From the NCBI GenBank assembly GCA_965215015.1, contig OZ244042.1:1696001-1760000 (forward strand): a stretch of 64,000 nucleotides of DNA. Reading direction: 5' to 3'. A model generated the notes under the pieces. The model had not been told where the DNA came from and did no database searches. It saw only the letters and a program-made list of their open reading frames with translations. Both the position numbers and the translations under genes were made by a program. The first letter of the stretch is position 1, and each line of letters opens with the position of its first letter. Shown piece after piece: positions 1 through 64,000 of this stretch. Source of the stretch: Candidatus Poribacteria bacterium (GTDB lineage: Bacteria > Poribacteria > WGA-4E > PCPOR2b).

Positions 1-91
1 CAACCTCCTTAAAACTCCAACCTTCAGGCAACTTCGCCCAATCCGCCAATTCTTCGTAGATATAATCTTCAGCACCAAGTCTTGTTGCCAT
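1..91 (-). CDS. 5' part of an NHL-repeat / peptidyl-alpha-hydroxyglycine alpha-amidating lyase-like beta-propeller protein (runs off the window)
   Basis: Manual translation gives MATRLGAEDYIYEELADWAKLPEGWSFKEV, with RBS GGAGG upstream. The W-x-KLPEGW-x-F-x-EV start is typical of this family. Confidence 0.65.
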   Translation of the reverse strand, partial: MATRLGAEDYIYEELADWAKLPEGWSFKEV

Positions 92-136
92 GCTTCGCCT
101 CCCTTACATGTGTGTTGTTTTAACTTTGTACAGGTT

Positions 137-1330
137 TCAGAAATCCTCTAAACCGAACCGATACCCGCGAATCTGCGCCATCGGCGCATCGTCGTTGATG
201 TAATTGACGGCTAAGAACTTTCCCCGTTCGTATTCGACCCATGCGGCGTAACCGCTATCGGCACCGAGGTTATTGGCATCAAGGTCTAGCGGGAGCAGCA
301 AGCCCTTTTGGGTTGCTTTATCTGGATTGAGTGCGCTCTCCAATGGCTCCAGAAATGCAAAGGTGTGGACCGATGAACCGCCTGCGGCGACAATCACTTC
401 ATCGTCTGTTACCAGTTCACTGGGTTCTGGCTGTCTACGGGCGATGAACGCCTCGTTAGCTGGGACTCTTGGGATGACAATGGTTCGTCGGGCCAACCGT
501 CTCTGCCAAGTCTCTGCCGACATGTCAACGCGCCAACAAGAACGCAAGCCAAAACGTCCAGTGATTAACATAAACCCATCTTGCGTGAGTCCCGCGACCG
601 GCATACCGTGAGCGGCTGGGTTTAGGGTGTCGTAGGGACCTTCCCACCGGAGACCGCCATCCTTAGAAATCATCTTTTGTAACGGACGCCCCAAATCCTC
701 CCGTAGGTAGACGACCAATTCCCCATTGGGACAAGGCACGATAGTCGCTTCATCAAGGGCGTAGTTAGGACTATCAAAGATAGTCAACGGTATATCCCAC
801 GTCTGCCCTTCGTCGTGGCTTGTTGTGATATTTTGGATAATCTGCCCGGTTTTCGGACTGCTAACGTTGCTCGGAAGTAGCCACCGGCCATCAGCCATCT
901 CCGTAACTATGTCCGGACAGATCCCTTTGACCGGAGTTGGAATCGGATCTGACCAGCTTTCTCCATCGTCATCGCTGAACCAGAGCACAATGTGGCAGTT
1001 TGCCTCCCCTTCTCCCCACTCCCCCGGTGGAAAAAGATAGGTATCACAGAGCAACAGAATCCGTCCGTCTTTGAGCTGCTGTATTTTGGGGCAGTTCCAC
1101 GTCGTCAAGACGCCGGTCGATTTATCTTCATCGCGGATCACCCGTGGCTCGGACCAAGTGTATCCCGCATCGTCACTGACTCGGACAATTAAGCGACAAA
1201 ACTCGCTCGCGACATGGCCGTTGCTCTCGCGATAGGTCAAGAGGATTCTATCGGTTCGGGAACGGCAGATATAGGGAAAACATTCATAGATGTCATCGTT
1301 CCGTGCAATGGTAAATTTCTCGATTGCCAT
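137..1330 (-). CDS. BNR/Asp-box repeat sialidase-family protein
   Basis: Four Asp boxes (SDDAGYTW, SDDDGESW, SHDEGQTW, SKDGGLRW) and a C-terminal DSGY motif. Start moved to the ATG at 1330. Confidence 0.8.
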   Translation of the reverse strand: MAIEKFTIARNDDIYECFPYICRSRTDRILLTYRESNGHVASEFCRLIVRVSDDAGYTWSEPRVIRDEDKSTGVLTTWNCPKIQQLKDGRILLLCDTYLFPPGEWGEGEANCHIVLWFSDDDGESWSDPIPTPVKGICPDIVTEMADGRWLLPSNVSSPKTGQIIQNITTSHDEGQTWDIPLTIFDSPNYALDEATIVPCPNGELVVYLREDLGRPLQKMISKDGGLRWEGPYDTLNPAAHGMPVAGLTQDGFMLITGRFGLRSCWRVDMSAETWQRRLARRTIVIPRVPANEAFIARRQPEPSELVTDDEVIVAAGGSSVHTFAFLEPLESALNPDKATQKGLLLPLDLDANNLGADSGYAAWVEYERGKFLAVNYINDDAPMAQIRGYRFGLEDF

Positions 1331-1371
1331 GGCTTCCACCCTGTCCAACAAATCATGTGGGACTTACCAAT

Positions 1372-2313
1372 TTACGAAGAAGCGTGCGATTTTATCTTAA
1401 GTATCTCCTGCAACTTTTCATCTCGCTCTGCGATGAGTGCACTCGCCTTTCCCGATGGATAGTCGTAAAAGCCAGAACCGCTTTTCGCACCTAATTTTCC
1501 CGCTGCAACTAAATCCTGAAGTGCTTTCGGAGAATCGGTTGCATTACTCAAGGATTTGGCAAGGTAGCTTCCAACTGTGTTGAAAATATCAAGCCCTCCG
1601 AGATCCGCAATCTCTAACGGACCAAGCAATGCCCAACGCAATCCCAATCCATGCTTCATCACCGCATCAATGTCAGCAGGTGATGCGATTCCTTCCTCAA
1701 CAAGATGTAACGCTTCGCGCACCACGGCAAACTGGATGCGGCTAGCGACAAATCCGGGGACATCTTTCTGCACCAGAATCGGCTGCTTTTGCATCTGTTT
1801 TGCCAAATCGATTAGGACTTCACAGGTCGCATCGGAGGTTGCTTGGCCCTTGATAATTTCTAGTGCAGGAACGATTTGGGGCGGATTGAAGTAGTGCATC
1901 CCTGCAAATCGCTCAGGATGGGAAACCGCTGTGGCAATCTGCGAAATGCTTAATCCAGAAGTGTTTGTTGTAAAGAGCGTCTTTGCGGCGCAGATTTCAT
2001 CCAGTTTCTGAAAGATATCCTGTTTTACTTCCAGTTTTTCAGCAATCGACTCTGAGATGAGGTCAACCTGTGCGAGTTCCGTCAAATCGTGGGTGGCGTA
2101 AATTTTTGCACTTGCGGCATTTGTCTCTATCCCAATGTGGGCAGAAGTCACAGCGATATTAGGGCGGATACGTTCCAAGGCGCGCTGCATCCCCGCCTTA
2201 CTCCTGTTGTACAGAATCACAGTGTAACCAAATTCCGCGAAGATTTCTGCGACACCCGCTCCCATTGTGCCTGCACCGACAATACCAATCTTTTTAATGC
2301 TTTCAATATCCAT
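1372..2313 (-). CDS. 3-hydroxyacyl-CoA dehydrogenase family protein
   Basis: GAGTMG Rossmann motif, ESIAEKLEVK, NTSGLS, HYFNPP, GKLGAKSGSGFY. Confidence 0.9.
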   Translation of the reverse strand: MDIESIKKIGIVGAGTMGAGVAEIFAEFGYTVILYNRSKAGMQRALERIRPNIAVTSAHIGIETNAASAKIYATHDLTELAQVDLISESIAEKLEVKQDIFQKLDEICAAKTLFTTNTSGLSISQIATAVSHPERFAGMHYFNPPQIVPALEIIKGQATSDATCEVLIDLAKQMQKQPILVQKDVPGFVASRIQFAVVREALHLVEEGIASPADIDAVMKHGLGLRWALLGPLEIADLGGLDIFNTVGSYLAKSLSNATDSPKALQDLVAAGKLGAKSGSGFYDYPSGKASALIAERDEKLQEILKIKSHASS

Positions 2314-2316
2314 ACT

Positions 2317-3216
2317 TTATTCCCCCGCTAGCACCGCTTCGATCGCCTGCAATTCCGCAGCTGTCAACCGCCAATCCTGTCCCCCGACGTGCTCGGCGAC
2401 CTGTTCAGGCGTTTTTGCGCCGACGAGGACACAGGTAATCCCCGACAGCCGCAACTGCCAACCAATTGCTAATTGAATGAGCGTAAGATTCCGTTCTTGA
2501 GCGATGGTTTGCAGCTTTTCTGCTATCGCCAAGTTTCTCCGAAATTCTTCCCCTTGAAATCGGGACATCCCTGAGCGTTCATCGTCTGCCGGAAATTGAT
2601 GATCTGGCGTGTACTTGCCGGTTAGTAACCCCTTGGCCAATGGACTGTATGGGAGGATGCCGATGCTACGCGCCTCGCAGTAGGGTAGTATTTCCATCTC
2701 GATTTCACGGTCGAGCAGGCTGTAACGGGGTTGAAGTGAATGAAAAGACGCGGTTTGGGTGGCGAGTTCCATCTGTTCAACGTTGAAGTTGGAGACGCCA
2801 ATATAGCGCGTCTTGCCTTCTTGACGTAACTTTTCCATCATTTCCATACTGTCATCGACCGGATACTGCGGATTCCAGCCGTGGATCTGATAGAGATCTA
2901 CATAATCTGTTTGTAACGCACGTAGGCTATTCTCCATCGCATGGCGGATAGCATCCGGCGAATAGTCCCTGCTGACCTTTGTAGCGAGAAAAACCCGCGC
3001 TCGTCGGCCGCCCTTCAACGCTTTGCCGATGATTGCCTCCGATACACGGTATGATTGTGCGGTGTCGATGAGCGTAATGCCGTGGTCAAGCACCGCGTGC
3101 ACTGTGGCAATTGCTGCCCCTTCATCAACTACGCCCATTGCTCCACCAATGGGCCAAGCCCCGAAACCAATTACGGATACACGGTCTCCATCTTTTCCTA
3201 GTTGTCGTTTTTCCAT
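2317..3216 (-). CDS. Aldo/keto reductase
   Basis: GFGAW, IDTAQSY, LATK, DLYQIH, IGVSNF, PYSPLAKGLLTGKY. Confidence 0.92.
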   Translation of the reverse strand: MEKRQLGKDGDRVSVIGFGAWPIGGAMGVVDEGAAIATVHAVLDHGITLIDTAQSYRVSEAIIGKALKGGRRARVFLATKVSRDYSPDAIRHAMENSLRALQTDYVDLYQIHGWNPQYPVDDSMEMMEKLRQEGKTRYIGVSNFNVEQMELATQTASFHSLQPRYSLLDREIEMEILPYCEARSIGILPYSPLAKGLLTGKYTPDHQFPADDERSGMSRFQGEEFRRNLAIAEKLQTIAQERNLTLIQLAIGWQLRLSGITCVLVGAKTPEQVAEHVGGQDWRLTAAELQAIEAVLAGE

Positions 3217-3398
3217 CTATTTGCCTCCTACAAATGCCTAATCAACAGTCCGCCATCTTTCTCTTTTAGAGCTAAGCCTCAAGTATTTTAGCACACCATC
3301 GGTTTTTATGCGAAAAAAATGGGGCACTAGTGTGCAACTGCTCTGTCAATGGATAGGGGTTTTGGGATCTTTCAGGCTATACTCTATTTTGTCAGTGT

Positions 3399-5510
3399 CA
3401 ATCTCCCCCAAAATCAGTTTAGGGGCGAACCTTACCGACTGTCTGAATCTGGATTAACAGGATTTTAGGATTCCCAGGATTGACTGTCTCCCTTGTCCTT
3501 CACTATCCTGCAAATCCTTCCATCTTAAAGATCCTGATTCTAACAAGTTACAGACTGCTCCTTCCAAAATCATCGCCGCATTCTGTCTGAATCGGGATTG
3601 ATTGGATTTTAGGATTAACCGGATTGACTGTCTCCCTTGTCCTTCACTATCCTGCAAATCCTTCCATCTTGAGCATCCTGATTCTGACAAGTTACAGACT
3701 GCTCCTTCCAAAATCATCGCTGCATTCTGTCTGAATCGGGATTGACTGTCTCCCTTGCCCTTCGCTATCCTGCAAATCCTTTCATCTTGAAGATCCTGAT
3801 TCTGACAAGTTACACAATCTCCTCCAAAATTATCGCCGTATTCTGTCTGAATCGGGATTTACCAGATTTTAGTATTCACCGGATTGACTGTCTCCCTTGC
3901 CCTTCGCTATCCCGAAAATCCTTCCATCTTGAGAATCCTGATTCTAACAAGTTACACATTGCTCCTTCCAAAATCATCGCGACATTTGTCTGAATCTGGA
4001 TTGATTGGATTTTAGGATTCACCGGATTGGCTTTATCCCTTGCCCTGCACTATCCTGAAAATCCTTTCATCTTGAGAATCCTGATTCTAACAAGTTACAC
4101 ATTGCTCCTTCCAAAATCATCGCCGCATTCTATCTGAATCTGGATTGATTGGATTTTAGGATTCACCGGATTGGCTTTATCCCTTGCCCTGCACTATCCT
4201 GAAAATCCTTTCATCTTGAGAATCCTGATTCTGACAAGTTACACATTGCTCCTTCCAAAATCATCGCGACATTTGTCTGAATCGGGATTGATTGGATTTT
4301 AGTATTCACCGGATTGACTTTATCCCTTGCCATTCACTATCCTGCAAATCCTTCCATCTTGAGCATCCTGATTCTGACAAGTTACACAATCTCCTCCAAA
4401 ATTATCGCGACATTTGTCTGAATCGGGATTTACCGGATTTTAGTATTAACCGGATTGACTGTCTCCATTGCCCTTGGCTATCCCGAAAATCCTTCCATCT
4501 TGAGCATCCTGATTCTGACAAGTTACACACTGCTCCTTCCAAAATCATCGCGACATTTGTCTGAATCGGGATTTACCGGATTTTAGTATTAACCGGATTG
4601 ACTGTCTCCATTGCCCTTCACTATCCCGAAAATCCTTCCATCTTGAGCATCCTGATTCTGACAAGTTACACATTGCTCCTTCCAAAATCATCGCGACATT
4701 TGTCTGAATCGGGATTTACCGGATTTTAGTATTAACCGGATTGACTCTCTTGCCATTGCCCTTGGCTATCCTGCAAATCCTTCCATCTTGAGCATCCTGA
4801 TTCTGACAAGTTACACATTGCTCCTTCCAAAATCATCGCGACATTTGTCTGAATCGGGATTTACCGGATTTTAGTATTAACCGGATTGACTCTCTTGCCA
4901 TTGCCCTTGGCTATCCCGAAAATCCTTCCATCTTGAGCATCCTGATTCTGACAAGTTACACACTGCTCCTTCCAAAATCATCGCGACATTTGTCTGAATC
5001 GGGATTTACCGGATTTTAGTATTAACCGGATTGACTGTCTCCATTGCCCTTCACTATCCCGAAAATCCTTCCATCTTGAGCATCCTGATTCTGACAAGTT
5101 ACACATTGCTCCTTCCAAAATCATCGCGACATTTGTCTGAATCGGGATTTACCGGATTTTAGTATTAACCGGATTGACTGTCTCCATTGCCCTTGGCTAT
5201 CCCGAAAATCCTTCCATCTTGAGCATCCTGATTCTGACAAGTTACACATTGCTCCTTCCAAAATCATCGCGACATTTGTCTGAATCGGGATTTACCGGAT
5301 TTTAGTATTAATAGGATTGCCTCTATCCACTGCCCTTGGCTATCCTGACAATCCTTTCATCTTGAGAATCCTGATTCTGACAGTTTACAGCCCCTCCTCC
5401 AAAATCATCGCCGCATTCTGTCTGAATCTGGATTGACTGGATTGATTTTATCAGCTATTAGTGCTGATTATCCTGCGAATCCTTTCCTCCTGAATATCCC
5501 ATTCTAACCA
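3399..5510. repeat. Tandem array 1: 15 copies of a ~106-bp imperfect palindrome separated by ~35-38-bp hsdM-3'-end-like linkers (unit ~143 bp)
   Basis: Palindromes (TGTCTGAATCxGGATT...ATCCTGATTCTGACA) start at 3440, 3584, 3728, 3844, 3987, 4131, 4274, 4415, 4558, 4701, 4846, 4991, 5134, 5277 and 5419 (last one degenerate). Linker is AGTTACACATTGCTCCTTCCAAAATCATCGCGACATT and variants. An extra degenerate linker lies at 3399-3416. Confidence 0.95.
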
Positions 5511-5749
5511 TTGGCCCTGTCATCTCCTCTGCGATCGATTCCGTTCCCATATTTATCTTATCATATCCAATACCAAAAGTCACATCATTCATATCATGAC
5601 ACTGGTGAGGTTTTATCCTCCCGATACTTGAAACCCCGATGGTTTTTTTTGTATTCAGATCTGCGTTGAGGTATAATATTAAATAATTGTGAGGAAGCGT
5701 TTCTTATTACATTTTACGTTTTAGGCATTACGTTTTTGTTGGAGGAACT

Positions 5750-6004
5750 ATGAAAGTTAAGGTTAAATATTTTGCAGTTTTACATGAAGAGTTAGATCGA
5801 GACGAAGAAGATATGGACCTACCAGAGGGAACAACCGTGAGGGCTATCTTGGACCGCCTGGAGGCAGAGTGGCCCGAAATCGCAGAATACTACGATGTGA
5901 TGCAAATGTCTGTGAATTGGGAGTATGCCACGCCGGATAGCGAACTTTCAGATGGCGATGAGGTCGCTCTGATTCCACCGGTGACCGGAGGTCAAGATGT
6001 TTAA
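5750..6004 (+). CDS. moaD: Molybdopterin synthase sulfur carrier subunit
   Basis: VKVKYFA start and DGDEVALIPPVTGG end; adjacent to moaE; RBS GGAGG. Confidence 0.9.
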   Translation: MKVKVKYFAVLHEELDRDEEDMDLPEGTTVRAILDRLEAEWPEIAEYYDVMQMSVNWEYATPDSELSDGDEVALIPPVTGGQDV

Positions 6005-6431
6005 AATTATCAGCGAAGAGATCGAATTAGGAGATGTAATTGGTGCGGTCGAAGCGGGAGATGCAGGGGCGATCGTCCACTTCCTAGGAGTTGTTCGTAA
6101 CAACACGGAAGGCAGAGAGGTCTCCTATCTCGAATATGAAGCCTATCCACCGATGGCAGAAAAGAAGATGGCGGAAATTGCACAGGAGATTCACAAAAAG
6201 TGGGGACTAGACCGCGTTGCCATGATTCATCGCGTAGGACGATTGGAAATCGGTGAGGTCAGTGTTGCAGTCGCTGTCGCCTCTCCGCATCGTAAAGAGG
6301 CGTTTGAGGCATGTCATTATGCGATGAATCGGCTGAAACAAATTGTGCCTATTTGGAAACGAGAGGTCTGGGTGGATGGCGAGGAGGAGTGGGTTAAGCC
6401 TGATCCCGTGTTCTTTAAGGCGGAAGTCTGA
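5997..6431 (+). CDS. moaE: Molybdopterin synthase catalytic subunit
   Basis: GAIVHFLGVVRN, LEYEAY, HRVGRL, SPHRKEAF, LKQIVPIWKRE. Confidence 0.95.
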   Translation: MFKIISEEIELGDVIGAVEAGDAGAIVHFLGVVRNNTEGREVSYLEYEAYPPMAEKKMAEIAQEIHKKWGLDRVAMIHRVGRLEIGEVSVAVAVASPHRKEAFEACHYAMNRLKQIVPIWKREVWVDGEEEWVKPDPVFFKAEV

Positions 6432-6638
6432 ACCTTACGCTTGAAAGTCAAGGCGCAGAAAGGCGGCAAAAAATGGACATGACATCGACGGTTTTCACTG
6501 CTGGCGGTGCGATGATAGTAAGGTAACCGCTTTATCTATCGGCTCCTGTTCTGGCCCCAACCGACCGATATGATACGTATGTGTCTGTTTATAACAAAAT
6601 TGTATCTTCCGTAAAGTTTCGACTTTAATCAAACCTCC

Positions 6639-9600
6639 TTACAATTCTGCCACAACTTCCATTCCCACCCGGTGTTCCGGTTTATTCTGTGCTGTTGAAA
6701 GCAGGCGGTAATTGAATCGTAACAGCAAATCTGTCACCTTCCGGACCTTGTAATCCGCAGTGGTGCGGACTTCGTGACTAATTCCTGCGTAAAAATTATA
6801 TCGCGTAAAAGGAATACCGCCCTCGCTGCTTCCGTGGTTGAGGCGATAGGTGAAGTCGAATCGCCCCTTGCTGATAAAGGAATAAGTGAACCGATTTTCC
6901 AGCGAGAAAGTTCGGGTCCGGGCTTCTGGCATGTCATCAAGATGCTCACGATCGGCAGTAAATTCGTGGATGCCGGCAACGCCGAACTGTAAAACACGGC
7001 TGAGCTCATAGTTGAATTCAAGTGTGTTCACGCGCTCAAACTGCGTCAGATCGGAAATCGCTGCTGACGCGTTTCCCGCCGGATCCAGTTCAGTAAACCG
7101 TTCCTCTTGCTGACGCTGTTCCCATTTTGCCTTGAATGAGAGTTTTGACGTTGGGTTCAGCGTTAAATCCACCTCCCAATCCCGGCTGTGTCGGCGCCGC
7201 TCCCGGCTATTAATCCGCTTGCTGAGGAGACGATTGATATCAAAACTGAGGTCTAGACTCAATAGCGATGAAGGGGAAAAGTCGAGGCGATACCGCTGGT
7301 TAATTCGCCCAAAAATTGTGCGTTCATTTCGCAGGTTGCGTAACAAATAAAGACTTGCTGGATCTGGGGCTTCCTGCTCTTCTGTAATATTGACAACACC
7401 CTGGCCACGAATAGCATTTGCCAACCAAACTAAGTTACTTTGAGTTTCAATCTTCCTAGATCCCACTGTTGTAGCGTTCCTCCGACGCGACGTGAGGCGG
7501 CGGGGTTGAAAACGTAGACTCAACTTCATATCAATTGCAGAAACAGGCTTGTCATCAACGTTTTGGATGAATTTGATATAATCTCCCTCCTCGAAATCTT
7601 CCCGGTAATGCAGATCATCAATTTTGACATAATGTCCTTCACCCGGCTTAATCTCCCGCCCCGTGTACGGATTGATGTTTGTAAAAATTTCACGTCGCTC
7701 CGTTGCCAACTTTTTGTCGAGTTCATAGGTGAATTGCCCGTCCAACGCTCGGTTGAATGGCGTGAGACGCATTTCGATATCCGCCAGCTGTGTCCTTGAA
7801 TCAGATTCTAGCTCTCGCTGTGTTTTGAACACCCGCCGAGAGATATTTGTAGAGACATTTGCCCATTGACGCGGTTGAGAAAAAAGACCTACCGTCCAAG
7901 TCCTCGCCTTCGTCGCCGACCGCCAATCCGAGAAGCCTAAAGCCTTTCCATCAACGATGAGCAGAGGTTCTTTATCAAAAGCACTTTCGATCGCGTATTT
8001 CGTGTTAATTGACACCCATCTAACGTCTACCAGATCGAGCCGCGCTGTCGAAATAGTCCGTTTTCGGTTGAGGTTCACATTATCGTCGAGATCGAGATCA
8101 ATCGCTTCCAACCGTTCGACGGAGGCATTCAGATTGAACAGACGAATGCGCTGCGAGAGTTGGCCGTGCCTGCGGGATTTGCGGAATTGATCCTGTCCCC
8201 TGACTTTCGAGGTACTCCTTCGGTAATCGCCTCTGAAGCGGGGGAGGTATAGGCGTTTCATCAACCCTGCCCGTGGGTTGAAATCGAAGCCGCCGTTGAG
8301 GTTGTTGCGCAGGGTGACATCAGCGAGTGAGGTAGCTGTATCGACACCATTGAGGCTTTGCTGATTTGCTGATTCCTTGAAATGTTCCTCTGTGCGTCCT
8401 AAGCCGTAATCCAATTTTAGCCAATTGACCGGCTTTACCTGTAGGTCAAGATCTATGGACTTCTCATCAGGGGTTTGGGCTGCGCCTGCATCACCCAGTA
8501 GGTATAGGTCGTCGAACTGTTCATCGGTGTATTGCTCCTCATATCGAAACCGGGTGCGGTTTGTACTGGACGCACCGACAGGCACGAAATCGGCATCAAG
8601 GAATCGAAGATTCAGATTCAATAAAAGTTTCTCGGTTGATGAATTGGCAAGGAACTTCCAGGCCCGACTCAGTGTCTTTCGGTCTCGGTCAGAGAAGGTG
8701 TTCTGGTCCAGCGCACCAAAAGCGATCTGTCCCTCCAGTGTTGGGGTGTGTTGTAGGAGTCCTTGACTTTCAGTGAAATCGAGGCGTCCGTTGACGCCCC
8801 ATACGGTGCGTCGCTGTGGTGCGATGAGAAGGTTCCCATCCCCGTCTGCATCTAACTCGTTTCTCTGAAGCTCCTTAAACTCCTGTTCATTTATAATAAT
8901 GAAAGCATTTCGCGGATCATTTAGATCCGATTCAACCGCATAGCCGAAGCCAATTGTAACGCGCTCGCCGGGTAAATTCAACGAACCACTGATGCCTTGC
9001 AGATTTCGCCGATATGCCAAGTCTTCGGGGATAAATTCAAAATCGACGCGGATGATTTCATTGCTTGTGATTAAGTGTTTGCTCGTAAATTCAATAATTG
9101 GATCGCCGTAGTCGCGGATCACATAGTCATTGTTTTCTCCGCGCCGCATCCGTTGACCGTTCAACCAGACAATTTCAGTTCCCGCTTTGACGATGACAAA
9201 CTCACCATCGACATCAATACGATATTCGCTGCGCCCCTCCTCGCCTCGGATTGTCTTGCTCGCAGATCGTCCCTTGGGAATGGCACTTGGTATGAGATGA
9301 AACTTCCCCCACTTGAAATCTCCTGCGACCTGCACACCCTCCAACGCACGATTAAAAAATATATCCGTATTGCCGAGCGATCCCTCAAAATCGCCTAATA
9401 ACCCAGTGACATTCGGGCTTGTGATGCGGATGAGTTTCTGATCGATGTCTTGAATATTTTCGGTCGTGCCTTCGGGTTGGATGGGGAGGTCTTGGTCCGA
9501 GAGCAGTGCCGTGACTTTGATATTCTCCGAGACTTTTCCGTCAACGCTGATTCGCAAGGCACGCTCCTGAGATAGTGCCCTCTTGCTGCCGACGGAGATA

Positions 9601-10091
9601 CCGAATGTCTGACTCCCTGTCACTTGCACCGGAGGCAGTGCTGACTCTGATGGACGCTGTTGGGTTAGATCTGTACGGGGTTCAAGTTCAACCTGACTGG
9701 GCGGTTGCTCCAACGGCTGATCTTGTCGAAAGAGGTCTCGTTTATACCCTTTTTTAATTGCGAAAGGCAAAACCCTATAGCTAATTTGAATAGTAGCATC
9801 AGGAGGATAGTCCTTCAGAAATCGGAGCGTTCCCGCACGATAATCAATAAGATAATCTAAGTTTTTAGTGAGCTGCACCCCGTTAATTGTTATACGTTCA
9901 CTGTCACGGATAGGGGGCCAATGCTTCAGGATAAAAGGATCAGAGAGATCTTTGAATCGAATGGATTCGGTTTTCTCCAAAAGGGAGAGGGGCGGTAATT
10001 GGAATAGGTCGCGCTTGGATTCTGCGGCGTAAGATACGGAAATGAGAATGCCAATGAGTAAGAAATGCGACGTTGCCAGAAGTTTCCCCAT
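6639..10091 (-). CDS. Large secreted, probable outer-membrane beta-barrel protein (1150 aa)
   Basis: Signal peptide; DYxIDYxxG-type repeats; LSDQDLPIQPEGTT motif; alternating amphipathic beta-strand pattern through the C-terminal half. Confidence 0.65.
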   Translation of the reverse strand: MGKLLATSHFLLIGILISVSYAAESKRDLFQLPPLSLLEKTESIRFKDLSDPFILKHWPPIRDSERITINGVQLTKNLDYLIDYRAGTLRFLKDYPPDATIQISYRVLPFAIKKGYKRDLFRQDQPLEQPPSQVELEPRTDLTQQRPSESALPPVQVTGSQTFGISVGSKRALSQERALRISVDGKVSENIKVTALLSDQDLPIQPEGTTENIQDIDQKLIRITSPNVTGLLGDFEGSLGNTDIFFNRALEGVQVAGDFKWGKFHLIPSAIPKGRSASKTIRGEEGRSEYRIDVDGEFVIVKAGTEIVWLNGQRMRRGENNDYVIRDYGDPIIEFTSKHLITSNEIIRVDFEFIPEDLAYRRNLQGISGSLNLPGERVTIGFGYAVESDLNDPRNAFIIINEQEFKELQRNELDADGDGNLLIAPQRRTVWGVNGRLDFTESQGLLQHTPTLEGQIAFGALDQNTFSDRDRKTLSRAWKFLANSSTEKLLLNLNLRFLDADFVPVGASSTNRTRFRYEEQYTDEQFDDLYLLGDAGAAQTPDEKSIDLDLQVKPVNWLKLDYGLGRTEEHFKESANQQSLNGVDTATSLADVTLRNNLNGGFDFNPRAGLMKRLYLPRFRGDYRRSTSKVRGQDQFRKSRRHGQLSQRIRLFNLNASVERLEAIDLDLDDNVNLNRKRTISTARLDLVDVRWVSINTKYAIESAFDKEPLLIVDGKALGFSDWRSATKARTWTVGLFSQPRQWANVSTNISRRVFKTQRELESDSRTQLADIEMRLTPFNRALDGQFTYELDKKLATERREIFTNINPYTGREIKPGEGHYVKIDDLHYREDFEEGDYIKFIQNVDDKPVSAIDMKLSLRFQPRRLTSRRRNATTVGSRKIETQSNLVWLANAIRGQGVVNITEEQEAPDPASLYLLRNLRNERTIFGRINQRYRLDFSPSSLLSLDLSFDINRLLSKRINSRERRRHSRDWEVDLTLNPTSKLSFKAKWEQRQQEERFTELDPAGNASAAISDLTQFERVNTLEFNYELSRVLQFGVAGIHEFTADREHLDDMPEARTRTFSLENRFTYSFISKGRFDFTYRLNHGSSEGGIPFTRYNFYAGISHEVRTTADYKVRKVTDLLLRFNYRLLSTAQNKPEHRVGMEVVAEL

Positions 10092-10418
10092 GAACGGATA
10101 CCGAGAGTCAGACGAGGCGTGATAGCGGAGAAGTAGTCAGAAATAGGGGCAACCCTTGTGATTGTCCTTATTACGTTGAGTTCTTCGAGTCTAACTTGCC
10201 TTGTTATCCCTTTGTTTACGCGATGCTTGTCTTTCTTCAGGTTTTACGTTGCGACAGGTGTCTGATAGGTGGACACACTAATCCACTGTTACATTGAAGA
10301 AATGATAGATACACGACATAAGATATGATATAATAACGCGCTGCAAACTTCAGCAACAACTTTGAACGGAAACTATATCTTTGCAAAGACCACATCACTC
10401 GACGAGGAGGATTCACGA

Positions 10419-11288
10419 TTGTCAATTGCTTTGGAGCCCGATGAAGTCGGGGCGAAAATTATTGATGGAAAACAGCTTGCCAGATCTATTCGGCGCGAAG
10501 TTCGCCGCCAAGTAAAGAAACTCAAATTTATTCCCGGACTTGCGGTGGTCCAGGTTGGAGACGATCCCGCTTCCACCGTTTACGTCAGCAACAAAGAGAA
10601 GGACTGTCAGTATGTCCGCTTTCATTCGGAGGTGCATCGAATGCCAGCTGAGACCCCGCAAGCAGCGGTCATCGAGCGGATTCACGCGCTGAACGATCGT
10701 AAGGATATACACGGGATTATCGCTCAAATGCCAGTCCCTGACGCTATTGATGGAAACGCTATCATCAACACAATCGTGCCTGAAAAGGACGCCGATGGTT
10801 TAACCCTTGTGAATTTAGGGAACCTTTTTGTCAATCGTGAACAGACCGTCCCATGCACCCCGTCAGGAATTATCCGCCTCATTGAATCAACAGACGTAAA
10901 AATCGAAGGGAGTCATGCGGTTTGTGTGGGGCGCAGCAGCCTAGTTGGAAAACCTGTCGGGTTGATGCTGCTCAACCGCAATGCAACAGTTACCTACTGC
11001 CACACGCGGACTCGCGACCTTGCATCGGAGACCCAGCAGGCAGACATTTTGGTTGCGGCAGTCGGCAAACCCAAGTTGATTACGGCAGATATGGTAAAAC
11101 CGGGGGCGGTTGTGATTGATGTGGGAATTACTATTGCTGAGAATGGCTTTGTCGGTGATGTTAATTTTGAAGGTGTTAAGGAAGTCGCTGGTTTTATCAC
11201 GCCCGTCCCCGGAGGCGTCGGGCCGATGACACGCGCGATGTTATTAGAAAATACATTAAAATTAGCTTTGGCTCAGCAAGAGAAATAG
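10419..11288 (+). CDS. folD: Bifunctional methylenetetrahydrofolate dehydrogenase/cyclohydrolase
   Basis: IIDGK, YVSNK, PEKDADG, PCTP, GRSxLVGKP, ITPVPGGVGPMT; TTG start after GAGGAGG. Confidence 0.95.
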   Translation: MSIALEPDEVGAKIIDGKQLARSIRREVRRQVKKLKFIPGLAVVQVGDDPASTVYVSNKEKDCQYVRFHSEVHRMPAETPQAAVIERIHALNDRKDIHGIIAQMPVPDAIDGNAIINTIVPEKDADGLTLVNLGNLFVNREQTVPCTPSGIIRLIESTDVKIEGSHAVCVGRSSLVGKPVGLMLLNRNATVTYCHTRTRDLASETQQADILVAAVGKPKLITADMVKPGAVVIDVGITIAENGFVGDVNFEGVKEVAGFITPVPGGVGPMTRAMLLENTLKLALAQQEK

Positions 11289-11426
11289 GTTTATCAACCG
11301 ATGGTACTAGTTTGCAACGGTTGTTCAGCGATTCACTGGTTCATTAGTTCACAGATGGATTTAACTCCTGTCTCCCTGAATTCTTGAACTTGCGTATTAC
11401 CCATCATACAAAAATGGAGATTTATT

Positions 11427-12191
11427 ATGGGATTTCCCGGATTCGATCTTAACGGTAAAGTGATATTGGTTACAGGTGCGGGCAAAGGCATTGGTAGAGG
11501 GCTCGCAATCGCTGCGGCACAGATGGGTGCCGATGTAATTTTGAATAGTCGGACACGCTCCGATCTCGAAGAGGTCGCGGAAGAGATACGGTCAGCAGGT
11601 GGTAAGGCTGAACCGGTAGTTTTCGATGTGAGCAAAATGGATGAAATCGATCGCGGTGCACAAGAAGCGGTTGAAGTCTGGGGGCGGGTCGATGTCCTCG
11701 TCAATAACGCCGGCACAAACCGCCCAAAACCGGCACTCGAGGTAACGGAAGACGATTGGGACACTGTCTACAACTTGAATCTCAAGGGATTATTTTTCCT
11801 CACACAGACGCTCGTGAAGCCGATGATTGAACGGGAAAGTGGGAAGATTATCAACATCACATCAACGATGGCATTGGTGGGAGGTCCCTTGCGGACAATT
11901 TACTCTGGCAGCAAGGGTGGAGTTGTGGCATTGACAAAAGGGCTTGCGGTCGAGTGGGCCCCTCACAATGTAACGGTGAATACCGTCGCTCCCGCATTCA
12001 CGCGAACACCGCTTGCCAACGAACTCTTAAAGCGTAAGGAGTTCTATGAAGATGTTGTGCGTCGCATTCCGATGGGGCGAGTTGGTGAAGTCGAAGAAGT
12101 TGTCGGCGCAGTGTTGTACCTCGCTTCGGACGCTGCCAGCTGGGTGACGGGTCAAACCATCGCTGTTGATGGGGGTTGGGTTGCTTGGTAG
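11427..12191 (+). CDS. SDR family oxidoreductase (gluconate 5-dehydrogenase / KduD-like)
   Basis: TGAGKGIG, NNAG, YSGSK, VDGGW. Confidence 0.88.
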   Translation: MGFPGFDLNGKVILVTGAGKGIGRGLAIAAAQMGADVILNSRTRSDLEEVAEEIRSAGGKAEPVVFDVSKMDEIDRGAQEAVEVWGRVDVLVNNAGTNRPKPALEVTEDDWDTVYNLNLKGLFFLTQTLVKPMIERESGKIINITSTMALVGGPLRTIYSGSKGGVVALTKGLAVEWAPHNVTVNTVAPAFTRTPLANELLKRKEFYEDVVRRIPMGRVGEVEEVVGAVLYLASDAASWVTGQTIAVDGGWVAW

Positions 12192-12302
12192 CTTACGCGC
12201 AGCATGGGGCGGCACACAAGCGGCAGTTATCTCTTGCATTTCTTCGCGACTTCCAGCCTATCAATTACAAATTCGGAAAATGTTTTCCAAAAGGAGCAAA
12301 GG

Positions 12303-14351
12303 ATGACAACAAGCGTTTCCGCAAATGGAGTCTCCATGCCCGAAATGGTTTCCATCAAAGCGGCCGACATCTCTGCGCCACCCGGGTGGGCACTGATGGA
12401 GCGCAATCTTATCAACCTCATGGAGGAAGCGGCACCCGTGATGGTCAAAAAATACACGGAACCGGGAGGTGCACTTTACTTCGCAGAGGACTTCGACGAT
12501 CTATATGAGCAGTTCTACAACTGGTGCCTGTTCTACGCTATCGGTGCTGATGAGAGTCTACTCAACCTGGCACTACAGGGGTGGAATGCGACGACCCGAA
12601 TCAGCGATGACAGCTTTAATCATCGCCTTCGACACAACGAGTTCACAAAAGTATTCAGACCATCGATGCACAACGAGTTCTGGAATCTGGCGCAATCTGC
12701 GGAATGGCATCATCTCGGCGAAGGCAACATGGCATTCTACGATTTCGGTGTTGCTTGTCCCACAGTCTCGGAGAACGTCCGTCGAGCCCGGAGATTTGCT
12801 GCGATGTTCAGCGGCGAAGATCCCGAAGCTCCCAATTACGACCCTGAGTATAAGATTTTCCGATCTCCGTTTCATTCGAGTCAGGGACCGAGGTTACATG
12901 CAGATGCAGATTTTGCCAACACTATGCTGCTCGCCGGAAGATTTCTAGGCGGGGAGGTCAACTATTACGGCGTGCGTGCGAGCCTTTATCCAATCATCGA
13001 AAATCTCGAACTGAATTGGTATGAAGACCCAAAACGCAGAGCGGAGATTGTCGAACTGTTTGAGAAGTTGGTCCTGCAGTGCGATACCCCTAATAGTTTA
13101 GGTGCTACTGCTCTCATCACGAATGCTTACCTGTATACAGGCGATGACAAGTACAAGCGGTGGGTATTGGAGTATACGGAAGCTTGGTTGGATCGGATGC
13201 GTCGCAATAACGGGGTTATGCCCGACAATGTGGGACCCACCGGAAAGATTGGAGAACACCGCAATGGTGTGTGGTGGGGGGGACAGTATGGCTGGAATCA
13301 TTATCAAGGCTATAATATCATGTTTCACTCGCTCACCATCGCCGCAGAATGTGCCCTGCTGCTCACCGGTGACTTCGGTTATCTTGAACTCCTCCGCTCC
13401 CAGATTCAGCTGCTGTTGGAGAATTCAGTCACGCGGGAGGATGGACAACTTATTATGCCCACGCGATATGGTCCCAACGGTTGGTGTTATGATCCACCAG
13501 TCGGCCCCTCAAACGATGATATTCTACCCATGAGGGGCGTCTACACGGGGCCAATTCCGTGGCGGATGCAGGAACTTGCTCATCTATATCATGCCTCAAT
13601 GTCCGCTGAAGATTATGAATTAATCACGCAGATAAGAGACGGTGAGGTCGAGCGTGATTGGAATGAAATTGGAGACAGGGGAGGCGAGAAGAACGGGGGT
13701 GAAACAGAATTTGCCCGCTTTCAATACTACGATGGGGTGAATCCAGAGTGGCCCGAGAAGATTCTGAGCGCGGAGTACCAATGGGCACTGGAAGCTTTCG
13801 ACAAGATGCGTCTTGATAATCGCACCGTCGAGGAAATTATTACAACGAACTACTTCCCGCCAAATCCCGTTTTCACGAAGGGCTTGACACAGGTCACGAT
13901 GGGTGCACCGCAGTCGGTTTATAATGGTGGGCTCCTCCGAGCAACTGTGCGCTACTTTGACCGGGACAACACTCGTCCCGGCTTACCGCGAGATGTTGCT
14001 GCCCTCGTCGATAAGTTGGCGTCAGATGCGGTCGGAATCCAACTGGTGAACCTCAGCAACACTGAAACCCGAAACGCCATTGTGCAGGCGGGTGCTTTCG
14101 GAGAACACCAGTTTACTGGGCTCAAATACCGAGAGATGAGTCAAGAGGATTTACATCAAAACCCCTATTTATGGCTACGGTCGGAACGGGAATATAGAAA
14201 AAAAGAAATCTCGGTCAATGCGAAGTATTTCGCAGTCGAACTTCCGCCTTCGACATCCGTTCGGCTGGAGGTCGGTATGTGTCGCTTTGTGAATGATCCA
14301 AGCTACGCCTTCCCGTGGCACGGGGGGACGATTCCTGTGCCATTTCAATAG
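12303..14351 (+). CDS. Conserved hypothetical protein, possibly an alpha/alpha-toroid glycosidase-like enzyme
   Basis: Long ORF with RBS AAGGAG; aromatic-rich helical motifs (NAYLYTGDDKY, PDNVG, WWGGQYGW). The fold assignment is an inference. Confidence 0.6.
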   Translation: MTTSVSANGVSMPEMVSIKAADISAPPGWALMERNLINLMEEAAPVMVKKYTEPGGALYFAEDFDDLYEQFYNWCLFYAIGADESLLNLALQGWNATTRISDDSFNHRLRHNEFTKVFRPSMHNEFWNLAQSAEWHHLGEGNMAFYDFGVACPTVSENVRRARRFAAMFSGEDPEAPNYDPEYKIFRSPFHSSQGPRLHADADFANTMLLAGRFLGGEVNYYGVRASLYPIIENLELNWYEDPKRRAEIVELFEKLVLQCDTPNSLGATALITNAYLYTGDDKYKRWVLEYTEAWLDRMRRNNGVMPDNVGPTGKIGEHRNGVWWGGQYGWNHYQGYNIMFHSLTIAAECALLLTGDFGYLELLRSQIQLLLENSVTREDGQLIMPTRYGPNGWCYDPPVGPSNDDILPMRGVYTGPIPWRMQELAHLYHASMSAEDYELITQIRDGEVERDWNEIGDRGGEKNGGETEFARFQYYDGVNPEWPEKILSAEYQWALEAFDKMRLDNRTVEEIITTNYFPPNPVFTKGLTQVTMGAPQSVYNGGLLRATVRYFDRDNTRPGLPRDVAALVDKLASDAVGIQLVNLSNTETRNAIVQAGAFGEHQFTGLKYREMSQEDLHQNPYLWLRSEREYRKKEISVNAKYFAVELPPSTSVRLEVGMCRFVNDPSYAFPWHGGTIPVPFQ

Positions 14352-14925
14352 CTTCGTAATTTGCCACACTTGTGTCGAGGCATAGTAAAAAACTGGGCTC
14401 CTTGTAGCTCAGATTACTATATCAAATCCCTCTGTGATTACAATACCGAAAGTTTCATTTTCTGTATTTGAACCGTGCAATCGCGCATTGCTCTGCCAAT
14501 TCAACGCGTGCATAATGGGCAGGCTTTGAGATGATTTCCATCGCCCTGCAACTGGCATATCCACAACAGACGCGCCAGCTTGGGCAAGCAATACCGCAGA
14601 TGTGTCGCTTGCAGACGCGAAAACGCAAGTGGATTGTTGGACACAATCGCTGGCTTTTCTCCGTTTCTATGAAATTGAGCAGTTCTGGCATCAATTTCAG
14701 AATTTTCACTTTACATGGTACAAGGAGATTTTTCTTTTATCAGATATCACCCCGAAAAAAATATCGATCGGTACGCTTCTAATGCACATCGCACAAGTGA
14801 AATCTTAGTAAGTGGGAACACAACACCAGCAATTCGTAAACGGGCGGCGGAAATAATTGGGGGTGCCCACGCGGAAAATGCACTGCGTTGCATTGCAAGT
14901 GCGAGAGATTGTTCGCTATTGATTG

Positions 14926-16101
14926 TTATGCCGGTAACGGTTGCAGCGATGCACCGATAGGGCGGGCTCCTGTTGGACGCCAAGGAATCGAATCATAGGA
15001 GTGGTATGCGATATCAAGGTGTGGCGTTTCGAGGCGAACATAACCTTGATAGCGTGAATCCAAAGCGGCTTCCAATACACCCGATGTGAGCAATGTCCGT
15101 TCGATTGGGTAGGTCGGCACCCCGGTGACAAACATCTCTTCGATATTTAAACTGAGGTAGCTGAAGTGTGGGTGCGGATCTCCATGTAAATAGAATTCCG
15201 ATCCGTAGATATTGCTGTCAATCCTCGCTGCGTAAGCCAAGTCAGTTACATAGCCGTTCAGCATCAAGGCTGCTCCGCGGAACCCATCCCGATATTCTAG
15301 AAGAAAAAGCGCAGGATTTTTACAGTGCTCTTCCATAGAGCCAGACGGTTTATTCTCTATTGGCGCGCAAGCAGCCTCCGCCAGTTCGCGCCACCACGCC
15401 CCGGCTTTTCCTGACTCCCACACCGCATCACCCTCCAGGCAGGTCACCGCAGTGACACCAGTTTCACCGCCGACACGCCGCTCGACCATACATTGGAGCG
15501 TTTCCAGTGTATGAAAGCCGTAGATGTCCAAACCTGAATAGCCGATTGAAACCGCTTCCGTGATTGGGGTTTCCAACGGATGTTCCAACCATGGATTGCG
15601 ATAAGCGAAAGGCAGGGATGAACCTGCCATGAACGGTGCACCGAGCTGCGCCGCACGGTCAACCATCCATTTAGCATCGTACCAGTTATAGGAAAGGTGT
15701 TTATCATTAAAAACAGGGACACCTCCCGCACTTGTCGAAAAAACGCCGCAAATCTGCTCCATGAAGTATCTGCGCGGATAGAGTTGCTGGTCTTTCTCGT
15801 TCCAAGCGTAGTCGCCGTGCTCCCCGATCAGGAGGACACCATCGACAGCGAGCTCACTTCCACCGAGCGTCAACGCCTTAGCGATACTCGGATAGATTGG
15901 CACATTATATGCTGCGGCAAATCCTCGACTCAAATCATTTTCGGGAAACTGATCGATATACATTGACGCAATTTCGATGCGCGGTTGAATCAATCCATCG
16001 TCTGTCGGGAGCCCTTTCAGGAACTTGGTGACAATTACATCAGCGTGGGACCCCGGACGGTACTCGGTAATGATTGCTGCAATCTTTTTACGCTCGGACA
16101 T
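14926..16101 (-). CDS. Conserved hypothetical protein, Gfo/Idh/MocA-like oxidoreductase fold
   Basis: KKIAAIITEY, DGVLLIGEHGDY, VFNDKHLS, MAGSSLP, YGFHTLE; RBS AAGGAG. Confidence 0.65.
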   Translation of the reverse strand: MSERKKIAAIITEYRPGSHADVIVTKFLKGLPTDDGLIQPRIEIASMYIDQFPENDLSRGFAAAYNVPIYPSIAKALTLGGSELAVDGVLLIGEHGDYAWNEKDQQLYPRRYFMEQICGVFSTSAGGVPVFNDKHLSYNWYDAKWMVDRAAQLGAPFMAGSSLPFAYRNPWLEHPLETPITEAVSIGYSGLDIYGFHTLETLQCMVERRVGGETGVTAVTCLEGDAVWESGKAGAWWRELAEAACAPIENKPSGSMEEHCKNPALFLLEYRDGFRGAALMLNGYVTDLAYAARIDSNIYGSEFYLHGDPHPHFSYLSLNIEEMFVTGVPTYPIERTLLTSGVLEAALDSRYQGYVRLETPHLDIAYHSYDSIPWRPTGARPIGASLQPLPA

Positions 16102-16163
16102 TTTGCTATCTCCTTAGCGGCATCCTTTTCCAACAAGGCACTATATTCTTCACGTTTTACGTT

Positions 16164-17198
16164 TCATTCCTCGTAAACTACACCTAACTTGATACTCTTC
16201 TCCGGTGCTTCATCAATGTCCCGATAGGCTGTAGCCGATTCACTGAATGGGACAATCGGATAGACTAAACTTTCCACCGAAAGTCGCTCTTCCCGCAATA
16301 GTGCGAAGGCCTCCGTATGCAGTCGGTGTGTGTCCCATAATGGATGGCCAGGGATAGGTTGGCTCACATCACGGGTCGAAATCATCGTCAATCGATTCCG
16401 GTGCCACTCCCCTTCAAGGCTTAATGCGCGGGCATCCCCTGTGTAATATGCCGAAGACACAATCGTTCCCATGTAGCCTGTGGCGCGCAAGGCATCGTTC
16501 AGTGCAGCATAAATACCACTTGTTTCTAGGGAGACATCAACGCCAATCTTGTCTGTCAAATCTTTGATGACCAGGCCAGCGTCTTCAGTAGTTGGATCGA
16601 TAACTATATCTGCACCGTGCCGCTTGGCAAGCTCACGACGAACAAGAATCGGATCCGTTGCAGCAATCCACCGCGCCCCTTGGAGTCGTGCAATCTGCAC
16701 CGCCATCTGCCCAATCGCCCCAAGTCCAAACACCGCCACACGGTCACCGAGACCGATTTTGCTATCCCGCACTGGACTGAGTGCAACACCCGCCGGATCC
16801 GAATACACGATAGCTTCGGGGGACATCCGATCCGGCACCGCTTCTAAACGTTCTTCGTGGACAGTGTGTGTTTCACGGATGGGCAGATGTCCGAAAACAC
16901 GATCCCCTACCTGAAAGCATGTCGCACCTTCACCAATTTCAATCACTTCGCCAACCGTCATGTTACCTAACCGTATCGGGAATTTCGGGGTGCCCCCTTC
17001 TCCGATATGCATCCGGCGTTCCCACTCAAAAGGGGAGATATGGTCTTTCGTTTCAGCACGATAGCCGCGAAGCTCTGATCCATGTTTGGGCGCAGAAAAG
17101 ATACTTCGCAGTCGCACTTCACCGGGATTGAGTGACGGTTCCTCGTATTCACGAAGCACAGGTGTCCGGGGCGCAATAGCAATGAGTTCTCTGGGCAT
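16164..17198 (-). CDS. Medium-chain (zinc-binding type) dehydrogenase
   Basis: GroES-like N-terminal domain (FQVGDRV); VAVFGLGAIG Rossmann motif. Confidence 0.85.
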   Translation of the reverse strand: MPRELIAIAPRTPVLREYEEPSLNPGEVRLRSIFSAPKHGSELRGYRAETKDHISPFEWERRMHIGEGGTPKFPIRLGNMTVGEVIEIGEGATCFQVGDRVFGHLPIRETHTVHEERLEAVPDRMSPEAIVYSDPAGVALSPVRDSKIGLGDRVAVFGLGAIGQMAVQIARLQGARWIAATDPILVRRELAKRHGADIVIDPTTEDAGLVIKDLTDKIGVDVSLETSGIYAALNDALRATGYMGTIVSSAYYTGDARALSLEGEWHRNRLTMISTRDVSQPIPGHPLWDTHRLHTEAFALLREERLSVESLVYPIVPFSESATAYRDIDEAPEKSIKLGVVYEE

Positions 17199-17644
17199 TT
17201 TTGAATCCTTTTGAATAATGTCACGGCGCGCTGCATTCCTCTCTACACTAATCCACTACATGGGCCTAGCAACGTGCCGCGTCCAAAAATAGAAACCGCT
17301 TGGGATGAGCGGAGGTAAATCCTGATTTATCAGAGCAACTCCCACCCCTATCATCAGAGTATACGCCTGATGACAGGAGTACTATAAAGGATAATAGTCA
17401 TTATAATTATTCTACAAACGGTTGTCAATGGAATTGGCACCACTTGATCAGAATGATCTGATTTTTTTATCCATAGGAAATTTGTAGTACTACTTTAAAA
17501 TTGACCCTGCATCTTAGGACGTGATAAGATATAATTTAACGTTGGAGATACAGATGGATGTCAGCGACTGAAGTTCAAGTACATAATACCTAAGGTGTAA
17601 TATGGGCTGAATTGCCCCAATTTCGGTTCTTAGCGAAAGGGTCT

Positions 17645-18877
17645 ATGTCTACGTCAATAATTCCCCGCTCGGTGCAGCAGCGGGTAACGGCAACGTTGTT
17701 CATCTCGCAGAGTTTGTTCAGCGCATCAACGATTTTGTCGTTTACACTCTTGCCAATTATTTCTGCACACTTGAGTGGGGCCGACCGTGCCGCAGGAGTG
17801 CCACCCACAATGATGATGTTGGGACGAGCTGTTGCCGCCTACCCCGTGGGCTGGCTTATGGATCACATCGGACGGCGGCCGGGGCTATCGTTGGGTTATC
17901 TATTTGCTACAGTCGGGTCAGCACTCAGCGTGCTATCAATTAGCAGGTGGGAGTCGTTCCCATGGCTTTGCGCCGGCGTGCTGCTAATCGGCATGGGACG
18001 TGGGGTGAGTGAACAAGCACGGTTTATTGCAGCTGAGGCCTATCCCCCGGTTAGGCGGGCGAGCGTGATTGGTCTTATTGTATTTGCTGGGACTATAGGG
18101 GCTGTAGGGGGGCCGCTACTGGTATCTCCTTCGACATCGTTAGCGGCGTACTTCGGCTTGCACGTCCACGCTGGACCTTACCTGATATCGGTAGTACTTG
18201 CTGCTCTGGCTCTGATGCTGACCCTTTTCCTACTATATCCAGATCCCATGAAGGTTGGGAGGACGCTCGCGAGAGACTCGAATGGGGTGGAGAAGAAAAA
18301 CACCGGGCGCAAGTTGCGCCAAATCTTTGTCGACAGGACAGTAAGGCTTGGTGTGGCGGCGATGATAATCGGCCAGTTTGTTATGACGTTAATTATGGTA
18401 ATTACACCGCTGCACATGAATCATCACGCCCATGGAGCACAGGCGATTTCGTGGGTGATAATGGCGCATACACTGGGGATGTACGGGCTTTCGAGCCTAA
18501 CGAGCCGCCTGACTGAACGTTTCGGTCAAGTAAAGATAGTGTTCATCGGTGCATTGATACTGGGTGTTTCCGCTGCGCTAACCCCAATTTCCAATCGGGT
18601 CCCTATGCTTGCCTCTACTCTATTCCTACTGGGTTTGGGCTGGAATTTCTGTTTTATCGCGGGATCGGCACTGTTTTTCAGTGGCCTTTTGCCCTTTGAA
18701 CGAGGGCGGGCACAGGGTGCTAATGAGATGATGGTAGCTCTGGCAGCGGGCACAGGTAGTATGGGAACAGGGGCGGTGTTTGCAGAATTAGGGATTGCAG
18801 CTGTGAGCACAATTGGGCTTGCCTTTTCGTTGATGTTAATCGTAGCGGCAGTCTGGCGGTTATTGAACACGAGATGA
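17645..18877 (+). CDS. MFS transporter
   Basis: About 12 hydrophobic segments; motif A-like GWLMDHIGRR. Confidence 0.9.
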   Translation: MSTSIIPRSVQQRVTATLFISQSLFSASTILSFTLLPIISAHLSGADRAAGVPPTMMMLGRAVAAYPVGWLMDHIGRRPGLSLGYLFATVGSALSVLSISRWESFPWLCAGVLLIGMGRGVSEQARFIAAEAYPPVRRASVIGLIVFAGTIGAVGGPLLVSPSTSLAAYFGLHVHAGPYLISVVLAALALMLTLFLLYPDPMKVGRTLARDSNGVEKKNTGRKLRQIFVDRTVRLGVAAMIIGQFVMTLIMVITPLHMNHHAHGAQAISWVIMAHTLGMYGLSSLTSRLTERFGQVKIVFIGALILGVSAALTPISNRVPMLASTLFLLGLGWNFCFIAGSALFFSGLLPFERGRAQGANEMMVALAAGTGSMGTGAVFAELGIAAVSTIGLAFSLMLIVAAVWRLLNTR

Positions 18878-19052
18878 TATGACATCTGTAATTATCTGAA
18901 CCGATTCTATATCGCAAATTACGGTACTGAACAAATAGACTTAATCTCGCTAATACTCAGGTTGGGATGGAACGCCACGTTATGGCGGAGCCATCGTTAC
19001 GCCGAACAGTATGAATAAATCAACTGATTCACTTAAAAATATAACGGAGGAA

Positions 19053-19355
19053 ATGATGATTGGTGTGTTAACTCACCATTGGGCAAATGAGGAACAGTTT
19101 GATGAGGCTCGCGAACTCCTAGATCGCAATGGACTAGCACAGAGCAAAGCCCCCGGATTTATTAGTCGAGTGACGCTTGTCTCCACCACCGACCCAACAA
19201 AAATAACCTCGTTGGTGACTTGGGAGAGTAACGAGATCTACGACGCTTGGCGCGCTTCTCCGGAACGGGCAGCTGTGATGGATGGCGCATCAGTATTGTG
19301 GTCGAAACCCACCGAGTCAGAACGCTTTGAAGTTGTAGGTAGGTTAGAAAAGTAA
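19053..19355 (+). CDS. Antibiotic biosynthesis monooxygenase (ABM) family protein
   Basis: About 100 aa; APGFIS, WES...AWRASPE pattern; RBS GGAGG. Confidence 0.75.
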   Translation: MMIGVLTHHWANEEQFDEARELLDRNGLAQSKAPGFISRVTLVSTTDPTKITSLVTWESNEIYDAWRASPERAAVMDGASVLWSKPTESERFEVVGRLEK

Positions 19356-19498
19356 CCCTCAAATGAGGTCCGGTAAGTAGACTTTAGTAGTATCTATGCG
19401 TCTCCACAAAGCCATTATGGGCACCGATAATAGTTCTAGAGTTCGAGGCGAAAGCCTCAACCTCCAGTCCGTTAAATTAACGTTACCAGATTTTAACG

Positions 19499-19605
19499 CA
19501 AGTTGCTAGTAGTAGGAGACACCCCAAACCGGTCGAGCAAGATGCCCGACCTATGGTATGTGTACAGGTTACGGCATACGGGGTATGCCTACCACTAGCA
19601 ACTTG
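19499..19605. repeat. Inverted-repeat-bounded REP/MITE-like element between convergent genes
   Basis: CAAGTTGCTAGTAGTAGG...CCTACCACTAGCAACTTG; related half-sites (TGCCTACTACT) near 33663 and 53631. Confidence 0.55.
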
Positions 19606-19607
19606 GA

Positions 19608-20822
19608 TTACTCTACAAATGATCCTTCCTGCTGCACCCGGTCATAGATTCTGGCAAATTCCTCGGAACCATCGTCGTCCCAAAGTTCCTGCTTGAGGCC
19701 CCGGATAGTCCCTTCCTCTCGCCCTGTCAGTCGGCTTACCGGAGCGAAGGATGGCGTATAGATCTTATGACCACCCGGCATGTGCAGTACGCCGACATGT
19801 TTAGGAACCTCTGTCGGTGGATTTGCCGCCACCCGTGCTAGCGCATCTTCGTCTACCTCAATTCCTAAGCCGGGACCCTCTGGAACGGGTGAGAATCCTT
19901 CGATGACCGGAATCCGTTCCGCGGTTATGTCTTCTTCATACTGGTCGTCGAGGTTTACCGAATGCCCTGTCATCGTGGGCAAAACGGCACCCATGTGTAG
20001 TGCCAATGCCTTAGTGAGTGTACCACCTGTCAGCTGTATAATCACTTGAACGTTTGCCTTTCCACATGCGAAACCGCGTATCAGGCTATCACCGATACCA
20101 CTTTCCCCCACCATGTAGGCGTCTGCAAGTCCGTGGATGATTTCTTGTACACCCCCGAGTTGCGGAACATGCATGATAATTGGGAGACGGCTCTGCTCCC
20201 GTAACCGCCGCCAACCGTCTATATCGTTTCGCACAATCGGATCCTCAATGTATCCAACGACGGGGTGATTCTCCAATTCACGCACGATAGGTAGGACCGC
20301 TGCTAAGCTGCGATTGCTGTTGAAGTCGTAGTGAATCTTAAATCCTTCCGGCACGACTTCCTCTGCTAGCCGTGTTTGCTCCATCACATCATAATATTCA
20401 CATGTGTGCATCTTAAAGGTCATATATCCCTGATCTACTGCGCGACGGATTTCGTCACGGAACGCTTCCGGTGCTGCGGGTCTCGTCCACGCAGCAACCG
20501 AAATTGCATCTCTCACTTTTTGTCCCATTAGCTTGTAGACAGGAATTTCTAAATGTTTGCCCATCACATCGTAGAGTGCACCACACAACCCTATATTCAA
20601 ATTGTTATTGATAAAATCAAATGGATTGCAACCAATGAGTGGTTCCACACTTGACCGATCAGGTGCTGAACAACGATAGTCGCCGTAACCAACTAAGCCG
20701 TTGTCTGTGTGCACTTTGAAGATTGTGCGATGGTTGATGGCGGAGAATCGGGCTTTGTAATCCGTATTGCGTTCAGCGATACGCGGGTAAATCGGGATAA
20801 TCTCAATGTCGGTAATTTTCAT
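19608..20822 (-). CDS. Mandelate racemase / muconate lactonizing enzyme family protein
   Basis: MKITDIEI start with RBS AGGAG; ALYDVMGK...PVYKLMG; YDFN, IEDP, PEGPGLGIE. Confidence 0.85.
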   Translation of the reverse strand: MKITDIEIIPIYPRIAERNTDYKARFSAINHRTIFKVHTDNGLVGYGDYRCSAPDRSSVEPLIGCNPFDFINNNLNIGLCGALYDVMGKHLEIPVYKLMGQKVRDAISVAAWTRPAAPEAFRDEIRRAVDQGYMTFKMHTCEYYDVMEQTRLAEEVVPEGFKIHYDFNSNRSLAAVLPIVRELENHPVVGYIEDPIVRNDIDGWRRLREQSRLPIIMHVPQLGGVQEIIHGLADAYMVGESGIGDSLIRGFACGKANVQVIIQLTGGTLTKALALHMGAVLPTMTGHSVNLDDQYEEDITAERIPVIEGFSPVPEGPGLGIEVDEDALARVAANPPTEVPKHVGVLHMPGGHKIYTPSFAPVSRLTGREEGTIRGLKQELWDDDGSEEFARIYDRVQQEGSFVE

Positions 20823-21130
20823 AGTGTAAACTCCTATCGTATGGAACAAATCGGTGCGCGGCATTGCGTCCGAGTTGAGTAAATCCTTTGCTCTGTTTCG
20901 TATCCACCAAGGGCTGTGGACAGCTACCGATGAACCTTCATCAGCTTTCAATTGTGGAAATTCTGGGACAATTATTGCACTCAAGACAGGCAAAGTCAAG
21001 TGCCTTTTCGCTTGAGAACTCGCTTGATGCTTTGCTATAATTAAACACTTAGAACTCCAAATCATATCGTTCACAGCTAAGGTTATACAGAGGTTGCAAA
21101 GCGTCGCAACGATTTGAGGAGAACTGTGTT

Positions 21131-22495
21131 ATGGAGGAAAAGATGAAAAGCGATATCCCAATTTTTTACGACCCTAAAATCGAAACCATATCAAGGAGCG
21201 GCTTGGAGGCCTTACAACTTTCAAAACTCAAATGGCAGGTTGACCGATGCTATCATCAGAGCGAATTCTACCGAGAACGCTTCGATGCAAGAGGGGTATC
21301 GCCGGCAAATGTCAAAACCCTAGATGATATCCGCAAGTTTCCCTTCGTCCACAAGGAGGAGCTGCGCAAGGAGCAGGCGCAATACCCGTTTCTGGGAAGA
21401 TTTACCGTTGCACCGGAGACTGAGTTCCGGGAAGTCCACCCAAGCACGGGAACGACGGGCACGCCTGTCAACACAATTTGGAGCGCGACTGACGTGCAGT
21501 ACATCACGGAAGTGACGGCAAGGACGCTCTGGAGTATCGGTGTCCGCCCGGGAGATATCTTGCAGAACGCTTTTGCGTATGGACTCTGGGTGGCAGGATT
21601 GGCTGTGCACTACGCCGGCACAAAAATCGGTTGCCTAGTCATTCCAATCGGTGCGGCGTTGACCGAAAGACAAATCGATTATATGGTGCGTCTCAAGAGC
21701 ACCGTCCTCATCGCTACCCCTTCTTATGCCATCTATCTCGCCGAACAACTGAAAACACATGACTACAACACATCGGATGTCAACCTCCGAATTGGCTGCT
21801 TTGGTGGGGAGCCGGGCACGGAGGTGCCGGCAACACGCAGAGCCATCGAGAGAGGTCTCGGCATTGATGCCTACGACTACTATGGGCTCGCTGAAATTGG
21901 CCCTACTTTTGCCAGCGAATGCACTCACAAAGCAGGACTGCACTGGAGCGAGGATCTCCATTTAATCGAGGTGATTAATCCTGAAACGAAAGAACCTGTT
22001 CCGGAAGGGGAGGTGGGTATTCTGGTCATCACACATCTTGAGCGGAGTGCCACGCCGATGATCCGGTACTGGACAAATGACCTCGTGCGGCTTGACCGAT
22101 CACCATGTTCGTGTGGACGCACCCATGCCCGCTCTCCTGAAGGCATCTTAGGCAGGGCAGACGATATGATTGTTTTTATGGGTGTCAACTTTTATCCGAT
22201 GCGGGTAGAGCAGGTAGTGCGCTCATTTGAGGAACTGAGTCCCGAATACCGTATTCGGTTGACACACGATACCTCAACGCATCGGGACATCTGCACCATT
22301 TCGGTTGAGTTGGAACAGGAGGAAATACCTCAGGAGCAGGTATTAATGCTTCAGCAAAAGACCGTAGACGCCCTCCGAGAAACGTTGGGTTTCCGACCAG
22401 AGGTAGAATTTGTCCGTCAAGGGACTTTGGAACGCACAGCGTTTAAGGCAAAGCGGGTAATCGAGGAAAGGCCTGCATTTGCCAAGCAGTCGTAG
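21131..22495 (+). CDS. paaK: Phenylacetate-CoA ligase family protein
   Basis: STGTTGTP loop, YGLAEIGP, IRYWTND, CSCGRT, GRADDM. Confidence 0.8.
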   Translation: MEEKMKSDIPIFYDPKIETISRSGLEALQLSKLKWQVDRCYHQSEFYRERFDARGVSPANVKTLDDIRKFPFVHKEELRKEQAQYPFLGRFTVAPETEFREVHPSTGTTGTPVNTIWSATDVQYITEVTARTLWSIGVRPGDILQNAFAYGLWVAGLAVHYAGTKIGCLVIPIGAALTERQIDYMVRLKSTVLIATPSYAIYLAEQLKTHDYNTSDVNLRIGCFGGEPGTEVPATRRAIERGLGIDAYDYYGLAEIGPTFASECTHKAGLHWSEDLHLIEVINPETKEPVPEGEVGILVITHLERSATPMIRYWTNDLVRLDRSPCSCGRTHARSPEGILGRADDMIVFMGVNFYPMRVEQVVRSFEELSPEYRIRLTHDTSTHRDICTISVELEQEEIPQEQVLMLQQKTVDALRETLGFRPEVEFVRQGTLERTAFKAKRVIEERPAFAKQS

Positions 22496-22567
22496 CATTC
22501 TTTGGTTAAATTCAACTTTTCAAAGTTGACAATACAATAATCTAGTACAGGAGGTTTGAGAATAATA

Positions 22568-22918
22568 ATGAGAATAACCCGTCTGTATAGTGGCTCCGAT
22601 GGCGAGTCTCACTTTGAGGATATAGAGATTCCGCTTGAAGATAGTGGTGACATAGGCAGGATGTCACAGCTTCAGGAGGTGACTGGCATCATTTTTCGAG
22701 AAACTGGGCCCGACTACGACTATGATTGGCATACCGTTCCACAAAGGCAATACGTCATCACATTAAGCGGTGCGGTTGACATTGAGGTAGGGGATGGCAC
22801 GATACGACGATTCCGCCCGGGGGATATCCTTTTGGCAGAGGATACTACCGGTAAGGGGCATCGCAGCCGAGCAGTCAACGCCCAACCTCGGAAGAGCATT
22901 TTTGTGACGCTAGACTGA
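22568..22918 (+). CDS. Small cupin-like protein
   Basis: DGESHFED, WHTVPQRQY, PGDILLAEDTTGKGH. Confidence 0.75.
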   Translation: MRITRLYSGSDGESHFEDIEIPLEDSGDIGRMSQLQEVTGIIFRETGPDYDYDWHTVPQRQYVITLSGAVDIEVGDGTIRRFRPGDILLAEDTTGKGHRSRAVNAQPRKSIFVTLD

Positions 22919-23027
22919 GATAGTAGTAACTTAAAAAAAGGAAACAAATCGGCAGCACTCACGTTTTATGCTAGGCGATGCCCTATTCAGGTTGCAACTT
23001 TTCACCCGCTTTGTCCGTTTTTATTAG

Positions 23028-23325
23028 CTAGGACGTGTTGACATTTTGCTATCTCCTTAGAAATCTTTAATGTCAACAATTCATAGGTTGAGCTTCTTCG
23101 CCTAACCTATGAATTGGCATGAGGTCGGGCAAGACACCCGACCTACGGGGATTGGTCTCAGTCCTGATAGATCGATATTTGTAAGTCAAGTTTCCATACT
23201 CGACACCTACTAGAGACAACTTATAGACGGAACACCAACCTGTTGGGCGAGGGAACCGAGCCCCTAAGATGAAATGTTTATCAGCAAATGACGGACACGC
23301 CTCACATAAATGTCAACAGAACCTA
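23028..23325. mobile_element. MITE copy A (TIR TAGGnnnTGTTGACATTT / AAATGTCAACAGAACCTA), composite with internal REPs
   Basis: Terminal inverted repeats; an extra internal end at 23069-23086; the right part is homologous (inverted) to 47961-48050. Confidence 0.6.
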
Positions 23326-23442
23326 TGTACTGAAGCCTTATCCGGTTGTCACTGAAAAGCGAAAAAGAGCTTTGAATTAGGGATTGGCCGCCGATGGGAA
23401 AGATTAAGCTAAATCAGTAACCTCACTCAGGAGTTGGAAAAA

Positions 23443-24792
23443 ATGAAATCGCTTGAAGATCGAAGCATGGGAGAACAGGGATTGTCTATAATTTGGAAGA
23501 AAAATTGGATTCATCATATATGGATCTGCCTTCTGCCGGTGCTCCTCTTTGCCTGTAGCGGCTCCCTTGGGAAAATTCAATTGGAAAACGTCAATGCCGT
23601 TATCGCACAATCTGAAACGTCAATCGAACAGGCACGTCTTGCAAACGCACAGGCCCTTGCTTTAGACACTTTGCAGCAGGCGGAAAATGCCCTCGCAGGC
23701 GCGAAGGAAGCTGTGGAGGTAAAGGATGGACGCGGAGCAATGCACCTAGCATATAATGCCTTGACTCAAGCACAAATTGCTGAACAAGAGGCGATGTATA
23801 AATCGCAGGGGAATGGATTAAATGCTATCATCAAACGAAAGGAAGCGGATATCGTTGCACTTCAAGCAAATTTGCAAACAGCAGATGGGGCACTCGAAAA
23901 ATCTCGAACCGATATCCGGCAATTGGATATAGAAAAGAATCAGCTGCAAGCTGACATGGCCCAGAAGCTCCGAGAGATTGAACAAGCGCACCAAGAGACA
24001 TTGCACAATTATGATAAAGCCAAAACTGAGCATAAGGACCTTCAGTCAAAATTGGCTGCGGCCCAAACACTACTTCTCCAAGCGCAGAATCGAGTCGAGG
24101 AACATGAGTGTCAAGTTCATCAATTACGTCGTGAACTGGCAGATGCCCAATCGTTAATGGAGACAACTCGCAAGGAGCCTGTAGAAGCGCGAATAAAGAC
24201 AGCGGCGCAGACCCAAAGGTATTCAAGAGACATTAAACAACCGGATCAGCCCAATGTGCTAAAACGACAGGAAGATACGCTAGCCCGAAAAAAACAGGAA
24301 GCAAAGGCTTATGTTCAGCAACAGCCCAGAAAACAACCGGCTCGGACCAACATTACCTCGCTGACCACCAAACAGATTGCTAGCGGTCGAACAGTGATCA
24401 ACGGTTGGGCACTCGCATGGGCAGCAAAAGATATGCACCGACACCTGAGTGGGTATATCCAAGGCGCAGCACTAGACCAAACCATTATTCGCTCCAGCAA
24501 CGAAGAGCGAACTCATCTTAACCGTACGCAAATGGCCAATGCGCTGAAAGAGATGGTGAATGCCGGGTGGAAAGAAACGGATTCCAAGTTCGATGCAGAC
24601 GGGGAGAGTGTTATTGCTACCTATCGATTTAGCCGCCTTTCACGAGATGTAGCGAGTGGAGAGGGGCCTGCCCTGCATGATTTGTGGACGCGGGAAGTAT
24701 GGGCGCGTCAAGTTGGAGCTGAGTGGAAAATAGTCCGTGAAAGCTGGCGGATTTACGAGGCTGTTCCAAGGTATAGCACAGCTTTTAATTAG
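23443..24792 (+). CDS. Lipoprotein with DUF4398-like helices, long coiled coil and C-terminal NTF2/SnoaL-like domain
   Basis: Lipobox LFAC; Ala/Gln-rich heptads; WALAWAAKD...Y and WKIVRESW. Confidence 0.6.
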   Translation: MKSLEDRSMGEQGLSIIWKKNWIHHIWICLLPVLLFACSGSLGKIQLENVNAVIAQSETSIEQARLANAQALALDTLQQAENALAGAKEAVEVKDGRGAMHLAYNALTQAQIAEQEAMYKSQGNGLNAIIKRKEADIVALQANLQTADGALEKSRTDIRQLDIEKNQLQADMAQKLREIEQAHQETLHNYDKAKTEHKDLQSKLAAAQTLLLQAQNRVEEHECQVHQLRRELADAQSLMETTRKEPVEARIKTAAQTQRYSRDIKQPDQPNVLKRQEDTLARKKQEAKAYVQQQPRKQPARTNITSLTTKQIASGRTVINGWALAWAAKDMHRHLSGYIQGAALDQTIIRSSNEERTHLNRTQMANALKEMVNAGWKETDSKFDADGESVIATYRFSRLSRDVASGEGPALHDLWTREVWARQVGAEWKIVRESWRIYEAVPRYSTAFN

Positions 24793-24804
24793 GAGGGCAG
24801 ATTG

Positions 24805-25926
24805 ATGCAATCAGGGCGTTCCGTCAAACGAATGACGCAATTCGGGAAAACTGAATTTGTTACCACGTTTCAGAATCCCAACACCCGTTTTGCTGCGATC
24901 GGTATTATCGGAGCGGCCATCATCCTCTTAGCAATGGTGTTTGGAATACAAATTTTTGAAAAGGTTGGGACGATTGAGGTATTCCTCCAACAATGGAAGC
25001 AGGCTGTTGAATCAAAGCAACCGATGCTATATCAGCAGCTATGGGATTCGACCGCACGAACCAAAAACCAGAATCAGTACGAACGTGCATTAAAACTCTT
25101 CAGCAGAGAAAAGATTAAAGTAGATATAGCTGGGCCTCTTCCTCGAAAAGATCTCAGGGACACGAATCGACAGCGGATTGAACGCATCCCTGTCACACTC
25201 TACCAAAATGGAAAGGTTTTAGTTATAATCTATCGGGATTTAACTGTTGAAAAGAAGGGACTCTTGCAACGCTGGAAACTGATAGACGATAGAATTCATG
25301 ATGAGTTGGAATATCCCGAAACCACTGAGGAGTATCTCGTTCAAGATCAAGAAATTCTTGCTCAATCTGCCAATCCAACGCCTGAAAGCTCTCCGTTGCC
25401 CTCCCCTAAAGCTCCGGTTTCATCTAGTAACATTGCAACGTCTCGAACCGCTGCATCAGAAAAATCCTCGCCTATTGATGGTGAGGCACCGCTCGATACT
25501 CAGCTTAAATTGAGTCAAGTTTTGGGGGAATGGCAGCAGGCTTGGCAAGAAAAGAATCTCAAAACCTATATGTCGAAGTATGCAGAGGAGGCTGAGATAA
25601 TAAGGAGCACCATTAACAAAGGACAAGAATATCCGACCCGGTTAAACAAAAAGCAGTTGCGAGAAAAAATGGAAGCTCTCAATACGCAGTATAGCAAAAT
25701 CAAAGTAGATATCTTTCATTTGCAGATCAACGGAGACAACGCAGTAGCGGAGGTCAATTTCTTCCAAGAATTTGTCGGCATTCGCGCTTCTGGAAGTCAA
25801 CCCGTTTACTCAGATTTCGGCAAGAAGGAGTTAGTTTTTATGGTAGATCCCGCCGACGGCCTCTGGAAGATTTACTCTGAGAGTTGGAAACTCTATAAAA
25901 ACGTTCCCAAGTATCCCAAACTTTAA
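24805..25926 (+). CDS. Membrane-anchored protein with two NTF2-like domains and a Pro/Ser linker
   Basis: One TM helix; WKQAVESK...WKLIDD and WQQAWQEKNLKTYMSKY...YSDFGKKEL...WKIYSESW. Confidence 0.6.
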   Translation: MQSGRSVKRMTQFGKTEFVTTFQNPNTRFAAIGIIGAAIILLAMVFGIQIFEKVGTIEVFLQQWKQAVESKQPMLYQQLWDSTARTKNQNQYERALKLFSREKIKVDIAGPLPRKDLRDTNRQRIERIPVTLYQNGKVLVIIYRDLTVEKKGLLQRWKLIDDRIHDELEYPETTEEYLVQDQEILAQSANPTPESSPLPSPKAPVSSSNIATSRTAASEKSSPIDGEAPLDTQLKLSQVLGEWQQAWQEKNLKTYMSKYAEEAEIIRSTINKGQEYPTRLNKKQLREKMEALNTQYSKIKVDIFHLQINGDNAVAEVNFFQEFVGIRASGSQPVYSDFGKKELVFMVDPADGLWKIYSESWKLYKNVPKYPKL

Positions 25927-26063
25927 TCATCATTTTGGATTGAATTGCTATCACCGATTCATTGAAACTCTGTAATCGTCCATGCGTTTTTTGTTACCCA
26001 AATAACTTCAGCGTTCATCGGGGGCTGAATACACCCAAAATTTCATCTTAAAGGATAAGAACG

Positions 26064-26549
26064 ATGACTAAAATCTTACGTGTATCACTAGTTCTTTCGC
26101 ACGTGGTTTTACTTGCTGTTGCCCTATGCTTACTTGGTTGTGGAGGAAGTAGCGTTGAAAACCCACTTCGGGAATCGGAGGAAACCGGCAACACACTCAC
26201 ACAGGTAGAACCAGAGGACCAATCGCTTAACGTCAATGTCAATGTGAGCAAAGATACTGTCCAAGCTGGTGAGACAGTCAACATGACAGTAACTGTTGAC
26301 GAGCTTCGTGGAAACATCATCTTTAATTGGATTAACACAACCGGTTACGGCACACTGACCACTCTGGGTCAAAATAAGGCGATTTGGGCTGCCCCAGAAA
26401 TTCCAGACACGGGCGGAGTCAAAGTTGAAGTGCTCCAGCTTGTTGTTACAGCGATTAGCCAAGTAGTCTCGGTCGAAGCATCAGGGGTTGATACAGATAC
26501 TGAAGTCCTAACATCAACCAAAACCATACTGCTCACCGTTACCAATTGA
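26064..26549 (+). CDS. Hypothetical lipoprotein, Ig-like beta-rich
   Basis: Lipobox LLGC; Val/Thr-rich strands. Confidence 0.6.
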   Translation: MTKILRVSLVLSHVVLLAVALCLLGCGGSSVENPLRESEETGNTLTQVEPEDQSLNVNVNVSKDTVQAGETVNMTVTVDELRGNIIFNWINTTGYGTLTTLGQNKAIWAAPEIPDTGGVKVEVLQLVVTAISQVVSVEASGVDTDTEVLTSTKTILLTVTN

Positions 26550-26643
26550 CAACTGATGCTCCTGCCTTATCACAACGAAATTTTTACACCAATTTGAAGC
26601 TGATATTACACAATCAGCTGCTTAATCAACCCATTAGTGAGGA

Positions 26644-28272
26644 ATGGCAATGCGACATATCCCTACTTGCATGAAATCTAATAAAAAGGAAAAAGGGCAC
26701 CTCCTACCAACCGAATACGGACATCGTAGCCGTTGGCGTCAATTCTGCGTCGGGACCGTAGTGCTCTGGCTGCTGTACATCTCCATCGCCTCGGCTTCCT
26801 TTCGCCCGGTGATTGGTGCTAGGCCCCTTGGTATGAGCGGGGCGTTTATCAGCAGTCCCGAGTATTCAACGGGAGCCCTCTGGAATCCGGCGGGACTTGC
26901 AAGCCTTGAGCACGGCAGTTTGGTTTACGACCTATCCCAAGGCGCAGTTTCAGTGGGATATCCGATCCACTACGTAGGAACGCTTGGCTTCAGTGCTTTA
27001 GATCTGAATGGTGAAGACCGGTTCTTTCATGACCATCCGAACAATCCAGTCGGAACATTCGAGAGAGGTTATAATCAAGTTCTCCTGTCTTATGCCAGAT
27101 CAATCGGCAGCCGATTGCAGCTTGGTGGGAATTTTGGATACAATCGTGCGGCTAACCCCGGCAGCCAATGGAAGCCAAGTTACGATTTCGGTGCGATTGT
27201 TAAGCTGCCTCCGCATTTAATCCTAGGGGCAAGGTTAATAGATATATCTGGAGTCACCATTCTAGACCGAGCTGGAAGGACCCTGGAACAGTTCGATCAG
27301 ACATTTGCCGTTGGAGCAGCATGGAAACCGGCTCAACCGCTTCAGCTTAGCAGTGTGTTGGATACAACGTTGTGGCAGCTCAGAGTGGGTGCTGAAGTTG
27401 GCGCGTATGGACTGGCACTTCGGTTAGGTACTGCAATTGACCTCATAGGACTCCAGCCAGAGCCAGGTTGGAGTTCGGGGTTTTCTGTCAATATCCATGG
27501 TAAACATCTCCATTACGCCTACTTAAACCAGCCAGATGTGGCATATAAACATCTTCTCGCTGTTGGTTTGACATTTGATTTATTTGGTCAGACAGCCTTG
27601 GCTTCTGTGAGTAAAAAAGGAACTCCCGCGGCGAGAAAGGAGGCTTCAAGAAAGAAATGGAAAGCCTCCGTAAAAAAAGGAGAAACCCCTGTGAAGAAGG
27701 GGGAAACTTCCATCAAGAAGGAGGAGAAAACCCAAACGAAAAAGCCTCCCGAGCGGGCCACCGGTGATACGAAGCGAATTACCGACGATGCGAAAGATGC
27801 AAAATCTCCAACTATACAGATTGCGGAGCGGTACGGTGTCGATGTTGATCTCATCCTCGCTCTGGTCAAAAGGGAGTCAACCTTCAATCCCAAAGCAATC
27901 TCCCCCAGTGGTGCCGCTGGGTTGACGCAACTGATGCCACCGACAGCACGGGGACTCGGGCTCAAGGTTCCCCCCTATCAGAACGCAAGAAAGCCGACAC
28001 CAAATCCCAGCGTTGATGAACGCTTCCACCCGGTTAAAAACCTAGACGCAGGAGTCAAATATTTGCACGATATGCTTAAAAGGTATAATGGGAATTACAG
28101 TCTCTCACTTGCCGCCTATAATGTGGGACCAGGAAACGTTCGGAAAAACAAGAAACTCACTCGTTCAGCGGAACGGTATGTTGGCAAAGTTCTCAAAAAT
28201 TATTATCAATACAAGGCGAATGCTGACTTGAAAAATACGGATCTTCACAGATTGGATGCCTTTCTTAGATAA
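26644..28272 (+). CDS. PorV/FadL-like barrel fused to an SLT lytic transglycosylase domain
   Basis: N-terminal GARPLGMSGAF...WNPAGLA; Lys-rich linker; C-terminal RESTFNPKAISPSGAAGLTQLMP and LAAYNVGPG. Confidence 0.8.
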   Translation: MAMRHIPTCMKSNKKEKGHLLPTEYGHRSRWRQFCVGTVVLWLLYISIASASFRPVIGARPLGMSGAFISSPEYSTGALWNPAGLASLEHGSLVYDLSQGAVSVGYPIHYVGTLGFSALDLNGEDRFFHDHPNNPVGTFERGYNQVLLSYARSIGSRLQLGGNFGYNRAANPGSQWKPSYDFGAIVKLPPHLILGARLIDISGVTILDRAGRTLEQFDQTFAVGAAWKPAQPLQLSSVLDTTLWQLRVGAEVGAYGLALRLGTAIDLIGLQPEPGWSSGFSVNIHGKHLHYAYLNQPDVAYKHLLAVGLTFDLFGQTALASVSKKGTPAARKEASRKKWKASVKKGETPVKKGETSIKKEEKTQTKKPPERATGDTKRITDDAKDAKSPTIQIAERYGVDVDLILALVKRESTFNPKAISPSGAAGLTQLMPPTARGLGLKVPPYQNARKPTPNPSVDERFHPVKNLDAGVKYLHDMLKRYNGNYSLSLAAYNVGPGNVRKNKKLTRSAERYVGKVLKNYYQYKANADLKNTDLHRLDAFLR

Positions 28273-28355
28273 TAGAGGCGGGGGCATAACCTGGCTACAT
28301 CCGCAATCAGTGCTCGACTTTGGATCGGTAAATCCACGCTTAAATCTTTGGCGTA

Positions 28356-28405
28356 CTCCCACACCTAAAGGGTTTGGATTCTTCACTGTCCCTTTAGGTG
28401 TGGAG
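28356..28405. terminator. Strong hairpin between convergent genes (bidirectional terminator or REP)
   Basis: CACACCTAAAGGG...CCCTTTAGGTGTG, a perfect 13-bp inverted repeat. Confidence 0.5.
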
Positions 28406-28456
28406 TTGTGCACTCAACGAGGTGAACCATCAGCAGATGGGCTTACCGCTTTTCGC

Positions 28457-29659
28457 TTAAAGCCCCCAATGTTCATCAATCTCTTGCTGGTATCCGTTGA
28501 CCTTCCCATCAAGCACATCAGCAATAGCTACCACTTCGCCAGAATATCCTGACTCATAGATCGCGATTGAGATGGCTTTGGCTTGCAAGCCTGTCCAACC
28601 ATCTACTTCGGGTGGACGCCGATTCCTGATTGCATCGATAAAGTCGTAGATCTCCAACGCGAAACCGTCCTCAATCCCATACGGGAAAAGTCGCGCTTTC
28701 TCGTCATCGCTTAATGTTTCAAGGTACATTTTACGGAGTTCTTCCATGCTGTATTTTGTCCCATCAAGTCTCTCCGCCTCCCCTCGATCCTTAGCTGTAA
28801 ACGGATGAAAGACATCGCCGTTATCGCGGATGACACCTTCGGCACCGTAGAAAGCGACATTCAGATGATTAGCGCACGGTGCAGCGACTGTCCAACTCCA
28901 TGTTCCAACAACACCACTCTTGAAGGTGATGATTGCTACCCAAGTATCCTCATGGCAAGTGGGGACCCTTCCCTCCTTAGCATGATTGGCGAAGCGTCCA
29001 TCAATCTGACGGACTTCGGCGTAAACCTTTTCGACATCGCCGAAGAAGTAGCGAATGGTGTCCATCATGTGTGCACCGCTGTCCATCACCATGCCGCCGC
29101 CGCTAAACTCTTTTCCTAATCGCCAATGCCAATCCCCGATATTCGCCGGATCGTTCCAAACCGCAGATTGTGCGAAGAACAGCCGGGGCGCACCGACAAT
29201 GTTTCCTTCGTTGAGTGCCCATCTGACAGTTCGTTGTCCGGGTGCCCTGCGACAGTTCTCTGCCGTAGCGGTGAGGCGTCCATGCTTCTCCGCAACTTCA
29301 ATCATGTTCTGGCTTGCTTTGATCGTTACCCCAAACGGCTTCTCGGTCATGATATCAACGCCAGATTCAAGGCAAGGGATGGCGGAAATGTGATGATAGG
29401 CGTGCGACGTACAGATATCCGCCCCGCTCAAATCCTCTGCTTTTAGCATTTCCTCAACGTCATCGTAAACGCGGGGCATCGTTCCCTGTAATTCTGCAAC
29501 CCGTTCTGCGTAATCCTGCGCTGCTTCCCTGTGCACATCGCACGTTGCTTCAATTGAAAAGGTGTCAACCCCTTTTTCCGCTAGTGCTTGATAGCCCTGT
29601 AGATGTGCGTTTGCGATTCCACCACAACCAATGATTGCTAAACGAACTTTATTTGACAC
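28457..29659 (-). CDS. Gfo/Idh/MocA family oxidoreductase
   Basis: IIGCGGIA, EKP, GGGMVMDSGAH. Confidence 0.9.
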   Translation of the reverse strand: MSNKVRLAIIGCGGIANAHLQGYQALAEKGVDTFSIEATCDVHREAAQDYAERVAELQGTMPRVYDDVEEMLKAEDLSGADICTSHAYHHISAIPCLESGVDIMTEKPFGVTIKASQNMIEVAEKHGRLTATAENCRRAPGQRTVRWALNEGNIVGAPRLFFAQSAVWNDPANIGDWHWRLGKEFSGGGMVMDSGAHMMDTIRYFFGDVEKVYAEVRQIDGRFANHAKEGRVPTCHEDTWVAIITFKSGVVGTWSWTVAAPCANHLNVAFYGAEGVIRDNGDVFHPFTAKDRGEAERLDGTKYSMEELRKMYLETLSDDEKARLFPYGIEDGFALEIYDFIDAIRNRRPPEVDGWTGLQAKAISIAIYESGYSGEVVAIADVLDGKVNGYQQEIDEHWGL

Positions 29660-29837
29660 AGTTATCCCCCTAGAGCTCATGAACCTTCGATAGGCTTGGA
29701 ATAAAATCTTGACTTTTTGACAGCTTCAGTTTACTATACCTATGCTCAGATAATTTTGTCAATAATCTTTTCGTAACGCATTATGTTTTACGCGATTTGC
29801 GTTTTTCGGACTAACAACAAACAGGGAAAGATTTCGC

Positions 29838-30125
29838 ATGACCGTTGGAAAAGTTGTGGGAACAGTCGTTGCTACACGAAAAGATGAAAAACTCATCGGT
29901 AGTAAGTTGCTGATTGTGCAGGATACCGAACTCGATGGAACCCTCCTCAGTCGATATACAGTTGCCGTTGATGCTGTCGGCGCAGGGGTCGGTGAGTTGG
30001 TGCTCACCGCGGCAGGAAGTTCAGCCCGTCAAACCGATGCCACCAAGAACAAGCCCGTTGACGCGGTGATCATGGCAATTATCGATTCGATTGAGGTGTA
30101 TGGGGAAATTCAGTTTCAGAAGTAG
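29838..30125 (+). CDS. Bacterial microcompartment vertex (BMC-P) protein, EutN/CcmL family
   Basis: GKVVGTVVATRK, AVDAVGAGVGE, GSSAR, PVDAVIMAIID. Confidence 0.92.
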   Translation: MTVGKVVGTVVATRKDEKLIGSKLLIVQDTELDGTLLSRYTVAVDAVGAGVGELVLTAAGSSARQTDATKNKPVDAVIMAIIDSIEVYGEIQFQK

Positions 30126-30169
30126 CAATGGATATGCTTCTTTAGGAAACATCAACCGTTCACATCAAA

Positions 30170-31912
30170 ATGCGAGTCAATTCAACGGATTTACCTCTCA
30201 AAATTGAACTTATCAAGCGGATCCGCTGGCTCGTCAAGCTTCGTTGGATCGCCATTACAGGGGTCTTGCTGACTGTCAGCATTGCGAGTTGGGGGCTTCA
30301 TATCATTGACAATCCAACACCGCTGTATATCATCGCGGCGTTGATGACACTCTACAACTTTGAGCCGCAAATTTATCCCAAGCATCTTACGGAAAAGCCG
30401 CTCGTATCAATTCAGCGGCACGCGGGTAGGCATATTATTCTAGATTTGTTCTCTTTGACAGCACTCATCCACTTTAGTGGAGGCGTTGAAAATCCTTTTA
30501 TCTTTTACTTCATTTTTCATCTCGTTATCGCGAGTATACTCCTCTCTAAAAAAGTTAGTTATATCCTCGCTACACTAAATACAATCCTTCTAAGTGCTCT
30601 CATTTTCTTTGAATATTACCATATTCTTCCTCATTACCATCTACAGAATTTTTTGCCTGCAACGCTCTGGCGAAACCCGATTTACATTTCAAGTGTGCTG
30701 TTTGTGTTCACTAGCACCCTATTTTTCTCTGTCTATCTGGCAACATCAATTATGGATACCGCGAGGGCCCGTGAGGCAGAGACCCGTGAGTTGAAAGATA
30801 ATCTTGAGGAAAAAGTGGTGGAGTTGGAAGAAGCGAGAGGAGCGGTACTTTTCGAGCGAAACAAACTCACCTCAATCATTGAGTGTATGCAAGAGGGAGT
30901 TATCTTTGTTGATGACAAGAACCATGTGTCGCTTTTTAACAAGGTGGGACAGCAAATTCAAAAAGAACAGTTCGGACTTGATACAGAAGACATTCAATCT
31001 CCAGAGGCTGATGGCGTTCTCCTACAAATTGCGGAGGATTTATCGAAGGGACATGCAGCAATCGAACAGCAGACCCTACAGATTAAGGATAAATTCCTTG
31101 AAAATACTTATGCCGCCGTGCGTGACAGGGATGACAATTATTTAGGCACAGTTTTGGTTTGCCGCGACGTGACAGATCGGAAACGGATGGAACAGCAGAT
31201 GATCCAGTCGGAGAAGATGGCAGCGATTGGCGAATTAGCGTCAGGGGTAGCGCATGAGATTAATAATCCCCTTGATGGTCTACTTAATTGTATCCTTCGG
31301 ATAAAGCGCGATCCGCAGAACGAGCGTCAGACCGCAGAATACTTGGGGCTCATGGAGGAAGCCCTCCGCCGAATTGAAACAACTGTGGGGCAGCTTCTTA
31401 ATTTCTCACGCCAACGTGATTTAGCACTTACATCAGTTGCCCTCAATGAGGTTGTCACCGAAGTCGTCAGTCTGATTACATACAGTGCGGATGAAAAAGG
31501 GATCGGGATTGAGAAGCATTTCCAGAAAGACCTAGATCTAATCCGTGGGGACAAACATCTGTTAGAACAGGTTGTCCTGAATCTCGCCCTAAACGCAATC
31601 GGGGCTATGCCCGAGGGCGGCGTATTGACTTTCACGACTGGAGAGATTGAATTTGATGCACTACTTGGTAAAGCTGCGGCTTTTGTTCAGGTCATGGACA
31701 CAGGAATCGGCATCCCCAAGTCCGTCCAAGATCGGATTTTCGATCCGTTTTATACCACAAAGATTACTGAGAAAGGCACAGGGTTGGGGCTTTCGGTATC
31801 CAATCGCATCGTCAGACAGCATGAGGGTGTCATTGAATTTGACAGCAAGATTGAGCAGGGTTCTGTGTTCACCGTTAAATTACCGACAAGGAGAGGAGTG
31901 GAAAACGGTTGA
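30170..31912 (+). CDS. Membrane sensor histidine kinase with PAS domain (NtrB/AtoS-like)
   Basis: Multi-TM N-terminus; AHEINNPL H-box; QVVLNLALNA; DTGIGI; FDPFYTTK; GTGLGL. Confidence 0.92.
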   Translation: MRVNSTDLPLKIELIKRIRWLVKLRWIAITGVLLTVSIASWGLHIIDNPTPLYIIAALMTLYNFEPQIYPKHLTEKPLVSIQRHAGRHIILDLFSLTALIHFSGGVENPFIFYFIFHLVIASILLSKKVSYILATLNTILLSALIFFEYYHILPHYHLQNFLPATLWRNPIYISSVLFVFTSTLFFSVYLATSIMDTARAREAETRELKDNLEEKVVELEEARGAVLFERNKLTSIIECMQEGVIFVDDKNHVSLFNKVGQQIQKEQFGLDTEDIQSPEADGVLLQIAEDLSKGHAAIEQQTLQIKDKFLENTYAAVRDRDDNYLGTVLVCRDVTDRKRMEQQMIQSEKMAAIGELASGVAHEINNPLDGLLNCILRIKRDPQNERQTAEYLGLMEEALRRIETTVGQLLNFSRQRDLALTSVALNEVVTEVVSLITYSADEKGIGIEKHFQKDLDLIRGDKHLLEQVVLNLALNAIGAMPEGGVLTFTTGEIEFDALLGKAAAFVQVMDTGIGIPKSVQDRIFDPFYTTKITEKGTGLGLSVSNRIVRQHEGVIEFDSKIEQGSVFTVKLPTRRGVENG

Positions 31913-33222
31913 AAGTACTGGTTGTTGATGATGAAAAAATCAAACTGATTACACTGCGCGATGATCTGCGCGAGGCGAACTACGATACCATTGCGGTTGA
32001 GTCCCCAGCGATTGGGCTCCAGCTTGTGCAGCACGAACATTTTGACGTCCTTGTTACCGATTTGCGCCTGCCGAAGATGCACGGAATTGAATTTCTCAAG
32101 CGTGTCCAGAGGGAGCAGCCACATATCATTGTGATTGTCATGACCGCTTATGCGAGTGTCGAAACTGCTGTCGAAGCAATGAAATTTGGGGCGTATAACT
32201 ATATCAAAAAACCTTTCTCCAGCGAAGAACTCATTCAGATGTTGGATAAACTGAAAATGCTCCACAGCAAACAGCGTTCACAGCTAAAAGTTCCCATGAA
32301 AGGGCACTCTCCATACCACCATATTATCGGAAAGAGTCAGGCAATCCAAGACCTGTTTGACCTGCTTGAAAACATCTCCGATACCCAGAGCACTGTGCTG
32401 ATCTACGGGGAACATGGCACGGGAAAAACACTCGTAGCAAAATTGATTCATTTTAACAACGCACGTAGACATCAACCTTTTAGGATTGTCAACTGCTCCG
32501 GTGTGTCTACCGAAGCGTTAAATCGAGATCTCTTTGGAGATAAGCAAACCGATAACGAGTTCGCACATAAAGGGACGCTTTTTCTTAAAGATATTGATGC
32601 CCTTCCCGTCCCGCTGCAGGTTGAGCTTCTACAGTTACTAGAAAGTCAACAACTGAATCCGGCCTCGAGCGCACAAATGGAGGATGTGCGGATTATCGCT
32701 GCGACAACCAAGAATTTGCGTATGAAGGTCCAAAATGGAGGGTTTCGAGACGATCTTTTCTATCGACTGAACGTTGTCCCAATCTTCCTACCGCCGTTGC
32801 GTGAACGGGTTGAGGATATTCCCCTTTTAATCAATCACTTTTTAGATTTATTCTCGCCCAATTCCACCATTCACATTGCCCCCGAAGCTGTCGACGGGCT
32901 CACAGCATATCCATGGCCCGGCAATGTCCGTGAATTGGAAAACGTGATTGAACGGCTCGTAACGGTTGGCGACGGGGCAGAAATTACAGTTGACGATATT
33001 CCGCTTGAGTTGAGACTGCCGACCCATACCTGCTTAGATGAGACGTTGAGTGAGATCTCTTTCCAAGAGATTATCCGGTCGACAGAGCGTGAGCTCATCG
33101 GTTGGGCGATGAAAAAAGCAAATGGGAACAAAACGCAAGCTGCCAAACTCCTCAAAATGAAGCCTTCAACCTTCCGCGATACCCTCGCCAAGCATATTGA
33201 CCAGATTGAATGGGGGGCGTGA
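31909..33222 (+). CDS. NtrC-family response regulator with degenerate AAA+ domain
   Basis: Receiver (VDDE, TDLRLP, KPF); GEHGTGKT; FRDDLFYRLNV; WPGNVRELEN; Fis-type HTH; no GAFTGA. Confidence 0.88.
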   Translation: MKVLVVDDEKIKLITLRDDLREANYDTIAVESPAIGLQLVQHEHFDVLVTDLRLPKMHGIEFLKRVQREQPHIIVIVMTAYASVETAVEAMKFGAYNYIKKPFSSEELIQMLDKLKMLHSKQRSQLKVPMKGHSPYHHIIGKSQAIQDLFDLLENISDTQSTVLIYGEHGTGKTLVAKLIHFNNARRHQPFRIVNCSGVSTEALNRDLFGDKQTDNEFAHKGTLFLKDIDALPVPLQVELLQLLESQQLNPASSAQMEDVRIIAATTKNLRMKVQNGGFRDDLFYRLNVVPIFLPPLRERVEDIPLLINHFLDLFSPNSTIHIAPEAVDGLTAYPWPGNVRELENVIERLVTVGDGAEITVDDIPLELRLPTHTCLDETLSEISFQEIIRSTERELIGWAMKKANGNKTQAAKLLKMKPSTFRDTLAKHIDQIEWGA

Positions 33223-33243
33223 AGGGAAAGGGATACAAACTGA

Positions 33244-34139
33244 GTCAGCTACCCTGCCCTGAAGGAGGAGGCGTGTCGACTGCCCTACGGGATTACAAAG
33301 TTTGCGGCATCGGCTCGTAACTTTACACGCCAGCCACCGACGGCCACCGCAACCGTGTAGAAGTATTCACGATGCCTCCGCCACGAAACCGTTTCAACTT
33401 CCGGGCGAAACTTCAGACAAACATCGTCTTTCACCTATCACGTTGAGAGGAGAGCGAAAAACAAGCGTTTTTCTAAAGTCATCAAGTTACATAATACTCA
33501 GTAGGAGTTACGCACGTGAGTGTGTCGTAACGCCATCCAACCCGCGGCACGATAGATGCTAAATCGCCCGATGGGAGTCGGCATATGGCGTATGTCGTCC
33601 TCCCATTTCTCTAATCCCGCCGCAAGTGGGAGGACGAAGGGAGAGACGGCACCGCGGGACGTGCCTACTACTTTGGGATGAACTGTCGCCGCCCGATTCA
33701 TCGGACGGTGAGACGCATCTTCACCGAATCGGTAATCGTGGCGCAGAAACTATCCTCGCTGAAATCGGGGTTGTCTAAACTGCCAAATGCACCCACATAA
33801 GCCTTCTGTCGATCGATTTTCCAAAATCGAAAATACCTACAACATTGCGCTATAGAATACCAGACACGATGGGGCAACAATCCTGGCTCAACCCGCCCGG
33901 GACATTGCGCGGGAGTCCGGGTGTTTTTCGAGATATTAATATAGACCTACAAGGCGTTGAGCGGGCAACTGCATAAGTCCTAACTCAGTTACAAAAACAA
34001 TCCGTTTTCTTAAAAAAAAGGAGGGGCAGTTTCCTCCCCGCAGATACCTGATACTGTTGCACAACATGCCAGGCTGACTAAACCCGGACTATAGCGCAAC
34101 ACGTATGGTATTTACGGAGGCTCCACTGCGAAAATTTTG
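33244..34139 (-). mobile_element. Non-autonomous IS200/IS605-type element (PATE-like) with nested insertions
   Basis: One end is GTCAGCTACCCTGCCCTGAAGGAGGAGGCGTGT; the other is GCAGTTTCCTCCCCGC...CGGAGGCTCCACTGCGAAAATTTTG|ATGA. Both resemble the subterminal hairpins of this family. No tnpA, tnpB or iscB ORF. Confidence 0.65.
33502..33982. mobile_element. Nested MITE with 13-bp TIRs and a 6-bp target duplication
   Basis: TAGGAGTTACGCA...TGCATAAGTCCTA, flanked by ACTCAG at 33496-33501 and 33983-33988. Confidence 0.7.
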
Positions 34140-34706
34140 ATGAACCGGAAACAGGCACGCGAGCACCTTCGAGCGGAAGCTCTCCACAAACGGGACAGTA
34201 TTCCACCAGGTGTGAGGACCGAACTGAGCCGACAGATTGTCAACCACGCAATCAATTGGATCGAGAAGAAGCGAGCCGATGCGGTCCTGACCTATCTCAA
34301 CATGCGGAGTGAGGTGGAGACCGGCGGTTTGCTCGATTACCTATTGGTTCAGAATAAGGTCGTGCTTGCCCCTGTGATGAATACCAAACAACGAAGCTTC
34401 ACACCACACCGTATCATAGATCCGAAAAAAGATCTCGTTCTCCACCCCTACGGTATGTACCAACCGAACCGGGCAACCTGTCCTCCGTTCCCTTTAGACC
34501 AGATTGATTTAATTTTTGTTCCCGGTGTTGCCTTCGATCGCAAGGGCTACCGCATCGGATACGGTGTCGGCTTCTACGATCGATTCCTGCCGCAATGTCC
34601 ACAGGCAGTTTGGATGGGCTTGGCTTACGAAGCGCAGATTGTGACAAACACTTTTCCACAACCGTGGGACGTCCCCCTCCATCAAATCCTCACAGAAGGC
34701 TCGTGA
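34140..34706 (+). CDS. 5-formyltetrahydrofolate cyclo-ligase
   Basis: SEVET, DLIFVPGVAFDRKGYRIGYGVGFYDRFL, WDVPL. Confidence 0.93.
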   Translation: MNRKQAREHLRAEALHKRDSIPPGVRTELSRQIVNHAINWIEKKRADAVLTYLNMRSEVETGGLLDYLLVQNKVVLAPVMNTKQRSFTPHRIIDPKKDLVLHPYGMYQPNRATCPPFPLDQIDLIFVPGVAFDRKGYRIGYGVGFYDRFLPQCPQAVWMGLAYEAQIVTNTFPQPWDVPLHQILTEGS

Positions 34707-34780
34707 TATTCATATGCTATTTCTAATTCGTGAAGAATCTTTTCAGTACATCCACTTACGCATTATACTCAATTTTACGC

Positions 34781-34808
34781 TTGACATCGGAGACGCCTGT
34801 GATATAAT
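34781..34808 (+). promoter_or_regulatory. sigma70-type promoter of the dcw cluster
   Basis: TTGACA-N16-TATAAT with extended TG. Confidence 0.7.
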
Positions 34809-34921
34809 GCCTCTATTTGGGGTAAACAGTCTAAAGCTGTTTAGCAAGTGCCCCCAAATCAGTACAAGGAAGAGAATATGCCTGATTATGTAGAACGAAA
34901 ACCGGGATACCTCAGAAAGAG

Positions 34922-35902
34922 ATGAGTGGGAACCACATACCTGTCCTAGTTGACGAAGTACTTCAATTTTTACAACCGAAAAATCACGGCTTTTATGTGG
35001 ATGGCACGGTTGGATTAGGCGGGCATGCCGCTGTCATCTTACAGAAGTCCGCGCCGAACGGATCTCTGCTTGGGATTGATTTGGACTCGGAGGCGTTGGC
35101 TATCGCCAAGGAAAGGCTGCATGAATATAGGGAACGGGTGACACTCGTTGGTGGAAATTTTGCCCATTTGGATCGGCTGCCTCAGTTGCCTCGGGGTGTA
35201 GCGCAACCGGAAGCGATGATTTCCCAAATTGATGGCATTTTACTCGACCTGGGAGTGTCATCTTTGCAACTTGATACGCCAGCAAGAGGGTTTAGTTTTA
35301 CCCACTCTGGGCCCTTAGATATGCGGATGGATACCAGCCAGTCTCTATCAGCAGCGCACGTCGTGAACCGCCACCCAGAAGATGCGCTCGCAACGATTTT
35401 TACGCAATTCGGTCAAGAACGTTGGTCAAAAAGAATTGCGCGCCAGATTGCTTACGCTCGAAAACGCAAATCCATCTCAACAACCTGTCAACTCGCTGAA
35501 ATCGTTCTGGATGCAATTCCCCCCAAATCAACGGGGTGGCGCATCCATCCCGCGACAAGGGTTTTTCAAGCGTTACGAATCTATGTTAACGATGAGCTCA
35601 AAAGCCTTCATTCCGGGATACGCTGTGCCGCTTCCGCTTTGAAGCCCGGTGGACGCTTATGTATCATCTCTTTCCATTCTCTTGAAGATCGAATTGTCAA
35701 AGAGCGGTTTCGTACCCTATCGCGTGCCTGTATTTGCCCACCGAAAACCCCTATCTGTGTGTGTCAGCATACACCGACTCTTCAAATACTGACCAAACGT
35801 CCGATACCTCCAACCCCCGATGAAGTTCGACGCAATCCTCGGTCTCGAAGTGCAAAATTGCGGGTTGCGATGAAGATCCATGAATCTAAAACGAAAGATT
35901 GA
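34922..35902 (+). CDS. rsmH: 16S rRNA m4C1402 methyltransferase
   Basis: HIPVL, DGTVGLGGHA, DLGVSSLQLD, HPATRVFQALRI, SFHSLEDRIVK, NPRSRSAKLR. Confidence 0.96.
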   Translation: MSGNHIPVLVDEVLQFLQPKNHGFYVDGTVGLGGHAAVILQKSAPNGSLLGIDLDSEALAIAKERLHEYRERVTLVGGNFAHLDRLPQLPRGVAQPEAMISQIDGILLDLGVSSLQLDTPARGFSFTHSGPLDMRMDTSQSLSAAHVVNRHPEDALATIFTQFGQERWSKRIARQIAYARKRKSISTTCQLAEIVLDAIPPKSTGWRIHPATRVFQALRIYVNDELKSLHSGIRCAASALKPGGRLCIISFHSLEDRIVKERFRTLSRACICPPKTPICVCQHTPTLQILTKRPIPPTPDEVRRNPRSRSAKLRVAMKIHESKTKD

Positions 35903-35962
35903 ACGTTTCTTAAAAACTGGACGAGACGATTTGCAAAGGGACAGTCAGAAACGATTATAATC

Positions 35963-36256
35963 ATGAAATATCAGAAACCAACCCGGTCAGCAAAATTTCA
36001 TCCCTTTGCATACCTCGCGCTTGCTCTTTATATCTGTATCTTTTTTCTGAGTGCCTGGTTTTCGTCATACCAACACAAGGTTGCCCTACAAATGCGTGAG
36101 GGGTTTGAGCAGCGGAGGGATCAGCTCCAGAACGAAATTAACAGACTCAAAATACAGGAAACAAGGCTCACTTCCATTGAACGGATTCATGAAATTGCCA
36201 AAGATCTTCAGATGGTTCAACCTTCCAAGCCAACCTATATGCTGAAAGCCGATTAA
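35963..36256 (+). CDS. ftsL: Cell division protein FtsL-like
   Basis: One TM helix plus coiled coil, RIHEIAKDLQM; lies between rsmH and ftsI. Confidence 0.7.
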   Translation: MKYQKPTRSAKFHPFAYLALALYICIFFLSAWFSSYQHKVALQMREGFEQRRDQLQNEINRLKIQETRLTSIERIHEIAKDLQMVQPSKPTYMLKAD

Positions 36257-36462
36257 GATTTGCGAATCATGCGTTTCATTGTGCAAGCCCTTAACCTTTG
36301 ATGCGCTCTGGAACATCCAGGCTATTGGCGGAGGCCCCGCAACGTGGTGTATGAATGTGAAACGTAAGGGGTAATATGCTTCGTGTTTCAGGCAGGTGAT
36401 TCCGTCCTTGTAGTGTTCCTCACCAATATCGTACACAATTACACTGCCGCATTGACACGCCT

Positions 36463-38217
36463 ATGAAAAATATACCTTTTCCCCGGATTACAATTGTATG
36501 GGTTATTTTGGAACTCTGCTTAGGGTTATTGATAGGGCGCTTGTTTCTGATTCAGTATGTACATAGTCAGAAGCTACGCGGGCGTTCTGAGGGGCAGCGT
36601 AACACACAAGTGGGTTTTCAGACAAAGCGCGCTAAGATTGTGGATCGGCACGGAAGTGTATTCGCAATCAATCAGGATCTGGTTTCGGTCTATGCGGATC
36701 CAAAAACGCTGAAAGATAAGTCTGATGAGGTTGTGCATAAACTTGCGCCAGTGCTCAATGTGTCGGAATCTAGACTGTTGCCGGTGCTGCAGCAAAAGAA
36801 AAGGCGTTTTGTTTGGTTGAAACGGAATATAGAGTACGAACGCATCAACGCCATCCGCCAAGTCACTAAAAGCATTTACGGGGTCGGGTATCGGACCCAT
36901 GAAAAGCGATCTTACCCAAAAGACGAACTAGCGTGCCATATTATTGGATATACCAATTTTCAAAATAAAGGTATTGACGGAATCGAGCATCAGTACGATG
37001 CCTATCTAAGTACGGGTGAAAAAGACTACCTGCCAACATCACAACCAAAAGGGAGTCAGATCAGTACTGATGGTAAGAGACGCCCCATTCGTCCGCCACA
37101 ACTTTATCAACGCGGGGGGAAATACGGTTGTAGCGTTGTCCTTACGCTTGATGAATATATTCAACATATCGCAGAAACAGAACTGATTGCCGGCTGCGAA
37201 AAATGGCAGGCGAAAGCGGGAACAGCAATCGTCATGCACTCCAAAACTGGTGAGATTTTGGCATTAGCCAATTATCCGAACTACAATCTCAATCACTACT
37301 CAAAGAGCAAAGAGTTAGCCAAGCGAAATCGCGCCATCTGGATGCAATACGAACCTGGCTCCGTGTTTAAAATCGTCACCGCCTCTGCTGTCCTCAACGA
37401 GAAACTGATGTCTCCGGACTCGCGTGAGTATTGCGAGATGGGGGAATATCGTCTGTCCAATGGGCATGTTATTCACGATATTAAGCCAAATGCGTGGCTA
37501 ACACTCAGCGAGATTATCGCAAAGTCCAGTAATATTGGTATCCTTAAGGTTGCGAGTCTTCTAGACAAAGAACAGTCAGAAGCTTACACGCGCCGGTTTG
37601 GATTCGGTGAGAAAACCGGTATCGATCTACCTTACGAACGCATCGGTAGTTTGAGGGGCTTCCGAAAATGGGATGACTACTCGATTGCCTCTGTTCCTTT
37701 TGGACAAGGTATTTCCGTGACACCTATCCAAGTGTTGAATGCCATCAACGTAATTGCTACCAACGGTGTGCTGTTACAGCCGTATGTCACTCGGCAAATT
37801 ATCGATAAGGACGGAAACTTGCTAGAACAATCATACCCCAAGCCAATTCGTCGTGTGATTTCCGCAGAAACCGCACAAACGATGACACAAATGCTTGTCA
37901 GTGTGACGGAAGCCGGTGGTGGAATAAGGGCGCGTGTCGAAGGATATACTGTTGCTGGCAAAACTGGTACAGCACAAAAAGCAGAACGAGGGAAAGGGTA
38001 CGTCGAAGGCAAAGTGGTCGGCACTTTTGCAGGATTTCTTCCGGCGGAGGATGCGTTGCTCTCAATTATTGTTGTTGTTGACGAGCCGGCGGGTGCTCCG
38101 TTGAGTAGTTATGTCACCGCACCAATTTTCCAAAAGATTGCGAGTGAAGTGATGCGCTATTTGAGCCAAAAGCATCTCTTTGCCCAGAAATCAACTGCAA
38201 TTGATGCGGAAAACTAA
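36463..38217 (+). CDS. ftsI: Class B penicillin-binding protein (PBP3-like)
   Basis: EPGSVFK (SxxK), KSSN (SxN), GKTGTAQ (KTG); dcw position. Confidence 0.88.
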   Translation: MKNIPFPRITIVWVILELCLGLLIGRLFLIQYVHSQKLRGRSEGQRNTQVGFQTKRAKIVDRHGSVFAINQDLVSVYADPKTLKDKSDEVVHKLAPVLNVSESRLLPVLQQKKRRFVWLKRNIEYERINAIRQVTKSIYGVGYRTHEKRSYPKDELACHIIGYTNFQNKGIDGIEHQYDAYLSTGEKDYLPTSQPKGSQISTDGKRRPIRPPQLYQRGGKYGCSVVLTLDEYIQHIAETELIAGCEKWQAKAGTAIVMHSKTGEILALANYPNYNLNHYSKSKELAKRNRAIWMQYEPGSVFKIVTASAVLNEKLMSPDSREYCEMGEYRLSNGHVIHDIKPNAWLTLSEIIAKSSNIGILKVASLLDKEQSEAYTRRFGFGEKTGIDLPYERIGSLRGFRKWDDYSIASVPFGQGISVTPIQVLNAINVIATNGVLLQPYVTRQIIDKDGNLLEQSYPKPIRRVISAETAQTMTQMLVSVTEAGGGIRARVEGYTVAGKTGTAQKAERGKGYVEGKVVGTFAGFLPAEDALLSIIVVVDEPAGAPLSSYVTAPIFQKIASEVMRYLSQKHLFAQKSTAIDAEN

Positions 38218-38288
38218 TCAGCACTCCATTGATTGGTACTATTTGGTTTATATCGGTCCAGATTGATGTATCTTTGGGAGGTAAGCCA

Positions 38289-39100
38289 ATGAAAAGGGTA
38301 AATGTGAAGTGTTTGATTTGTGCTGTGGTCTTAGCACTAGGCGTCATTAACCAAGCGGAAAGTTGCGTTCGGGTTGTGCCAGATTTAGCGTAGCCGCCGG
38401 GGGAGAGTTGGTTGTTGTAGGGAAACTGTTATCAGTAGAAACGAAAGTTGATGCGCCGACTCGGCTGCTGTATACGGATGTCACCGTAGAGGTTGTCCAA
38501 GTTATTCGGAATACAAAGGAGAAAGGGATAAAAGTCGGCTCGACTATCAATTTTCGTTCCCGTAGCAGAATACTCGAGGCAGAGTTCAGCAAAGAGGAGA
38601 TAGAGGGTTTGCTTCTTCTGTCGCTAGAACGACCTCACCCCAGAACAACAGTCGGCCGCAAAAAAAGATTTGACACCATTTTTGACGTTTTTGGGGAGAC
38701 CATGGGAAATCCACCATTAGAATCAAAGGTGATGTTCCCATGGTGTATCTGTTTGGGTTGAAACGCGAGGTTGTAAAGCCACAATTTCGATGGTCACGCA
38801 ATCGATGATCACATAAAAACTAGTATCAAGAGTTGGAGATTGGATTGCCTCTTGACTGGGGCCTAGAAGCGATGAATATGGCGATTAGCTTGGGTTCTAG
38901 GAATCCAGTTAAAAGCCTGACAGGCCCCGAAGATATACCCGCAGAAATCAGGTTTCAATATGGACGACTTAGCAGCCTAGAAAAGTTGGTTTGTAGATTA
39001 GGATCGGAAGGCAGGTCAGAGGCGGCCCTTACTTAAAATCGCCCGCAAAGAACTCGCTCCGCTCAAAGAGGAGTTAGACCGAGTAGAAGGAAACGACTAA
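38289..39100 (+). pseudogene. Frameshifted gene for a secreted protein inside the dcw cluster
   Basis: RBS GGAGG then MKRVNVKCLICAVVLALGVINQAES (signal peptide) followed by an early stop. Protein-like sequence continues in other frames (38363-38761, 38833-39036). Confidence 0.5.
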
Positions 39101-39181
39101 GACGGAAAGCACGGTTTTTCTTTTGCAAGGCAATTGTGTCTTTTCTGGTTTCATTTGTGAAGGTCGAAGGTGGAATAGATC

Positions 39182-40636
39182 GTGAACCTACATCGCTTAC
39201 TCCAAGGGGTAAACATCTCCTCATCAATTGGAGAGTTTGATAAAGACATTACCGGCATTGCGAGCGATAGTCGAGTTGTGAAGCCGGGGTACGCCTTTGT
39301 CTGTTATGACGGCGTCAACGTTGATGGACACGCCTTCATGCCCCAAGCCATCCAAAACGGTGCAACGACGATCATCGGGGAGAAACCGCAACCGATGCCG
39401 CCCGGTGTCACCTATATCCAAACGTCAAACGGACGCATCGCGTTCTCGCTCATTGCGGCAAACTGGCACGGAAATCCGGCAGATCGACTGAAGCTGATTG
39501 GCATCACCGGCACAAATGGCAAGACCTCAACAGCACATTTAGCCCATTCGATTTTCAAAGCTGCCGGACTAAGGTCGGGACTCATGGGCACAGTTGGAGC
39601 CCATTACGCAGATGTCTTTGTGCCGCCCACGATAACGACGCTCGAACCTTTGACACTTCATAAACTGTTTCGAGATATTGCTGATGAGGGCGTAGACTAT
39701 GTTATCATGGAAACCTCATCTCAAGGGCTCGCACAACACCGATTGGCTGGGCTCACTTTTGAAACAGCGGTTTTCACCAATCTGACACAAGACCATCTGG
39801 ATTACCATCAGACAATGGAGGAATATCTGAACGCTAAGACGATGCTGTTTCAGCAGCTCAACCCCGATAACGGCCTGGCAATCCTTAACGCGGACGATCC
39901 CGCCTCCGATTCAATCCGTCATCAAACCAATCCCCCCAACCTTACCTTTGGGGTTGAGGAACCGGCGGATTTGTCGGTCAGCAACGTCGAATCAACACTC
40001 AAACGACTCTCATTCGTCGCAAATACACCAAAGGGAAAAATACCTGCAAATCTGCGTCTGTTGGGTGATTACAACCTATATAACGCTCTTGCTGCGATCG
40101 GGATAGGGATCCACCATGACTGCTCGCTTGAGGCGATTCAAGGGGGACTTGAATCCACAGTTGTGCCGGGACGATTTGAGTTGGTCGATCGGGGACAACC
40201 TTTTGCCGTTGTTGTGGACTACGCCCATACGCCCGACGGTTTGGAAAACCTACTGACTGCTGCACGGAAGATTACGGAGGGTAATTTAATCTGCGTCTTT
40301 GGCTGCGGTGGAGACCGAGACCGTGGCAAACGTCCGAAGATGGGCAAAATCTCTGCAACCATTGCCGATCACAGCGTGATTACTTCTGACAATCCACGCA
40401 CCGAAGAGCCAGACACTATCATCACCGACATTGTGCAAGGCTTACCCCATGGCGCAAGTTACGACCTGATTCAGGACCGCCGGATTGCCATCGGTCATGC
40501 AATTGGGTTAGCAAAGGCAGGCGATCTTGTCACCATCGCGGGCAAGGGGCATGAGCCGTATCAAGAAATCAATGGCGTGCAATTTGACTTCGACGATCGG
40601 GAAGTCGCAGCGGAATTTCTTGAGCAGTTGAAGTAG
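39182..40636 (+). CDS. murE: UDP-MurNAc-tripeptide synthetase (mDAP-type)
   Basis: GITGTNGKTS, FTNLTQDHLDYH, VDYAHTPD, DNPR, AGKGHE. Confidence 0.96.
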   Translation: MNLHRLLQGVNISSSIGEFDKDITGIASDSRVVKPGYAFVCYDGVNVDGHAFMPQAIQNGATTIIGEKPQPMPPGVTYIQTSNGRIAFSLIAANWHGNPADRLKLIGITGTNGKTSTAHLAHSIFKAAGLRSGLMGTVGAHYADVFVPPTITTLEPLTLHKLFRDIADEGVDYVIMETSSQGLAQHRLAGLTFETAVFTNLTQDHLDYHQTMEEYLNAKTMLFQQLNPDNGLAILNADDPASDSIRHQTNPPNLTFGVEEPADLSVSNVESTLKRLSFVANTPKGKIPANLRLLGDYNLYNALAAIGIGIHHDCSLEAIQGGLESTVVPGRFELVDRGQPFAVVVDYAHTPDGLENLLTAARKITEGNLICVFGCGGDRDRGKRPKMGKISATIADHSVITSDNPRTEEPDTIITDIVQGLPHGASYDLIQDRRIAIGHAIGLAKAGDLVTIAGKGHEPYQEINGVQFDFDDREVAAEFLEQLK

Positions 40637-40782
40637 TCCCAATGAACTCAATGCTATTCAACTAGAGCGTCAAGAGGCGATACTCGACATAAGTTGGTAG
40701 TAGGGTAACTTATTGCCCATCCCGGCAGATTGGGCCCAGGACAGCTGCCCACAATTTGCTCATCACCTTCACGCATTACGCT

Positions 40783-42150
40783 ATGAACCTCACAATTGCT
40801 GAAATTCTACAGGCAACCCAGGGCAACCTCATCCGAGGCAATCCCAACACAGTGATAACGCAGGTCTCGACAGATTCGCGAACACTTAAAAAGGGTAATC
40901 TCTTTGTTGCACTGGTCGGTGAAAAATTTGATGGACATAACTTTCTAGAGGGTGTGTGTCAGCAAGGTGCCATCGGGGCGGTTGTTTCAAAACAGGTCGC
41001 CGATGCGCCTCGACTTGCACTACCGATTATTGTGCAAGTAAGCGACACGCTGGTTGCGCTGGGAGATATTGCCAACTGTCACCGCCACAAGTTTAATCTG
41101 CCAATCATCGCTATCACAGGCAGCAACGGCAAGACCACGACGAAAGACATAACAACCTCTGTGTTGGCGCAACGGTTTTCCGTTTTCAAATCCGAGAAAA
41201 GTTATAATAATCAGATTGGCATTCCCTCGCGATTGATGCAAATCAGCGAAGTAGATGAGATCGCTGTGTTAGAGATTGGCACCAGTTGGCCCGGAGAGAT
41301 TGAGCGACTGTCGCAAATTACGGCACCGACCGTCGGGGTGATCACCAACATAGGGCCGGCACACTTGGAATTGCTCGGTTCAATTGAAGGGGTCGCTGAA
41401 GAGAAGGGGGCATTGCTGACGCATGTCGAACATGCTATCCTCAACGCCGATGATCCAATGACACCGAGACTTGCCCGCCGTGTGTGTGGTCAAACTACCA
41501 CATTTGGTTGGCAGACTGATGCGGATATTTCTGCAGATGAGATTGAAATTGACGGTTTTGGCAAGCCTGTGTTTACGTTGAAGATTGGCGGGAACGAGAT
41601 TGATAGAGTACATTTGCCATGTCTAGGCAAACACAACATCTACAATGCGCTTGCCGCTGCCGCCGTAGGTCTCTGGGCGGGCTTAACGCCACCAGAGATT
41701 TGTACCGGACTAGAGTGTTTTCAGCCGGCCGACATGCGGATGCAGCCGATTGTACACAACGACCTATGCATCATTAACGACGCCTATAACTCAAACCCGG
41801 AGTCCCTCAAGGCCGCTTTGGCATTTTTCAGCGATATTGAAATAACTGGCAAGCGAATTGCCATCCTTGGTGATATGCTTGAACTTGGCAAATACTCTCA
41901 CATGCTCCACCTGGAAACGGGACAAGCTCTCCCAACCAACATCAACCTATTGATTACTGTTGGTCCCTATAGCCGCGCGATTGCTCATGGAGCAGAAAAC
42001 AAGGTCAAGTCAATTATCTCCTGCGACACGCCAAAGCAAGCAGCACAGCAATTGATCAAATACGTTCACCCCGGTGATGCGGTGCTCATCAAGGGGTCAC
42101 GCGGGGTAAAATTGGAGCAGGTCTTGGAAGAACTGAGGCGTGAAACCTAA
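40783..42150 (+). CDS. murF: UDP-MurNAc-tripeptide--D-Ala-D-Ala ligase
   Basis: ITGSNGKTTTK, NNQIG, NDAYNSNP, LGDMLELG, KGSRG. Confidence 0.96.
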   Translation: MNLTIAEILQATQGNLIRGNPNTVITQVSTDSRTLKKGNLFVALVGEKFDGHNFLEGVCQQGAIGAVVSKQVADAPRLALPIIVQVSDTLVALGDIANCHRHKFNLPIIAITGSNGKTTTKDITTSVLAQRFSVFKSEKSYNNQIGIPSRLMQISEVDEIAVLEIGTSWPGEIERLSQITAPTVGVITNIGPAHLELLGSIEGVAEEKGALLTHVEHAILNADDPMTPRLARRVCGQTTTFGWQTDADISADEIEIDGFGKPVFTLKIGGNEIDRVHLPCLGKHNIYNALAAAAVGLWAGLTPPEICTGLECFQPADMRMQPIVHNDLCIINDAYNSNPESLKAALAFFSDIEITGKRIAILGDMLELGKYSHMLHLETGQALPTNINLLITVGPYSRAIAHGAENKVKSIISCDTPKQAAQQLIKYVHPGDAVLIKGSRGVKLEQVLEELRRET

Positions 42151-42292
42151 AATTGGGTGTCTAACACCTCACCCCGAATTAGGCTTAAAATTGGTGGGCA
42201 TGTGGAAGGAAGCGGCACTTTCCTTTTTAATCCCTCATCATTTCCAACTTTCACCAATCGTATGAATTCAAAGGATAAACCTTAATATCAAT

Positions 42293-43396
42293 ATGCTCTA
42301 CTATCTATTTTTTGAACAATTAACAGGTTTTTTTTCGCCGCTGAACGTATTTCGTTATATCAGTTTTCGGTCCATCTATGCAACAGTGACCGCACTACTT
42401 ATAGCCCTAATTTTAGGTCCATTTGTTATTCGACAGCTGAGACGCTTGAAAATCGGTCAGCATGTCCGAGATGATGGGCCCGAAACGCATTTCAGCAAGG
42501 AGGGTACGCCGACGATGGGCGGCGTACTTATTATCATATCTGTGCTGATCTCAATTTTTCTGTGGGCACGATTGGATCAGCCCTATATTTTTGTTCTCAC
42601 CTTCAGCCTTGTGTGGTTTGGTGGGCTCGGTTTTCTGGATGATTACCGGAAAATTACCAACCAACAATCGCTTGGATTGAAGGGTTGGCATAAGATTTTT
42701 TTACAAACACTTGGTGCACTCGCCATTGCCTACTTCCTCTACCAATGGGGACCTGTTCCTAAAGATAGTTTGACTGAAAGAACATCAATTATCATTCCTT
42801 TCTTTAAGCAGCTGCGTCCCGACCTCGGTATATTCTTTATTCCATTTGCAGCGTTCATCATTGTCAGTGCGTCCAACGCTGTCAATCTGACAGATGGGCT
42901 TGACGGTTTAGCCATCGGCTGTACTCTGTTTGTCGCAGCCACATTTGGTGTACTAGGCTACCTTACAAGCCACCAACAGTTAGCCAATTATCTCGACATC
43001 GCGCATATTCCAACCAGCGGAGAGGCTGCGACTATCTTCTGTGCTGCATTGATTGGGGCGGGTGTCGGCTTTTTATGGTATAATTGTCATCCGGCACAGG
43101 TCTTCATGGGAGATACAGGTTCGTTAGCTCTCGGTGCAGCACTTGGAACCATTTCTATCTTAATTAAGGAAGAGATTTTGCTTGTGATTGTTGGAGGGAT
43201 TTTCGTCGCTGAAGCCCTTTCCGTCATTATCCAAGTTGCCTCCTATAAAACACGAAAAAAACGGGTGTTCAGAATGTCACCGCTACATCATCATTTTGAG
43301 CAACTCGGTTGGCCCGAGCCGAAGGTCGTCCTCCGTTTCTGGATTATTGGCTTGATCTTGATGCTCATCGCACTGAGTACCCTCAAATTACGATAG
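42293..43396 (+). CDS. mraY: Phospho-N-acetylmuramoyl-pentapeptide transferase
   Basis: GTPTMGG, NAVNLTDGLDGL, FMGDTGS, PLHHHF. Confidence 0.97.
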   Translation: MLYYLFFEQLTGFFSPLNVFRYISFRSIYATVTALLIALILGPFVIRQLRRLKIGQHVRDDGPETHFSKEGTPTMGGVLIIISVLISIFLWARLDQPYIFVLTFSLVWFGGLGFLDDYRKITNQQSLGLKGWHKIFLQTLGALAIAYFLYQWGPVPKDSLTERTSIIIPFFKQLRPDLGIFFIPFAAFIIVSASNAVNLTDGLDGLAIGCTLFVAATFGVLGYLTSHQQLANYLDIAHIPTSGEAATIFCAALIGAGVGFLWYNCHPAQVFMGDTGSLALGAALGTISILIKEEILLVIVGGIFVAEALSVIIQVASYKTRKKRVFRMSPLHHHFEQLGWPEPKVVLRFWIIGLILMLIALSTLKLR

Positions 43397-43470
43397 TGGT
43401 AAAAGAAATAAGCAGAAAATAGTGGATATTCAATGATTGTAGGTATTCCAAATCCGCGTAGGGAGAGACC

Positions 43471-44217
43471 ATGCGATTAAAAAATAAAATTGCTGTTATC
43501 ACCGGTGGGGCGACGGGCATCGGTGCTGCTACAGCGGTGATGTATGCACAAGAGGGAGCTAAAGTTGTCATCGCCGATCTGAATGAGGAAGATGGCTGGG
43601 CAACTGCCCAATCCATTGAAGCAGAGGGAGGCACTGCTCAGTTTGTACGGACGGATGTCTCTCAAGAGGCGGATGTTGCTGCAATGGTGGAAGCTGTAAA
43701 ACAGAGCTTTGGGCGGCTTGATGTCTTGGTGACCTGCGCTGGTATCCTGTTAGGCGCAGCGGTGCGCATCGATCAGTTTGAGGCGGAAGCATGGGATGCG
43801 GTCATCAGGGTCAACTTGAGGGGGACTTTCCTGTGCACTAAACATGCCGTTCCGTTGATGGAAAAGAGCGGCGGTGGGGTAATGGCACTGATTGCATCGG
43901 GTGCCGGGGTGACAGGGCCCAGTGCATCCGTCGCCTATGGTGCCAGCAAAGGCGGGGTACGAGGCTTGGGATTTACCCTAAAGAACCAAGTTGAGCCGTT
44001 GAATATTCGAGTGCATGTTGTTTGTCCCGGCAACCTCAATACCCCTCTGAAACTCAGGGCAATCGCCGAAATCGCAGAAAGGGGAGGAGAATCACCGGAA
44101 GCGGCTGTTACCGCCGCACAGGCGTCTCTATTCCAACCGGAAGAGGTCGCCAAGGTGCTGACAGACCTTGCTTCTGATGCGGGGGTGAATGCGGAAGAAC
44201 TCATATTTACAAAGTAA
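43471..44217 (+). CDS. SDR family oxidoreductase
   Basis: TGGATGIG, YGASK. Confidence 0.88.
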   Translation: MRLKNKIAVITGGATGIGAATAVMYAQEGAKVVIADLNEEDGWATAQSIEAEGGTAQFVRTDVSQEADVAAMVEAVKQSFGRLDVLVTCAGILLGAAVRIDQFEAEAWDAVIRVNLRGTFLCTKHAVPLMEKSGGGVMALIASGAGVTGPSASVAYGASKGGVRGLGFTLKNQVEPLNIRVHVVCPGNLNTPLKLRAIAEIAERGGESPEAAVTAAQASLFQPEEVAKVLTDLASDAGVNAEELIFTK

Positions 44218-44403
44218 CCTAAGCTACCAATTTCGACACCGACAAAGAACGCTTGATAGGCTTTGTCGAGACCGAGACGGCGTAAAGCATCCTGTAAGAC
44301 ATCTTCCTCCCCTCCCCCGATAAATCGGGGCTAAGAAGCCTAAAGGAAAAGGGGGCTCCACTGCCAAGATTTGATGAAAACAGATCCGCTCTGGTCGGTA
44401 TCT

Positions 44404-44666
44404 GGGGCGTGTTGACATTTGACAAATTGAACCAATCTGATGCGCTCTGAAGCGACTTCAAATTTCTGTAGGGGCACCCCCAAGGCCCGGTATGTTGTGC
44501 AACCGTGTCTGGTGAATTGAAAACACCCGGACTCTCGCGCAATGTTCCGGGCGGATTGAGCCAAGATGGTGTTTGGTATTCTATGGCGTGAGGTTGCCGG
44601 TATTTTCGGGATTAAGCAGCCTACCCCTACATTGGGGAGATTTTCCAAAATGTCAACAGAACCTAG
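44404..44666. mobile_element. MITE copy B
   Basis: GGGGCGTGTTGACATTT...AAATGTCAACAGAACCTAG. Confidence 0.65.
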
Positions 44667-44799
44667 CAATTTTCTATTTACTTTCTAAATTTCTGCTGCG
44701 CGGAAATAACTCTTTACATTTTTAATGATTTTAGTATATAATAAACAATGCACTGCTACCAAATAAAGTAGATAGAGCAGGAATAAAAAGGGAAGTCGG

Positions 44800-45375
44800 A
44801 TGGTTTTATCAGATCAAGATATTGTTCGTTATCAGAAACTGGGGAAAATCAAAATCACTCCTCCCCCAGATCTCACCAAGCAGCTGGGTTCCTGTTCCAT
44901 CGATTTCCGGCTAGGGAATACCTTCCGGTTGTTTGAGCACAGCAAGTATCCTTATATCGATCTCTGTGAAGAGATTGACCCCAATGAACTGATGCATAAA
45001 GTGGAAGTCCCCAATGGTGAGGCGTTTACTATGCAGCCGGGGGAATTTGTACTTGCGGCAACCCTCGAAACTCTTGAACTTGCTGACGATGTAATGGCGA
45101 GGCTTGAAGGACGGAGCAGCCTTGGTAGGCTCGGCATTATTGTTCACAGTACGGCGGGGCTCTTTGATCCAGGCTGGGTCGGTACCGCTACATTGGAACT
45201 GGGAAATCTTGGGCGTATGCCTGTTAAACTCTACCCCGGGATGCGGATTTGTGCGTTTACATTTGAAGAGTTATCCTCTCCTGCAAAAGTGCCCTATCGT
45301 CAAAAACCGGGGAATAAGTATGCCGGACAAGTTGAACCAGAAGCCAGCCGTTTTGAGAAGGATTTGAATCAGTAA
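44800..45375 (+). CDS. dcd: dCTP deaminase
   Basis: MVLSD, SIDFRLG, EGRSSLGRLG, HSTAGLFDPGW, TLEL. Confidence 0.94.
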   Translation: MVLSDQDIVRYQKLGKIKITPPPDLTKQLGSCSIDFRLGNTFRLFEHSKYPYIDLCEEIDPNELMHKVEVPNGEAFTMQPGEFVLAATLETLELADDVMARLEGRSSLGRLGIIVHSTAGLFDPGWVGTATLELGNLGRMPVKLYPGMRICAFTFEELSSPAKVPYRQKPGNKYAGQVEPEASRFEKDLNQ

Positions 45376-45600
45376 ACAGTTGCATTGCTAAAAACTTTAG
45401 CAGTGATATGCACAATAATTCAGCATGAGTGAATTGAGGCAGTTGTATCATACCGCTTATTTTCTATTAAAGGGGCACCTCACATAGTGAGACAATTAGG
45501 GACAAACCACCCATCAGAGCCAAATTTCCTCTACCAAATAAGCACAAAACGAGGTGCAGAAATTTGACGCTGGTTGTTCATTTCAACAGGGATGCAATCA

Positions 45601-45617
45601 TTGGCATATCGCTTGCT
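45601..45617 (+). promoter_or_regulatory. sigma54 (-24/-12) promoter upstream of glnA
   Basis: TTGGCATATCGCTTGCT has GG-N10-GC. Possible enhancer sites are TGCTAAAAACTTTAGCA (45386-45402) and TGCACAATAATTCAGCA (45409-45425). Confidence 0.7.
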
Positions 45618-45815
45618 TCATCTTGGAGGTGTCCTGTTTTCAGATGCCATTGTCTCTAATAATTCGTTGAGTAGGGTGTATGAAAAGTGGCAGAGATGTC
45701 TCCCCCTTGAGAGGTTTCTCATATGCGTTCCTAATCGGATCGCTAGGCAGTGCCAACCCTACCTAGTTTAATCATCATTGCTTGGCTCAAATATTTTTGT
45801 TTAAGGAGAGTTTAG

Positions 45816-47258
45816 ATGACACCAAGTGAAGTTGTAGAATTTGCAAGGGAAAAAGATGTCAAAATTGTTGACTTTAAATTTACGGATCTGCCTGGCATGT
45901 GGCACCACTTTTCGATTCCCTCAACAGAGTTAGAGGAAGACCTGTTTGAAGATGGACTCGGTTTTGATGGTTCAAGTATTCGCGGTTTTCAGGCGATTAA
46001 CGAAAGCGATATGCTCCTGTTCCCTGATCCCGATACAGCGATTGTGGATCCGGTTTGCAAGATTCCGACACTCAGTCTTATTTGTAACATTAAGGATCCA
46101 ATTACCTTAGAAAGCTATAGTCGAGACGTACGGCATATCTCTCAAAAAGCGGAAGCCTATCTCAAAAGCACCGGACTCGCGGATACCAGCTATTGGGGAC
46201 CGGAAGCTGAGTTTTTTGTATTCAATGATGTTCGCTATGGTCAAAATCAGCATTCCGGCTTCTATTCCGTTGATTCCGTTGAAGGGAGTTGGAACGCAGG
46301 TAAAGGGAGTTGGAATCCAAATACAGGCGACTATGACGGACCGAACCTCGGGTACAAACCTCGCTACAAGGAAGGGTATTTCCCCGTTCCGCCATCGGAT
46401 ACGCTGCAAGATGTTCGGTCTGAAATGATTCTCAAAATGATCGATTGTGGGATTGATGTAGAGGTTCACCACCATGAGGTTGGCACCGGCGGGCAGGGTG
46501 AGATTGATCTCCGGTTTGATACCATGACCCGGATAGGCGATAAGCTCGCGCTGTATAAGTACATCATCAAGAATACAGCCCGTGCCCACAACATGACAGC
46601 GACCTTTATGCCAAAGCCGCTGTTTGAAGATAATGGGTCAGGTATGCACACCCATCAGAGTTTATGGAAAGATGGGCAAAATATCTTTTATGATCCGCAG
46701 GGCTATGCCGGGTTAAGTGAAGCCGCATTATATTACGCCGGCGGTCTCCTTAAACACCTACCGTCGCTGTGTGCTATCATCGCACCGACAACCAATTCTT
46801 ACAAGCGGTTGGTCCCAGGTTACGAGGCACCGGTGAATCTTGCATACTCGCAAAGAAATCGGAGTGCGTGCGTCCGCATTCCCGTCTATTCTCAGAGCGA
46901 AAGATCGAAGCGACTAGAACTCCGTACACCAGATCCATCCTGTAACGCATATCTTGCCTGTAGCGCAATGCTCATGGCGGGGCTTGATGGTATCCGAAAC
47001 CAGATTCACCCCGGTGATCCACTCGATAAGGATCTGTATGATCTGGAACCGGAGGAACTGGCAGAAATTGAGTCAACGCCAGCTTCTTTAGCTGAGGCGC
47101 TTGATGCCTTAGAGGACGATCATGACTACCTGCTCGAAGGCGATGTGATCACGCAGGACGTGATTGACACATGGATAGAGTATAAACGTGAAAACGAAGT
47201 CGATGCAATCAACCTCCGTCCGCATCCACACGAATTTCATCTCTACTATGATATTTAA
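45816..47258 (+). CDS. glnA: Glutamine synthetase type I
   Basis: [33 protein letters not shown] adenylylation site. Confidence 0.97.
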
Positions 47259-47404
47259 TCGGTTGGATTCCTTTTTTAGTTGTAGATAACAATGAAAGTT
47301 AAGCGTAAAACGCAACCTGTAATCAGGCTCCTACGTTTTTACGCTTACTAGATTCACAGGGTTGAGGGGTTGTGAGCATCACCGTTTGAACAAAGGAGAG
47401 ATAA

Positions 47405-47746
<342 letters not shown>

Positions 47747-47960
47747 ACACAAGCCCCTATTCACGCAACAGTGCAATTGTAGGGGACAATGCCTTGATCA
47801 GAGAGGTGTTGTCCCCTATTTTCGTGCACCCTGAAACGATTCACCACCTACTCATCACCCTCCTTCCTACCGAAATTGCAGTGCACTTCCCTCTCCACAT
47901 CGTCCAAGAGTTCATTGGTTCAGAAGCTCATTAGATAAGCCAATATACTGATAAACCAAT

Positions 47961-48090
47961 TAGGGCATGTTGACATTTACGTGCGGCGTGTCCGTAGTTC
48001 GCCGATAAGGAACCAATCATAAGGGCTGGGTTCTCGCCCAACGGGTTACGAGCCCCAACCTACGTGCTATCCAATATCAATAGAACCTAG
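47961..48090. mobile_element. MITE copy C
   Basis: TAGGGCATGTTGACATTT...AATATCAATAGAACCTAG; interior homologous to copy A. Confidence 0.6.
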
Positions 48091-48227
48091 CGAATCAGCG
48101 TCCCGTACAACATAACAGTTACTCCCTATTTTTGCTTGACGCGCTTTTGCTTGACATGCTATTATTTATATCTGTCTTGCCATTATTTAATCTTAGAAAT
48201 TCAAAAGCATAGAGGTGATTATCGAAT

Positions 48228-49184
48228 ATGATTGAAGTGATAAATTTGACAAAACGGTACGGCCCAACCGTTGCGGTAAATAATGTCTCCTTTGATGCGA
48301 AAGCGGGAGAAGTGCTAGGCTTCCTAGGTCCAAACGGAGCGGGCAAAACCACAACGATGCGTATCTTAACTTGCTACCTCTCAGCAGACGAGGGAACTGC
48401 GAAAGTCGATGGATATGATGTTTTTGAGGAGTCTATTGAAGTCCGTAAACGGATTGGCTACCTGCCTGAAAGCGCACCCCTCTATACTGATATGGGGGTT
48501 ATCGACTACCTTAAATTTATCGCCCAAATCCGGGATATTCCCAAGAACCAACGCTCCCAGCGTATTAAAGATGTCGTTGACATCTGTGGACTTGAGAAGA
48601 TGATTCAAAAGGATGTCGGTGAACTCTCCAAAGGCTATCGCCAACGCCTCGGCCTCGCACAAAGCCTGATTCATGATCCCCCGATCCTCGTGCTCGATGA
48701 GCCCACCTCTGGGCTTGACCCCAACCAAATTATCGAAATTCGTAATCTGATTCGAGACATCGGCAAGGAGAAGATGGTTATCTTCAGTACACACATCCTG
48801 TCTGAAGTCTCCGCGACCTGTAGCCGAATTTTGATTATCAATGATGGGCAGATTGTTGCCAATGGCACACCAGACGAGTTAGCTGGACGGGCGCGCGGGG
48901 AAGAGGTCGTTCACATCTCCATCCTGGGTCCACGCGAAGAAATCGAAGCGAAACTTGAAGAATTACCCCTGATCTCAGACTTCAAACGGGTGAAATCCGA
49001 TGATGGCGGGTGCGGCTATCAGATTGTGTCCCATAAAGGGAAAAACACGGCAGAAGAACTCTTCCATTTTGTAGTACAGAATCACTGGAGTTTGACAGAA
49101 TTGCGCCAAGAAGCAATTAGCCTCGAAGATGTCTTCCGGCAACTGACCGGCAATGAATCCGCGACTCAGCCAACCGCCGTGTAA
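48228..49184 (+). CDS. ABC transporter ATP-binding protein (GldA-like)
   Basis: GPNGAGKT, LSKGYRQR, LDEPT. Confidence 0.9.
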   Translation: MIEVINLTKRYGPTVAVNNVSFDAKAGEVLGFLGPNGAGKTTTMRILTCYLSADEGTAKVDGYDVFEESIEVRKRIGYLPESAPLYTDMGVIDYLKFIAQIRDIPKNQRSQRIKDVVDICGLEKMIQKDVGELSKGYRQRLGLAQSLIHDPPILVLDEPTSGLDPNQIIEIRNLIRDIGKEKMVIFSTHILSEVSATCSRILIINDGQIVANGTPDELAGRARGEEVVHISILGPREEIEAKLEELPLISDFKRVKSDDGGCGYQIVSHKGKNTAEELFHFVVQNHWSLTELRQEAISLEDVFRQLTGNESATQPTAV

Positions 49185-49250
49185 AGCCCAGCCGCTCCCG
49201 TTTCACCTTCAACACAATACACAGTTCCTCAACTTAGGAGACCACCGACC

Positions 49251-49907
49251 ATGAGAATTGTGACACCTGATTTTGCAGGGGCGGCGTATCCACCGGGTAC
49301 AAAAGTATCATTTACAACTGAGACAGGCAGTACGCTGCACGGCACCGTACAAGGCCTACTCCCTCGGTGGGCGCGGGTGGCAACGCAGCAAGGAAGGCTG
49401 TGGAAAGTTCCATACGGTCTCTTAACGGTGATAGAGCCCACGCAAGACCCAGCGATGCCGCTCACCGAAGTTACAGTGCTGGGAAAGTACTTAATTCGAG
49501 AACATGAAGTCAAAAGTGGACTCAAAACGGGCTGGCAGTTCGCATTCGATCTCGCGCCAGCACGCGGAGGCTTATGCAAATACAGGGAGAAGCTGATTAC
49601 GCTCTCGCTCACGTACTGCTTGAGAGCATCTAAGAAAGAAATTGTTGATACAATCCTACATGAGATTGCACATGCGATAGTCGGACCGAAGCACGGACAT
49701 GATGCAACATGGAAAGCAGCAGCACGACGGATTGGCTGCACGGCCGAACGGTGCCACCACGTCCAACATACACCCCCGCGCTGGTACGGACAGTGTGGCT
49801 GTGGTCAACAATGGAAACGACAACGCCTGAGTCAACGCACAAAAACATCCAGGTGTCGGAAGTGCAAGGGGCCTATTGAGTGGAAAAGGGCAGGAATAAA
49901 CCATTAA
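49251..49907 (+). CDS. SprT-like zinc metalloprotease with a small N-terminal beta domain
   Basis: TILHEIAHA, HGHDATWK, C-terminal CxC...CxxC zinc ribbon. Confidence 0.8.
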   Translation: MRIVTPDFAGAAYPPGTKVSFTTETGSTLHGTVQGLLPRWARVATQQGRLWKVPYGLLTVIEPTQDPAMPLTEVTVLGKYLIREHEVKSGLKTGWQFAFDLAPARGGLCKYREKLITLSLTYCLRASKKEIVDTILHEIAHAIVGPKHGHDATWKAAARRIGCTAERCHHVQHTPPRWYGQCGCGQQWKRQRLSQRTKTSRCRKCKGPIEWKRAGINH

Positions 49908-50035
49908 ACAAAACCTACGCTCTAGCAAATTTGTCACCGGCTGCCTCTGTCAGCCAAATGGGAAGCAAAGTCTGAAAATCCTGTTATCGAATTAAACCGT
50001 AGCGATTTTCAAGGAGGTAACACCACAAGAAGAAA

Positions 50036-50752
50036 ATGAATAACATTGCAGCAATTTTCACGAAAGAGTTTAGGGGCTACTTTAATTCGCCTATCGCCTA
50101 TATCTTTATCACATTTTTTCTCGCACTGGCCGCCTGGTTTTTCTTTCGAGGCTTTTTCCTCGTAGGTCAAGCCGTGATGAGAAGTTTCTTCAGTTGGGTG
50201 CCGTGGATATTCCTTCTGTTCATTCCGGCGGTCACCATGAAGCTCTGGGCAGAGGAAAAAAAGATAGGCACGGTCGAAATCCTGATGACCCTTCCTATCA
50301 AGGATCACGAAGTGGTCATCGGGAAATACCTTGCCAGCTTTAGCCTCCTTGGGGTAACCATTCTTCTCTCCCTTTCTATACCGATTACCGTCTCCTACCT
50401 TGGGGAACCGGATGGGGGACCTATCCTCGGCGGCTATATCGGGCTTCTCCTGATGGGAGCGGCTTACCTCTCTATTGGGATGTTTGCCTCCACCATTACG
50501 GAAAATCAGATTATCGCTTTCATCCTTGGGATTGTGATGTGCTTCGCGCTATTCATCATCGGTGAAGACATCGTGCTTTTCAATGCGCCGAACTGGATTG
50601 TCCCAATTTTCAGCTACCTCGGTTTGGGTGCCCATTTTAGCAGCATTCTGAGAGGCGTTATCGATTCGCGAGATCTCATCTATTACTTTTCTGTTATCGG
50701 TTTTTTCCTCTATTTGAGTGTCTTGATGGTTACAGTTCAGAAATGGAGATAG
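50036..50752 (+). CDS. ABC-2 permease (GldF-like)
   Basis: KEFRGYFNSPIAY, AEEKKIGTVEILMTLP, TENQIIAF. Confidence 0.88.
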   Translation: MNNIAAIFTKEFRGYFNSPIAYIFITFFLALAAWFFFRGFFLVGQAVMRSFFSWVPWIFLLFIPAVTMKLWAEEKKIGTVEILMTLPIKDHEVVIGKYLASFSLLGVTILLSLSIPITVSYLGEPDGGPILGGYIGLLLMGAAYLSIGMFASTITENQIIAFILGIVMCFALFIIGEDIVLFNAPNWIVPIFSYLGLGAHFSSILRGVIDSRDLIYYFSVIGFFLYLSVLMVTVQKWR

Positions 50753-50756
50753 ACCT

Positions 50757-52406
50757 ATGGCTGCAAAAACATTAAAATACGGAGGCAATACACTCGCCTT
50801 TATTCTAGTCGTATTAGGCATTGTCGCATTAATCAATTTCCTATCAAGTCGTCGTTTCATTCGTGCAGACCTCACCGCGGATAAGCGATACACAATTTCA
50901 CAATCGACCAAAAAAGTTCTCAAGCGGCTAGACGACATTGTGACAATTGATGTCTATTTTTCACGGAAGCCACCGCGTGTCTCCCAGATTCGTCAATCCG
51001 TCCGTGATATGCTTGAGGAATATCGGGCCTTTTCCAAAAATTTGCAGATTAACTTTATTGACCCCGGAACAGATGACGAAGCCCAAAAACAGAAACTTCG
51101 ATTTATGGGGATTCCTGAAGTGCAGGTGAACGTCATCGAAAAAGACAAAGCGGAAACCGCTAACGTGTATATGGGTATCGCGATCCTCTATGCGGACAAA
51201 AAAGAGGTTCTCCCGGTTGTCCAGACGACTGCCAACCTCGAATACGACCTGACTTCCGCTATTCTCAAAGTAACAAGCGAAGAGGTCAAAACGATCGGAT
51301 TCCTCTCAGGACATGATGAGATAGACGTTTTTGGTCAGGCCTTCGGGGCACTGCGCGAAGAATTGAGCAAACAGTACGATGTGAGAAAAGTGTCAATCAA
51401 CGATGGCAAGGCGATTGACGCCGATGTCGCAACGCTGGTCATCGCAGGCCCCAAAAAAGAGTTGACAGAACGCGAAAAATACGAAATTGATCAGTTTATT
51501 ATGCGGGGTGGACGTGCCCTGTTTCTAATCGATCCGGTCCTTATCGAATACGAGGGCCTAAGTGTAAGCCCTCTGAAGACCGGGCTGAACGATTTGTTGG
51601 AACATTATGGTGTCAAGCTCAACGACAATCTGGTGCTCGATGTCTCCATGGGACAACTCACCTATTCACAGGGTTTCATGACGGTAGCAACAAGCTATGC
51701 GTATTTCATCAAGGTACTGAAGCAGTACCAATATCGCACCGGGGAAACCTCAGAGGGGTTATCGAAGGACAGTATTATCACGAACCAGTTGGAAAGCCTG
51801 ATCTTGCCTTGGGCGGGGTCGCTCGAACTGTTTCCCAGAGAGGATGCCTCCGTCGAAACGGTCGTGCTCGCCAAAACCAGCAGAGGAGGTTGGACAGCTC
51901 AAAGTCCTTACAACATCAATCCGACGAACCGCCAATTCCAACCACCCGCTTCTATGCAGCAGACGCATACCGTTGCGGTGTCGCTTTCAGGTGTGTTCAA
52001 GAGCTTTTACGCTGGTAAAACTATCCCACCTGCCGAATCTAGCGAACCCGACGAAGCCGTGGCAGCTAAACCGGCTGAGGAAGAACGAACCATAAAAACC
52101 GACAGTGAAACGACCCAGATCGTCGTAGTTGGAAATTCCCAATTTTTGCAACAGGGGCGCCCCGACGGTCAACTCTTTTTCTTAAATACGGTGGACTGGC
52201 TCACCCTTGGCGAGGAATTGATTAACATAAGATCCCACGGCGTCACAAACCGCCCATTGAAAGAAATCTCCGAAAGTGAGAAATTCTTTCTCAAGTTTGT
52301 CAGCATTGCTGGCGTACCAATGCTCGTCGTCGCCTTTGGGTTGGTTCGATTTTTCTTGAGAAGGAGGGCAAAACGGTTGGTTGAAGCGTATGGATCCATG
52401 TCATAA
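50757..52406 (+). CDS. GldG-like ABC auxiliary protein
   Basis: DLTADKRYTIS, EYDLTSAI, FLSGHDE, IDQFIMRGG, FFLNTVDWL; TM helices at both ends. Confidence 0.85.
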   Translation: MAAKTLKYGGNTLAFILVVLGIVALINFLSSRRFIRADLTADKRYTISQSTKKVLKRLDDIVTIDVYFSRKPPRVSQIRQSVRDMLEEYRAFSKNLQINFIDPGTDDEAQKQKLRFMGIPEVQVNVIEKDKAETANVYMGIAILYADKKEVLPVVQTTANLEYDLTSAILKVTSEEVKTIGFLSGHDEIDVFGQAFGALREELSKQYDVRKVSINDGKAIDADVATLVIAGPKKELTEREKYEIDQFIMRGGRALFLIDPVLIEYEGLSVSPLKTGLNDLLEHYGVKLNDNLVLDVSMGQLTYSQGFMTVATSYAYFIKVLKQYQYRTGETSEGLSKDSIITNQLESLILPWAGSLELFPREDASVETVVLAKTSRGGWTAQSPYNINPTNRQFQPPASMQQTHTVAVSLSGVFKSFYAGKTIPPAESSEPDEAVAAKPAEEERTIKTDSETTQIVVVGNSQFLQQGRPDGQLFFLNTVDWLTLGEELINIRSHGVTNRPLKEISESEKFFLKFVSIAGVPMLVVAFGLVRFFLRRRAKRLVEAYGSMS

Positions 52407-52438
52407 AGTCAGGCTTCACCACCAATTCAGGTAAGATT

Positions 52439-53443
52439 ATGAAAACAAAACAACTTTTAGTCTTAGTTGGAGTGCTTGTCGGCCTAAGTTTACTGGTCCT
52501 TATGCTTGAGAATCCGTTCGGCAAAAGCGAGGAACAGAAAAAAATTGACGAGGCGAAACTGCTATTTCCATTCTTTAAGAAGGAGAATGTAGCGAAAATC
52601 GAGATTCTCGCTGCATTTGGGACGACAACCACGACGCTTGTCAAACAGAACAATCAGTGGCTTGTGGAATCAATGGACAACTATCCCGCGGATCAGAAGG
52701 CTGTTGAGGAATTGCTCGATAAGGTTGCTGAAATGAAAACGATTCAACGCGCTTCTAGTAATCCGGAAAAGCAATCCGTCTTTCAGGTCGATAGCTCCGG
52801 CGTCGAAGCCAAACTCACCGACGCGAGCGGCAATCTCCTAGCACACCTCTTCGCCGGAAAGACAACCCCGGAAATTTTTAACAGCTATGTCCGCGCTGCA
52901 GATTCCAACGACGTTTACATCGTCCAAGGCTATCTGAAAGCTACCTTCGACAAAGGCTATCGCTCGTGGAGGGATCGGACGATTTTTGCTTTCCTCAAGG
53001 AGGGCGTGACTCACCTGACAATCCGATCGGAGGAGGAAGATATTGAACTTCAGATCGACGCCGCAGGCAAGTGGCAGATGCTCAAACCGCTCATCTCTGC
53101 CGCCGATGGAACAGAGGTTGAGGCAATCACGAATCTGATGAGTTCGTTGGAGACCGACGATTTTGCAGAATCCAAAGCCCTCTCAGAGTATGAACTTGAC
53201 GCGCCGAAGGCATCCATTACCGTCACGCTCAAGGATGGGTCAGCGAGAACGCTCCTGATTGGTAAAGAGGAGAGCGGGTCCCATTACGTGAAGCGTGTGG
53301 ACAAGGCACAGATCTTTGAACTGAACAAAGGGCATGTGGACAAACTGATTAGGGAATCAGCCGATTTGAAATCTGAAATCCCTGTCCAAGAAGCTGACGA
53401 CGAAAGTGCTTCCGTGACGCTGGATGAAGGGGGAGGGGAGTAA
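52439..53443 (+). CDS. DUF4340-like protein
   Basis: N-terminal anchor, repeated W...P...AD domain, WRDR motif; usual partner of GldG-like genes. Confidence 0.75.
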   Translation: MKTKQLLVLVGVLVGLSLLVLMLENPFGKSEEQKKIDEAKLLFPFFKKENVAKIEILAAFGTTTTTLVKQNNQWLVESMDNYPADQKAVEELLDKVAEMKTIQRASSNPEKQSVFQVDSSGVEAKLTDASGNLLAHLFAGKTTPEIFNSYVRAADSNDVYIVQGYLKATFDKGYRSWRDRTIFAFLKEGVTHLTIRSEEEDIELQIDAAGKWQMLKPLISAADGTEVEAITNLMSSLETDDFAESKALSEYELDAPKASITVTLKDGSARTLLIGKEESGSHYVKRVDKAQIFELNKGHVDKLIRESADLKSEIPVQEADDESASVTLDEGGGE

Positions 53444-53645
53444 ATCTCTTTCCATTTTCCCGTTGACACCAGAAACCGAAGACAGTCCATTAGGGTTATT
53501 GAGCTACGAACAGTGGTTTTCTCGATGTATCGTGCATCAACCCAATGCAACACACATATTGCCCCCTGGGCCCATGTTGGTTCATTAGTTCATTCGTGCA
53601 ATTAATGAACTCTTGAAGCTACGGCAGAGTATGCCTACTACTAGC

Positions 53646-54854
53646 TTACAAAAGCGTCAAGACCTCATCTTGGACGGGGAGGGTTGTCACAATGACGCCA
53701 TCGGGTGTGAGATCTGCTATGTAGATATCAATCTCACTCCTGACGCCGAACTCAGGAAGGTAAATTCCCGGCTCAATTGAGAAGCAGACACCGGGGATTA
53801 ACGCACGCTCGTCTTTCGTTTCTAGGTTGTCGATATTGACGCCGTTGCCGTGTATCTCCGTGCCGATGCTATGTCCCGTCCGATGGAGGAAAAACTCGCC
53901 ATAGCCCTGTTCCGTTATGTAATTCCGCACCACATCATCCACGGCGTAGCCGTAAACTGTCTTGCCCGATGCAAAGCCATGACGGATGAACGCTATAGCG
54001 AGATCTCGTGCATCGCGGACAATCTTGAATATTTCGACGTGGCGTTGAGGGGCGTTCTCACCGGCGTAAGCGACCCACGTCGTGTCCGCATAGACGGCGG
54101 CCGGCGACTTTTGCTTTGCCCACAGGTCAATCAGGACGAAATCCCCCGGCCGGATCCGCTGATGTTGGCCCGCTGTCGGAGAATAGTGCGGATCGCTCGC
54201 TTTCGCGTTGACCGCCACAATTGGAGGATGCCCCGGCGTCAAGTCCATAACATCAAAGCGTTCCATGATAAGCTGTTGCACATCATACTCCGTTACTGGG
54301 ATCCCATCGCGCAACTGCTCACCCAACCACGAAAACGCTTCGTCTTTAATCTCCAGGATTAAACGCGCCGCTTCCTGATGACCGGCAAGTTGATCAGCAG
54401 TCCAGCGCGCCTCAGACTGTTGCACCAGATCTGCGGAAGAGACCACTTCAACTCCCAACGAACGGATCCACTCGACTGTGCCGGCGTCTACCCTCGAAAC
54501 GTAAGGGATAGCGGCGTAGGGCGAATACTCCATAGCAACCCGATGGCTATTTTTAAGGATGGCTTCCATCTCACAGTGTAATTCACCCCAATCGGTGTAG
54601 GTCCTGACTTCGCCGAGGACATCGGCAAAATGGGAAAGCTCAATCCGGTGGGCAAGCCATATCGGCGTTCCTTCCGATGGAATGTAACAAAACCAACGCC
54701 GGGTGATGCCGGGTCCGTCAACCCCGGTGACGCTTCGGGCAATTGGATTGGACCCCCGAAAATCGTACATCAACCAACCGTCAAGATCCTTTGAATCCCG
54801 GTGGGAGCTGCCTCGCCTCTCGGTGAGAAAACGTTGAATTTCATCAACCTTCAT
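53646..54854 (-). CDS. M24 family Xaa-Pro aminopeptidase
   Basis: PHY, IDLW, YADTT, HRTGHSIG, SIEPGIY, GVRSE. Confidence 0.9.
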   Translation of the reverse strand: MKVDEIQRFLTERRGSSHRDSKDLDGWLMYDFRGSNPIARSVTGVDGPGITRRWFCYIPSEGTPIWLAHRIELSHFADVLGEVRTYTDWGELHCEMEAILKNSHRVAMEYSPYAAIPYVSRVDAGTVEWIRSLGVEVVSSADLVQQSEARWTADQLAGHQEAARLILEIKDEAFSWLGEQLRDGIPVTEYDVQQLIMERFDVMDLTPGHPPIVAVNAKASDPHYSPTAGQHQRIRPGDFVLIDLWAKQKSPAAVYADTTWVAYAGENAPQRHVEIFKIVRDARDLAIAFIRHGFASGKTVYGYAVDDVVRNYITEQGYGEFFLHRTGHSIGTEIHGNGVNIDNLETKDERALIPGVCFSIEPGIYLPEFGVRSEIDIYIADLTPDGVIVTTLPVQDEVLTLL

Positions 54855-56008
54855 TAATCCCTCCTCTGTTGTCGCATCTGTTCCATATACCACTCCCTAC
54901 CCAAAATATCTTTCTTATAGTGCCACCGTGATTTCTGTGGATGCATGACCAGCCTTCGATCTTCAACCGGAAATTTTACAGGGGTGTGTCCCCGCCGATG
55001 AGATTCCCTCAAGCCGATAGCTATCTCTAACGCATGGCGTAAGTCGTCGCCGGTGGTTATCTTGAGCGGGACATCCGCTTCCAGCGAATCAACAATCGCC
55101 TGAACAATCCCGATCATCGGGGTCCCCGGATCGAGCCACCCCTCGTTATCGTACCCCCGTTCCGCCGCGTCGTATTCCTCGAACAGACCCTTAACCTCTC
55201 TGAACTCGGCGGGACCCCGTTGGGTGTTACCGTTTTCAACCTTCAGGAGATGGAGACCAAGACCAGTGTTGTTCCAATTATACAGCACCCCGTGAGAACC
55301 GATTATCTCGATGCCTTTCCACCCAATCTCCTTGAAATTACTGAAGCACTCAACCCCGTTGGAGAAACGGATGTAGCCGCCGATTTTTCCAAATCCGGTC
55401 TTAGCTTCGTCGTACGGCTCTTCGTGGTCGCTGAAGGGGTCTCCGTCCACCCAGCCGACCACCCAATCAACCTCCGCCTTACCTGCGAACTTGCGGACTA
55501 AGTTAAGCCCATGACATCCTCCCTGATTGTTAGGGCTATACAGGTCAATCCGCTGGATTTCGCCTATTTCGCCCGCCGCAACCAATTCGTAAGCCTTCTG
55601 GTAATCTGGATGGCTTGAAATGACAAGCCCCGCGGCGAAGTGAATACCACGGGAGCGACACGCCTCCGCCATCCGGTCAGCATCTTCAAGGCTAGCGGTG
55701 AGCGGTTTCTCGCAGAAAATCGCCTTGACACCCGCTTCCGCTGAAGCGACGACGGCATCGGCGTTCGGTCGTACCGGCAAGACCGGCATCGCAATATCGA
55801 TCTGTTCGTCCTTGAACATTTCGTCGAAACTATTATAGCCCGGAACATTGAAGCGTTGACAACCTAACTCCAGATTCTCAGGATCGGTATCGGCGATGGC
55901 GACGACCTCGCACAACGGGTGCATGTCGAAGGCGCGGGCGCGCCCTGTCCCGGCTCTCCCGCATCCGATGACACCAACGCGGTATTTGGGGTTTTTGGAA
56001 TTGGGCAT
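54854..56008 (-). CDS. Gfo/Idh/MocA family oxidoreductase
   Basis: VIGCGRAG, CEKP. Confidence 0.85.
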   Translation of the reverse strand: MPNSKNPKYRVGVIGCGRAGTGRARAFDMHPLCEVVAIADTDPENLELGCQRFNVPGYNSFDEMFKDEQIDIAMPVLPVRPNADAVVASAEAGVKAIFCEKPLTASLEDADRMAEACRSRGIHFAAGLVISSHPDYQKAYELVAAGEIGEIQRIDLYSPNNQGGCHGLNLVRKFAGKAEVDWVVGWVDGDPFSDHEEPYDEAKTGFGKIGGYIRFSNGVECFSNFKEIGWKGIEIIGSHGVLYNWNNTGLGLHLLKVENGNTQRGPAEFREVKGLFEEYDAAERGYDNEGWLDPGTPMIGIVQAIVDSLEADVPLKITTGDDLRHALEIAIGLRESHRRGHTPVKFPVEDRRLVMHPQKSRWHYKKDILGREWYMEQMRQQRRD

Positions 56009-56298
56009 AGTCGTTTGTGTCTCCTCTTTTTTATTTTTTGTAATTGCACGATTTATTAGAGAGGGTATCATTGCTAGTAATATCCCTAATAGCGTGTCTA
56101 AATCACGACTTCACACGGAGGATTGGATTTCGCGGATTTTTTATCTGAATGTTCAATCCATTTTTCCTCCGTTATCGTTGCTTATGGAGATTTTTTCCAA
56201 CTAGTAGGTCAGGACTTTTAGCCCGACCCACCCAATTATAACCTAAGTTACTGACTCGGTGCAAACGGAACGTTGCTCGGTAAATGCGCCACCGTCGC

Positions 56299-56535
56299 TC
56301 AGATTCGTTCATGTCTTACCTTTGCCAGTGACGCATTAAGATCTCACACTACTTCGTCCTCTGGTGTGTCGCCAAAGGCATTTTGGAAATGTGCCACGAT
56401 ATTCTCCCATTCCTCCTGCCATGTTGTCGAGTCCGTTTCAAGGAATTTACGCAGCTGTTCGCGCTCAACTTTCGACAGTTTTTTGATTAGTGGTAACAGT
56501 TTTCCGAGGGTAACCGGTTCAGCAATTTGAATCAG
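56299..56535 (-). pseudogene. Small helical antitoxin-like gene remnant downstream of hsdS
   Basis: Manual translation LIQIAEPVTLGKLLPLIKKLSKVEREQLRKFLE...TPEDEVV*DLNASLAKVRHERI*; in-frame stop at 56344-56346; no clean start. Confidence 0.4.
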
Positions 56536-56550
56536 CCTACATCTACCCTT

Positions 56551-57210
56551 TCAATCGGTGGCGATATCAAGTTTGGATGCGTCAATCTCACCGGAGATTA
56601 GTTTTGGGAGCAAGAGGTTGCGGGTTTGGCGGAGGGTGGTATTTTTCAGTGTTAGGTTTATCAATTCCGAAAAGATTGGATTGGTAATTTCTTCAAACTT
56701 GCTAATCACTGATTCTGGCGGGGCTAGCAATGGAATCCCCAACAGATCTGTCTTTCTGATTGCATTGAAGATGGCTCCGCTTCCCATCGTGTCCTCTTCT
56801 TGGAATCTATCTTTCAATTGTTGAAGCAAAAACGCCTGACTCCCACCCTTGCTCCGGATTGCAGAGAGCCCACGACCTATTACAAGTTTCTTGTTTGCGA
56901 TATTTATTCGTCCGACAGGCGCCCGAACACTGAATAATATGTCTCCTACCTTAGCGATACGCTTTTGAATTGTGCAATAAACTCGATCCGTTGGGAATCG
57001 GTTTCCAAAGTCTGTGACCCCCTGATGGAAAGGCAGACCGTCGCCGGTCTCATTGTAGAACTCAGATTTAGGGGACAACCCCATTATGACATGGCACATT
57101 TCACCAAGTCTGCTTACCTCCCATCCTTGCGGTATCAACCCCAACTCCGACTCTACCATTGGCACCCGCTCACGAAGAATTACACGATCCCATTTTCCTT
57201 TTGCCATCAT
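56551..57210 (-). CDS. hsdS: Type I R-M specificity subunit, single-TRD (half) form
   Basis: SELGLIPQGWEV, GDILFSVRAPVG, IGRGLSAI, LRQTRNLLLPKLISGEI. Confidence 0.88.
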   Translation of the reverse strand: MMAKGKWDRVILRERVPMVESELGLIPQGWEVSRLGEMCHVIMGLSPKSEFYNETGDGLPFHQGVTDFGNRFPTDRVYCTIQKRIAKVGDILFSVRAPVGRINIANKKLVIGRGLSAIRSKGGSQAFLLQQLKDRFQEEDTMGSGAIFNAIRKTDLLGIPLLAPPESVISKFEEITNPIFSELINLTLKNTTLRQTRNLLLPKLISGEIDASKLDIATD

Positions 57211-58183
57211 ACTGCTCCTTCCAAAATCATCGCGACATTTGTCTGAATCGGGATTTACTGGATTTTAGGATTCACCGGATTGACTTTATCCGCTGCCCTT
57301 CACTATCCTGAAAATCCTTCCATCTTGAGAATTCTGATTCTGACAAGTTACAGACTGCTCCTTCCAAAATCATCGCCGCATTCTGTCTGAATCTGGATTT
57401 ACCGGATTTTAAGATTCACCGGATTGACTCTCTCCATTGCCCTTCACTATCCTGAAAATCCTTCCATCTTGAGAATCCTGATTCTGACAAGTTACACAAT
57501 CTCCTCCAAAATCATCGCCGCATTCTGTCTGAATCTGGTTTTACAGGATTTTAGGATTCACCGGATTGACTCTCTCCATTGCCCTTCACTATCCTGAAAA
57601 TCCTTCCATCTTGAAGATCCTGATTCTGACAGGTTACCCCGTCTTGCTGTTTACAGGACGAAGATAAGTGCTCCTTCTTACCTCCCTTAATCCCCCCGCA
57701 AGCAGGGGGAGAGGCAAGACTCTACGGCTTCTGTTACACTCATTCTTTACATGAGCAAATCTGAATCTGGATTGATTGGATTTTAGGATTCACCGGATTG
57801 ACTCTCTCCATTGCCCTTGGCTATCCTGCAAATCCTTCCATCTTGAGAATTCTGATTCTGACAAGTTACACAATCTCCTCCAAAATCATCGCGACATTTG
57901 TCTGAATCGGGATTTACTGGATTTTAGGATTCACCGGATTGACTCTCTCCATTGCCCTTGGCTATCCTGCAAATCCTTCCATCTTGAGAATCCTGATTCT
58001 GACAAGTTACACACCCTCCTCCAAAATTATCGCGACATTCTGTCTGAATCTGGTTTTACCGGATTTTAAGATTCACCGGATTGACTCTCTCCATTGCCCT
58101 TGGCTATCCTGCAAATCCTTCCATCTTGAGAATCCTGATTCTGACAAGTTACACACCCTCCTCCAAAATCATCGCGACATTCT
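57211..58183. repeat. Tandem array 2: six copies of the same palindrome plus hsdM-end linker, between hsdM' and hsdS
   Basis: Palindromes at 57240, 57384, 57526, ~57758, 57899 and 58041; interruption at 57632-57757 containing a CCCCCCGCAAGCAGGGGG REP. Confidence 0.95.
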
Positions 58184-58385
58184 CAGAAATCCGTTTCTCC
58201 AACTGATACGCCTCAGCGTTCAGGGCTTCCAATTCCTCGTTAAGCTCCCCCAACCGTTCCGCGAAGTCAAACGCCTCTACTTCCCGGTCTGCAACCCCGA
58301 CATACCGTCCCGGATTGAGGCTCCACCCCTGCGCCTCAATTTCTGCAACCGTAGCCACCCTGCAGAGTCCGGGCACATCACGGCA
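58149..58385 (-). pseudogene. hsdM: 3' fragment of a type I R-M methyltransferase
   Basis: [29 protein letters not shown]...[12 protein letters not shown]...[13 protein letters not shown]; in-frame stop just upstream; catalytic domain absent. Confidence 0.8.
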
Positions 58386-58597
58386 GCTTCGGCCTTAGTG
58401 CGGTACTCTGTTCTCACGAACCCATAGCCGGACGATTCAGAGATTTCCCGGAGAAGTTCGAGAATGCGGACCATGGAACCGTCATTGAACGTGATGTGGC
58501 GATGGTAGCGATTGCTTGGCGGATAAAACTGAGGCCACCCACCAGTTGGGTATTGCGCTTCGAGGATATGAGAAAGGCTTGTTGGTAGCGCGGCTCG

Positions 58598-59425
58598 TTA
58601 AAAAAAAGGATTATGTGTTTTTTCTTCGCCGACTGTCGTGGCGGGACCGTGGCCGGGAAAAAGTTTCACATCGGGGGGGAGTGAAAGCAGGTAATTCCTG
58701 ACCCCGGAGAGCAGATCGGTATACGAAATGTTCGCACCCCCGACCGATCCCGCAAATAGCGCGTCACCAACAATTACTGTAGAACGGGTGTGGAAGCTGC
58801 AACCGCCGGGCGTGTGTCCCGGTGTGTCGAGTGTTTTCACAGAGAGCTGACCGACCGCTACCTCTTCTCCATGATTGAGCAACCGAAATTGTTGGGTGCT
58901 ACGCGGCTGTGGCTCCCGCGCGTGGATATACGTGGGGCAGCCCGTTGCCCGTTCAATTTCCATCAGACCGTTCGCATGATCGCCGTGTGCGTGTGTCAGC
59001 AGAATCGAAGTCGGTTTGACGCCGGTCTCTGCCACCTTCTGCAGCACATCATCTGGATGTGCTGCCGTGTCGATGATGGCAGATTCACTGGTTGCTTTGC
59101 ACACTAAGAGGTACGCATGGACCGGCCAGCCACCGACATCCGCTGTGATGGTGACAACCTCCAAAGCGTCGTCGTATCCCGGTAGGACCGGTTCCGGGCC
59201 CCAGCGTTCCATCGCAATGTCCGCCAACCTTGCGCCGTTGAGATTGAGGCACGCCGCAATGTTGTGGACCTGTTCCTCTGTCGGTTTCAGTGTGTAGTCT
59301 TCCATCTGGGACAGTTGTGCCTCCGTGAGTCCTGCTTGGGCGGCAACCTCACCCACACTTAAACCGTTCCCACGCCTTGCCTTTCCAATGATGTCTCCAA
59401 ATTCATCTTCAAGTGTGTAAGCCAT
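58598..59425 (-). CDS. XRE-type HTH fused to a metallo-beta-lactamase-fold hydrolase
   Basis: IGKARRGNGLS...VAAQAGL HTH; THAHGDH, TPGHT, GDALF, PGHG. Confidence 0.88.
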   Translation of the reverse strand: MAYTLEDEFGDIIGKARRGNGLSVGEVAAQAGLTEAQLSQMEDYTLKPTEEQVHNIAACLNLNGARLADIAMERWGPEPVLPGYDDALEVVTITADVGGWPVHAYLLVCKATSESAIIDTAAHPDDVLQKVAETGVKPTSILLTHAHGDHANGLMEIERATGCPTYIHAREPQPRSTQQFRLLNHGEEVAVGQLSVKTLDTPGHTPGGCSFHTRSTVIVGDALFAGSVGGANISYTDLLSGVRNYLLSLPPDVKLFPGHGPATTVGEEKTHNPFF

Positions 59426-59592
59426 AATCAATTATCTCCTTTATTGGGGTTAAGCCTACAGGCCGGGCAACCACGAGGGTTTCCCCTACAGGAATCAATC
59501 AAATGTAGAGGTAGGTCTTGTGCCTGCCCAAAACCCTGTAAGGGCGGGGGGACCCGCCCCTACGATTTCTGTTGCGTGATTTCTTAACTGAC

Positions 59593-62448
59593 TCATTTTG
59601 GTGTACTGAATGTGGAAGTGTGCTCATGGATGCGCTGACGCTCGATATTCGCGTACGGGTCAGCGCGACGGGTGATGCCGGTGATGGCGTCAACGGATTC
59701 GTCCGCCTTAAACCGCGTATACAGCTTCTGCTCCTTCGCTGCCATCACCTCATTTTTGAGCGCGCGATAGCACAGCATCATGTTGTAGTGGGCATCCAAA
59801 TCCTCTGGATCAACCGTCAGTGTTTTCTGAAACTCTGCGAGTGCTGCTTCGTACTTCCGCTGCAGGTAGAGCAGCCTGCCAATTTCATTGAGAACCCGCC
59901 GATCCCGCGGAAATTGGAGGGCAGCGGTCCGCAAGTGTTCCAGCGCGTCGTCATATTTTCCGTACGCCTTTTGAACCAGCGCGTAAAAATAGTGCACCTT
60001 GGCCCGGTGCGGGTTGTCGAGGGGAAGCCGTTTCTGGAGAGCCATCGCCTTTTCAAGCATTTGTTCTGCCCCTTTCATATCGCCCTCCTGAATGCGGCAC
60101 CGGGCGACGTTGACCCAGCCGTCCATATAGCTCGGCTCAATCTCCGTAACTTTCAGGAACACCGCTTCCGCGCCCTTGAGATCACCTTGCAGGAATAGCC
60201 CAATACCGTAGTCATTCCACCGCTCGCGGTGGTTCGATCTTGGATTCTTCCCTGATTGATTGATTGCCGGTTCGATCGGTTCACCACCGTCAATCACCCG
60301 CAACGTTGCCATATCCTCTGCCATGGGGACAATTGGCAAGTTGGGGATTGCCTTAATTTTCCCGGCGACATCGGATGTATCTCCCGTGAAGATCCAATGC
60401 CCATTGTCATAACCCTGATCTACCTGAAAATCGGTGTCTTCCGGATCTCGCACCCCCGCATACGCCCACTGCGTATGCCACCAGTTGAATTTGCGGTAAT
60501 TCAACTTTGCGTGCAGCTGAATTTCATCCCCACAATCCGGTGGAATGAAAAGCCGATAGTGAACGGTATCCGCAGCACCGGGGGGAATGGTGTTGGCATA
60601 GAGGACAGTCCGCGCCGCCCAAGCGTTGCGTTTATTGATAAGATTTCCGTGTTCGTCCAGCATATATGCCCGATAAAAGTGCGCTCCCGGATCAACGGGC
60701 CCATTGCCATCTTCCGCTTCAATCCATCCACTCCAGAAAATGATCTTTCCGTTTTCATCTGTCGCCTTCAACTCTAACCAAATATCGAAAGCATCAATTG
60801 TGCCGGCGGGGAATCGGTGCCCTACCCCCCTTGTACGAACAACTACATCAATCCGAACTTCTTCGCCGCGCCGAACTGTTGCGTTGGAACCGTTGATTGG
60901 TGCGATAAGCTTCGTTATATCCGTTACCGTGCCGATAGCGTGCCCCTGACTTCCGCTGTCGATCAGGCTAAAGGTGCGAAATTGAGGTCTGGCGTGGGGC
61001 GCGCTGAACCTATTCCCCGAATTCCCATGCAGTTGGGACTGGATCGGTGTCGCGGGACTGAGTGCGAAGATATCTACGCTCACCTGATTGTTCTGGAGGA
61101 AGTCGATCGTCGTTTTGAGTTGTTCGTCGTGCTTATTTACGAAAGGAAGTGCTGTATTCGCCGCAGGAAAGCGGTGACTGTGGACTTTTCCGTCGATATT
61201 CGCCGCGTCCTTTGAGGGAACCAGCGGCATGTGACAGTCCACACACTTCTTTGGCTTTTCGGGATAGTAGAAAGACAACGCGCCCTGATGGGAGACGCCG
61301 CTGGTCTGCCACTGATCATAATCGTTAAAACCGCGAAACCAGCGAAAGTTATTGACCGGCACATCGAGATGTACCTTGTGACAGGTGGAACAAAATTCTG
61401 CGGTATTCTGGCGGTGGAATGGCTTGAGGAAACTCTTTTTATGGGGTTCCGGGTCCAAGCGGATAAGGTAATTGTGGAGTTTGCGAATTGCGGGATTTTC
61501 GTTGGCAGCCATCTTATGTAAGGGTGGATACTTGATGACGTATCCGCTGTTGCCCATCGTATCTTTGACCTTTTCCATTGAATGGCACGCCGTACACGCG
61601 AGTCCGGCCTGGGCGGCGGGCGTATGCAAATTCTCCCGAATCGGTCGATCCATCACGCCGTTCAGCAAGATTGCGGGGTCGTGACACCCACCGCACCATT
61701 TAGACGGTTGAATCCCGTTGACCTCCTGCATATACATAATCGATTTGCGATACCACTGGTTGTTGAAGGAGGCGAAGTGATGCGCCGATTCGTGCCACTG
61801 TTTGTAAATGTCCGGATGGCATCCACTTTCAGCACAGGTTTGGGAGGTCAAAAAAAAATCGGTAGGAATCAAATCGCTGGTATAGGTCTCGACGGAAGCG
61901 GGGAAGAATGGCCCATCGGTGCCACCCCCTTCCTCATACATACTGGTCGGCGGAGAGAGTGGGTTTTTCACCAGATAGTCCGGGTTGGGGCGATAGTGCT
62001 GGACCAGCCGTGCCCCAACGGGAAACAGCAGACTGATGAGGAGAACAATCACGGTGATTTGTGCTGCTTTGCGTGAAAACTCGGTCTCTGCTCGTCTCGC
62101 CAAAATCAGTAGATGTCCGACAAATAGGATCGCACCGAGCGTCACGGTGACGATATGGAGGATGAGCAGCCAACGGTTGGGGGTCGTGGCACCGACGAAC
62201 ATCAGGTACACGCCCGAAATCGCCCCAATTCCCAGAGAAACTGTCCCGCCTTTGCCGATAATTGACATATCCGCGAAATGCTTGTGCACATAGAAAGTGA
62301 ACGGAATAATCAACCCAACGCCGAGAACAACGTGAGCCAAGACGTTCCCGATGTAAAATAGGGTCGGCTCTCCGAAGCTGATCAGGTAAGCACTGTTAAT
62401 CAGCAGGATTAGGAAACCGAGAAATAGGAATTTTGTCCAGAGGCGCAT
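59593..62448 (-). CDS. Membrane-anchored multiheme cytochrome c (c554-like) with C-terminal TPRs
   Basis: About 5 N-terminal TM helices; CAESGCH, CGGCH, CTACH, CSTCH, CVDCH; TPR motifs. Confidence 0.8.
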   Translation of the reverse strand: MRLWTKFLFLGFLILLINSAYLISFGEPTLFYIGNVLAHVVLGVGLIIPFTFYVHKHFADMSIIGKGGTVSLGIGAISGVYLMFVGATTPNRWLLILHIVTVTLGAILFVGHLLILARRAETEFSRKAAQITVIVLLISLLFPVGARLVQHYRPNPDYLVKNPLSPPTSMYEEGGGTDGPFFPASVETYTSDLIPTDFFLTSQTCAESGCHPDIYKQWHESAHHFASFNNQWYRKSIMYMQEVNGIQPSKWCGGCHDPAILLNGVMDRPIRENLHTPAAQAGLACTACHSMEKVKDTMGNSGYVIKYPPLHKMAANENPAIRKLHNYLIRLDPEPHKKSFLKPFHRQNTAEFCSTCHKVHLDVPVNNFRWFRGFNDYDQWQTSGVSHQGALSFYYPEKPKKCVDCHMPLVPSKDAANIDGKVHSHRFPAANTALPFVNKHDEQLKTTIDFLQNNQVSVDIFALSPATPIQSQLHGNSGNRFSAPHARPQFRTFSLIDSGSQGHAIGTVTDITKLIAPINGSNATVRRGEEVRIDVVVRTRGVGHRFPAGTIDAFDIWLELKATDENGKIIFWSGWIEAEDGNGPVDPGAHFYRAYMLDEHGNLINKRNAWAARTVLYANTIPPGAADTVHYRLFIPPDCGDEIQLHAKLNYRKFNWWHTQWAYAGVRDPEDTDFQVDQGYDNGHWIFTGDTSDVAGKIKAIPNLPIVPMAEDMATLRVIDGGEPIEPAINQSGKNPRSNHRERWNDYGIGLFLQGDLKGAEAVFLKVTEIEPSYMDGWVNVARCRIQEGDMKGAEQMLEKAMALQKRLPLDNPHRAKVHYFYALVQKAYGKYDDALEHLRTAALQFPRDRRVLNEIGRLLYLQRKYEAALAEFQKTLTVDPEDLDAHYNMMLCYRALKNEVMAAKEQKLYTRFKADESVDAITGITRRADPYANIERQRIHEHTSTFSTPK

Positions 62449-62481
62449 GGTTGGGGCTTTCTCTTGAACACAGTTTTGGGT

Positions 62482-62510
62482 TTGACAAGTGTTTGGAAGG
62501 GTTGTATAAT
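62482..62510 (+). promoter_or_regulatory. Consensus sigma70 promoter
   Basis: TTGACA-N17-TATAAT upstream of the PhyH gene. Confidence 0.75.
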
Positions 62511-62584
62511 TAGTCGTCAGTCTTTAATTTTATCAGGTTTTTCCGTCGGTTTCAACTGGAAAGTTTTTACGAAGGGATAAGCTT

Positions 62585-63457
62585 ATGCACTTGACAGAAG
62601 CTCAAATTTCCTCGTTCCACGAGGACGGTTACTTACGGTTGGAAAATGTGTTGGATACGAACGACCTGCAGCCGGTCATTGACGAGTACTCCGATATTAT
62701 TGACAGGCGTGCACAGCAGCTGTACGCCGAGGGGAAAGTGAGTTCGCTGCATGAGGACGAACCGTTTACGCGGCGATTGCTGCTGCTAGCGAAAGAAGCA
62801 CCAGAAGTTGCTGGCAATCTAGACATTATGCAGGAACGCGGCGAGGCAACCTTTAACTTCCTGAAAAACCCGAAGATTCTGGATGTGGCGGAATCGCTCT
62901 GCGGTTCAGAGATTGTGTGTAATCCCATCCAGCATATTCGGGCGGTTTTGCCGCACCGTGCGACCGGCGGCCATCCGACCCACTTCCATCAGGATGCTGG
63001 CGTGTGTTGGCCCGATACCGACCCCTACTTTATGCTGACCGTCTGGGTCCCTATCGTGGACGCGACGCTAGAGAATGGTTGTCTGGCGGTGCTGCCCGGC
63101 AGTCATAAATATGGGCTCCGGCAACATGCGTATACGCCCGGATTGGACGTGCCCCCGGAAGAACGTCCACCCATCAAGTCTAAGCCGCTGCCCGTGCCCG
63201 CAGGGGGGCTTATCCTATTCCACAACTACACGCTGCATCACGCGCTTGCCAACGAATCGGACGAGGTTCGCTGGAGCTTTGACCTGCGCTATCATGATGC
63301 CTATCAGCCGTCGGGACGCCCCTTCTATCCGACGTTCCTGATGCGCAGCAAATTCCGTCCAGATGCGTTGCAGACCGATTATGAGACGTGGTGTGAACGG
63401 TGGGAGTTTGCACTGATGGCAGGGAAGGACGCTGTGCGCTATCGTTGGAAACGTTAA
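62585..63457 (+). CDS. Phytanoyl-CoA dioxygenase (PhyH) family 2OG-Fe(II) oxygenase
   Basis: FHEDGY, HQD, NGCLAVLPGSH, distal H and RWS. Confidence 0.9.
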   Translation: MHLTEAQISSFHEDGYLRLENVLDTNDLQPVIDEYSDIIDRRAQQLYAEGKVSSLHEDEPFTRRLLLLAKEAPEVAGNLDIMQERGEATFNFLKNPKILDVAESLCGSEIVCNPIQHIRAVLPHRATGGHPTHFHQDAGVCWPDTDPYFMLTVWVPIVDATLENGCLAVLPGSHKYGLRQHAYTPGLDVPPEERPPIKSKPLPVPAGGLILFHNYTLHHALANESDEVRWSFDLRYHDAYQPSGRPFYPTFLMRSKFRPDALQTDYETWCERWEFALMAGKDAVRYRWKR

Positions 63458-63559
63458 TTGTGGCAAGAGAATCAACAATGCTTTAAACCACCCGAAGGTT
63501 TCACATCTTGGGGTGGTTATCCCCACGATTACTCAATATCTTCAGTCAGTGGAAAGCCC

Positions 63560-64000
63560 CTAGTTGCCAAGCACACTCCGTTCAGGCACAAAACCCAACT
63601 CTTCCTCGATTCGGTGGATCTCGTATACGGGAGCTCTTTCATGTCCGGGGCGTGTATAGTGGGAGAGATCTATCCGATCGGCATCCGCCCCATACCACCC
63701 ACGGATAATTTCGGGGACGGTCCCCTCGGCACAAGCTTGTCCCCCTACCGCATTCAGGATGCGAACCCCCGGTTTATGCGGGGCTTCGGCCGCAAGCGTC
63801 AAACAGCGAACCGTATCGCTGAGGTACATGTACGAAATTGACCCCATTGACCACTGTCCTACCGGCCCAACCTTTCTAGGCGTCAATTCACGGTCATCGG
63901 GGGCGATGCTTGCTAAGCGGAGGTTAATAAAATCCAACTCTTCATTCTGACGCGCCAGATAGCGTGAGACCTCCTCCATCAGATACTTCGAGAAGCCGTA
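63560..64000 (-). CDS. 3' part of an NAD-dependent epimerase/dehydratase (starts beyond the window)
   Basis: Window edge translates as YGFSKYLMEE (YxxxK), followed by INLRL. Confidence 0.7.
   Translation of the reverse strand, partial: YGFSKYLMEEVSRYLARQNEELDFINLRLASIAPDDRELTPRKVGPVGQWSMGSISYMYLSDTVRCLTLAAEAPHKPGVRILNAVGGQACAEGTVPEIIRGWYGADADRIDLSHYTRPGHERAPVYEIHRIEEELGFVPERSVLGN

Follow-up and report, generated by a model that had tools for sequence, protein, structure and literature searches.

A tandem array of inverted-repeat elements and hsdM 3′-end copies beside an hsdS remnant in a Poribacteria genome

Short imperfect palindromes of the REP, BIME and REPIN kinds occur in high copy number in Enterobacteria and Pseudomonas, where they lie between genes, after gene ends, and form tandem arrays with conserved linkers. 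Integron attC sites, including those of CALIN arrays, are likewise imperfect palindromes, of about 60–140 bp, and bound gene cassettes. For restriction-modification (R-M) genes, the accessible part of Furuta, Abe and Kobayashi 2010 (PMC2853133) describes inserts flanked by direct repeats of more than 30 bp with no transposase nearby, and some of these repeats overlap the 3′ end of a neighbouring gene. The available text of two further papers describes type I systems with several hsdS genes, in the form of phase-variable hsdS invertons (PMC7672463) and of an orphan hsdS that works with hsdM and hsdR encoded elsewhere (PMC12418389). Defence genes inside type I R-M operons are already known, as in TgvAB of Vibrio cholerae VPI-2 (PMC11411939) and in the embedding described by Payne et al. 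in a 2024 preprint (10.1101/2024.01.29.577857); the accessible portions of both accounts give no insertion mechanism.

We analysed a window of 64,000 nt from a Candidatus Poribacteria genome (contig OZ244042.1), which holds a genuine tandem array of about 2 kb (array 1, window positions 3440–5519). The array lies between an aldo/keto reductase gene (akr; 2317–3216, minus strand; Pfam PF00248, E 2e-73), the left conserved flank of a variable interval, and moaD (ThiS family) with moaE, the right conserved flank (5750–6431, plus strand; PF02597, PF02391). TRF called the repeat at 3439–5443 with a period of 143–144 nt, and cutting at the TGTCTGAATC anchor gave 14 units of 141–145 nt, one of them shortened to 116 nt. 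These results bear out the array of roughly 143-bp units proposed in an earlier sequence-only reading, which had also recognized both flanking genes and the orientation that the array has in common with a second one in the window (array 2).

Each unit consists of an inverted-repeat element of about 107 nt (P), bounded by TGTCTGAATC and GATTCTGACA, and a linker of 35–38 nt (L) that copies the 3′ end of hsdM with its coding sense on the minus strand. The 14 units, delimited by TRF, anchor cutting and an identity matrix, occupy 3440–5418 on the plus strand and are followed at 5419–5519, on the same strand, by a degenerate fifteenth P (nhmmer 29 bits; 54–58% identity to the other units), for a total of 15 palindromes and 14 linkers. 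This last copy is joined to the moaD-side flank CTCTGCGATCGATT, which is also found in the short intervals of the relatives G015 and G005. The 116-nt unit (3728–3843) lacks 28 nt of its left arm. Units at 4415–5276 are 95–100% alike and edge units 81–92%, and TRF detects higher-order periods of 288 and 433 nt. Translated from the minus strand, the linkers give N[VAT]A[MI]ILE, as originally described, and continue as EEIV* or EEGL* in three units and as EGAV or EGAM in 11; the original description needs amending for these 11, which are 2 nt longer than the native hsdM tail and have no in-frame stop. Array 1 is not built as a CRISPR array is, since both parts of the unit repeat and the linkers belong to one sequence family, with no unique spacers. 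The ORF list and Pfam reveal no recombinase ORF at window positions 1–9000.

Directly to the left of array 1 lies a remnant of an hsdS 3′ end of about 32 codons (3330–3423, minus strand; PKLILGE..IDTDKIE..KPLSIDRAVAH*). In a tblastn search the HsdS encoded at the orthologous site in G014 aligns here over residues 389–427 of 427, and at the DNA level the stretch shares 80% identity with the G014 flank. The array had been described as an orphan with no R-M gene; the abutting C-terminal remnant means that it is not fully orphan.

The akr–moaD adjacency is kept in 18 of 19 same-genus genomes, and comparison of the interval across relatives, as proposed earlier, reveals that it is variable. It measures 340–724 nt in four relatives from which the intervals were fetched, and BLAST coordinates place 110–191 nt between the matched akr and moaD flank segments in seven more; at least 11 of the 18 relatives having both flanks carry a short interval with no array. 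Five of 11 relatives examined have an hsdS gene (Methylase_S, minus strand) at this site, without hsdM or hsdR and, in four of the five species, with accessory genes. P (at least 34 bits) adjoins hsdS in four of the five (G011, G010, G001 and G014) and an L-like motif in two (G003 and G014), with L in G014 only 10 nt away from the hsdS start. Both earlier suggestions, a landing pad for hsdS and the scar of an excised R-M locus, fit these observations. Because the hsdS remnant abuts the array and hsdS occupies the akr–moaD site in five of the 11 relatives, array 1 is best read as the trace left by a conserved satellite hsdS locus.

The two HsdS proteins of G014, from satellite site and operon, are 58% identical overall. 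Their first target-recognition domain and conserved regions are nearly alike (roughly 90% over the first ~220 residues, read by eye) and their second domains are unrelated, a pattern that reads as the classic footprint of hsdS domain exchange. The satellite hsdS genes of G011 and G001 may be relics rather than working spares, since a 73-aa hsdM query finds no match in G011 and a weak one in G001 (E 9e-9).

Comparison of gene ends indicates that L truly derives from the hsdM tail. Intact hsdM genes from 10 relatives all end ...ENV[AT]MILE..V*, and three P-less hsdM genes from other families of the same order end ...ENVAKILENMV*, ...ENVAMILER* and ...ENVAAILSR*. The concern that the linker might not be homologous to intact hsdM 3′ ends falls away because intact genes end alike. 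Native L comprises the last 33–36 nt of hsdM, with a stop codon overlapping the hsdS start, and it presumably carries a GGAGG-like ribosome-binding sequence for hsdS.

A damaged operon of this kind is present at the far end of the window. It begins with a half-size hsdS of 219 aa (56551–57210, minus strand; Pfam Methylase_S, 3e-08) that retains one target-recognition domain. The N-terminal 13 residues of this protein are fused to the central conserved region, so that it starts MAKGKWDRVILRE and continues RVPMVESELG, and the start of its domain (WEV..) is seen again in domain two of the satellite HsdS of G014. Array 2a (57207–57637, plus strand) consists of an L fused to the hsdS start through an ATGA overlap, then P-L-P-L-P; positions 57207–57239 read NVAMILEGAV* and overlap the hsdS ATG. 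A spacer (57638–57757, plus strand), in which direct reading finds the G+C-rich palindrome CCCCCCGCAAGCAGGGGG, separates this from array 2b (P-L-P-L-P; 57758–58148, plus strand). Next are the last 73 codons of hsdM (58149–58370, minus strand), the remainder of the gene having been lost, with native L at 58149–58183. The linker matches reported earlier at 57207–57239 and at the hsdM end at 58149 both hold. The hsdM fragment matches the C-termini of 19 full-length hsdM frames (521–645 aa) from 18 relatives at 69–89% identity, and the locus is syntenic with an intact operon of G017 beside Lactamase_B and cytochrome c554/TPR genes.

A further P+L locus, between LptF and LptG, retains about 45 nt of the hsdM 3′ region and the spacer also found at 57638–57757. 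The same site holds six hsd operons in five relatives, and its array in this genome is read as the scar of a whole hsd operon. The proposal that the gene-end-plus-hairpin unit is mobile and self-amplifying is upheld for tandem expansion and not for autonomous movement of P+L. This lineage's R-M remains in the genome are the 73-codon hsdM fragment, the half hsdS and the hsdS tail remnant. No intact hsdM of the lineage is found in the genome with the 73-aa fragment as query, a result that speaks against array 1 serving an R-M system now.

In the operons of relatives, P immediately follows hsdM with its terminal L, and a second L follows a downstream P in six of 10 operons. This second L abuts the hsdS start in four of them (L054, L058 and L060, and L056 with a 4-nt overlap), as it does in array 2 of the window, and in L052 and L055 it precedes further cargo. 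Cassettes between units, envisaged from the sequence alone, do exist: genes for PDDEXK_3, 8xMP, ThsB_TIR, DUF2806, SLFN_AlbA_2 and Mrr+STAND proteins lie between P copies in these hsd operons. The operon of G003 has embedded genes with P nearly absent, and no operon of this lineage was found in which hsdM and hsdS directly abut as an empty site.

P forms a genome-wide family. An nhmmer search of the genome gave 271 hits, corresponding to 205 distinct copies or fragments in 66 clusters, and P is typically found behind R-M genes, in arrays of the form (gene tail + P)n. Type IIG and type ISP genes are likewise followed by P, and DUF1156 genes adjoin it; hence the palindrome is not specific to hsd. 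Six of 11 R-M-type genes tested have their own last 21–68 nt repeated in alternation with P. Three type IIG genes take their stop codon from the opening bases of P (TGTCTGA), and several other R-M-type genes overlap P by 1–14 nt. Orientation behind gene ends is the same in 18 of 24 arrays of at least three copies. The P arm, which carries four GGATT motifs, is kept nearly base for base across phyla, including Poribacteria, Chloroflexota, Bacteroidota, Cyanobacteria and some Proteobacteria, and the termini of the element are TGT...ACA.

The palindrome of about 106 bp in the sequence-only reading is upheld as to its inverted-repeat arms but not as to hairpin strength. Folding is weak (z = −0.56 for RNA and −0.43 for DNA against shuffles), and although 92% of cells pair between the arms in 44 copies, this reflects sequence conservation and not covariation: one compensatory cell occurs in 27 pairs × 44 copies, and shuffles reach the observed values. 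A hairpin function is rejected on these grounds, and P is better named an element with inverted-repeat arms than a palindrome. An exact inverted-repeat search with a 9-nt seed reported none in the array because the arms are too imperfect. Reading the unit as an RNA motif was also rejected, with zero Rfam hits at gathering thresholds in the window and at E up to 5 in 4400–4860. Literature searches, with about 1.7 million PMC articles outside full-text reach, returned no paper containing a 16-mer of the P arm and no description of this architecture in work on R-M, hsdS, embedded defence or miniature inverted repeats.

We consider it reasonably probable that array 1 is a decayed satellite hsdS locus, in which the P-L junction expanded after deletion of hsdS and which is now inert. 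The type I operons of this family would have the order hsdM.L, P, embedded genes, P, L.hsdS, accessory genes and hsdR, with P placed straight after the stop codons of R-M genes. The akr–moaD interval would be a second conserved site, where hsdS stands behind P, L or both, as far as these can still be recognized. In this genome the body of hsdS at that site would have been deleted, leaving about 32 codons, and the P-L junction would then have grown to 14–15 copies by unequal crossing-over or replication slippage. Of these two, unequal crossing-over is probably responsible, since it fits the homogenized centre, the divergent edges and the 288- and 433-nt periods. The array is taken to be inert now because the genome has also lost both of its own hsd operons of this lineage.

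In intact systems, common P-L tracts could provide portable stretches of homology. Through recombination there, the interval from hsdM to hsdS could gain or lose genes and hsdS alleles could be swapped between operon and satellite, while a P × P deletion of cargo would leave exactly one empty P-L unit, the seed of an array. Exchange between operon and satellite is drawn from one shared-domain pattern, with no recombination event observed. Plain homology leaves unexplained the cross-phylum conservation of the P arm and the uniform orientation of P behind gene ends.

One possible, though rather unlikely, reading is that P is the site of an undescribed, cross-phylum recombination system in which a protein (of the tyrosine recombinase family, PDDEXK_3 or other) recognizes the GGATT-studded arms. 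If so, breaks or strand exchange at P would embed defence genes in R-M operons just past stop codons, carry hsdS, led by its hsdM tail, from the operon to the satellite site or back, and deposit empty-cassette P-L units that grow into arrays such as array 1. A related proposal, which we likewise regard as improbable, makes P a dedicated site-specific recombination site and treats P-L units as the empty cassettes left by an integron-like exchange that embeds genes in R-M operons and moves hsdS; the candidate enzymes are a multi-copy tyrosine recombinase family and PDDEXK_3, a small PD-(D/E)XK nuclease present inside some P copies. It would account for the arms, whose cross-phylum conservation, four GGATT motifs apiece and lack of compensatory changes are as expected of duplex protein-binding sites. 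It also gains from two loci, at 51 kb and 1,503 kb, that look like the sole true ectopic copies among the other P+L sites. The first has exactly 2.0 P-L units in place of a segment of about 290 bp that in relatives has 18-bp inverted repeats on either side and an adjacent tyrosine recombinase. The joints on either side coincide at one GAAT within the P arm (GAGAAT^CCTGATTC). The second has 3.0 units with a 5-nt overlap. Both arrays hold whole numbers of circularly permuted units, and the 51-kb event, with its coinciding joints, looks more site-directed or circle-mediated than like random crossing-over. A possible 8-bp repeat at this locus is the inverted repeat of the recombinase-linked segment, and that inverted repeat resembles the end of the P arm at 12 of 17 positions in an alignment by hand.

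Several copies of that tyrosine recombinase in the genome have a P arm in the 250 nt upstream of them. This linkage looked strong at first and was rejected, because these copies are not independent, being 89–91% identical paralogues of one element; in relatives a P arm accompanies two of 28 loci of the family, and in other phyla none of 128 ORF pieces beside P is an integrase. The PDDEXK_3 gene starts directly after the proximal P arm in the hsd operons of four to five relatives and lies within 400 nt of P in six of 80 cross-phylum loci. However, it is absent from this genome, and among 22 strong PDDEXK_3 genes in relatives seven have any P arm nearby and four have arms on both sides; it is therefore rejected as a general mobilizer. 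The best match to an integron integrase (TIGR02249, at 4.17 Mb) scores 49.9 bits against a cut-off of 265, and the genome has no member of the 23S_rRNA_IVP family. The identity pattern of array 1, moreover, fits unequal exchange.

A different proposal, which we think quite unlikely, makes P a miniature transposing element that inserts just past stop codons and duplicates a target of 33–57 nt, with repeated insertion into one of the duplicated targets building (tail + P)n. The gene-tail copies that alternate with P, the stop codons supplied by TGTCTGA and the short gene overlaps would all follow; P has the terminal inverted repeats of a MITE, its TGT...ACA ends and inverted arms are transposon-like, and insertions with direct duplications of more than 30 bp are documented around R-M genes in the accessible part of PMC2853133. 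Yet the genome encodes no rve-type transposase, and the RAYT alternative is rejected: both of its PF01797 matches, one of them broken and the other a 91-aa frame, lack a P cluster in the surrounding 25 kb or so, the nearest lying some 26–30 kb off. Beside solo P copies, short target duplications were not seen. The near-identical inner units and multi-unit periods favour block duplication, and insertion with target duplication predicts one more L than P, whereas array 1 has one more P than L.

It is very improbable that array 1 functions now, whether as promoters or protein-binding sites upstream of moaD and moaE or as RNA antisense to hsdM tails. The array does contain 16 sigma-70-like sites against 6.4 ± 2.4 in shuffles, and a plus-strand TTGACT-18-TATCCT falls in nearly invariant columns of a cross-species alignment. 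However, moaDE must be independent of the array because so many relatives have short intervals without it, the minus-strand GAGACA-17-TAAAAT is confined to the subfamily of array 1, and the array has neither a terminator-like site nor, at E up to 5, an Rfam match. Conservation of the hexamers is otherwise explained, because they overlap the GGATT motifs.

That array 1 is a product of misassembly, with array 2 or another P-L array collapsed or put in the wrong place, is hardly credible: although no contig among those examined spans the 2-kb array, so that 14–15 copies is the count of the assembly, Logan contigs from four runs in two studies cross the junctions at 2900–3506 and 5402–6100 with zero differences, unit-specific unitigs match within the array, its units are only 82–92% identical to those of array 2 (a difference of 8–18%, with truncated units lower still), and P occurs at the same site in relatives, together with an L-like motif in G017, G003 and G014.

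The decayed satellite locus that we favour is itself a relic, and for this reason its value is as a pointer to the wider P system. P behaves as a conserved non-coding element that forms (gene tail + P)n behind R-M genes. In this family, the genes embedded in R-M operons are bounded by one recurring element of about 107 nt and a duplicated hsdM tail, and the same P-L module marks a conserved second hsdS site. These features offer a concrete, testable way into the question of how R-M operons acquire cargo and alter specificity.

As with REP and BIME sequences, P is a high-copy intergenic palindromic repeat that lies after gene ends and forms tandem arrays with linkers. It differs from REP, BIME and REPIN sequences in having no linked RAYT-type Y1 transposase and in that array copies are all head-to-tail in one orientation rather than alternating. 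Further differences are that the linker is a copy of the coding tail of the upstream gene, the hairpin is weak and the arm is conserved across many phyla. The cassette-like genes between P copies in relatives recall attC arrays and CALINs, but P has no IntI, no R″/R′ core pair and weak folding: its ends are TGTCTGAATC and GATTCTGACA, and the GTTACAC that follows has no inverse partner (RYYYAAC...GTTRRRY). The "cassettes" of array 1 are about 36 nt, its 14 intervals all being 35–38-nt copies of one sequence, and the long common tract L stands in place of a 7-bp core.

L, at 33–36 nt, flanks the cargo between hsdM and hsdS much as the direct repeats described in the accessible part of PMC2853133 flank R-M inserts. 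Unlike those repeats, the duplicated tail is in every case accompanied by a specific inverted-repeat element, the arrays reach 14–18 units, and the arrangement recurs behind several unrelated R-M gene families. Because its operon and satellite hsdS have a common target-recognition domain, G014 may have the character of a multi-hsdS system, with a spare hsdS that retains the conserved regions as well. As far as the available text of PMC7672463 and PMC12418389 allows comparison, the satellite gene differs from those systems in its distance of about 50 kb or more and its direct orientation, in lacking both internal hsdS inverted repeats and a neighbouring invertase, and in being led by a duplicated hsdM tail (with an L-like motif in two of five spare copies). 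The genome described here has lost its spare copy, and it has no intact hsdM/hsdR with two hsdS genes such as phase-variable multi-hsdS systems possess. Like TgvAB and the cases in the accessible portion of Payne et al., the relatives carry PDDEXK_3, ThsB-TIR, Schlafen/AlbA_2, Mrr-STAND, AAA_21, PIN and other genes between hsdM, hsdS and hsdR; what sets them apart from the cases in those texts is the recurring P and the duplicated hsdM tail at the borders of the embedded cargo.

Between an aldo/keto reductase (AKR) gene on one side and moaD/moaE on the other lies array 1 (3440-5519), whose unit joins P, an inverted-repeat element of ~107 nt running from TGTCTGAATC to GATTCTGACA, to a linker, L, of 35-38 nt. 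TRF finds the repeat at 3439-5443 with a period of 143-144 nt and higher-order periods of 288 and 433 nt. Cuts at the anchor TGTCTGAATC yield 14 units: one (3728-3843) is truncated to 116 nt, the others measure 141-145 nt, and a degenerate palindrome (5419-5519) follows the last. L translates on the minus strand as N[VAT]A[MI]ILE, continued by EGAV/EGAM with no in-frame stop in 11 units and ending in EEIV*/EEGL* in three. Units of array 1 are 82-92% identical to those of array 2 (57207-58148), which lies amid hsd remnants, and both array 1 junctions are crossed by zero-mismatch Logan contigs from four runs in two studies; array 1 is therefore not a misplaced copy of array 2. Its copy number comes from the assembly alone, without a contig spanning the array.

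The origin of L is indicated by the hsd remnants. A 73-residue hsdM fragment (58149-58370) ends in the same tail as L of array 1, and the tail NVAMILEGAV* overlaps the start of hsdS (56551-57210) through ATGA. In 18 related genomes, 19 full-length frames of 521-645 aa share its sequence at their C-termini with 69-89% identity; HsdM_N and N6_Mtase were confirmed in ten of these frames, all ten ending ...ENV[AT]MILE..V*. Elsewhere in the order, three hsdM genes of other families end ...ENVAKILENMV*, ...ENVAMILER* and ...ENVAAILSR*. Because these last three have no P nearby, the tail is ancestral to hsdM, and L is a copy of the gene end rather than its source. This genome also has three intact hsdM genes belonging to other lineages, and their ends are different. 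Thus, two proposals of the sequence-only reading, an array of ~143-bp units and a linker homologous to the hsdM 3′ end, are both borne out.

In relatives, the operon runs hsdM with its terminal L, P immediately behind, variable cargo, P, a second L, hsdS, accessory genes and hsdR. The second L follows P in six of ten operons, abutting the hsdS start in four (loci L054, L058, L060 and L056 (4-nt overlap)) and lying upstream of further cargo in L052 and L055. Cargo between hsdM and hsdS includes PDDEXK_3, 8xMP, ThsB-TIR, DUF2806, Schlafen/AlbA_2, Mrr with STAND and an HTH protein, and the accessory genes between hsdS and hsdR include AAA_21, PIN_3 and DUF433. Crude longest-ORF calls also gave two putative fusions in which the hsdS frame reads on into other domains, namely Methylase_S with NACHT and NCH2 (1238 aa; L061:3494-7210, genome G014) and Methylase_S with DUF433 (497 aa; L058:7118-8611, G004). 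Array 2 is syntenic with the intact operon of G017, beside Lactamase_B and cytochrome c554/TPR genes, and is therefore a decayed hsd operon, with hsdM down to 73 codons, hsdS lacking its first target-recognition domain and hsdR gone. The array between LptF and LptG in this genome, at a place that seats six operons in five relatives, retains ~45 nt of the hsdM 3′ region and is a second scar. A second small repeat family, with the G+C-rich palindrome CCCCCCGCAAGCAGGGGG, occurs in the array 2 gap (57638-57757), in the LptF/LptG scar (L088:6315-6404) and beside other arrays (L078, L068).

The AKR gene lies next to moaD in 18 of 19 genomes of the same genus. Among 11 intervals between them, four measure 340-724 nt and the rest 1.1-4.0 kb; in seven further genomes BLAST coordinates leave 110-191 nt between matched flank segments. 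Five of the 11 (G011, G010, G001, G003 and G014) hold a minus-strand Methylase_S hsdS, a spare copy away from the operon that we call the satellite hsdS. Accessory genes lie on its AKR side in four (AAA_21/DUF4276 or DUF433, plus DUF5615 in G011), and in G014 hsdS is alone. P (at least 34 bits) is found on its moaD side in G011, G010, G001 and G014, and an L-like motif beside it in G003 and G014, in the latter 10 nt from the hsdS start. The G017 interval has L, P and a DUF433/DUF5615 pair and lacks hsdS. Next to array 1, a minus-strand hsdS 3′ remnant (3330-3423; PKLILGE..IDTDKIE..KPLSIDRAVAH*) aligns with residues 389-427 of the 427-residue G014 HsdS, with 80% DNA identity to the G014 flank. 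This match argues that an hsdS formerly stood at the array 1 site, in which case its first ~390 codons and its L would have been deleted and the upstream P-L junction multiplied. We consider it fairly probable that array 1 is an inert scar, left where a conserved satellite locus of hsdS was overgrown by copies of its junction repeat. In G015 and G005, whose intervals are short, a ~19-nt stretch agrees with the left arm of P at 16 of 19 positions (read by eye), and these sites may have collapsed rather than never having been occupied. Beside moaE, a 1150-aa ORF (6639-10091, minus strand) matches no Pfam family at E up to 0.001.

The satellite and operon HsdS of G014 are 58% identical overall, ~90% through the first target-recognition domain and conserved regions (alignment read by eye) and unrelated in the second domain. 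The pair carries the classic footprint of hsdS domain exchange, which suggests that the satellite contributes to varying specificity in genomes with an intact system. Since the 73-residue query finds no hsdM match in G011 and a weak one in G001, some of the satellites may be relics.

Six units of array 1 (4415-5276) are 95-100% identical to one another, as against 81-92% for edge units. Units that are homogenised in the centre and divergent at the edges, together with multi-unit periods, are what unequal crossing-over or slippage usually leaves, and they do not fit growth by one-by-one insertion. The operon layout offers a simple origin for the first unit: recombination between the two P copies of L-P-cargo-P-L would delete the cargo and leave L-P-L, one ‘empty’ unit.

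A profile search of this genome (G000) gave 271 hits to P. Merged, these make 205 distinct copies or fragments, which form 66 clusters, many of them head-to-tail arrays. In 18 of 24 arrays of at least three copies, and in 42 of the 66 clusters overall, P has one fixed orientation relative to the 3′ end of a gene that faces it, and P often overlaps the stop codon. At nine of 20 array loci, Pfam identifies type ISP, Eco57I-type IIG, DUF1156/DUF499 or SNF2 genes directly abutting the array; a tenth has a helicase/SACS-domain pair nearby, of uncertain role. For six of 11 such genes, the array units contain further copies of the last 21-68 nt of that gene, and at type IIG arrays the stop codon comes from the first bases of P, giving ...ENV*. 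The 20 loci (L076-L095, on contig C1 of G000) include 376953-377645, 3336836-3338292, 3795537-3797370, 3803580-3804638 and 5413500-5414521, behind Eco57I-type IIG and type ISP R-M genes. With these tail copies and type IIG arrays, the tandem ‘gene tail + P’ is a general habit of the R-M genes of this genome. It is not confined to hsdM. The interpretation in the sequence-only reading is partly right: its suggestion of a scar left by an excised R-M locus agrees with the hsdS remnant, and that of landing pads for hsdS with the hsdS genes in relatives' intervals. Two DUF1156 paralogues (L094:6581-9469, minus; L084:2603-5527, plus) differ at their C-termini, one ending ...IKIVEGAENV*, the tail typical of Eco57I-type genes and arrays, and the other ...EVLPPKQAPVP*; the native end of one seems to have been replaced by a P-linked tail. 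TRF reports 144 tandem-repeat loci with periods of at least 50 nt in the 5.94 Mb of G000, many unrelated to P; the periods of 102 and 126 nt at 2.76 Mb and 3.26 Mb are examples and might represent coding repeats.

An alignment of 44 copies of P from this genome and relatives shows strongly conserved arms, each with four GGATT motifs spaced 8-9 nt apart, and a variable centre. Arm symmetry reflects conservation of both sides; compensatory cells number one and shuffled controls equal the observed values, giving structured RNA no support from this pattern, and P has no Rfam match even at E up to 5. The proposed palindrome stands as inverted-repeat arms but not as a good hairpin, given its fold scores against shuffles (z = -0.56 for RNA, -0.43 for DNA). 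The pattern in the alignment is what would be expected of protein-binding sites in duplex DNA, or of a recently spread element.

Another candidate process involves a tyrosine recombinase. Exactly two P-L units lie upstream of such a gene at G000:C1:51215-51502 (L076). At the same position G014, G004 and G005 (L256-L258) carry a ~290-bp segment that looks invertible because perfect 18-bp inverted repeats flank it; P-L units replace it in G000, and the two joints fall at one and the same GAAT in the P arm. In G000 the recombinase family numbers 12 copies or fragments (for example C1 6759-7730, 2380293-2381291, 2864648-2865331 and 50260-51039), and 25 of 40 relatives carry 1-9 copies each. Several G000 copies have a P arm within 250 nt upstream, ~150-170 nt from the start in one subfamily of 89-91% identical copies. 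Such arms and the shared joint would fit a site-specific recombination mechanism acting at P. However, the arm-bearing copies are near-identical paralogues and only two of 28 recombinase loci in relatives have a P arm, so we regard this mechanism as unlikely and retain it as a rival, not as the main reading.

P is present in all 19 genomes of the same genus and, across the family, in 22 of 24. More than 130 sites in a species-representative genome collection match its left-arm 24-mer (22 fixed bases) exactly, where by our own arithmetic ~0.07 would be expected by chance. The record titles name Candidatus Poribacteria, Dehalococcoidia, Caldilineaceae, many Bacteroidota, Anabaena/Dolichospermum, Methylococcaceae, Marithrix and Chlorobiaceae. 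Among 80 of these loci, a distal arm matches within 260 nt at 35, giving elements of 50-224 bp, and eight have two or more arm matches, one of them being an array of eight copies from a Dehalococcoidia genome. Pfam searches of 128 flanking ORF pieces found PDDEXK_3 at six of the 80 loci, Methylase_S pieces at two on one contig, Type_ISP_C, TIR and HEPN once each, and no integrase; the remaining pieces are housekeeping genes or have no Pfam match. The hsd-embedded PDDEXK_3 of G022 (‘GxxExxY’-type; L060:10089-10490) begins right behind the proximal P arm and is 71% identical to that of a Draconibacterium MAG (L118:406-822), also beside a P arm. This pair suggests that gene and repeat were recently transferred together across phyla, between a poribacterial relative and Bacteroidota. 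A P arm is nearby at only seven of 22 strong PDDEXK_3 genes in relatives, and G000 has no such gene.

No description of P or of gene-tail-plus-P arrays was found in the literature searched. As far as that literature extends, the wider pattern is new: an inverted-repeat element, shared across phyla, sits at the tail of R-M genes, duplicates the gene ends and borders embedded cargo. This pattern, rather than the array itself, is the part worth following up. REP, BIME and REPIN sequences are RAYT-linked repeats with characteristic high copy number and position. Our array is comparable in both respects, but no RAYT gene is linked to P, and the linker is a coding tail. Like integron attC sites, P bounds cassettes, although the array differs in having no IntI, no paired core sites and only weak folding. 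The embedding of defence genes in type I operons is already known (PMC11411939; Payne et al., preprint 10.1101/2024.01.29.577857); the passages of the former and term matches in the latter give no insertion mechanism. Insertion with long target duplication around R-M genes is described in PMC2853133, in passages that mention no companion element or arrays, and the duplicated L fits insertion of this kind.

Follow-up and report, generated by a model that had tools for sequence, protein, structure and literature searches.

A hairpin repeat biased to restriction-modification gene ends, and its array at a decayed hsdM-hsdS junction in a Poribacteria genome

Ahead of a half-size hsdS gene in a genome of the sponge-associated Poribacteria, six imperfect hairpins of ~107 nt (H) stand in alternation with L, a repeat of ~33 nt that copies the 3' end of hsdM. 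The hairpin belongs to a family dispersed through the genome and biased to the downstream ends of restriction-modification (RM) genes, and it is probably a selfish repeat that owes its spread and amplification to recombination at L or at H itself. The window, by which we mean the whole stretch of 64,000 nt that was analysed, contains two such arrays, array 1 and, at the hsdM-hsdS junction, array 2.

Results

Anatomy of array 2

Array 2 lies on the minus strand and is built from a unit of ~142 bases (Table 1), for which Tandem Repeats Finder (TRF) gave a period of 142 with 92-95% matches. A 26-nt core of H matches 12 times in the window and 0 times in 100 shuffles, and a 20-nt core of L matches 19 times against a mean of 0.02 in shuffles. 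The array is thus not a product of chance, and the original prediction of six hairpins alternating with hsdM-end copies at an hsdM-hsdS junction is confirmed in outline. The L cores of array 2 lie at 58162, 58020, 57879, 57505, 57363 and 57220. The alternation is not unbroken, because an unrelated repeat interrupts it between H3 and H4; a 95% identical copy of this nested repeat adjoins another H array at genome positions 4809302-4809409. Linkers of type a equal the hsdM end, those of type c are hybrids with the hsdS junction, and the polarity runs from a to c in both arrays of the window.

The last L copy translates as NVAMILEGAV*, as had been read earlier, and its TGA (57209-57207) overlaps the hsdS ATG (57210-57208). 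The resulting ATGA (57207-57210) is a stop/start overlap of the translational-coupling type seen at type I RM operon junctions. The two gene assignments hold in kind, with an hsdM-type frame on one side and a Methylase_S domain, together with a weak NCBIfam match to type I S subunits, on the other, but not in extent, since what stands here is a C-terminal remnant of hsdM and one half of an hsdS. The full-length HsdM of the relative to which the remnant was compared (G002) carries the Pfam domains N6_Mtase and HsdM_N.

Each H comprises two ~42-nt inverted arms, a given genomic segment matching the unit at positions 20-61 in one orientation and at 86-127 in the opposite one, and its ends read GTC(A/T)GAATC ... 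GATTC(A/T)GAC. The element had been called a palindrome; it does fold as a hairpin, but an imperfect one, with a folding z-score of only -1.69 as DNA and RNA alike (14/200 and 12/200 shuffles, respectively, fold as well). Weak promoter-like hexamers, scoring only 9 of 12, are repeated on the plus strand of the array.

Table 1. Features of the two arrays and their flanks (window coordinates).
Feature	Position	Strand	Basis
hsdS 3'-end remnant (PKLILGEIDTDKIE), directly after array 1	3395..3440	-	sequence read
Array 1: 15 H and 14 L, orientation as array 2; between aldo-keto reductase (AKR) gene and moaD, a non-hsd site	3440..5508	-	
Half-size hsdS, 219 aa, one target-recognition half	56551..57210	-	ORF; Pfam Methylase_S E 3e-8, residues 27-165
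L6, last hsdM-end copy, with AAGGAG and stop overlapping hsdS ATG (ATGA)	57207..57239	-	sequence read; L core match
H6	57240..57346	-	nhmmer 113.9 bits, model positions 1-107
L5 linker, type c (GGAAGGAGCAGTCTGTAA), hybrid of hsdS-proximal junction and H start	57347..57383	-	
H5	57384..57490	-	nhmmer 117.1 bits
L4 linker, type b (GGAGGAGATTGTGTAA)	57491..57525	-	
H4	57526..57631	-	nhmmer 113.4 bits
Nested unrelated small dispersed repeat in a linker's place	57632..57759	-	150 BLAST hits in genome
H3, without its last 2 nt	57760..57864	-	nhmmer 110.3 bits, model positions 1-105
L3 linker, type b	57865..57898	-	
H2	57899..58005	-	nhmmer 118.5 bits; folded as DNA and RNA
L2 linker, type a (= gene end)	58006..58040	-	
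H1, starts directly after hsdM stop codon	58041..58147	-	nhmmer 114.0 bits
hsdM C-terminal remnant, 75 codons; last ~33 nt = L1	58149..58376	-	85% identity, 75 aa, to G002 HsdM C-terminus
Pectate-lyase gene fragment abutting hsdM remnant	58380..58597	-	Pfam Pec_lyase E 3.8e-20, only profile positions 62-136 of 292

The array 2 locus is decayed

Array 2 sits in a decayed, translocated fragment, a secondary patch. Its hsdM is a stump of 75 codons joined upstream to the pectate-lyase fragment, its hsdS is half-size, and no hsdR was found in the array 2 neighbourhood, where the genes encode an oxidoreductase, an M24 peptidase, an MBL-HTH protein and a TPR protein. None of 19 relatives carries hsdS or H at this site; in the two whose ORFs were read (G003 and G005) the gene of a 354-aa membrane protein, a transporter, is found there. 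In four short-read runs from three studies no contig spans the array, the contig ends falling at 57240 and 58146; the joints listed have short sides and could derive from other copies.

It had been proposed that array 2 is a working phase-variation device, in which expansion uncouples hsdS from hsdM and collapse recouples it, altering type I specificity or activity. The last L does keep a coupled junction, and near-identical direct repeats could slip. With an hsdM stump, half an hsdS and no hsdR nearby, however, the array cannot act as a switch here; moreover, the genome's three intact copies of hsdM are at other positions, where their ends are unrelated and no array follows, and 19 relatives lack the segment at this site. 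Nor does the locus show the traits of a type I shufflon, having a single half hsdS, a stump of hsdM and no recombinase of its own. For array 2 the proposal is already contradicted, and we consider it very improbable.

L is the native end of hsdM and brackets variable cargo in relatives

The tail ...ENVAMILE..* is kept in hsdM orthologues at 30 loci from three families, which show L to be the native hsdM 3' end across the order. A plain coupled GTGTGA junction (GTGA overlap) with no hairpin occurs in a genome of the same genus (G006) and, with the conserved tail, bears out the view that the last copy in array 2 represents the usual hsdM/hsdS coupling. The survey of related hsdM-hsdS junctions suggested with the original prediction found H within 1.5 kb downstream of hsdM at 10 of 18 loci in family f1; the 12 loci from f2 and f3 lack it. 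In eight f1 genomes an L re-copy adjoins the H 3' end, 107-1447 nt past the hsdM stop. Within f1 the L attached to hsdM runs on from that gene in its 5' part, and the distal L runs on into the following sequence in its 3' part, as expected from a crossover inside the conserved 14-nt L core. The distal L always carries GGAGG or AAGGAG together with an overlapping start.

The cargo genes that H and L enclose between hsdM and hsdS vary among 13 related genomes and include those for BrnT/CopG, PDDEXK_3, 8xMP, ThsB-TIR, Schlafen, HTH and DUF1016 proteins. One genome (G020) has cargo and a 60-nt gene-end re-copy with no hairpin at all, so the hairpin is not required for duplication.

The hsdS remnant next to array 1 is the positional homologue of hsdS remnants at the corresponding site in another relative (G017), where the order is H, L, hsdS fragment, toxin-antitoxin (TA) pair and hsdS end. 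The site is collapsed in at least nine relatives, and the sole one that was read (G005) retains a half-H scar. Units 3-8 of array 1 share 96-100% mutual identity with a super-period of 433 nt, and hence were amplified in place, recently. The H+L unit of array 2 recurs at four other loci, array 1 among them; a regular-expression search of the genome for L returned 34 matches, made up of 26 L copies in five loci and eight scattered matches (4 mismatches). The native origin of L, the coupled junction kept by its last copy, the arrays and cargo at junctions of relatives, and H+L before hsdS fragments at a non-hsd site jointly show that recombination at the units moved hsd pieces. To this extent the earlier suggestion that the units may move hsdS pieces is supported.

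A genome-wide family with conserved ends

The unit is not special to hsdM and hsdS, and on this point the original prediction is not supported. An nhmmer search of the genome gave 348 matches that merged into 241 elements at 82 loci, and these counts are lower bounds because the model was built from units of the hsd type, whereas more divergent hairpins that share the ends were noticed by eye and left uncounted. All 82 loci lie between ORFs, with one 41-nt element overlapping two ORF ends by 13-17 nt, and 40 of them are solitary, mostly single arms. H is present in 19/19 genomes of the genus, 22/24 of the family and 4/6 of a sister family, and in 0/10 from two further families. The two end motifs each occur ~250 times against ~45 expected, and ~10 nt at the ends are common to subfamilies with differing interiors, a pattern that looks like recognition by a protein and argues against a passive repeat. 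H is best explained as a REPIN/MITE-like family native to this Poribacteria lineage.

H lies within 400 nt downstream of 13 of 29 Eco57I/N6_Mtase ORFs, as against 41 of the remaining 3981 ORFs (odds ratio 78, p 6e-18), an enrichment that is valid only for the detected set and in which paralogues copied along with arrays do not count as independent. The downstream bias is not seen upstream, where H accompanies 3/29 and 51/3981 ORFs, respectively. The original prediction had set against itself the case of a genome-wide REP with no enrichment at hsd loci; the family is indeed genome-wide, but the lack of enrichment at restriction loci is not borne out, and the bias of H to RM gene ends goes beyond what a passive repeat by itself explains.

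After an RM methylase gene, the linkers repeat the end of the very gene that they follow. Arrays stand both before and after type IIG genes, and downstream of glyA an array and a type IIG gene occur only in the genome under study among the 19 of its genus. In other genomes, type IIG genes are followed by the gene end, a hairpin, a partial re-copy and the start of the next gene; the H model scores at 6 of 25 type IIG genes in relatives, with further ones seen by eye. Of the ORFs that H follows closely, about two thirds are housekeeping genes. Long flank-flank repeats occur at only 5/82 H loci (H ends are imprecise, and long repeats only were scored), so gene-end re-copying characterises RM junctions rather than the whole family; long flank-flank duplication as a family-wide trait was accordingly rejected. 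A second candidate, GCGAT...TGGAGG as a general target of H, was also discarded: the motif pair is present in 12/241 upstream and 14/241 downstream flanks, essentially RM-type linkers, and the solitary elements examined by eye lack it.

In many loci H begins at or inside the upstream stop codon (-6 to +60 nt). REP-type elements at gene ends act as mRNA stabilisers, and the hairpins might likewise be kept for a role at the RNA level, their stems stabilising or insulating the upstream mRNA and uncoupling the following gene in translation. The L re-copy would in that case be kept by selection for the ribosome-binding site and start context of hsdS, and array length would tune the M:S ratio. The position at stop codons and the unfailing start context of the distal L fit this proposal, as does the translational coupling of hsdM and hsdS established for EcoKI (PMC3510504). 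Against it, folding is only modestly above that of shuffled sequence, a terminator scan found none within array 2, Rfam gave 0 matches at E up to 1, the genes beside the window arrays are dead, and it is not obvious what regulatory logic an array of 14 units would serve. We give the proposal a slim chance.

Search for a linked enzyme

A search for a linked nuclease, HUH/RAYT or recombinase gene had been suggested; HUH/RAYT and recombinase genes were checked, and none is consistently linked to H. The genome has only two broken Y1_Tnp fragments, neither near H, and H lies within 1.5 kb of 0/20 best Y1_Tnp loci in 24 relatives, on which grounds a RAYT link was rejected. H stands 60-100 nt upstream of 3/11 Phage_integrase matches in the genome. 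For the Xer/Cre-like recombinase beside locus A, H is absent at 27 of the 30 family loci examined, the other three being the genome's own, L052 and L056, and a tyrosine recombinase link was rejected as well. The H-adjacent Xer-like recombinase scores at most 72 bits against NCBIfam cut-offs of at least 220 and has no integron-integrase equivalog match. Among Y1 transposases and the one tyrosine recombinase family searched, no gene is consistently beside H that would mark an autonomous parent element.

These results bear on the possibility that hairpin plus gene end serves a dedicated recombination system, integron-like or dif-module-like, as its site, and that in this system a trans-acting enzyme would recognise the hairpin ends and insert or swap defence cassettes (TA pairs, PD-(D/E)XK nucleases, TIR, Schlafen, hsdS alleles, type IIG genes) at RM 3' junctions. 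Differing cargo between H and L, the arrays flanking type IIG genes with the glyA insertion private to one genome, the recurrent architecture after type IIG genes elsewhere, the over-represented ends and the enrichment at RM gene ends all speak for such a system. The candidate enzymes failed to track H, however, most H-preceding ORFs are housekeeping genes, many H loci are single arms, and the G020 duplication has no hairpin; we therefore regard a dedicated system as quite unlikely.

Discussion

The selfish-repeat reading that we favour would work as follows. An H unit with one L copy would enter an hsdM-hsdS junction by a single crossover inside L, through Campbell-type integration or unequal exchange, leaving L-H-L. 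The upstream L would still close hsdM, and the downstream L would supply hsdS with its ribosome-binding site and overlapping stop/start. Unequal crossing-over among H or L copies would pile units into arrays, and the same homology would let arrays, adjoining gene pieces and cargo be moved, swapped or deleted; a dedicated enzyme would be dispensable. Both window arrays would then be leftovers in which hsd fragments have decayed, units have been amplified locally and no switch operates. Two further points weigh against this reading: at 33 nt, L is short for RecA-driven exchange, and the first L-H-L resisted reconstruction.

Less likely than the selfish repeat is a cassette-exchange site, in which (cargo)-hairpin-(gene end) modules form the recombination site of an undescribed Poribacteria cassette system; we judge it unlikely, though with an appreciable chance of being right. 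If it were true, modules would integrate at RM gene 3' ends without breaking genes and would bring the start context of the next gene. Defence islands would be built and reshuffled with hsdS alleles, toxin-antitoxin pairs, nucleases, TIR proteins and type IIG genes, and stacked empty units would be the idle form of the site.

If only selfish growth is at work, the arrays neatly exemplify REPIN-like clusters in a phylum without cultured members and serve as a warning that hsd-adjacent repeat arrays need not be switches. The RM 3'-end bias, the regeneration of gene ends and the bracketed defence cargo nevertheless exceed what is described for REP, REPIN or MITE families. Sponge symbionts have very large defence repertoires, and the three traits together outline a testable route by which their defence islands might gain and swap genes. 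A literature search, mostly at abstract level, returned no account of hairpin arrays at hsdM-hsdS junctions or of REP-type repeats biased to RM ends.

Several known systems share parts of this picture. The attC sites of integrons, including Vibrio cholerae repeats, and the pdif modules of Acinetobacter plasmids are imperfect palindromes at module 3' ends that bracket swappable genes, TA pairs included. H likewise sits at gene 3' ends and brackets swappable accessory genes, toxin-antitoxin pairs among them, but it has no integrase/attI platform, is dispersed over 82 loci, forms tandem runs of empty units and has a long gene-end repeat at each junction. Phages and ICEs with att sites in tRNA genes carry the 3' end of their target, so that the target remains intact while the junction at the far side is marked by another copy of that end. 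The L re-copy similarly leaves hsdM whole and marks the far junction; here, by contrast, the 'element' can consist of a 107-nt hairpin alone, has no linked integrase and targets RM genes, which code for protein.

Bacterial MITEs such as Correia/NEMIS, RUP and ERIC are small non-coding elements with terminal inverted repeats at gene junctions. H shares the inverted repeats, with ends common to its subfamilies, and the location, but the duplication observed is 25-60 nt of gene end, and no autonomous parent was found among the gene families searched. In the BIMEs of enterobacteria, palindromic units and conserved linkers form mosaics that have been amplified in tandem at gene ends and between the genes of operons. 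H arrays match this description in their units, conserved linkers, tandem growth and position at gene ends; their linkers, unlike those of BIMEs, copy the upstream coding end, and we know of no link between BIMEs and defence genes.

In the pneumococcal ivr/cod and tvr loci, hsdS pieces and a TA pair are rearranged at repeats, including by excision and reintegration (Kwun 2018, PMC6265443). The repeats described there lie inside hsdS and the locus has a tyrosine recombinase, whereas here the repeat is an extragenic hairpin with the hsdM end and the locus has no recombinase.

The REPINs of Pseudomonas fluorescens SBW25 (Bertels & Rainey 2011, PMC3116915) form clusters in which REPINs are repeated in tandem together with flanking sequence. 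H resembles them in its inverted REP-like arms, hairpin of ~100 nt, hundreds of extragenic copies, singlets that look like decayed halves, and ordered clusters of hairpin plus flank in tandem. It departs from the REPIN-RAYT pairing in having no adjoining cognate RAYT, and its arrays reach 14-17 units against four in SBW25. Unlike REPINs, finally, H has as its repeated flank the 3' end of an RM gene, and it is strongly biased to RM genes.

Array 2 is a genuine repeat array within a decayed hsdM-hsdS patch

Array 2 lies on the minus strand after the end of an hsdM-type frame at 58149 and consists of six hairpin elements of ~107 nt (H) that alternate with ~33-nt copies of the hsdM 3' end (L). In the final L, which encodes NVAMILEGAV*, the TGA stop overlaps the start codon ATG of a 219-aa hsdS. 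The H core matched the window 12 times compared with 0 in shuffled sequences and the L core 19 times compared with 0.02, indicating that the repeats are far beyond chance; the array repeats of the window have a period of 142 with 92–95% matches (TRF). This analysis confirmed the alternation and the stop/start overlap of the original prediction. All six H are present, but the array is not continuous, because an unrelated small dispersed repeat breaks it, and the predicted palindrome is a hairpin, albeit an imperfect one with a folding z-score of -1.69 for DNA and RNA alike. A 95% identical copy of the nested repeat adjoins another hairpin array at genome positions 4809302–4809409. Contigs assembled from the short reads of four runs end where array 2 begins and ends. 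Each unit of array 2 also carries two weak sigma-70-like hexamer pairs (9/12 matches) on the plus strand, antisense to hsdS, with 13 observed in window 57280–58169 compared with 2.3 expected.

Neither flanking gene is whole. Only a 75-codon stump of hsdM is left in front of array 2, with 85% identity to the C-terminal part of a full HsdM from a relative and with a pectate-lyase fragment fused to its upstream side, and hsdS is half-size. Both hsdR and a full hsdM are absent near array 2; the genome's three intact hsdM genes lie elsewhere and have different ends. The site is a patch in which the lyase fragment, hsdM stump, array and half hsdS follow one another, with a further 479 nt up to an oxidoreductase gene (56072–56550) that have no match in relatives. 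At this site hsdS and H are absent from all 19 genus relatives, and the two that were read (G003 and G005) carry a gene for a 354-aa membrane protein. The proposal that array 2 is a working switch of hsdS coupling is contradicted by the hsdM stump, the half hsdS and the lack of hsdR or a full hsdM nearby.

Array 1, the second H+L array of the window, lies between moaD and an aldo-keto reductase (AKR) gene, in an interval whose content varies among relatives. In G017 it runs from a partial H through H, L, an hsdS fragment and a toxin-antitoxin pair to an hsdS end; at least nine relatives have ~340 nt between moaD and the AKR gene, with a half-H scar in the one read (G005). The interval represents the decayed site of an hsdS module, collapsed in most relatives to a half-hairpin scar, and both window arrays are located in decayed patches.

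Arrays, adjoining remnants and recombinase loci
Feature	Coordinates	Description
Array 2	window 57207–58183 (-)	six H+L
Nested small dispersed repeat in array 2	window 57632–57759	150 BLAST matches in genome; G/C-rich inner palindrome
Pectate-lyase gene fragment	window 58380–58597	Pfam profile positions 62–136 of 292 only
Array 1	window 3440–5508 (-)	15 hairpins, 14 linkers
hsdS 3'-end remnant after array 1	window 3395–3440	
Xer/Cre-like recombinase locus L029	source genome 50254–51168	
Xer/Cre-like recombinase locus L030	source genome 2864645–2865331	
Xer/Cre-like recombinase locus L031	source genome 3847736–3848676	

The linker is a native hsdM end

Using the C-terminal 300 residues of the HsdM of a related genome (G002) as query, we found HsdM orthologues in 46 of the 81 genomes of the order and read 30 loci. 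The tail ...ENV(A/T/G)xIL..* occurs in all 30, including 12 H-free loci from two other families of the order; L is therefore a native gene end. One genome of the same genus (G006) has a plain coupled junction, the hsdM TGA being overlapped by the hsdS GTG. Within the family of the source organism, H lies inside 1.5 kb after the hsdM stop in 10 of 18 loci; of the eight loci without it, two offer less than 140 nt of flank. Eight genomes of this family carry an L re-copy directly after the H 3' end, 107–1447 nt from the hsdM stop, with the hsdS start behind it where readable; three matches of the regex search for re-copies were false. The cargo between the two L copies varies (BrnT/CopG pairs, PDDEXK_3 nucleases, 8xMP, ThsB-TIR, Schlafen, HTH and DUF1016 proteins), and in G020 a 60-nt re-copy of the gene end and cargo occur without a hairpin.

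A proposed crossover account of the H+L arrays

The H+L unit is not bound to the array 2 locus: the 26 copies of L fall in five loci, with 6 in array 2, 14 in array 1 and 2, 3 and 1 units in the three small ones. Beside TPR genes, two near-full hairpins (genome 3261371–3261466 and 3264284–3264378) each precede a divergent L of the 'ENRV' type of other genomes (...TTTTAGAGGATAGGGTATAATAG); these are further dispersed H+L units that the 14-nt core search missed. Of the three linker types, a is the same as the hsdM end, c (GGAAGGAGCAGTCTGTAA) is a hybrid that combines the hsdS-proximal junction with the H start, and b sits between them; the polarity runs from a to c in both arrays. Units 3–8 of array 1 share 96–100% mutual identity and were therefore amplified in place, and array 2 units are 93–95% identical to one another and to those of array 1.

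A single crossover within the conserved L core is the simplest and most likely explanation: a gene end would have recombined with another molecule, or with a sister copy, bearing H and L. The product would be L-H-L, with the signals of both genes kept; units would then be stacked by unequal exchange, and the same homology could move, swap or delete neighbouring pieces. Such exchanges would account for the linkers of hybrid type, the a-to-c polarity common to both arrays, the scars, the local amplification, and the lack of a linked enzyme.

H favours the ends of restriction-modification genes

For 13 of 29 Eco57I or N6_Mtase (Pfam) ORFs, an H locus is located downstream, no more than 400 nt beyond the stop; the remaining ORFs of 150 aa or longer give 41 of 3981 (odds ratio 78; Fisher p 6e-18, a value that exaggerates the case because paralogues may have been copied along with their arrays). 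Upstream, this bias is absent (3/29 compared with 51/3981). In ORFs of 900 aa or more outside this methylase set, H is found just downstream of 5 of 142, all five defence-type. By Pfam, the 19 large array-abutted ORFs comprise three type ISP, nine Eco57I/TaqI_C type IIG and two DUF1156 methylases, and one each of DUF499, SNF2+PLD, type III res, type III mod and SACS-domain proteins; the other 37 H-abutted ORFs are for the most part housekeeping.

At 9 of 40 loci that abut an ORF, the array contains a repeat copy of the final 45 nt of this ORF. The tails concerned are mainly that of type IIG, ...EEIAIVEGAENV*, with its stop within the H start, and that of type ISP. Type IIG-tail units are not confined to the surroundings of type IIG genes, and a DUF1156 methylase gene (L007, genome 5660581–5663469) ends in the type IIG-type tail IVEGAENV*, its stop within the hairpin, indicating that a repeat unit replaced the C-terminus of an unrelated gene. 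In five relatives, 6 of 25 Eco57I genes have behind them an H that the model scores. Inspection by eye showed, behind most ...ENV* genes there, a hairpin whose ends are the same and whose interior differs, then a partial gene-end re-copy and the start of the next gene. The array and type IIG gene downstream of glyA occur only in the source genome among 19 genomes. The region after glyA (L218–L236, 19 genus genomes) is a hotspot of variation whose genes differ in almost every genome; glyA and the next gene are directly adjacent in G010 and G013.

This bias and the conserved hairpin termini are left unexplained by the crossover account, and for that reason a dedicated cassette-exchange system and a role of the hairpins at the RNA level, although both unlikely and about equally so, keep some standing.

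Distribution of H and candidate enzymes

A profile built from H copies gave 348 matches across the single-contig, 5.94-Mb source genome, corresponding to 241 H elements in 82 loci, counts that are lower bounds for a wider hairpin superfamily. Each arm of H is an inverse copy of the other. Tandem arrays with periods of 100–371 nt make up many of the loci, and 40 loci hold a solitary element, mostly a single arm. This layout resembles that of the REPIN clusters of Pseudomonas fluorescens SBW25, in which hairpins are tandemly repeated together with their flanks (Bertels & Rainey 2011, PMC3116915). One 100-nt-period array (genome 3401969–3403009), downstream of a type IIG gene, combines one hairpin arm with a different ~60-nt module that also flanks loci at 1838142 and 3712712. 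BLAST with three units detected the family in 19/19 genomes of the genus, 22/24 of the family, 4/6 of a sister family and 0/10 of two further families. An exact scan for the H-L junction in one genome per species returned only Candidatus Poribacteria records (5 stretches in 4 genomes, source genome excluded).

A Xer/Cre-like tyrosine recombinase lies directly behind one H+L array, and H is also upstream of two degraded paralogues. We rejected it as the H enzyme, as H is missing from 27 of 30 fetched loci of that family; integron-integrase models did not match it. The recombinase family, with 14 matches in the source genome, many of them broken, and present in 21 of the 31 genomes searched (source genome included), probably belongs to an unstudied mobile element.

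The source genome holds only two Y1 transposase fragments, both broken and neither near H, and among 24 relatives H was within 1.5 kb of none of the 20 best Y1 loci. A cognate RAYT, a Y1 transposase, is one defining feature of a REPIN-RAYT system, and in having no such partner near it at these loci the H family differs from such systems.
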